Source of the DNA: Promethearchaeati archaeon | GTDB taxonomy: Archaea > Asgardarchaeota > Atabeyarchaeia > Atabeyarchaeales > Atabeyarchaeaceae | Reading direction: 5' to 3' | DNA: 14,432 nt | Assembly: GCA_019058495.1 (NCBI GenBank) | Contig: JAHPYV010000053.1 | Span: 1 to 14,432, forward strand | Shown here: positions 1 to 14,432 of the stretch, in pieces | Layout of the letters: every line of letters begins with the position of its first letter | How positions within the stretch are numbered: position 1 is the stretch's first letter | Position numbers and translations under genes: made by a program | Notes under the pieces: model-generated | What the model was told of the DNA's origin: nothing | Database searches by the model: none | What the model saw: only the letters and a program-made list of their open reading frames with translations

Positions 1-218
1 GCTAGAGAGGAAAATAGGCACTAGGTAGCAACATAGTTCCCTTAAACCGAGGCTCCTTGTCTCCTCGATTTTTCGTCCAACAAGATTTCCAGTCGCCTAT
101 CCTCGACATCGAATATCAGGTATCCAACTATTCTTTAAAAGGATTATCAACGCGCATTTTGCTGAGAAAGCCCAGATCAGAGGGGCCAGAGTCGCCCGCC
201 GTGCATCACAGATAATTG

Positions 219-896
219 TTACCTTCTTATCTGATTTGCGTTCGTGAAGGCGATGTCGGCAGCAGTCATTTCCTCCAATACTCGGGAGACAATGCCCTCG
301 GGTGTTCCCACAGGTCTGGTAAGATCAATGAGAAGCACAGGATCAAATCCTAGCTTTTTTCCGTCCATCGCACTGTAGAATACGCAGTAGTCCAGTGCAA
401 GGCCGCATAGGAATATTCGTTTGATCCCAATAGTGCGTAGATAACCTGAAAGACCTGTTTCGGTTTTCTTATCGTTCTCTATGAAGGCTGAATAGCTGTC
501 AATCTTTGGGTTAGTTCCCTTGCGGATTATTAGCCTTGCTAGTTTTGTATCCAACTCGGGATGGAAATCTGCTCCAGCGGTGCCGCGCACGCAATGATCT
601 GGCCATAGAATTGGGCCTATCCCTTCAGCTGAATACGGTGCATAAGGTTTTTTCCCTTTGTGTGCACTTGCGAAAGAATGATGGTTTGGGGTATGCCAAT
701 CCTGAGTGAGAATGACGCTGCTTGCGACCCCATAGAACTTGACAACCAATTGATTGATGCCAGGCACGATAAGATCTCCTTCTGCGACAGGGAGAGCGCC
801 GTGTGGCATGAAATCATTTTGAACATCAATAATGATTAGCGCATCATTCGAGTGAATTCCTATGTCCTTTGTGATCCGTACGTCTGACGGTTTCAT
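219..896 (-). CDS. pncA: Nicotinamidase/pyrazinamidase (isochorismatase-fold hydrolase)
   Basis: 225-aa ORF with an ATG start. It has the ALIIIDVQNDF motif (catalytic Asp), the QDWHTPNHHSF metal-binding motif, the IIRKGTN Lys and the LCGLALDYCV catalytic Cys, which together are typical of PncA. Confidence 0.85.
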   Translation of the reverse strand: MKPSDVRITKDIGIHSNDALIIIDVQNDFMPHGALPVAEGDLIVPGINQLVVKFYGVASSVILTQDWHTPNHHSFASAHKGKKPYAPYSAEGIGPILWPDHCVRGTAGADFHPELDTKLARLIIRKGTNPKIDSYSAFIENDKKTETGLSGYLRTIGIKRIFLCGLALDYCVFYSAMDGKKLGFDPVLLIDLTRPVGTPEGIVSRVLEEMTAADIAFTNANQIRR

Positions 897-1027
897 AGGT
901 GGACACTCCTAGGGCGTGATGTGTGAATTATCTGTATACGACTGAAAAAGAAACAAAGGAACAATTTAAGATTTGTTCCGATGAAATGAGTGAGAAATAC
1001 TAAGAAATTATTCTTGTCTGTGGTAAG

Positions 1028-2692
1028 TCATAATGATTCAGCATTAAACTCAAATGCGGCTACCGGGTATTCCAGCTCAAAGTTTGTTATCACTTCTGGA
1101 TGAAGCTCCCCGAGAATTGCGATTCTCTTGCCTCGTATGAAACTTTCAGCGGCTCTACCTCTAATGAAGCTTGGGTGTTCTATTTGTGAAAAAGATGTTT
1201 GATTTGCATTCTTGCCGAAACCACCCATGAAAGCTAAGAATACGGACTTTATCTCTGCAAAATTGGCGGTCGGGTGTATTGTGACCGCAGAACAGTGGAG
1301 TTCTTGACCCACACCTGTCTCAGATCCAGAATCTGAACAGATTACATCTCCTACTTCGAATACTCTTTGGGGAAGTTTCTCATGTTTGTTTGTTCTCAGC
1401 GTTCTAACTAGACCTGGAAGTAATGATTCCCTCAGGATCGTGTACTCCGAACTTACTGGATTTAGTAGCTTAACTAAGGGTGTCCCGGTTGTCCTCATGT
1501 ACTGGTAATGTTCTGTTTCGTTAGTAAGTGTGAAGTTTATGACTTCTTGGTATCCCAACCCAATCATGAGTCGCCTGCTTAAGGACTCAAGTCGTCTGGA
1601 AATGTTGGTTCTTCCTATCGTTAAGGATGAGGGCAATATGGGCTTGATTCTGAAGTATCCGTATCCTATTGCAACTTCTTCGGCTAGATCTACTTGGTGG
1701 AGAAAATCGACTCTAAATGGAGGAACCAATACGCTTAGTTTGTCTTCGTTGCTTTTCCTTACGTCGAAACGAGCTTTTCTGAGGCTCAGCGCAATCTCAT
1801 CTTGTGAGAGTCGGAGTCCCAATATCTTGTTGACATAAGCAGATGAGAGTGATAACTCCTTAGGTTTTAGAATCGGAGTTACATTCTTCTTCTCGCTTTC
1901 AGCCACAGTTATAGATTCTATCTTTCCGCCCATATCGGCAAGCTGTGTGACGATGAGGTTCAAGGCGTTGTTAATGGAATTGAGGGATGTTCCAGTCACA
2001 TCTATGAACAGGTTTCTAGTGGTTTCAGTTATTTGGGTCGCTGTGCCATTAATTATCGGTGGAAACGAGAGAACCTGGGTATTCTTGTCGACTATTATCG
2101 GGAATTTGGGAAATCCTTCAACAAGATGCTTGTAAGCAATTCCCTTGGGATGAGTGGAAAGGATCTCGTCTAGGCTTAGCTCTCTGTCTCCGCCCAGTGG
2201 AGTGAACTTCAGTGACTTTGGGTCAACCGCTTTGTACTTGAAAGGCGGCGTCACCGTGTCTAGGTTGTGCAATCCTATCGAAGCTTTTCGCCGGTCCCTG
2301 CCAATAGCCCAGTGTATGTCCTCTTGGGCGGCCATTAGTTCTTCTATGTCTGAGTCTGAAAGCTGGATATCTCTGCAGACGGCACCCACAATATAGGGTC
2401 TCACGTTCTTGACTGATTGTTCAACGATTAGTGATACCGTTCCCTTTGTAACATCGTATTTGGGCAGCCCGATTTCTATCTCCTGCAAGCCCTTGAGTGC
2501 TCGGGCGATGCCTACTTGGCTGGAGAAATCGGGTCGATTCGGGTTGTATTCTATTTTGATCCAGTCCTCGCCTTTCTCTTCGATCTCAACGCCTATCCAT
2601 GGGATCGCTTCTTCAAGTTGTTCGATCGTTATGTGTCTACCTAGTAGTGAAGACATTTTTTCCAGACTTAGTTTGACAACTGGCACCTTCAA
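1028..2692 (-). CDS. pheT: Phenylalanine--tRNA ligase beta subunit (archaeal type)
   Basis: 554-aa ORF of typical archaeal PheT length. The N-terminus (M)PVVKLSLEKMSSLLGR resembles archaeal PheT starts. It lies 8 nt downstream of pheS in the same orientation and ends with TGA. The true start may be the GTG at 2686 rather than the TTG at 2692. Confidence 0.93.
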   Translation of the reverse strand: MKVPVVKLSLEKMSSLLGRHITIEQLEEAIPWIGVEIEEKGEDWIKIEYNPNRPDFSSQVGIARALKGLQEIEIGLPKYDVTKGTVSLIVEQSVKNVRPYIVGAVCRDIQLSDSDIEELMAAQEDIHWAIGRDRRKASIGLHNLDTVTPPFKYKAVDPKSLKFTPLGGDRELSLDEILSTHPKGIAYKHLVEGFPKFPIIVDKNTQVLSFPPIINGTATQITETTRNLFIDVTGTSLNSINNALNLIVTQLADMGGKIESITVAESEKKNVTPILKPKELSLSSAYVNKILGLRLSQDEIALSLRKARFDVRKSNEDKLSVLVPPFRVDFLHQVDLAEEVAIGYGYFRIKPILPSSLTIGRTNISRRLESLSRRLMIGLGYQEVINFTLTNETEHYQYMRTTGTPLVKLLNPVSSEYTILRESLLPGLVRTLRTNKHEKLPQRVFEVGDVICSDSGSETGVGQELHCSAVTIHPTANFAEIKSVFLAFMGGFGKNANQTSFSQIEHPSFIRGRAAESFIRGKRIAILGELHPEVITNFELEYPVAAFEFNAESL

Positions 2693-2700
2693 ACGCCTCT

Positions 2701-4284
2701 TTACTGCATCTCAGGAATTGTTCTCAGCCAGTTCAACTCATTCTTGTAGGGAGTTCGGATATCGACACCTTCTGTCCTTATCATGAAGAGCCTCTCTAGC
2801 CCTTGTCCCCATGCTAAGACTGGATACTTGATTCCTAGGGGAAGGGTGACTTCGGGTCTAAAGATCCCCATGCCTCCGAGTTCTAGCCATCTTCCGACAT
2901 CGCTCTCCTTTCCGTTTTCACCAGTGTTCTTCCTCTCGATGTATACGACAGCCTCAGCGCTAGGCTCGGTGTATGGGAAGTATGAAGGCCAGAATCGAAC
3001 TTTCTCGAATCCGAGGCGGTTGTAGAATTCCTTGAGTATACCCATGAGGTCTGCTAGTGAGGCATCCTTATCCATTATTATTCCTTCGATTTGATGGAAC
3101 TCGGCGAGGTGTTTGTAATTGACTTTTTCGTTTCTGTATACTCGATCGATGGAGAATACTTTCACTGGCGGGTTGGGGTGGGAGGCGAGGTACTTGATGG
3201 TGGTTGCCGTGGTGTGCGTTCTCAAGATTACTTGTCGCGCAATATCCTTGCTCCATCTGTAACCCCATCCGGTTGATCCAGTTTCCCAACCGTCCTCATG
3301 TGTTTGCGCGACTCGTTTGACTATGCTTTGATCGGGAAGCTTAGCCTTTGAAGGGGATGTGAGGTAGAAGGTATCATGCATCTCCCTGGCAGGGTGATCT
3401 TGGGGTTGAAAGAGTGCATCAAAATTCCAGAAGGCAGATTCAACTAGGTTTCCTTTGATCTCCTCGAAACCTAGCTCGAGGAAGATCTCTCTTACTTCTT
3501 CGATTAACTCAACTATCGGATGATATTTCGCGATGAAAGTTGGCTCTGCTGACGCTGAGACATCGAAAGTTTTGAATTTCGCTTTCTTCCATTCGCCAGA
3601 CCTGATCATGTCAGGGGTGAGCTGAGTGACTTCCTCAACGACTACTACGCCACGGCGTACAGCCTCAAGTCCGACATCTGTTATTTCAAGAGTCCTTGAC
3701 TTGCGAGTTGCGACGTGTATCAGGTTCCGTTTCAGAAGAGACTCCGCCTCTATCTTTTGCTCTTGGTCGAGTGACGATAACGTGATCTCGGACACAGTTG
3801 ATAATTTTGTGATCATCTCTTCATCTGGGCCTTTTTGAGGTTTGCTGGTTGATCTTAGATAAAGCTTCCCGGCTTCCTTCGTTGTGTTGGCCCAATTCTT
3901 TCTTTTCAGCCAGCCTAGTGCCAGAGTCGCCTCATCGTCTGCGAGATGTAAATCATGCTTTAGGGAGTCGAATTCGCTGTTTCCTCCTTTTTTCTGAACG
4001 AGATAGTCTATCACTATTCTCTCAGGGAGACCGACTTTGGAGCGTATCATGCCTTCTTCGGTTAGTCTCGCATATTTCTCCTCTGATTCACGGATTGATA
4101 TCAGATCCTTCTCAGCTAGAGAAGTTGATGCTCCAAAAATAGTAGCTTGGTCGAGTCCCAGAGTCTCTACGAGCTCGATCACGTTGACTCTTTTCTTCAA
4201 CTTGGCCAAGGCATCCAGAACAGTTCCTTCAGCCCGGCTCAAACTTACGGGATTTGACGCTGTCATGACGTTTCTTCTCCCCAA
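2701..4284 (-). CDS. pheS: Phenylalanine--tRNA ligase alpha subunit (archaeal type)
   Basis: 527-aa ORF with class II aaRS motifs (FQPQDHPAREMHDTFYL, and a GMGIFRPEV..LAWGQGLERL C-terminus). The N-terminal winged-helix repeats are typical of archaeal PheS. The ATG at 4266 (MTASNP...) is a more likely start than the TTG at 4284. Confidence 0.93.
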   Translation of the reverse strand: MGRRNVMTASNPVSLSRAEGTVLDALAKLKKRVNVIELVETLGLDQATIFGASTSLAEKDLISIRESEEKYARLTEEGMIRSKVGLPERIVIDYLVQKKGGNSEFDSLKHDLHLADDEATLALGWLKRKNWANTTKEAGKLYLRSTSKPQKGPDEEMITKLSTVSEITLSSLDQEQKIEAESLLKRNLIHVATRKSRTLEITDVGLEAVRRGVVVVEEVTQLTPDMIRSGEWKKAKFKTFDVSASAEPTFIAKYHPIVELIEEVREIFLELGFEEIKGNLVESAFWNFDALFQPQDHPAREMHDTFYLTSPSKAKLPDQSIVKRVAQTHEDGWETGSTGWGYRWSKDIARQVILRTHTTATTIKYLASHPNPPVKVFSIDRVYRNEKVNYKHLAEFHQIEGIIMDKDASLADLMGILKEFYNRLGFEKVRFWPSYFPYTEPSAEAVVYIERKNTGENGKESDVGRWLELGGMGIFRPEVTLPLGIKYPVLAWGQGLERLFMIRTEGVDIRTPYKNELNWLRTIPEMQ

Positions 4285-4407
4285 GGAGGAGACCTTGAGT
4301 GACGATGAAATTCAGATGAAAAGGTTCAGGCTTTCATCACAGAAGTTGACTAAACGTCATTAAAACTCTTTGGTCAAGATCTCGGCAACTTGAGTTGTTG
4401 TGGAAGA

Positions 4408-4905
4408 TTAGTGATTGCTTCTCTTCTGCTGTGTTGCCTCGATTTCCCTAAGCGCGGTTGATTTGATTGGTTTTCCATTCCTTCCTAGTATCATTCTGAT
4501 TATGACTGGGCGAAGTGGTTTCAGACCTTTCTTACTCCTTTCTTGATTTATGCTTTTGACTACTGGAGCTGTCTCTACGCTGACCACAAGTGCCTCGATT
4601 CGAGGGTCGTCTGCAGTAATCCCAAACTGGCTTGATATTGGGATTATCTCTGCTCTCTCAATGCATCCTTCAGACGTTAAGAACTTCTTAATGTCATCAA
4701 CCCTTCGTTCATAGGGGTATATCAGCTCTTTCCTGAGTTTCTCAGTCAGCAGTTTCTTAGTTGCTACGCCGACAATCACTCTTTCGCCTACTTGGCATGC
4801 TTTGCGGAGCAATGCTTTGTGTCCCTCATGTAGATGGTCGAATGTTCCCCCTACGGCAACACATTTGAATCTTTGCATGTGAACCTTCTCCCCTGCAATG
4901 TGCAA
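4408..4905 (-). CDS. coaD: Phosphopantetheine adenylyltransferase, archaeal cytidylyltransferase-family PPAT
   Basis: It has the GGTFDHLHEGHKALL nucleotidyltransferase H-x-G-H motif. Its size of about 155-165 aa is typical of archaeal PPAT. The likely true start is the ATG at 4878 (MQRFKCVAVGG...). Confidence 0.75.
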   Translation of the reverse strand: MHIAGEKVHMQRFKCVAVGGTFDHLHEGHKALLRKACQVGERVIVGVATKKLLTEKLRKELIYPYERRVDDIKKFLTSEGCIERAEIIPISSQFGITADDPRIEALVVSVETAPVVKSINQERSKKGLKPLRPVIIRMILGRNGKPIKSTALREIEATQQKRSNH

Positions 4906-4985
4906 CTAAGCGAATGACTTAATTAAAAAGTAGTGTTAAGTGATAAAAGGATATTCTTAAGGTAAATCTCAAATCCGGGGATCCT

Positions 4986-5903
4986 TTGAATTTGAGAGAC
5001 ATGAACCAAGACAGCGGAGAACTATATGCCTATAGGAAAGCTGGGAAGATTGCATCCCTTGTCAGAACAAAAGTCGCTCAGCTGACAAGACCAGGAGTAC
5101 CGATCATAAAGATTTGCGAAGAAACAGAGAACATGATCAGAAAGATGGGTGGATTCCCGGCTTTCCCTACGAATGTTTCCGTGGATTACGTGACGGCTCA
5201 CTACACTTCGCCGCCGAATGACGAGACTACGATACCCGAAGACGGGCTTGTTAAAGTTGATCTTGGTGCTTCAATCAGCGGTTACTTGTCGGATACGGCG
5301 GTCACAGTCGATCTCAGTGGCAAAGAGATCGCCATGGTCGATACTGCTGAGAAAGCTCTGAGAGCAGCAATGTCGATCATAAAGGCTGGAATCAACGTAG
5401 GTCAAGTTGGAAAAGCAATAAGTGACACGATAGTGAGTGCTGGATTCAAGCCTATATCGAACCTTGGTGGGCATAGCCTGGCTAGATATGAGCTGCACTC
5501 AGGAACCTCGATTCCGAATGTCCTGACACATTCAGGGCAGGTGATGAGGGAAGGGGGAGTCTACGCTGTTGAACCATTTGTTACTAAGGCAGATGGAAAA
5601 GGATACGTGAAGGACACAGACAGCGCCTATATCTTTAGTTGCACTGATAGCATGCCCCCGGCGAGTCCGAAGGATAACCCTGAAGCGGAGTTGTTAACCG
5701 TATTGAAGAAAAGATTCGGTATACTTCCATTTTGTCTTCGATGGCTGGGCAGCGATTTCAATCTCAAGCAATTCAAGAGACTGATCAGATCAGGTTCAGT
5801 AATTTCGTATCCTGTTCTTGTGGAGGCTGGAAAAAGAATAGTGGCGCAGGCGGAGCATACCGTGCTAGTCAAGAAATATGGCTGCGATGTATTAACAACC
5901 TGA
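4986..5903 (+). CDS. map: Methionine aminopeptidase, type 2 (archaeal)
   Basis: It has the FPTNVSVDYVTAHYTSPP, VKVDLGASISGYLSDTA, GHSL..YELHSG and AQAEHTVLV motifs of type 2 MetAP. The likely start is the ATG at 5001. It ends with TGA at the expected length. Confidence 0.93.
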   Translation: MNLRDMNQDSGELYAYRKAGKIASLVRTKVAQLTRPGVPIIKICEETENMIRKMGGFPAFPTNVSVDYVTAHYTSPPNDETTIPEDGLVKVDLGASISGYLSDTAVTVDLSGKEIAMVDTAEKALRAAMSIIKAGINVGQVGKAISDTIVSAGFKPISNLGGHSLARYELHSGTSIPNVLTHSGQVMREGGVYAVEPFVTKADGKGYVKDTDSAYIFSCTDSMPPASPKDNPEAELLTVLKKRFGILPFCLRWLGSDFNLKQFKRLIRSGSVISYPVLVEAGKRIVAQAEHTVLVKKYGCDVLTT

Positions 5904-5949
5904 AAGCAAAGTAAGATCTAAGCTCAGGTCAAGTCGGATTCTCTTGTCT

Positions 5950-6354
5950 TCAGGATGCCCGAAGTTGAGTTTTCTGAATTGGAATCGTGTATATTGATCT
6001 GATAAACATCTCGCCTTCACATTCCTTGCACTTTCCAAGTGTCTTGTACATGTAGTCTCCCCTCTGAAAATCCCTCACTTCGGTATATTGACATTTATCG
6101 CACTTGATCACGGACACTGTTCTGAAAAGAGGGTTAACTACAGGTGTTCTCCACGCACTGCCGATGAGCGAGAAGAAGAAAGAGAATATGAGAAATCCTA
6201 CTATGATGCTTATTTGATCACCGTTCTGAAAACCTGTGTAGAGATAGGAGAGACCGAATATGAGGCAGAATATTGCTATCATGGCCGCGACTATTCGTGC
6301 GCCTCTAGCGCCTCCAGTTGGCTTTGGTCGTTCGCTGTCGCTCAACAGAATCAC
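5950..6354 (-). CDS. Small membrane protein with a C-terminal CxxC...CxxC zinc-ribbon; function unknown
   Basis: 134-aa ORF with two hydrophobic helices (IVAAMIAIFCLIFGLSYLY and IIVGFLIFSFFFSLIGSAW), followed by CDKC-x21-CKEC. It lies 11 nt downstream of the DUF1512-like gene on the same strand. Confidence 0.55.
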   Translation of the reverse strand: MILLSDSERPKPTGGARGARIVAAMIAIFCLIFGLSYLYTGFQNGDQISIIVGFLIFSFFFSLIGSAWRTPVVNPLFRTVSVIKCDKCQYTEVRDFQRGDYMYKTLGKCKECEGEMFIRSIYTIPIQKTQLRAS

Positions 6355-6365
6355 CTCTCTTGGTC

Positions 6366-7538
6366 CTAGCCGACTCCTACTGTGTTTCCAATTCCGGCGA
6401 TGATCACCGTTGATCCAGGTTCGGTCCTTTCCCTTACGATCTCTCTGACTCTTTCAGAAACCTTGTCAGCTGCGTCAGTGATCTCCTTTTTCATTGGCAT
6501 GACTGCTTCCTCAATTGCTTCCTTCACTAGTATTGCATCTAGGGGGATCTTGTATTTCACCGCAGCTTGCTCGATCTTGTATTTTTCAGGACCTGGGTCT
6601 CCTATAGCTGCTCCAACACCTTCGACGACATCGCCAGTTGTCTCACCTTCGAGTTTGCCAGCCGCGTCGATCATGATGATTCTTGAGATTTGACCCTTGT
6701 ATTCTTCGACCAATCTTTCAATAGCTTCTCCAGGTTTGCCTACGCGGCTACCAGGTCCCTTGGCTCTGACTAAGAGGACTTTTCTTTTATCAAGTTCAAT
6801 TTCAGCAACTGCAACTTCCTTTGCGACGTCGTCAGTTATTATTGGTTTGTCGCCATTTTTCTTGAATTCATCAACCAGACGAGCTGTAACAAGTGGTCCC
6901 AGCCCATCGCCTATTGGTTTTCCCAATGAGAATGCTTTCAGTGCTTCGAAGTACGCTTTGGCGATTCTCATGATCTGGTGCAGTTGCATTTGCACCTGCA
7001 GGGTAATATACATGTTCTTTTCCTTCTTTGCGAGAAGATAGTAGTGCCTAATGACTTTGAAAACAAAATAGACGGCGCTCGCAGCCTCAATTGTCCCCTC
7101 AAGATTCGATGCATCATCTTTGCTGGCGCCTGGAGCCATTCTCGCAACGGCATCTTCATAACCTAACTTTCTTACATCCAAGATGTGATCCAGTCTCTGA
7201 ATGACGCCGGCAGGGTCAAGGCTAACTGGCTCAATTGTTACAAACTCCATCATCGAAGCAACTGCTTTCGATGGATCTTCTGTAGGTTTTCCGAGATCCT
7301 TGACTGTCTTGATAGTTATTTCTTTTGATTCTTCTGACATCCGGTTCAGCTTGAACAGAGCAGCCTCTATCTGCTTCGTCATTCTCCAAACCATAATCGC
7401 TTGCTGGTAGAACGCGAAGATGAAGAAGGCACCGTAGAATAACAACATGAGAATAAAACTTAACGGATCACTACCTAAACCAAACTGCAGTGGCAAAGCT
7501 GACATATTTTCGGTGTCGCCTCTCTTATGACTATTCAT
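6366..7538 (-). CDS. Conserved archaeal membrane-anchored protein, DUF1512-like; function unknown
   Basis: 390-aa ORF with an ATG start, an N-terminal TM helix (FILMLLFYGAFFIFAFY) and a long soluble domain. The family assignment is recalled from memory rather than searched. The call that it is coding is firmer than the family name. Confidence 0.6.
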   Translation of the reverse strand: MNSHKRGDTENMSALPLQFGLGSDPLSFILMLLFYGAFFIFAFYQQAIMVWRMTKQIEAALFKLNRMSEESKEITIKTVKDLGKPTEDPSKAVASMMEFVTIEPVSLDPAGVIQRLDHILDVRKLGYEDAVARMAPGASKDDASNLEGTIEAASAVYFVFKVIRHYYLLAKKEKNMYITLQVQMQLHQIMRIAKAYFEALKAFSLGKPIGDGLGPLVTARLVDEFKKNGDKPIITDDVAKEVAVAEIELDKRKVLLVRAKGPGSRVGKPGEAIERLVEEYKGQISRIIMIDAAGKLEGETTGDVVEGVGAAIGDPGPEKYKIEQAAVKYKIPLDAILVKEAIEEAVMPMKKEITDAADKVSERVREIVRERTEPGSTVIIAGIGNTVGVG

Positions 7539-7707
7539 TATTACAGTGGGTAATCAGTAAACAAGAATAATGTAACCGTGCTTTTTATAAACTTGTGTAT
7601 TTAGGCAATCAACTAACAGAAACCATTGAAAAGAGTTTGAGAACGCATGGCTCTTGGCGAAAGCCTCGAGCGAGACAGATTGCAAGCAAATTGAAATGAA
7701 TCACAAA

Positions 7708-7873
7708 CAGCTTCTAGGTGGCAACATTCCGTGATCGGAACGGGAACGGGTGTTACTCCCCGCCTATGACCGAGCCCGCAGGCTCAGCCGTCCAAGCTTC
7801 CCGAGGGGTCTCCCACCTCAGTACAACAAGGATCGCGCGAGGACTTAACTTTCACGTGTTGCCACCAAAGCTG
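7708..7873 (-). other. Processing stem with a bulge-helix-bulge motif enclosing the permuted 5S core
   Basis: On the minus strand, GGTGGCAACA (7866-7857) pairs with TGTTGCCACC (7726-7717) over 10 bp. An outer helix pairs CAGCTT (7873-7868) with AAGCTG (7713-7708). Inside the stem come a 3-nt bulge GAA (7729-7727), a 4-bp helix CGTG (7856-7853)/CACG (7733-7730), and a 3-nt bulge AAA (7852-7850) on the opposite strand. Confidence 0.65.
7728..7850 (-). rRNA. Circularly permuted 5S rRNA gene (123-nt core)
   Basis: The minus strand reads AGTTAAGTCCTCGCGCGATCCTTGTTGTACTGAGGTGGGAGACCCCTCGGGAAGCTTGGACGGCTGAGCC-TGCG-GGCTCGGTCATAGGCGGGGAGTAACACCCGTTCCCGTTCCGATCACGGA. The first block is the canonical 5S 3' half (GUUAAG, helix II 3' strand UCCUCGC, GUACUG, helix IV hairpin, GGGAAGCUUGG, helix I 3' strand). 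The second block is the canonical 5' half (helix I 5' strand, GGUCAUAG, helix II 5' strand GCGGGGA, ACACCCGUUCCCGUUCCGAUCACGGAA). Helix I (GGCUCGGUC/GACGGCUGAGCC) is capped by the tetraloop UGCG. Total length is 123 nt, the normal 5S size. The region is GC-rich relative to its flanks. Confidence 0.8.
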
Positions 7874-7898
7874 TGTCTACTATCAAAGGATATAATTC

Positions 7899-7905
7899 TT
7901 ATAAA
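7899..7905 (-). promoter_or_regulatory. Candidate TATA box for the 5S transcription unit
   Basis: TTTATAA on the minus strand lies 26-32 nt upstream of the base of the outer processing helix (7873). This is the usual archaeal TATA-to-start spacing. Confidence 0.4.
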
Positions 7906-8015
7906 CCTAGCGATAATGCTCCAGTTAAGAGAGACGAAAAGCTTGGCCGCGTCGTTCATTCTCATTCGTCTTAGAGAAACGCTTAATTATGTGGATTATT
8001 GCATTTTATCTTGCA

Positions 8016-8223
8016 GGGGCTGTAGCCTAGCCTGGTTGGGCATCGGGCTCCAGTTATGTTGTATCCGTTTAACGCGACCGTAATCGGGATGACGAGTTAC
8101 TGGAGCGGCCCATACCGGAGAAACCCGAAGAGTGAATCGCTCGATGCGGGTTCACGCGGAAGTCAGGAGTTCAAATCTCTGCGCGGCTCTGCGCGCGGAG
8201 TGAGTATCTCCTCAGCCCCACCA
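8016..8223 (+). tRNA. tRNA-Trp (anticodon CCA) with three introns and an encoded CCA end
   Basis: The manual fold is as follows. Acceptor GGGGCTG (8016-8022) pairs with CAGCCCC (8213-8219). The D arm is GCCT-AGCCTGGTT-GGGC. The anticodon stem TCGGG (8043-8047) pairs with CCCGA (8124-8128), and the loop is CT-CCA-G with A38 at 8123. The T arm is AGGAG-TTCAAAT-CTCCT, followed by A73 and CCA (8221-8223). There are three insertions: 69 nt at 37/38 (8054-8122), about 31 nt in the variable loop (about 8131-8161, leaving AGGTC), and 31 nt in the T loop/stem (about 8177-8207; the boundary is ambiguous because ATCTC is repeated). A T5 run follows at 8224-8228. Confidence 0.85.
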
Positions 8224-8346
8224 TTTTTCTATTGCTTTTACGCTGAAATCAGAACACAAGAGAGGGAGGAGAGTCCCTAGTGTGTGATGGTAGTATGTCA
8301 TATTTGTCGTGGAAATGCAATTTCGGTTCGGTTATCAGTATCCTGC

Positions 8347-8535
8347 TTATCGTTGCATAGTCGTCTGTGATCTTTGTTTTTGCCAGTAGTTCTTTCCTGG
8401 TCTACGGACGCGGAGTCTGTCGCACTTGTTAGCTACGGTGCCACCTTTTGAAACGCGGTATATCTCGGATATATGTTCGAGAGGTATTCTCCACACTAGT
8501 TTTTCTAGTTCTTGCCTGGTGATATTTCTCCAGTT
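8347..8535 (-). other. Same-frame continuation of the homing endonuclease ORF beyond its TAA: 62 codons encoding a helix-turn-helix-like tail
   Basis: Manual translation directly after the TAA (8538-8536), in the same frame, gives NWRNITRQELEKLVWRIPLEHISEIYRVSKGGTVANKCDRLRVRRPGKNYWQKQRSQTTMQR, then TAA at 8349-8347. The pattern ELEKLVW..I...Y.VS...V...C..L.V..P...YW resembles a C-terminal DNA-binding module found on free-standing nucleases. That resemblance is recalled from memory. Confidence 0.55.
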
Positions 8536-9294
8536 TTATTGCAGTTCTCTTCTTCGTTGTCTTTTTTCTGGTGTCAAGGCTTCATTGGATCTTTGGTGCT
8601 TATCTTCTAGGTTGCAGGGGTGCCACCGTTTTCTTGGCATACTGTCTTTGTAGTTTTCCATCATTTCGTTGAACAAGTCGGCTCCTAAATGCAGGTAGTA
8701 TTCTACTCCTTTGATCCATCGCCCATTGAGCCTGCATTCGCGTTTGCTTATGTGGACCTTGAATTTAAGATTGAACCGCTTCTTGATCTGCTTGAGGAAT
8801 AACTTGCTGCCGGAGAAGAGTCTCGTCGTCCCTTGTTTTCCGTCCCCATCGAAGTACCCGAGCAGGAATGCGAGTTCTAGGTCTCGCCGCTTAAGGCTAG
8901 GGTATTTGATGATTTTGGATTTCCGGCATTTTAGTCCGTGGCTTAGTAGATCATTAGTTATGTTCTTACATGCAAAACTAACCAGAGTGCGTTCCGTCTT
9001 CTCGTGGATGCGATGCCTTTTCCTATTCTTGTCTAGTCCTAGGAAATCACAGAATCTATCGATGGATTCTTCGTCTTTTCGTTTGAGTTCAAGTTCCAAT
9101 CGTGTTTTCGTTCCGATTTCAACCATTGTAGCGTCAGCGTAGAGGAATCCGAGCCAGTATGCCTTGTCTTTCGTGTTAATATTGTGAAAGTAATCGATTT
9201 TCAGGTCAGGATGAACAGTCATCCTCTTCCACCGACGGTACCATTTCTTTGTTAGGTGGTTCAAGGTATGACTGGGTTTCTGTTCCAAGACCAT
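8536..9294 (-). CDS. Double-motif LAGLIDADG homing endonuclease (free-standing)
   Basis: 252-aa ORF with an ATG start and two LAGLIDADG motifs: YWLGFLYADAT and AFLLGYFDGDGKQG. The spacing and basic linker are typical of monomeric enzymes. It lies between two paralogous tRNA genes, on the opposite strand. Confidence 0.85.
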   Translation of the reverse strand: MVLEQKPSHTLNHLTKKWYRRWKRMTVHPDLKIDYFHNINTKDKAYWLGFLYADATMVEIGTKTRLELELKRKDEESIDRFCDFLGLDKNRKRHRIHEKTERTLVSFACKNITNDLLSHGLKCRKSKIIKYPSLKRRDLELAFLLGYFDGDGKQGTTRLFSGSKLFLKQIKKRFNLKFKVHISKRECRLNGRWIKGVEYYLHLGADLFNEMMENYKDSMPRKRWHPCNLEDKHQRSNEALTPEKRQRRRELQ

Positions 9295-9323
9295 TGGCCC
9301 TCATTCAATCGTTACTGTCGATC

Positions 9324-9331
9324 TTATATAA
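9324..9331 (-). promoter_or_regulatory. Candidate TATA box for the homing endonuclease gene (leaderless transcript)
   Basis: The palindromic TTATATAA lies 30-37 nt upstream of the ATG at 9294. Confidence 0.4.
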
Positions 9332-9441
9332 GGCTCAATTCAAACGCCTTTCTCGCTTACATGTTGCGGTTTTGTTTCAATCCTTCTTCTTAAAGTGCCC
9401 AGAGGATATTTTGCAGGGAACTTTTCACCACAGATTATGGC

Positions 9442-9679
9442 GGGGCTCTGTCTTGGTCCTTAACGGGAAGTGAGTGGTTGGCTGTATCACTGTCCTTGGC
9501 GCGCTTTAGCGCGGAAACAATGACTTAGCCGATGGGCTTCAGAGAATTGAGACTGCTCAAATTGGACCGTTAAGGGATGACGAGTTTCTGGAGCGGCCTT
9601 GAAAAAACCCGTAGAGTGAATCACTGAGAACAGGAACTTCACGCGAAAACCAGGAGTTCAAATCTCCTTGGCCCTACCA
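9442..9679 (+). tRNA. tRNA-Trp-like paralog with anticodon UCA (candidate UGA-reading tRNA); multiple introns and an unresolved 5' third
   Basis: The 3' two-thirds fold cleanly. The anticodon stem ATGGG (9532-9536) pairs with CCCGT (9608-9612). The loop is CT-TCA-G with A38 at 9607, and a 64-nt intron occupies 9543-9606. A variable-region insertion lies within 9613-9651. The T arm is AGGAG-TTCAAAT-CTCCT (9652-9668). The acceptor 3' strand is TGGCCCT, followed by A73 and CCA (9677-9679). GGGGCT at 9442-9447 matches the tRNA-Trp(CCA) acceptor 5' strand and can pair with the 3' strand using G-U pairs. The introns share long identical blocks with the 8016-8223 gene. The D-arm region (9448-9531) needs one or two extra non-canonical introns and could not be resolved by eye. 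Confidence 0.55.
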
Positions 9680-9911
9680 CTTCTTCTAACGTTCTCCCGA
9701 ATAACTGGCCTGATAGTGTCTCTCGCGGAACTCTCAAGAATCCACATCCCCAGAAACGATTTTCCTGTTGCGCAAATATCGCCGAAGAAACCATCTTAGG
9801 CTAGTTAAACCTCTCGCATGGTCTGGAAATATCAAGGGTCTAAACAGTTCCCTGACTAGATCCTAGTGGAATACCAATAATAAGCTGTTCCTGCAACATT
9901 CACTCGGTAGC

Positions 9912-9920
9912 TTTTTATAC
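9912..9920 (+). promoter_or_regulatory. Candidate TATA box for the secreted PKD-protein gene
   Basis: TTTTTATAC lies about 27-35 nt upstream of the GTG at 9947. This supports 9947 as the real (leaderless) start of the downstream gene. Confidence 0.4.
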
Positions 9921-9946
9921 TAAGTCGTCGCAAATTCTGAGCGAGG

Positions 9947-10153
9947 GTGTCGGAGGAGTTCATTAATTTGAGAAGAGAGTACAGGTGTTTTTCAATAGTG
10001 ATCGTGACTATGATGTTCTTCTTTGCGTTTGTTCAATACCCAGCCACAGCTGCAGCAATAGCTAATAATGCTGTATCAAGCCCTAATGGTACTGTATCAA
10101 ATACAACTGGGACAGCAACAACTGCCAACAGCGGAAGCCAGAGTTGCCCCTAA
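9947..10153 (+). CDS. N-terminal signal-peptide segment of the PKD-domain protein, out of frame with the main ORF
   Basis: The ORF starts with GTG. It has a basic n-region (NLRREYR), a hydrophobic core (CFSIVIVTMMFFFAFV) and an ATAAA cleavage-like site, followed by a Thr/Asn/Ser-rich linker. It ends at TAA immediately after a C4 run and overlaps the start of the 620-aa ORF. Confidence 0.6.
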   Translation: MSEEFINLRREYRCFSIVIVTMMFFFAFVQYPATAAAIANNAVSSPNGTVSNTTGTATTANSGSQSCP

Positions 10154-12006
10154 ACGGAGGATGCAAAGCTTGCAGTGCTAAGCATAGTTCAGCTGGCGTG
10201 AGCACAGCTTCTCCTAAGATCAATGGTACGCTGCTCACAGACCAGCAAATCCAGGATCTCAAGGCCAAAGCCATGAAATCAAGCGACTTCAAAGCACTTC
10301 TACATAGGCTACGCGGCGACAACTATGTGATACTACTTGATGATGCGAAAGGCTACAGGATGACTATAGATGAAGGTGGTCAGTTGAACACGACGCTTTT
10401 CCTCACTGCAAAACTTCAGTTCAATGGTTCACTAGCGAGTGATCTGGTATTCGAGGGTGGATCCGTGATATTCGCACTTAACAACGGAGGTTCATTCTCC
10501 AACTTGGCAGTATCGGAAATCAAGGTAGGATACGTGGAACTCTTGACAGAGTTTTCGGTGAAAGATGGGAAATTCTACTGTAAATCATTAACTGCGCCCG
10601 ATGATTTCTTTGGTTGCAACGATCCATATTGGCTAGGGGTTGCAGTCATCGCAGCGACATATGCACTCAGATTTCTTTCTTGCGCCTTATGTGCGTTGTC
10701 GATTCCCATTGATTGGGTGCCAGGTATGGTGGGTATTGATATCATAGCATGTTCAGATTGTTTCACAGATGCATGGCGCGATATAATTCGGTCTCAAACC
10801 AATTGGTGCAGTGACCCTGTCATCACTCAGTTCACAGCCGCGTCCGGTGGATACACAAACTCTTGGATTTATCCGTTCACGGCTAGTGCAACCATTGCTC
10901 CCACCTCTGGTCCAGCGACCTCGCTATCGTACCAATTCAAGTGGGGTGACGGTCAGTCAGATATAATGTCGGGTTACTCTTCTGGCGCGTCGGCGACAAC
11001 TGGTCATTATTATGCTAGTCCAGGGACTTATTCTGCCTACGTACACGTAGTCGACAACAATGGAAACTGGGCTGACTCGCCTACGAAGACGGTGACCATA
11101 ACCCAAAACCCAAGCCAGCCGCCCGGAGGCGGTTGCCCAGTTGTTGCACCTTGGAACGGTACTAACTTCGTGGCCGACAACAACATTCTACCATCGTCAG
11201 AAAATCTACCAAATGTCAATGCTGATGTAAAGGACTTCTATCAGCTTCGACTTCCTTTGCAGCAATATGGGACAAGCTACGCTCTCCAGTTGCAGGAAAA
11301 TGAGTATGAACAAGACTACTTCAACCAGGTAAGTCTTACGGCAGTGTACCATGAAGCCGGTGTGAGCGTTGCTACTTCGCCGTACGGGCAGATATTTACA
11401 TATTCCAACCCCGCGTCCAGCAAACTGGCTGCTGATGAGCCTGGAGTTAATGTCGCCGATTGGATCAAATCGCCTGACGATACCGTGTTCTATCAAGGAG
11501 TGCCAGGTCGATCGCTGTACTTGTCGTTCAGTGCACTTAAGCACCCCGAATACGCCAAGTTGCTGATAAGTGAAGACATGATTCGCAAGTATTCTACGCA
11601 CGTTTCGGTGCTTGGTCAAGACTACCAGTGGCATGACGTTGGCGTGATTGAGCCAAGGGCAAACTGGTATACGTCAGCATTGGACATCTCTCGCTATGTG
11701 CCGAGAGGCAACTCAGATATCATTGTTAAACTCTACTTCACTGGCTTTGATAAGATTGATTGGGTATCCGTGGACGACTCAGCACCATCGAACGTGATTG
11801 TCCAGTGCCTAGATCTAGTCTCCGCTTTTGACCAGCACGGTGTTAACGTCGCCCTCAGCTTGGTTCGTCGCGATGGGAACTATGCGGTCATTTCGCCGGG
11901 TCAGTACCTGACGCTGTACTTCGAATACGAGAAACCGCCAACGAACATGGTGCAAGACTTCATCCTATCAGTCACAGGTCACTACGTACATCTAGGAACT
12001 CCATAG
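10144..12006 (+). CDS. Secreted or surface protein with a PKD domain, a Cys-rich hydrophobic segment and an uncharacterised C-terminal domain
   Basis: 620-aa ORF. Its frame is open from 10087, and the TTG at 10144 is only the first formal start. A PKD-type signature (YQFKWGDGQSD...GHYYASPGTYSAYVHVVDNNGNWADSPTKTVTI) lies at about 10820-11110. The roughly 290-aa C-terminal region after PPGGGCPVVAPWNGTNFVADNNILP was not recognised. Confidence 0.8.
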   Translation: MPLNGGCKACSAKHSSAGVSTASPKINGTLLTDQQIQDLKAKAMKSSDFKALLHRLRGDNYVILLDDAKGYRMTIDEGGQLNTTLFLTAKLQFNGSLASDLVFEGGSVIFALNNGGSFSNLAVSEIKVGYVELLTEFSVKDGKFYCKSLTAPDDFFGCNDPYWLGVAVIAATYALRFLSCALCALSIPIDWVPGMVGIDIIACSDCFTDAWRDIIRSQTNWCSDPVITQFTAASGGYTNSWIYPFTASATIAPTSGPATSLSYQFKWGDGQSDIMSGYSSGASATTGHYYASPGTYSAYVHVVDNNGNWADSPTKTVTITQNPSQPPGGGCPVVAPWNGTNFVADNNILPSSENLPNVNADVKDFYQLRLPLQQYGTSYALQLQENEYEQDYFNQVSLTAVYHEAGVSVATSPYGQIFTYSNPASSKLAADEPGVNVADWIKSPDDTVFYQGVPGRSLYLSFSALKHPEYAKLLISEDMIRKYSTHVSVLGQDYQWHDVGVIEPRANWYTSALDISRYVPRGNSDIIVKLYFTGFDKIDWVSVDDSAPSNVIVQCLDLVSAFDQHGVNVALSLVRRDGNYAVISPGQYLTLYFEYEKPPTNMVQDFILSVTGHYVHLGTP

Positions 12007-12010
12007 AAAT

Positions 12011-12039
12011 GGGAGGGGTCGTTCCTCCTATTCTTTTTC
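12011..12039 (+). terminator. Hairpin plus T-tract downstream of the PKD-protein gene
   Basis: GGAGG (12012-12016) pairs with CCTCC (12024-12028) across a 7-nt loop, followed by TATTCTTTTTC. Confidence 0.4.
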
Positions 12040-12139
12040 TGAGCTAAAACCTAAGTTGGGGCAAAACCATGAGTAGTGTTTGTTTTTGGATTCTGCGTGG
12101 GAATGTGTTTCACGGTGTTCTCATAGGAGGTAACGTGAA

Positions 12140-12718
12140 GTGAGTAACGCGCGCTATACAAAAGCTGACTACGTTGAAGCTATTCTTGTAGGTATCCTCG
12201 TCACAGTGTTGATTACTTCATTGCAGTTTCTACTACTGAACACAATTCCTTCAGATCTGACCATTTTCGGATCTTTCTTTGCCGGCGTTCTTGCAGGCGG
12301 AGTATTAGTTCGCCTCAGAAAAAAGCGCCCCCCTGAAAAGCCTCCAGAGGATTGGATGCCAAAAAGAAGAAATGCTCAGCTCGTAGCCTTCGGAGTTGTC
12401 ATCGGGATTCTGGCTATTCTCATTACGCTGTTTCAGGTCGCATTTTCTTTAACGCTTCTGGCGCTCGCGGTGTTTGCTGGCTTGAATTTGGGAGTTTTTG
12501 TCTTAGTGTTAAGACCTCCAGGGTACTCTGAAACAATAGTCCGAGGAGCAAGACAAGCGTTATACGTGATTTTGTTTGGAAGTGAAGCTTTTCTCTCTGT
12601 CGCAGTTCTCTTGCAGGAACTGCCATATGTCCTACCAACAACGGGGCTAACTGCTATAGTTATGATAGTGACTGTCGCAGCGATAACTTACTATATGGGA
12701 AGACTAACTATGACTTAA
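12140..12718 (+). CDS. Polytopic membrane protein; function unknown
   Basis: 192-aa ORF with a GTG start, preceded by GGAGGT at 12126-12131. It has about 5-6 hydrophobic helices and a basic loop (RLRKKRPPEKPPEDWMPKRRN). Confidence 0.6.
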   Translation: MSNARYTKADYVEAILVGILVTVLITSLQFLLLNTIPSDLTIFGSFFAGVLAGGVLVRLRKKRPPEKPPEDWMPKRRNAQLVAFGVVIGILAILITLFQVAFSLTLLALAVFAGLNLGVFVLVLRPPGYSETIVRGARQALYVILFGSEAFLSVAVLLQELPYVLPTTGLTAIVMIVTVAAITYYMGRLTMT

Positions 12719-12771
12719 TCACTCATCACTATATTGGGATAGACCCACAATGCCACACTTTCTGTTCTAGA

Positions 12772-13302
12772 TTGGACCAGAGGAATTCCAATGCCCAAGA
12801 GTCGAAGGCAAGTATTCGACAACGGAGACGCAGAACTCTCCTTCTGTTGGGAACTGGGATCTCAGTACTCGTGATAATGTTCTTGTTCATCAGTCAGGAA
12901 AATGGGTCTACGGAAGTTGGCTATCCTGCCCCGAACTTTGCGCTGACTAATGTTCAAACTGGCAGTTCCTTCGGGTTGAGTGATTTCAAGGGAAAGATCG
13001 TTGTCATTGAGTTTATGGCTACTTGGTGTTCTCATTGTAGTGACCAGGTGAGCGAACTCAAGAAAGTAAGGTCTCAATTCAGCAACGACTCGCTCATAAT
13101 AGTCTCGATAAGCTCAGATCCAGGCTATGATACGGATTCAAAGCTTATTCAATTCGCGGCGAGTGAAGGGATTGACTGGTACTTGGCGAGGGACACTGCA
13201 AATGTTACTCAAGCATATAATGTAAGTAACATTCCGACAACTTTCTTGGTTGACAGAGCGGGGAAAGTCGCAGCCTTTTTCATTGGTTTTGTATCTGCTT
13301 AG
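12772..13302 (+). CDS. Membrane-anchored thioredoxin-fold thiol-disulfide oxidoreductase (TlpA/ResA/redoxin-like)
   Basis: It has an N-terminal TM anchor (LLLLGTGISVLVIMFLFI). It also has APNFAL....GK.VVIEFMATWCSHC with a WCxxC active site, and a YNVSNIPTTFLVDRAGKV cis-Pro region. The start codon is uncertain (TTG at 12772). Confidence 0.8.
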   Translation: MDQRNSNAQESKASIRQRRRRTLLLLGTGISVLVIMFLFISQENGSTEVGYPAPNFALTNVQTGSSFGLSDFKGKIVVIEFMATWCSHCSDQVSELKKVRSQFSNDSLIIVSISSDPGYDTDSKLIQFAASEGIDWYLARDTANVTQAYNVSNIPTTFLVDRAGKVAAFFIGFVSA

Positions 13303-13359
13303 GATCTCTCCAGCAAAATCAATTCAACTCTATAGTCTTTAATAGAGGAGGAGGCTGAC

Positions 13360-14079
13360 GTGGTTTCGGCAGAGATGATTCTCATTTCGTATCTCTTGGG
13401 AGTAGTTGCGTCCCTTTCCCTTTGTGTTATTCCTCTCCTCCCACTTTCGGTTCTCATGATGACGGATTCTGAAGAGAACTCTTCTAGAGGTATTGCAGTG
13501 GGCTTCTCTGTCACCCTTGGAGTCTTGACTTCCTTTTCAATATTCACCATCCTGTCTGGTTATGTTTCATTTTTCTTGATCACAAACTATGTTGTTATCG
13601 CTTTTGTTCTAGGATTGATCATGGTTCTTTTTGGTTTGATTGCACTGAGCCCAGCGAGAAAAGGGTATGCACACCTGCATGAAGCTACCAGAAGAATTTT
13701 CTACCGTCTGAAGATAAGGGAGGGGTCCCTCTTTTGGGCGTTTGCGGCAGGATTGTTGTTCGCGCTTGTCTCCGCCCCTTGTGGTGCTTCAATCTATGTG
13801 AGTGCTATCATTATATTTTCTGTTGAGGAGAATGTTCTTTTCAAGGTGTTGCTCGCATTAATGTTTTCCTTTGGAGTGGGGACGATCTTTGTCATGATCG
13901 GTACGGTGTTCCAGCGATTTCAGCACAAGAATCCGGATAGATACATCAGGATAGGTTTCATCGTGGGCAGGGCAGCCACGTTAGCCATAGTAATCCTAGG
14001 TCTCTACATGATGATCCCTTTTATCTTGACATTCACCCGATTACTAGCTGGTTGTATCGTGGTCCAAGAGGTTATGTAG
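13360..14079 (+). CDS. ccdA: CcdA/DsbD-family transmembrane thiol-disulfide electron transporter
   Basis: 239-aa polytopic protein with the two conserved Cys-Pro regions (SLSLCVIPLLPL and VSAPCGASIY). It has a GTG start preceded by GGAGGAGG at 13346-13353. It lies directly downstream of the TlpA-like gene. Confidence 0.78.
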   Translation: MVSAEMILISYLLGVVASLSLCVIPLLPLSVLMMTDSEENSSRGIAVGFSVTLGVLTSFSIFTILSGYVSFFLITNYVVIAFVLGLIMVLFGLIALSPARKGYAHLHEATRRIFYRLKIREGSLFWAFAAGLLFALVSAPCGASIYVSAIIIFSVEENVLFKVLLALMFSFGVGTIFVMIGTVFQRFQHKNPDRYIRIGFIVGRAATLAIVILGLYMMIPFILTFTRLLAGCIVVQEVM

Positions 14080-14432
14080 GTTCAAAAGGTAACAGTCTGA
14101 TTATTGTGAAGATGCGCAACGCGTATTGCCAGACCAATTATCATTCATGGTGATTGGGACATAAGACAGGATGGATGAGCGTCAATGCAGTGTATCATAA
14201 CAATCCAGGCTACCCGCCTATCTGGAATAAAGGAGAGTCGTTTTCTAATGTCCTGCAATTCAATGATAAGAACAGGTTCCTGGGCGGGTAGATGGAGAAG
14301 CATGTGGACCCTGAATTCAAAGATTTCTTGTCACCTCCAGTGCATGTGAGTCTTAGGAATCGGTCAGTTCCTCGGGGTCCCATAGGTGCGCCCTCCGAGG
14401 CTTTGGTGTGTCCTGACTTGGTTGAAGTAGAG

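What the first reader, a model, noticed from the sequence alone, without database searches (positions are those of the whole stretch)
7708..7873. Circularly permuted 5S rRNA gene
On the minus strand, every recognisable 5S element is present at the normal total length of 123 nt, but the order is swapped. The block that normally forms the 3' half comes first. It runs from GUUAAG through the loop E-like GUACUG/GGGAAGCUUGG to the helix I 3' strand. The block that normally forms the 5' half comes second. It holds the helix I 5' strand, GGUCAUAGGCGGGG and ACACCCGUUCCCGUUCCGAUCACGGAA. The natural 3' and 5' ends are fused through a UGCG tetraloop capping helix I (GAGCC-TGCG-GGCTC, 7772-7785). The new gene ends fall inside the loop C/helix III region. 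Helix II still pairs across the two blocks (GCGGGGA/UCCUCGC), so this is not a random rearrangement fragment. Precedents exist for permuted RNA genes resolved by the tRNA splicing machinery: permuted tRNAs, permuted SRP RNA in Thermoproteus, and permuted 23S in Pyrococcus. I am not aware of a permuted 5S rRNA gene.
Basis: partly seen in the sequence, partly recalled or inferred. Interest (0 to 1): 0.9.

Follow-up and report, generated by a model that had tools for sequence, protein, structure and literature searches.

The report
Circularly permuted 5S rRNA gene, Asgard archaea
This Asgard archaeon encodes its 5S ribosomal RNA with the two halves in swapped order, flanked by a tRNA-intron-type splice signal that should cut the transcript and join its ends into a normal (probably circular) 5S, and I found the same layout in at least three Asgard lineages, where standard rRNA finders miss it.

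Summary
On the minus strand, 7850-7728 holds a complete 123-nt 5S rRNA whose 3' part (7850-7781) precedes its 5' part (7776-7728). The natural ends are fused by a UGCG cap (7780-7777).

- **Rotation test.** Rfam's 5S model finds only two sub-threshold pieces in swapped order (22 and 20 bits). A model built from conventional 5S rRNAs of other archaea, rotated in silico, hits 7728-7850 full length at 67.7 bits. The same sequences unrotated give 19 bits.
- **Splice signal.** Leader and trailer form a canonical bulge-helix-bulge motif: a 10-bp outer helix, a 4-bp CGUG/CACG helix and two 3-nt bulges. Its predicted cuts join ...CACGGA to AGUUAAG..., the 5S consensus.
- **Conservation.** The arrangement is present in every relative examined (Atabeyarchaeia). 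It also occurs in MAGs labelled Odinarchaeia and Helarchaeota/Hodarchaeota. Across 11 sequences, 17 base pairs carry compensatory changes.
- **Orthologous site.** Nezhaarchaeota and Ranarchaeia carry a conventional 5S next to the same neighbouring gene; the Ranarchaeia copy has an intron-like insert.

The likely mechanism is splicing-endonuclease cleavage followed by RtcB ligation into a circle. I found no prior report in the searchable literature. RNA-level proof is missing, and I could not rule out a conventional 5S elsewhere in the genome.

The parts
7899..7905 (-). TATA box TTTATAA (within GCUAGGUUUAUAAGAA), about 33 nt upstream of the outer helix; predicted own promoter of the pre-5S transcript
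   Evidence: Sequence. The same TTTATAAGAA block sits at the same distance in all Atabeyarchaeia-type loci, and TTTATATA-type boxes occur in the Odinarchaeia-type loci. Promoter function is inferred from archaeal promoter knowledge and was not tested.
7867..7874 (-). Leader strand of an extended processing stem (ACAGCUUU). It pairs with 7707-7714 across a 2-nt UA bulge.
   Evidence: Read. It forms in the minimum-free-energy folds of the precursor.
7857..7866 (-). 5' strand of the outer helix of the bulge-helix-bulge motif (GGUGGCAACA). It pairs with 7717-7726.
   Evidence: The 10 bp are predicted by RNAalifold. Five of the 10 pairs show changes on both sides across 11 sequences, for example GGUGGCAUCG/CGAUGCCACC and GGUAGUAUCG/CGAUACUACC. 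A third lineage has AAAUAAUAU/AUAUUAUUU.
7853..7856 (-). 5' strand of the central 4-bp helix H (CGUG). It pairs with CACG at 7730-7733.
   Evidence: Invariant in 11 of 11 sequences. Folds with H enforced lie 0.5-12 kcal/mol above the unconstrained minimum.
7850..7852 (-). 5' three-nucleotide bulge (AAA). The predicted cut is between 7851 and 7850, and A7850 becomes the first retained nucleotide.
   Evidence: The bulge reads AAA, AGA or UGA across relatives. Only the retained third A is invariant.
7781..7850 (-). Block A, the normal 3' portion of 5S: AGUUAAG (loop B 3' side), helix II 3' strand, helices V and IV with the loop E-like GUA/GAA, loop D GAGA, and helix I 3' strand
   Evidence: Rfam alignment, R2 alignment, and compensatory changes in helices II, IV and I.
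7777..7780 (-). UGCG tetraloop fusing the natural 3' and 5' ends and capping helix I
   Evidence: The cap is UGCG or UUCG in every permuted copy in all three lineages, while the closing stem covaries (GAGCC/GGCUC, GGCGG/CCGCC, GCCGG/CCGGC, GUCAG/CUGAC).
7728..7776 (-). Block B, the normal 5' portion of 5S: helix I 5' strand, loop A CAUAG, helix II 5' strand, loop B, helix III and loop C, ending ...CACGGA
   Evidence: Rfam hit to model positions 27-51, R2 full-length match ending at 7728.
7730..7733 (-). 3' strand of central helix H (CACG). It overlaps the helix III 3' strand, so H and helix III are mutually exclusive.
7727..7729 (-). 3' three-nucleotide bulge (GAA). The predicted cut is between 7728 and 7727, and A7728 is the last retained nucleotide.
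   Evidence: The bulge reads GAA, GAU or GAG across relatives. Only the discarded third position varies.
7717..7726 (-). 3' strand of the outer helix (UGUUGCCACC)
7707..7714 (-). Trailer strand of the extended stem (GAAGCUGU), followed by T-rich sequence that may act as a terminator
   Evidence: The terminator role is inferred only.

Best explanation
This is most likely the organism's working 5S rRNA gene, circularly permuted at the DNA level. I propose four steps.

1. It is transcribed from its own TATA promoter as a precursor of roughly 170 nt.
2. The leader and trailer pair into a canonical helix-bulge-helix-bulge-helix motif. This has a 10-bp outer helix, a 4-bp CGUG/CACG helix and 3-nt bulges AAA and GAA. 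The archaeal tRNA-splicing endonuclease cuts after the second nucleotide of each bulge.
3. RtcB ligase joins A7728 to A7850. That recreates the normal ...CACGGA-AGUUAAG... link between helix III and loop B and yields a 123-nt covalently closed RNA.
4. Once the leader is gone, helix III forms in place of the 4-bp helix and the RNA adopts the standard 5S fold, with helix I closed by a UNCG-type tetraloop.

I think the circle itself is the mature ribosomal 5S. Re-opening at the cap is the main sub-alternative.

**Shown:** the permuted order, the 5S fold, the covariation, the motif geometry, and conservation across lineages.

**Inferred:** transcription, cleavage, ligation, circular end state, and use in ribosomes.
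For: **Permutation and 5S identity**
- Rfam finds the two halves in swapped order.
- The rotated sequence and the circle fold into a canonical 5S.
- The rotated-conventional model R2 gives 67.7 bits full length, with boundaries exactly at 7728 and 7850. The unrotated model R3 gives 19.0 bits.

**Selection on the fold**
- In 11 distinct permuted sequences, 95.8% of cells pair.
- 17 of 48 pairs have changes on both sides. No shuffle out of 500 reached this, and the slid controls gave 7 or fewer.
- These pairs lie in helices I, II and IV and in the outer leader/trailer helix.

**Splice motif**
- The geometry matches the published definition: a 4-bp helix flanked by two 3-nt bulges (PMC7714728; PMC4731332).
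- Positions predicted to be kept are invariant: the third nucleotide of the 5' bulge and nucleotides 1-2 of the 3' bulge.
- Positions predicted to be discarded vary.
- The predicted product equals the Rfam consensus CggAAguUAAG.

**Independent lineage.** The Helarchaeota/Hodarchaeota-labelled loci have a completely different A/U outer helix and H (GCCG/CGGU). They still yield a junction of the correct length.

**Orthologous position.** The permuted gene sits beside the DUF1512 gene. Nezhaarchaeota and Methanomethylicota have a conventional 5S there at 86-97 bits. Ranarchaeia have one at 77 bits.

**Not an assembly artefact.** It was seen in more than 10 independent assemblies from NCBI, JGI and Logan.

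**Machinery and context**
- 92-95% of Atabeyarchaeia tRNA genes carry introns (PMC11291895).
- RtcB is annotated in Atabeyarchaeia-1.
- A three-times-interrupted tRNA-Trp gene lies 150 nt away in this window.

**Feasibility.** E. coli ribosomes work with 5S whose native ends are joined by a tetraloop (PMC7283268). Thermoproteus SRP RNA is a permuted gene matured to a circle in the same way (PMC4731332).
Against: - No RNA data were available. Transcription, cleavage, ligation and the circular state are all inferred.
- The inner helix of the motif is weak: 3 bp, two of them G-U in this window.
- The central helix competes with helix III. The unconstrained minimum-free-energy fold of the precursor does not choose the motif.
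A conventional 5S elsewhere is therefore not excluded.
- Models R1-R3 rest on few sequences and a shortened calibration, so their E-values are rough.
- Covariation counts come from related sequences, and most of the diversity comes from two outgroup sequences.
Confidence: 0.8

Rival explanations
1. Same gene and same splicing, but the circle is only an intermediate. A second cleavage removes or nicks the UNCG cap of helix I, giving a linear 5S with conventional ends. [quoted passage not shown]
For: [quoted passage not shown] Pyrococcus 23S is circularised and then opened elsewhere (PMC7758197, listed). Helix I here has the normal length of about 9 bp.
Against: The cap is always a UGCG or UUCG tetraloop in three deep lineages, while the stem beneath it covaries. 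That looks like selection for a stable retained hairpin rather than a disposable linker. No conserved processing motif is visible at the cap. Circular 23S is reported inside mature ribosomes of many archaea (PMC12918454), and Thermoproteus SRP RNA stays circular.
Confidence: 0.2
2. The transcript is trimmed but never ligated. The mature 5S is a linear, permuted molecule whose ends lie at the helix III/loop B boundary and are held together only by the fold. This is the situation described for brown-algal mitochondrial 5S.
For: Permuted linear 5S exists in brown-algal mitochondria (PMC4267664). All helices can form in the unligated permuted RNA.
Against: Without ligation, helix III and loop C would hang from the body by a single strand. 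Leader/trailer pairing with exact bulge-helix-bulge geometry is conserved with compensatory changes, and such selection is hard to explain if only end trimming were needed. In every characterised case, the ends made by this endonuclease are joined by RtcB (PMC4731332).
Confidence: 0.08
3. The locus is a rearranged relic or a 5S-derived non-ribosomal RNA, and a conventional 5S gene elsewhere supplies the ribosome.
For: The remainder of the genome could not be searched. Some Asgard lineages do have conventional 5S genes (PMC9723677; Ranarchaeia).
Against: The sequence is about 90% or more conserved across relatives whose neighbouring protein is only 77% identical. Compensatory changes keep every helix. 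It occupies the ancestral 5S position next to DUF1512. It has a conserved promoter box. No conventional 5S appears in any of the flanking DNA fetched for 12 permuted loci. Authors of closed Heimdallarchaeum genomes reported that no 5S gene could be predicted (PMC8813620).
Confidence: 0.04

Closest known systems
Permuted SRP RNA gene of Thermoproteus tenax / T. uzoniensis (Plagens et al. 2015, PMC4731332)
   Same: A universal structured RNA whose gene seemed to be 'missing'. The 3' part is encoded upstream of the 5' part. Leader and trailer form a bulge-helix-bulge motif cut by the tRNA-splicing endonuclease, and ligation restores a functional element. The gene has its own TATA promoter. The host has an exceptional load of tRNA introns (compared).
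   Different: It is a different RNA (SRP RNA versus 5S rRNA) in a different phylum (Thermoproteota versus Asgard). There the circle is experimentally shown; here it is inferred. Here the former termini are capped by a 4-nt loop on an intact helix I.
Circularly permuted tRNA genes (Cyanidioschyzon merolae; Soma et al. 2007, cited in PMC4267664)
   Same: The 3' half lies upstream of the 5' half. Processing goes through a circular intermediate at a bulge-helix-bulge-like junction. The proposed origin is duplication of an intron-containing gene.
   Different: Those are eukaryotic nuclear tRNAs, and the circle is re-opened by RNase P and RNase Z to give linear tRNA. Details are from my own knowledge and the citation, and were not re-read here.
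Archaeal circular pre-16S/23S rRNA, permuted 23S of Pyrococcus/Thermococcus and circular 23S in ribosomes (PMC7758197, PMC12918454, PMC10515664)
   Same: A bulge-helix-bulge motif in a leader/trailer processing stem, cleaved by EndA and circularised, for a ribosomal RNA.
   Different: In those cases the gene is collinear with the RNA, and circularisation is not needed to restore connectivity. The same papers state that 5S is not processed this way.
Permuted mitochondrial 5S rRNA of brown algae (Rfam mtPerm-5S; Valach et al. 2014, PMC4267664)
   Same: A 5S rRNA whose helix I is a closed hairpin and whose ends lie elsewhere.
   Different: The ends are at the loop A junction between domains alpha and gamma. 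The product is linear and permuted, with no splice motif and no ligation, and the setting is an organelle. In the present case the break is between helix III and loop B and is predicted to be resealed.
Engineered E. coli cp5S (Huang et al. 2020, PMC7283268)
   Same: The native 5S ends are linked by a 4-nt connector and the ribosomes are functional. This shows that a capped helix I is tolerated.
   Different: It is synthetic. It is opened in loop C or D and fused into 23S rRNA.

Membership tests
5S rRNA (Rfam RF00001) | Three-way junction with helix I, the helix II-III arm and the helix IV-V arm | tested here: met
   The minimum-free-energy fold of the rotated sequence and of the circle is the canonical 5S. 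Across 11 sequences, 95.8% of cells pair and 17 pairs have double changes.
5S rRNA (Rfam RF00001) | Conserved loop motifs: loop A CAUAG, loop C CCCGUUCCGA, AGUUAAG, and the loop E GUA/GAA | tested here: met
   Rfam alignments of both pieces; invariant columns.
5S rRNA (Rfam RF00001) | Collinear match to the family model at or above the gathering score (38 bits) | tested here: not met
   The native order gives 22 and 20.4 bits, and the matched unrotated model R3 gives 19.0 bits. This is expected for a permuted gene. The in-silico rotated model R2 gives 67.7 bits full length. Rfam itself could not be run on a rotated sequence with these tools.
5S rRNA (Rfam RF00001) | [quoted passage not shown] | not testable with these tools
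   Needs RNA or ribosome data.
Substrates of the archaeal tRNA-splicing endonuclease (bulge-helix-bulge motif) | Central helix of exactly 4 bp | tested here: met
   CGUG (7856-7853) pairs with CACG (7733-7730) and is invariant in 11 of 11 sequences. The third lineage has GCCG/CGGU. The definition is taken from PMC7714728.
Substrates of the archaeal tRNA-splicing endonuclease (bulge-helix-bulge motif) | Two 3-nt bulges on opposite strands, each 3' of its central-helix strand | tested here: met
   AAA at 7852-7850 and GAA at 7729-7727. The same layout is present in all copies.
Substrates of the archaeal tRNA-splicing endonuclease (bulge-helix-bulge motif) | Flanking helices on both sides | tested here: inconclusive
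   The outer helix is strong and covaries: 10 bp, 5 pairs with double changes. The inner helix is only 3 weak pairs (G-U, U-A, U-G here). This corresponds to the relaxed forms accepted by some endonucleases.
Substrates of the archaeal tRNA-splicing endonuclease (bulge-helix-bulge motif) | Actual cleavage by EndA and ligation by RtcB | not testable with these tools
   Only indirect support: RtcB is annotated in Atabeyarchaeia-1, and 92-95% of tRNA genes in the lineage contain introns.
Circularly permuted RNA genes (tRNA, SRP RNA type) | 3' part upstream of 5' part on one strand, with the natural termini joined by a short linker | tested here: met
Circularly permuted RNA genes (tRNA, SRP RNA type) | Circular RNA carrying the repaired junction | not testable with these tools
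   Needs back-splice reads or RNase R treatment.
Brown-algal mitochondrial permuted 5S (mtPerm-5S) | Ends at the loop A junction, linear permuted product, no splice motif | tested here: not met
   The break here is between helix III and loop B and is flanked by a bulge-helix-bulge motif. This locus is not a member of that family.

The most novel reading that the evidence does not exclude
In a broad set of Asgard archaea (Atabeyarchaeia, Odinarchaeia and a lineage labelled Helarchaeota/Hodarchaeota) the only 5S rRNA gene is circularly permuted, and the 5S rRNA that sits in the ribosome is a covalently closed circle with no free ends. It would be made by the tRNA-splicing endonuclease and RtcB. 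This would be the reason that 5S genes 'cannot be predicted' in several closed Asgard genomes.
Probability: 0.45. Interest if true: 0.92.

Novelty: new variant of a known kind. Interest (0 to 1): 0.86.

Why it matters
5S rRNA is universal, and its gene has been treated as trivially recognisable in archaea, bacteria and nuclei (PMC4267664). A 5S gene that must be cut and re-joined before it can fold makes ribosome biogenesis depend on the tRNA-splicing machinery. It probably also yields a circular ribosomal 5S RNA, which I did not find reported.

- **Annotation.** It explains missing 5S calls in Asgard genomes; for example, the authors of the closed Heimdallarchaeum genomes could not predict a 5S gene (PMC8813620). 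It also affects MAG quality standards that require a 5S gene. Annotation pipelines need a permuted model.
- **Evolution.** I found three related states in Asgard 5S genes: permuted genes, a permuted gene with a nested intron, and a collinear gene with an intron-like insert. Together with the extreme tRNA intron load of these organisms, they offer a natural series for studying how introns give rise to permuted genes in the closest archaeal relatives of eukaryotes.

Tried and rejected
- **Standard finders.** Rfam at gathering threshold and ARAGORN on the window found nothing. This explains why such genes are unannotated.
- **Exact-protein look-up.** The look-up of the neighbouring ORF failed. 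A later search showed the same 390-aa protein is on record as P0001, so the cause is unclear.
- **Precursor folding.** Unconstrained minimum-free-energy folding did not produce the bulge-helix-bulge motif, because helix III wins. I therefore enforced the motif and compared energies.
- **RNAalifold.** On the native alignment it mis-paired the helix V region, so I supplied the 5S pairs by hand. My first register for the 2-bp loop B helix (G20-C117) is broken in 3 sequences, and the RNAalifold register (G20-C119) fits all.
- **Metagenome scan.** The pattern scan returned only 6 stretches. Two were chance matches in coding or repeat DNA (L017, L020), one duplicated a locus already held, and one was truncated.
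- **First in-silico rotation of L001.** It cut at the wrong TTCG, and I discarded it.
- **Assembly artefact.** Considered and rejected, because the arrangement recurs in independent assemblies.
- **Tandem 5S array.** Considered and rejected, because the flanks are unique.
- **Membership of the brown-algal permuted 5S family.** Considered and rejected, because the break point and the chemistry differ.
- **Literature.** Ten searches found no archaeal permuted 5S, circular 5S or 5S intron report. Subscription-only papers are not covered.
- **Taxon labels.** Labels for the third lineage conflict: a protein 95% identical is labelled Helarchaeota and one 88% identical is labelled Hodarchaeota. I left this unresolved.
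Full report
**What is in the window.**

On the minus strand the sequence reads, 5' to 3':
- a TATA box, TTTATAA (7905-7899);
- a leader;
- GGUGGCAACA (7866-7857);
- CGUG (7856-7853);
- AAA (7852-7850);
- AGUUAAG..., continuing through the helix II 3' strand, helices V and IV with a loop E-like GUA/GAA, and the helix I 3' strand GGCUGAGCC;
- UGCG (7780-7777);
- the helix I 5' strand GGCUCGGUC, CAUAG, the helix II 5' strand, ACACCCGUUCCCGUUCCGAUCACGG (helix III and loop C), ending ...CACGGA at 7728;
- A7727, the discarded third nucleotide of the 3' bulge;
- UGUUGCCACC (7726-7717);
- a trailer.

The window is a complete 14,432-bp NCBI contig, because the neighbouring protein is on record with exactly that contig length. 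It has about 46% G+C, while the RNA has 62%.

**Check of the observation.**

Rfam at its curated thresholds finds nothing in the window, and ARAGORN finds no tRNA. In E-value mode Rfam reports two sub-threshold 5S hits on the minus strand in the wrong order:
- 7875-7782, 22 bits, truly aligned from AGUUAAG to the 3' end of the model;
- 7751-7727, 20.4 bits, model positions 27-51.

Opened at the UGCG loop, the 119-nt sequence folds by minimum free energy into the textbook 5S three-way junction (-52.6 kcal/mol). Folded as a circle, the 123-mer gives the same structure (-49.8 kcal/mol).

- I took six conventional 5S rRNAs. Five came from Nezhaarchaeota/Methanomethylicota loci and one from Ranarchaeia with its insert removed.
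- I rotated them in silico at CGGA|AGUUAA and capped them with UUCG.
- From these I built model R2, and from the same sequences unrotated I built model R3.
- R2 matches window 7728-7850 end to end at 67.7 bits (E about 2e-13). R3 gives 19.0 bits (E 0.14).
- Conventional genes behave in the opposite way: 139-149 bits with R3 and 37-51 bits with R2.

The permutation is real. The one detail to correct is that the new ends lie between helix III and loop B, not in loop C.

**The splice signal.**

Leader and trailer form a canonical helix-bulge-helix-bulge-helix motif:
- a 10-bp outer helix;
- immediately followed, on the 5' strand, by the 4-bp helix CGUG/CACG;
- a 3-nt bulge 3' of each strand of that helix (AAA and GAA);
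- a weak 3-bp inner helix.

This matches the published definition of the substrate of archaeal splicing endonucleases (PMC7714728; PMC4731332). Cleavage after the second bulge nucleotide is the canonical position; I take that from my own knowledge of pre-tRNA introns at position 37/38. It releases an RNA that starts at A7850 and ends at A7728. Joining those ends gives CACGGA-AGUUAAG, which is the Rfam consensus CggAAguUAAG.

CACG is also the 3' strand of helix III, so the motif and helix III are alternatives. Folds with the motif enforced lie 0.5-12 kcal/mol above the unconstrained minimum, and they keep helices I, II, IV and V.

**Relatives.**

*Atabeyarchaeia-type relatives.*
- The adjacent DUF1512 protein (6366-7538, minus strand) is 77% identical to that of Candidatus Atabeyarchaeum deiterrae (Asgard; closed chromosome CP147780.1).
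- That genome carries the same permuted gene at the same place (L001). So does every other close relative recovered from NCBI, JGI and Logan assemblies whose DUF1512 is 77-94% identical.
- Among them the helix I cap is UGCG or UUCG. The distal helix I switches between GAGCC/GGCUC and GGCGG/CCGCC.
- The bulges read A/U-A/G-A and G-A-A/U/G. Only the nucleotides predicted to be discarded vary.

*Odinarchaeia-type relatives.*
- An MAG labelled Odinarchaeia (L021/L022) and an unnamed relative (L023) have the same permuted order, the same CGUG/CACG helix and the same junction.
- Their outer helices carry compensatory changes: GGUGGCAUCG/CGAUGCCACC and GGUAGUAUCG/CGAUACUACC.

*Covariation.* On the 11 distinct sequences (alignment A1) with my hand-set structure:
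- 95.8% of cells pair;
- 17 of 48 pairs show changes on both sides, a count that no shuffle out of 500 reached and that the slid controls never exceeded 7;
- these pairs are spread over the outer helix (5), helix I (4), helix II (3), helix IV (4) and helix V (1).

Helix III and the 4-bp helix are invariant, so they are uninformative.

*A third lineage.*
- A model built from A1 (R1) found permuted copies in L024 and L028 (66-67 bits, E about 1e-15).
- These come from MAGs whose DUF1512 proteins depositors label Helarchaeota or Hodarchaeota.
- The outer helix there is A/U-only (AAAUAAUAU/AUAUUAUUU), the central helix is GCCG/CGGU, and the bulges are AAU and AAA.
- The predicted junction is CGGUAA|UUAAAC, two nucleotides away from the Atabeyarchaeia/Odinarchaeia site but of the correct length.
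- R2 scores these copies at about 60 bits.

*No conventional hit.* None of the permuted copies reaches the Rfam threshold.

**The ancestral position.**

In Nezhaarchaeota and Methanomethylicota a conventional, uninterrupted 5S (86-97 bits) lies directly upstream of DUF1512, on the opposite strand.

In Ranarchaeia a 5S in conventional order lies upstream of DUF1512 on the same strand, but it is 169 nt long (77 bits).
- The extra 47-48 nt sit in loop C.
- They can be drawn as a relaxed splice motif (UCCG/CGGG, bulges AAA and AAC).
- Predicted removal gives CCCAUUCCGAA-CUCGG, the consensus sequence.

L001 (Atabeyarchaeia-2) carries 29 extra nucleotides between the leader's CGUGAAA and AGUUAAG.
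- They end in a second CGUGAG.
- After the first splice they would form a second canonical motif (CACG-GAA-GCC...GGC-CGUG-AGA).
- Removal through that motif gives the same final junction.

So 5S genes in these archaea occur in three forms: collinear, collinear with an intron-like insert, and permuted (once with a nested intron). This fits the duplication-of-an-intron-containing-gene route proposed for permuted tRNA genes. That route is a hypothesis here, not a result.

**Mechanism and its status.**

Shown by computation: permuted order, 5S fold, covariation of the fold and of the leader/trailer helix, exact motif geometry, conservation of retained positions versus discarded ones, syntenic position, and recurrence in independent assemblies.

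Inferred: transcription from the conserved TATA box, cleavage by EndA, ligation by RtcB, and the end state.

Context supports the inference.
- 92-95% of Atabeyarchaeia tRNA genes have introns, often several and at non-canonical sites (PMC11291895).
- RtcB is annotated in Atabeyarchaeia-1.
- The window itself holds a tRNA-Trp gene with three interruptions about 150 nt from the 5S.

I favour a circular mature 5S, for three reasons.
- The cap is always a UNCG-type tetraloop while its stem covaries.
- Capped 5S works in E. coli ribosomes (PMC7283268).
- The nearest precedent, Thermoproteus SRP RNA, stays circular.

Re-opening at the cap remains possible.

**Comparison with what is known, and novelty.**

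The closest system is the permuted, circular SRP RNA of Thermoproteus. Permuted tRNA genes and circular or permuted 16S and 23S rRNAs are related. In the rRNA cases the gene is collinear, and the papers state that 5S is not processed through circularisation. The 'permuted' 5S of brown-algal mitochondria is a different thing: ends at loop A, a linear product and no splicing.

Ten full-text searches found no report of an archaeal permuted, circular or intron-containing 5S. The Atabeyarchaeia genome paper does not mention 5S. Authors of closed Heimdallarchaeum genomes wrote that 5S 'could not be predicted'.

I therefore rate this a new variant of a known kind: a known repair mechanism applied to a universal ribosomal RNA, spread over several Asgard lineages.

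**Limits.**
- There are no RNA data.
- The rest of the genome could not be scanned for a conventional 5S.
- Taxon labels of the third lineage conflict.
- The models rest on few sequences and rough E-values.
- The inner helix of the motif is weak.

Noticed in passing
window 8016-8223 (+): A tRNA-Trp(CCA) gene with three interruptions: after position 37, in the variable region and in the T-arm. ARAGORN and Rfam miss it. Joining the exons in silico gives a tRNA-Trp by ARAGORN. The first insert contains GAUGAC...ACUGGAGC, complementary to the anticodon loop, which is reminiscent of the C/D-box guide in the Haloferax tRNA-Trp intron (that comparison is from my own knowledge). Relatives differ in intron content; for example, some have an extra D-loop insert and some lack the T-arm insert.
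   Followed up: partly
L030 9560-9728 (+); also L031 220-388 and L032 253-421 (Ranarchaeia MAGs): A 5S rRNA gene in conventional order (RF00001, 77 bits) with a 47-48-nt insert in loop C. The insert can be drawn as a relaxed bulge-helix-bulge intron, and predicted removal restores CCCAUUCCGAACUCGG. I found no report of an intron in a 5S rRNA gene in the searched literature. An RtcB gene lies about 3 kb downstream.
   Followed up: partly
L001 9645-9673 (+) (Ca. Atabeyarchaeum deiterrae CP147780.1): A 29-nt insert (AGCCAUCAGGUACCUACCUGGGCCGUGAG) sits exactly at the permutation junction. It can form a second canonical bulge-helix-bulge motif after the first splice, so it is a nested intron or a duplicated splice site.
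   Followed up: partly
L024 3446-3596 (-) and L028 4536-4686 (-): A third, A/U-rich version of the permuted 5S. Its splice site is shifted by 2 nt and its helices are entirely different. The source MAGs are labelled Helarchaeota or Hodarchaeota by different depositors. Whether this is an independent origin or drift of the motif is open.
   Followed up: partly
window 8536-9294 (-): A free-standing 252-aa ORF with a LAGLIDADG-like domain (PF14528, 23.4 bits; the motif reads LLGYFDGDG). It lies between the tRNA-Trp gene and a PKD-domain protein. It may be a homing-endonuclease-type gene in an intron-rich genome.
   Followed up: no
window 7718-8083 (+): A 121-aa GTG ORF runs antisense across the whole 5S gene and its promoter. 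It is almost certainly spurious, but gene callers are likely to call it and so mask the RNA gene.
   Followed up: no
window 1028-7868 and loci L001, L011-L014, L021, L023-L028, L030: A conserved neighbourhood: PheRS beta and alpha, a phosphopantetheine adenylyltransferase-like gene, methionine aminopeptidase, a small ORF, DUF1512 and 5S. The 5S-DUF1512 linkage extends from Nezhaarchaeota to Asgard archaea, although strand and exact position vary.
   Followed up: partly
window 7930-7954 (+): A weak sub-threshold Rfam hit to the C/D-box sRNA family sR32 (13.7 bits, E 0.37), between the 5S promoter and the tRNA-Trp gene. It is probably chance.
   Followed up: no

What the first reader, a model, noticed from the sequence alone, without database searches (positions are those of the whole stretch)
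7717..7866. Canonical BHB motif whose predicted cleavage and ligation restores the universal 5S junction
The ends of the permuted gene sit in a structure with the exact geometry recognised by archaeal tRNA splicing endonuclease. It comprises a 10-bp helix (GGTGGCAACA/TGTTGCCACC), a 3-nt bulge GAA, a 4-bp helix CGTG/CACG and a 3-nt bulge AAA on the other strand. Apply the cut rule that holds for the canonical 37/38 intron of the neighbouring tRNA-Trp gene, which is cleavage after the second bulge nucleotide (bulges AGT 8052-8054 and AAA 8121-8123). This releases ...CACGGA (ending at 7728) and AGUUAAG... (starting at 7850). Joining them gives CACGGAAGUUAAG, the conserved 5S loop C/helix III sequence. 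That a rule calibrated inside the same window rebuilds a conserved motif to the nucleotide is strong internal evidence for excision plus circularisation. The product would be a covalently closed 5S, or a circle later opened at the UGCG cap.
Basis: partly seen in the sequence, partly recalled or inferred. Interest (0 to 1): 0.85.

Follow-up and report, generated by a model that had tools for sequence, protein, structure and literature searches.

The report
Circularly permuted 5S rRNA gene in Asgard archaea
This archaeon's only detectable 5S ribosomal RNA gene is written back-to-front, and its ends sit in the structure cut by the tRNA-splicing enzyme, so cutting and rejoining would rebuild a normal, probably circular, 5S RNA; relatives in three Asgard groups have the same layout.

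Summary
On the minus strand, 7866-7717 holds a 10-bp helix, a 4-bp helix (CGUG/CACG) and two 3-nt bulges in canonical bulge-helix-bulge (BHB) geometry. This structure encloses a 5S rRNA gene whose 3' part (7850-7781) precedes its 5' part (7776-7728). A UGCG tetraloop closes helix I between them.

Cutting after the second nucleotide of each bulge and joining the ends uses every Rfam 5S position exactly once. The junction falls between model positions 50 and 51.

In 11 distinct Atabeyarchaeia relatives, only the cut after nucleotide 2 gives the invariant junction CACGGAAGUUAAG.

The same permuted gene, BHB and UNCG cap also occur in Odinarchaeia and Helarchaeota. There the outer helix has a different sequence but stays complementary: 5 of 10 pairs show compensatory changes.

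Standard tools (Rfam, ARAGORN) miss both this gene and the neighbouring tRNA-Trp. I found no published report of it.

The gene order and the conservation of the motif are shown. Cleavage, ligation and the final form of the RNA (circle or re-opened) are inferred.

The parts
7899..7912 (-). Archaeal promoter. TATA box TTTATAA (7905-7899), preceded by CGCTAGG (7912-7906).
   Evidence: CGCTARGTTTATAAGAA is conserved 36-40 nt upstream of the outer helix in all 11 Atabeyarchaeia sequences. That it acts as a promoter is inferred from the consensus and the spacing.
7867..7872 (-). Optional extension of the processing stem, 5' strand (AGCUUU).
   Evidence: Pairs with 7714-7709 in the minimum-energy fold. 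It is not conserved in all relatives.
7857..7866 (-). BHB outer helix, 5' strand (GGUGGCAACA). Part of the leader and discarded.
   Evidence: Five of 10 pairs show compensatory changes once Odinarchaeia are included.
7853..7856 (-). BHB central 4-bp helix, 5' strand (CGUG). Part of the leader and discarded.
   Evidence: Invariant in 13 sequences. Replaced by GCCG/CGGU in Helarchaeota.
7850..7852 (-). 5' bulge AAA. Predicted cut between 7851 and 7850, so A7850 becomes the first retained nucleotide.
   Evidence: The second nucleotide varies (A or G) and the third is an invariant A. A7850 aligns to Rfam model position 51.
7781..7850 (-). 3' part of the 5S rRNA (Rfam positions 51-120): 3' strand of helix II, helices V and IV, loop E, 3' strand of helix I.
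   Evidence: Rfam partial hit, hit by covariance model R1, covariation in helices II and IV.
7777..7780 (-). UGCG (UNCG-type) tetraloop joining the native 3' and 5' ends of the 5S and closing helix I.
   Evidence: Always 4 nt and always UNCG (UGCG or UUCG) in Atabeyarchaeia, Odinarchaeia and Helarchaeota, while the helix I sequence changes through compensatory substitutions.
7728..7776 (-). 5' part of the 5S rRNA (Rfam positions 1-50): 5' strand of helix I, loop A, 5' strand of helix II, helix III and loop C. Ends ...CACGGA.
   Evidence: Rfam hit to model 27-51 at 7751-7727, second R1 hit.
7730..7733 (-). BHB central helix, 3' strand (CACG). These nucleotides belong to the 3' strand of 5S helix III, so the BHB and mature helix III cannot form at the same time.
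7727..7729 (-). 3' bulge GAA. Predicted cut between 7728 and 7727, so A7728 is the last retained nucleotide.
   Evidence: The first two nucleotides (GA) are invariant. The third is A, U or G.
7717..7726 (-). BHB outer helix, 3' strand (UGUUGCCACC). Part of the trailer and discarded.
7709..7714 (-). Optional extension of the processing stem, 3' strand (GAAGCU).
8016..8222 (+). Neighbouring tRNA-Trp(CCA) gene with a canonical 37/38 intron (8054-8122) and two further introns. Used as the internal calibration of the cut rule.
   Evidence: A 5S/tRNA-Trp linkage is also seen in L025 and L029.

Best explanation
This is the functional 5S rRNA gene of an Atabeyarchaeia-type Asgard archaeon, encoded in circularly permuted order.

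Proposed pathway:
1. One transcript starts at its own TATA promoter. It reads leader, 5S positions 51-120, a UNCG tetraloop, 5S positions 1-50, then trailer.
2. Leader and trailer pair into a canonical bulge-helix-bulge motif.
3. The tRNA-splicing endonuclease EndA cuts after the second nucleotide of each bulge, releasing a 123-nt RNA (7850 to 7728).
4. The ligase RtcB joins its ends (A7728 to A7850). This restores the continuous CGGA-AGUUAAG strand, so helix III can form.
5. The product is a covalently closed 5S whose helix I is capped by the tetraloop. I think this circle is most likely the mature form.

Shown: the gene order, the motif, its conservation and covariation, and the presence of both enzymes in the lineage.
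Inferred: cleavage, ligation (about 0.75), and the circle being the final form (about 0.55-0.6).
For: - Permuted order: two Rfam 5S half-hits lie in reversed order, abutting at model positions 50|51.
- Reciprocal test: covariance model R1, built from nine of the rearranged 5S sequences (window included), matches a genuine collinear bacterial 5S across the junction (39.1 bits, E 2e-7, model 22-119). On the permuted loci themselves it gives split double hits.
- Fold: the 123-nt circle folds into the 5S three-way junction. The Odinarchaeia products do the same.
- Geometry: the BHB is exact and matches the tRNA-Trp intron BHB in the same window.
- Conservation: the arrangement sits at the same locus in 11 distinct Atabeyarchaeia sequences, including two complete genomes, CP147779 and CP147780. 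It also occurs in two Odinarchaeia-type genomes and one Helarchaeota contig.
- Cut position: only a cut after bulge nucleotide 2 gives an invariant canonical junction in all 11 sequences. Retained bulge nucleotides are invariant and discarded ones vary.
- Selection on discarded parts: the leader and trailer helix strands are 0.92-1.00 identical, against 0.39-0.56 for adjacent flanks.
- Covariation: 5 of 10 outer-helix pairs change on both sides. Overall 98% of cells are paired, 18 pairs have double changes, and 0 of 500 shuffles reach this. In Helarchaeota the helix is replaced by an unrelated 13-bp A/U helix.
- Cap: it is always a 4-nt UNCG loop, although the helix I sequence turns over.
- Promoter: a conserved TATA box lies 36-40 nt upstream.
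- Enzymes: the KEGG table for Atabeyarchaeia-1 lists at least two EndA genes (K01170) and RtcB (K14415) (PMC11291895 supplement). In that lineage 92-95% of tRNA genes carry introns.
- No other copy seen: a 23-nt 5S pattern hits each complete Atabeyarchaeia genome once. Rfam calls no 5S in any of the loci fetched from Asgard archaea.
Against: - No RNA-level data were available: no junction reads, no mapped ends.
- Nearest-neighbour folding does not predict the 4-bp central helix. The BHB-constrained fold is 4-9 kcal/mol above the minimum-energy fold. The bona fide tRNA-Trp BHB shows the same penalty, 7.9 kcal/mol, so this is weak evidence.
- The central helix never varies among Atabeyarchaeia and Odinarchaeia, because its 3' strand is 5S sequence. 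It has no covariation support except the GCCG/CGGU replacement in Helarchaeota.
- The inner helix next to the bulges is only 3 weak pairs (GUU/GAY).
- One variant (L022/L024) has an A.C mismatch in the outer helix.
- A diverged canonical 5S elsewhere in these genomes cannot be excluded, because whole genomes could not be scanned.
- Nothing here separates a stable circle from a circle that is later opened.
Confidence: 0.75

Rival explanations
1. The same excision and ligation occur, but the circle is only an intermediate. A nuclease then opens it at or near the UNCG cap, giving a conventional linear 5S with helix I termini. This would parallel permuted tRNA genes and the circular pre-16S rRNA intermediates.
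For: - Permuted tRNA precursors are thought to go through a circular intermediate whose intervening sequence is then removed (PMC3218864; PMC4267664 discussion).
Against: - The linker is always exactly 4 nt and always a UNCG tetraloop across three Asgard classes, while helix I itself changes sequence. That is the pattern expected of a retained structural cap, not a disposable spacer.
- A closed helix I is compatible with a working 5S, as in the permuted mitochondrial 5S of brown algae.
- Circular 23S rRNA is reported inside archaeal ribosomes (PMC12918454).
Confidence: 0.17
2. EndA cuts at the BHB but the ends are not joined. The mature RNA would be a linear, permuted 5S that keeps a nick between positions 50 and 51 and is held together by helices I-III.
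For: Brown-algal mitochondrial 5S rRNAs are permuted in the final product, with no ligation step (PMC4267664). The cut-position evidence fits this model equally well.
Against: - RtcB is encoded in the lineage.
- Excised 16S and 23S rRNAs are reported to be circularised after BHB cleavage, and archaeal tRNA introns circularise at BHB motifs.
- The break would sit in the strongly conserved strand between helix III and loop B.
- In Atabeyarchaeia-1 and -2, the extra 29-30 nt unit forms a canonical mini-intron only after a first ligation.
Confidence: 0.05
3. The locus is a rearranged relic or pseudogene, or an assembly artefact. The working 5S would be a normal gene elsewhere, and the BHB-like pairing would be incidental.
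For: Neither half reaches the Rfam gathering score. Whole genomes could not be scanned for a second copy.
Against: - The arrangement appears in at least 14 distinct sequences from independent assemblies, including genomes closed with long reads.
- Helices I, II and IV and the outer helix show compensatory substitutions.
- The promoter is conserved.
- The 23-nt 5S pattern hits each complete genome only once.
- No canonical 5S was found in any locus fetched from Asgard archaea.
Confidence: 0.03

Closest known systems
Circularly permuted tRNA genes (Cyanidioschyzon merolae; Thermofilum pendens tRNA-iMet and tRNA-Tyr)
   Same: The 3' half lies upstream of the 5' half on one strand behind one promoter. 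A short sequence links the native ends. The precursor termini pair into a BHB whose cleavage and ligation puts the halves in the correct order (PMC3218864).
   Different: The RNA here is a ribosomal RNA, not a tRNA. The linker is a conserved 4-nt UNCG tetraloop, and there is no known RNase P/tRNase Z-type step to remove it, so the circle may be the end product. The arrangement is conserved across classes rather than scattered among single genes.
[quoted passage not shown]
   Same: Leader and trailer form a processing stem with a BHB. EndA cuts and RtcB circularises (PMC10515664, PMC12918454, PMC7758197).
   Different: Those genes are collinear and ligation joins the natural ends. Here the gene itself is permuted, so ligation is needed to create an internal, conserved strand of the molecule. 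Recent literature states that 5S does not use this pathway.
Permuted mitochondrial 5S rRNA of brown algae and other stramenopiles (mtPerm-5S)
   Same: It is a 5S rRNA whose helix I is closed into a hairpin, so the molecule's ends lie elsewhere (PMC4267664).
   Different: In the organelle case the final RNA stays permuted, its ends lie at the junction of domains alpha and gamma, and no BHB or ligation is involved. Here the break is between helix III and loop B and is predicted to be sealed.
Circular 5S species seen in circRNA-seq of Halobacterium and Sulfolobus
   Same: These are covalently closed RNAs that contain 5S sequence in archaea (PMC12558985).
   Different: They arise from collinear genes, have heterogeneous junctions, and are interpreted as minor or degradation forms. 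They do not result from an obligatory, gene-encoded BHB pathway.

Membership tests
5S rRNA (Rfam RF00001) | The genomic sequence reaches the family's gathering score (38 bits). | tested here: not met
   No hit at gathering threshold. The two halves score 22.0 and 20.4 bits. The cause is gene order, not divergence.
5S rRNA (Rfam RF00001) | All model positions are present once and collinear after the proposed cut and join. | tested here: met
   Model 27-51 aligns to 7751-7727 and model 51-120 to 7850-7782. A7728 is position 50 and A7850 is position 51. Model R1, built from nine rearranged sequences, matches a genuine bacterial 5S collinearly across the junction (39.1 bits).
5S rRNA (Rfam RF00001) | Three-way junction with helices I-V, supported by covariation. 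| tested here: met
   The circular product folds this way. Compensatory changes occur in helices I, II and IV.
Archaeal bulge-helix-bulge (hBHBh') splicing motif | Two 3-nt bulges on opposite strands, separated by a 4-bp helix, each bulge 3' of its central-helix strand. | tested here: met
   CGUG/CACG with bulges AAA and GAA. The geometry is identical to the tRNA-Trp 37/38 intron in the same window.
Archaeal bulge-helix-bulge (hBHBh') splicing motif | Flanking helices on both sides of the bulges. | tested here: inconclusive
   The outer helix is strong (10 bp, 5 of 10 pairs covary). The inner helix is only GUU/GAY, three pairs including wobbles.
Archaeal bulge-helix-bulge (hBHBh') splicing motif | Cleavage by EndA at the bulges, leaving 2',3'-cyclic phosphate and 5'-OH ends. 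| not testable with these tools
   Indirect support only. A cut after bulge nucleotide 2 is the only one giving an invariant junction in 11 relatives. EndA genes are listed for Atabeyarchaeia-1.
Circularly permuted RNA genes expressed through a circular RNA (permuted-tRNA type) | The 3' part lies upstream of the 5' part on the same strand in one transcription unit. | tested here: met
   Order of the Rfam half-hits. A single conserved TATA box lies upstream and there is none between the halves. That it is one transcript is inferred.
Circularly permuted RNA genes expressed through a circular RNA (permuted-tRNA type) | The precursor termini form a BHB, and ligation at it restores the functional order. 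| tested here: met
   (in silico).
Circularly permuted RNA genes expressed through a circular RNA (permuted-tRNA type) | A circular intermediate is demonstrated, and the intervening sequence is removed to make the mature ends. | not testable with these tools
   No RNA data. The conserved 4-nt UNCG linker argues against removal.
Permuted mitochondrial 5S (mtPerm-5S) | The final RNA is permuted, with ends at the alpha/gamma domain junction and no ligation. | tested here: not met
   The break here lies between helix III and loop B, inside a BHB. The permissive Rfam scans listed no organelle-type 5S family. Overlapping matches to families of one clan are merged in that output, so the absence is weak evidence.

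The most novel reading that the evidence does not exclude
Asgard archaea of at least three classes (Atabeyarchaeia, Odinarchaeia, Helarchaeota), and possibly the ancestor of these lineages, may have no collinear 5S gene at all. They would make their 5S rRNA from a permuted gene using the tRNA-splicing endonuclease and RtcB, and their ribosomes would carry a covalently closed circular 5S rRNA. Ribosome production would then depend on the splicing machinery, in the closest known prokaryotic relatives of eukaryotes.
Probability: 0.45. Interest if true: 0.92.

Novelty: new variant of a known kind. Interest (0 to 1): 0.86.

Why it matters
- 5S rRNA is universal, and reviews and recent studies say archaeal 5S does not use the BHB/circularisation pathway. 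As far as the searched literature shows, this would be the first cellular rRNA gene that is permuted at the DNA level and needs EndA and RtcB to become a functional molecule.
- It probably yields a natural circular 5S rRNA.
- It explains why standard pipelines find no 5S (and no tRNA-Trp) here. Genome-quality standards for metagenome-assembled genomes ask for a 5S gene (my own recollection, not checked here), so this affects annotation of Asgard genomes.
- It extends the permuted-gene phenomenon from tRNA to rRNA, in lineages where tRNA introns are already rampant.
- Conservation over three classes gives a ready comparative data set.
- The prediction can be tested directly with existing metatranscriptomes and with cultured Asgard strains.

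Tried and rejected
- ARAGORN and Rfam at gathering threshold on the window found nothing. A window-wide permissive Rfam scan also found nothing at E up to 1. Only a scan restricted to 1 kb exposed the two 5S halves.
- An exact look-up of the window's DUF1512 protein failed. The homologue search worked instead.
- The metagenome scan with CGGGAAGCUUGGACGGCUG returned mostly chance hits in bacterial coding DNA. Only 4 of 11 were real.
- The genome scan with the 23-nt 5' half pattern reached only two Atabeyarchaeia genomes and one bacterial 5S, so it did not map the distribution. The wider distribution came from searching syntenic loci with my own covariance model R1.
- Thermodynamic folding as a test of the BHB was rejected as uninformative. 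The central helix is never in the minimum-energy fold, but neither is that of the genuine tRNA-Trp intron.
- The two other BHB-geometry hits in the window (13305-13698, minus strand) lie in purine-rich coding sequence and share one arm. I treat them as chance.
- The idea that the 29-30 nt insertion in Atabeyarchaeia-1 and -2 is a mobile intron is not supported. It looks more like a diverged tandem copy of the leader.
- Ten literature searches (one was rejected as an invalid query) found no archaeal permuted 5S gene.

Full report
**1. The observation**

On the minus strand the window reads:

...AGCUUU GGUGGCAACA CGUG AAA GUUAAGUCC ... CCGAU CACG GAA UGUUGCCACC UA GAAGCU...

- The 10-bp outer helix is 7866-7857 with 7726-7717.
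- The 4-bp central helix is 7856-7853 with 7733-7730.
- The two 3-nt bulges are 7852-7850 and 7729-7727.
- Each bulge lies 3' of its central-helix strand. This is the canonical archaeal bulge-helix-bulge (BHB) arrangement.
- The stem can extend by six more pairs after a 2-nt bulge.

The neighbouring tRNA gene used for calibration has the stated structure. Its anticodon stem is 8043-8047/8124-8128, its central helix 8048-8051/8117-8120, and its bulges AGU 8052-8054 and AAA 8121-8123. A 7-nt anticodon loop CUCCAGA requires cuts after the second nucleotide of each bulge. After removal of 8054-8122 and two further introns, ARAGORN calls tRNA-Trp(CCA).

**2. What the BHB encloses**

Rfam and ARAGORN report nothing for the window at normal thresholds. 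A permissive Rfam scan of 1 kb gives two 5S (RF00001) half-matches on the minus strand, in reversed order:
- model 27-51 at 7751-7727
- model about 51-120 at 7850-7782

Between them, GGCUGAGCC-UGCG-GGCUCGGUC closes helix I with a tetraloop at 7780-7777. A7728 aligns to model position 50 and A7850 to position 51. Cutting after the second bulge nucleotide on each side and joining the ends therefore uses every model position exactly once.

The 123-nt product, folded as a circle, adopts the 5S three-way junction.

A bacterial 5S picked up by the genome scan (L013) carries the same 32 nt, CACCCGUUCCCGUUCCGAUCACGGAAGUUAAG, running collinearly across the junction.

I built covariance model R1 from nine of the rearranged 5S sequences, the window's included. 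It matches that bacterial 5S collinearly (39.1 bits, E 2e-7, model 22-119). On the permuted loci it gives split double hits.

**3. Is it more than chance?**

The bare geometry is not rare. With an outer helix of at least 9 bp, the scan finds 3 hits in the window against 0.84 expected from shuffles. The other two hits share an arm inside purine-rich coding sequence.

What is improbable is the motif falling on exactly the pair of positions that restores 5S collinearity, roughly 1e-7 per position pair. It is also conserved.

**4. Relatives in Atabeyarchaeia**

The adjacent DUF1512 protein identifies the lineage. All syntenic loci that could be fetched carry the same permuted gene upstream of that protein. 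There are 11 distinct sequences. They include the two complete genomes CP147779 and CP147780.

- The discarded leader and trailer helix strands are 0.92-1.00 identical, while adjacent flanks are 0.39-0.56.
- Helix I shows four compensatory pairs around an unchanged 4-nt UNCG loop. Helices II and IV also covary.
- A promoter-like CGCTARGUUUAUAAGAA lies 36-40 nt upstream of the helix in all 11.

The relatives have 5' bulges AAA or AGA and 3' bulges GAA, GAU or GAG. Only the cut after nucleotide 2 gives the same canonical junction in all 11. Retained bulge nucleotides never vary, and discarded ones do.

**5. Beyond Atabeyarchaeia**

Searching syntenic loci of more distant DUF1512 homologues with R1 found the same architecture in three further places.

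| Locus | Lineage | Outer helix | Central helix and bulges | Cap |
|---|---|---|---|---|
| L026 (=L027, L028) | Odinarchaeia | GGUGGCAUCG / CGAUGCCACC | CGUG-AAA / CACG-GAA | UUCG |
| L025 | Odinarchaeia-like | GGUAGUAUCG / CGAUACUACC | CGUG-AAA / CACG-GAA | UUCG |
| L029 | Helarchaeota | unrelated 13-bp A/U helix | GCCG/CGGU, bulges AAU and AAA | UUCG |

- L025's DUF1512 protein is 67% identical to the Odinarchaeia protein, with the same gene order.
- L029's DUF1512 protein is 95% identical to a protein labelled Helarchaeota.
- In L029 the breakpoint lies 2 nt further 3' than in the other lineages.
- Sources.

Rfam calls no 5S in any of these loci.

On the 13-sequence alignment:
- 5 of the 10 outer-helix pairs change on both sides.
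- 98% of all cells are paired.
- 18 pairs carry double changes.
- No shuffle out of 500 reaches these values.

The Odinarchaeia products fold as 5S circles. A tRNA-Trp with introns lies next to the 5S in the window, L025 and L029.

**6. Mechanism**

*Shown:*
- the permuted order
- the BHB, its conservation and its covariation
- the conserved cap
- a conserved promoter-like TATA motif (promoter function inferred)
- EndA (at least two K01170 genes) and RtcB (K14415) in Atabeyarchaeia-1, a lineage in which 92-95% of tRNA genes have introns

*Inferred:*
- EndA cuts at 7851|7850 and 7728|7727.
- RtcB ligates A7728 to A7850.

The 3' strand of the BHB central helix (CACG) overlaps the 3' strand of mature helix III. 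The precursor must therefore adopt the BHB fold first and can form helix III only after ligation.

Energy models place the BHB fold 4-9 kcal/mol above the minimum. The genuine tRNA-Trp BHB is 7.9 kcal/mol above its minimum, so this does not count against the model.

I think the circle is the mature form. The linker is always a 4-nt UNCG loop over three classes, even though helix I turns over. A closed helix I works in brown-algal mitochondrial 5S. Circular 23S rRNA is reported in archaeal ribosomes. Re-opening at the cap remains a serious alternative.

**7. A variant worth noting**

Atabeyarchaeia-1 and Atabeyarchaeum deiterrae carry a 29-30 nt insertion exactly at the predicted 5' cut:

CGUG-ARA-[hairpin]-CGUG-AGA-GUUAAG

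- The BHB formed with the first CGUG is nearly isoenergetic with the minimum-energy fold.
- After a first ligation, the insertion can be drawn as a mini-intron with its own central helix, bulges and inner hairpin.
- It resembles a diverged duplicate of the leader.
- Whether processing takes one step or two is unresolved.

**8. Comparison with what is known**

- The closest analogue is the circularly permuted tRNA gene of C. merolae and Thermofilum pendens.
- It differs from both. Here an rRNA gene is permuted at the DNA level, and ligation creates an internal conserved strand rather than joining natural ends.
- It differs from the permuted mitochondrial 5S, which stays permuted and involves no BHB.
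- It differs from the heterogeneous circular 5S fragments seen in circRNA-seq.

Ten full-text searches (one rejected as an invalid query) found no archaeal permuted 5S gene. The two Atabeyarchaeia genome papers do not mention 5S.

**9. Limits**

- No RNA data were available.
- Whole genomes could not be scanned, so a diverged collinear 5S elsewhere is not excluded. The 23-nt 5S pattern does occur only once in each complete Atabeyarchaeia genome.

Noticed in passing
window 8016-8222 (+): A tRNA-Trp(CCA) gene with an encoded CCA end and three introns: the canonical 37/38 intron (8054-8122), one in the variable region (about 8131-8161) and one in the T arm (about 8180-8209). ARAGORN and Rfam both miss it. 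The exact bounds of the two non-canonical introns were not fixed.
   Followed up: partly
L011 230-429 (-), L005 3654-3852 (+) = L012: The two complete Atabeyarchaeia genomes carry a 29-30 nt insertion exactly at the predicted 5' cleavage site. It duplicates the CGUG-ARA unit and forms a hairpin. The closest 5S relatives of L011 (L006, L009) lack it. It may be a nested mini-intron or a diverged duplicate of the leader.
   Followed up: partly
L029 9443-9599 (-): In the Helarchaeota permuted 5S, the BHB is shifted 2 nt in the 3' direction (central helix GCCG/CGGU, junction CACGGUAA|UUAAAC) and the outer helix is 13 bp of A/U. This could be BHB sliding or an independent permutation.
   Followed up: partly
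window 7717-8222; L025 12108-12482; L029 9200-9599: The permuted 5S and an intron-rich tRNA-Trp are neighbours in Atabeyarchaeia, an Odinarchaeia-like genome and Helarchaeota, close to the DUF1512 / cytidylyltransferase / PheRS genes. This points to an old, orthologous locus.
   Followed up: partly
window 13305-13698 (-): Two overlapping BHB-geometry hits (outer helix of at least 9 bp) lie inside purine-rich coding sequence and share one arm. They are probably chance matches.
   Followed up: partly
window 8536-9294 (-): A 252-aa ORF with a marginal Pfam LAGLIDADG_3 match (23.4 bits, cut-off 22.5), about 300 nt from the intron-rich tRNA. The genes called at the corresponding position in relatives carry only weak HTH_3 hits.
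   Followed up: no
L010 7263-7355, L013 1-95: Two contigs of a Thermodesulfobacteriota genome bin end in a collinear bacterial 5S that shares 32 identical nucleotides with the Asgard 5S across the junction. It served as a positive control.
   Followed up: yes
window 7718-8083 (+): A 121-aa ORF overlaps the 5S gene on the opposite strand and runs into the tRNA. It is almost certainly spurious, but a gene caller could annotate it as a protein.
   Followed up: no
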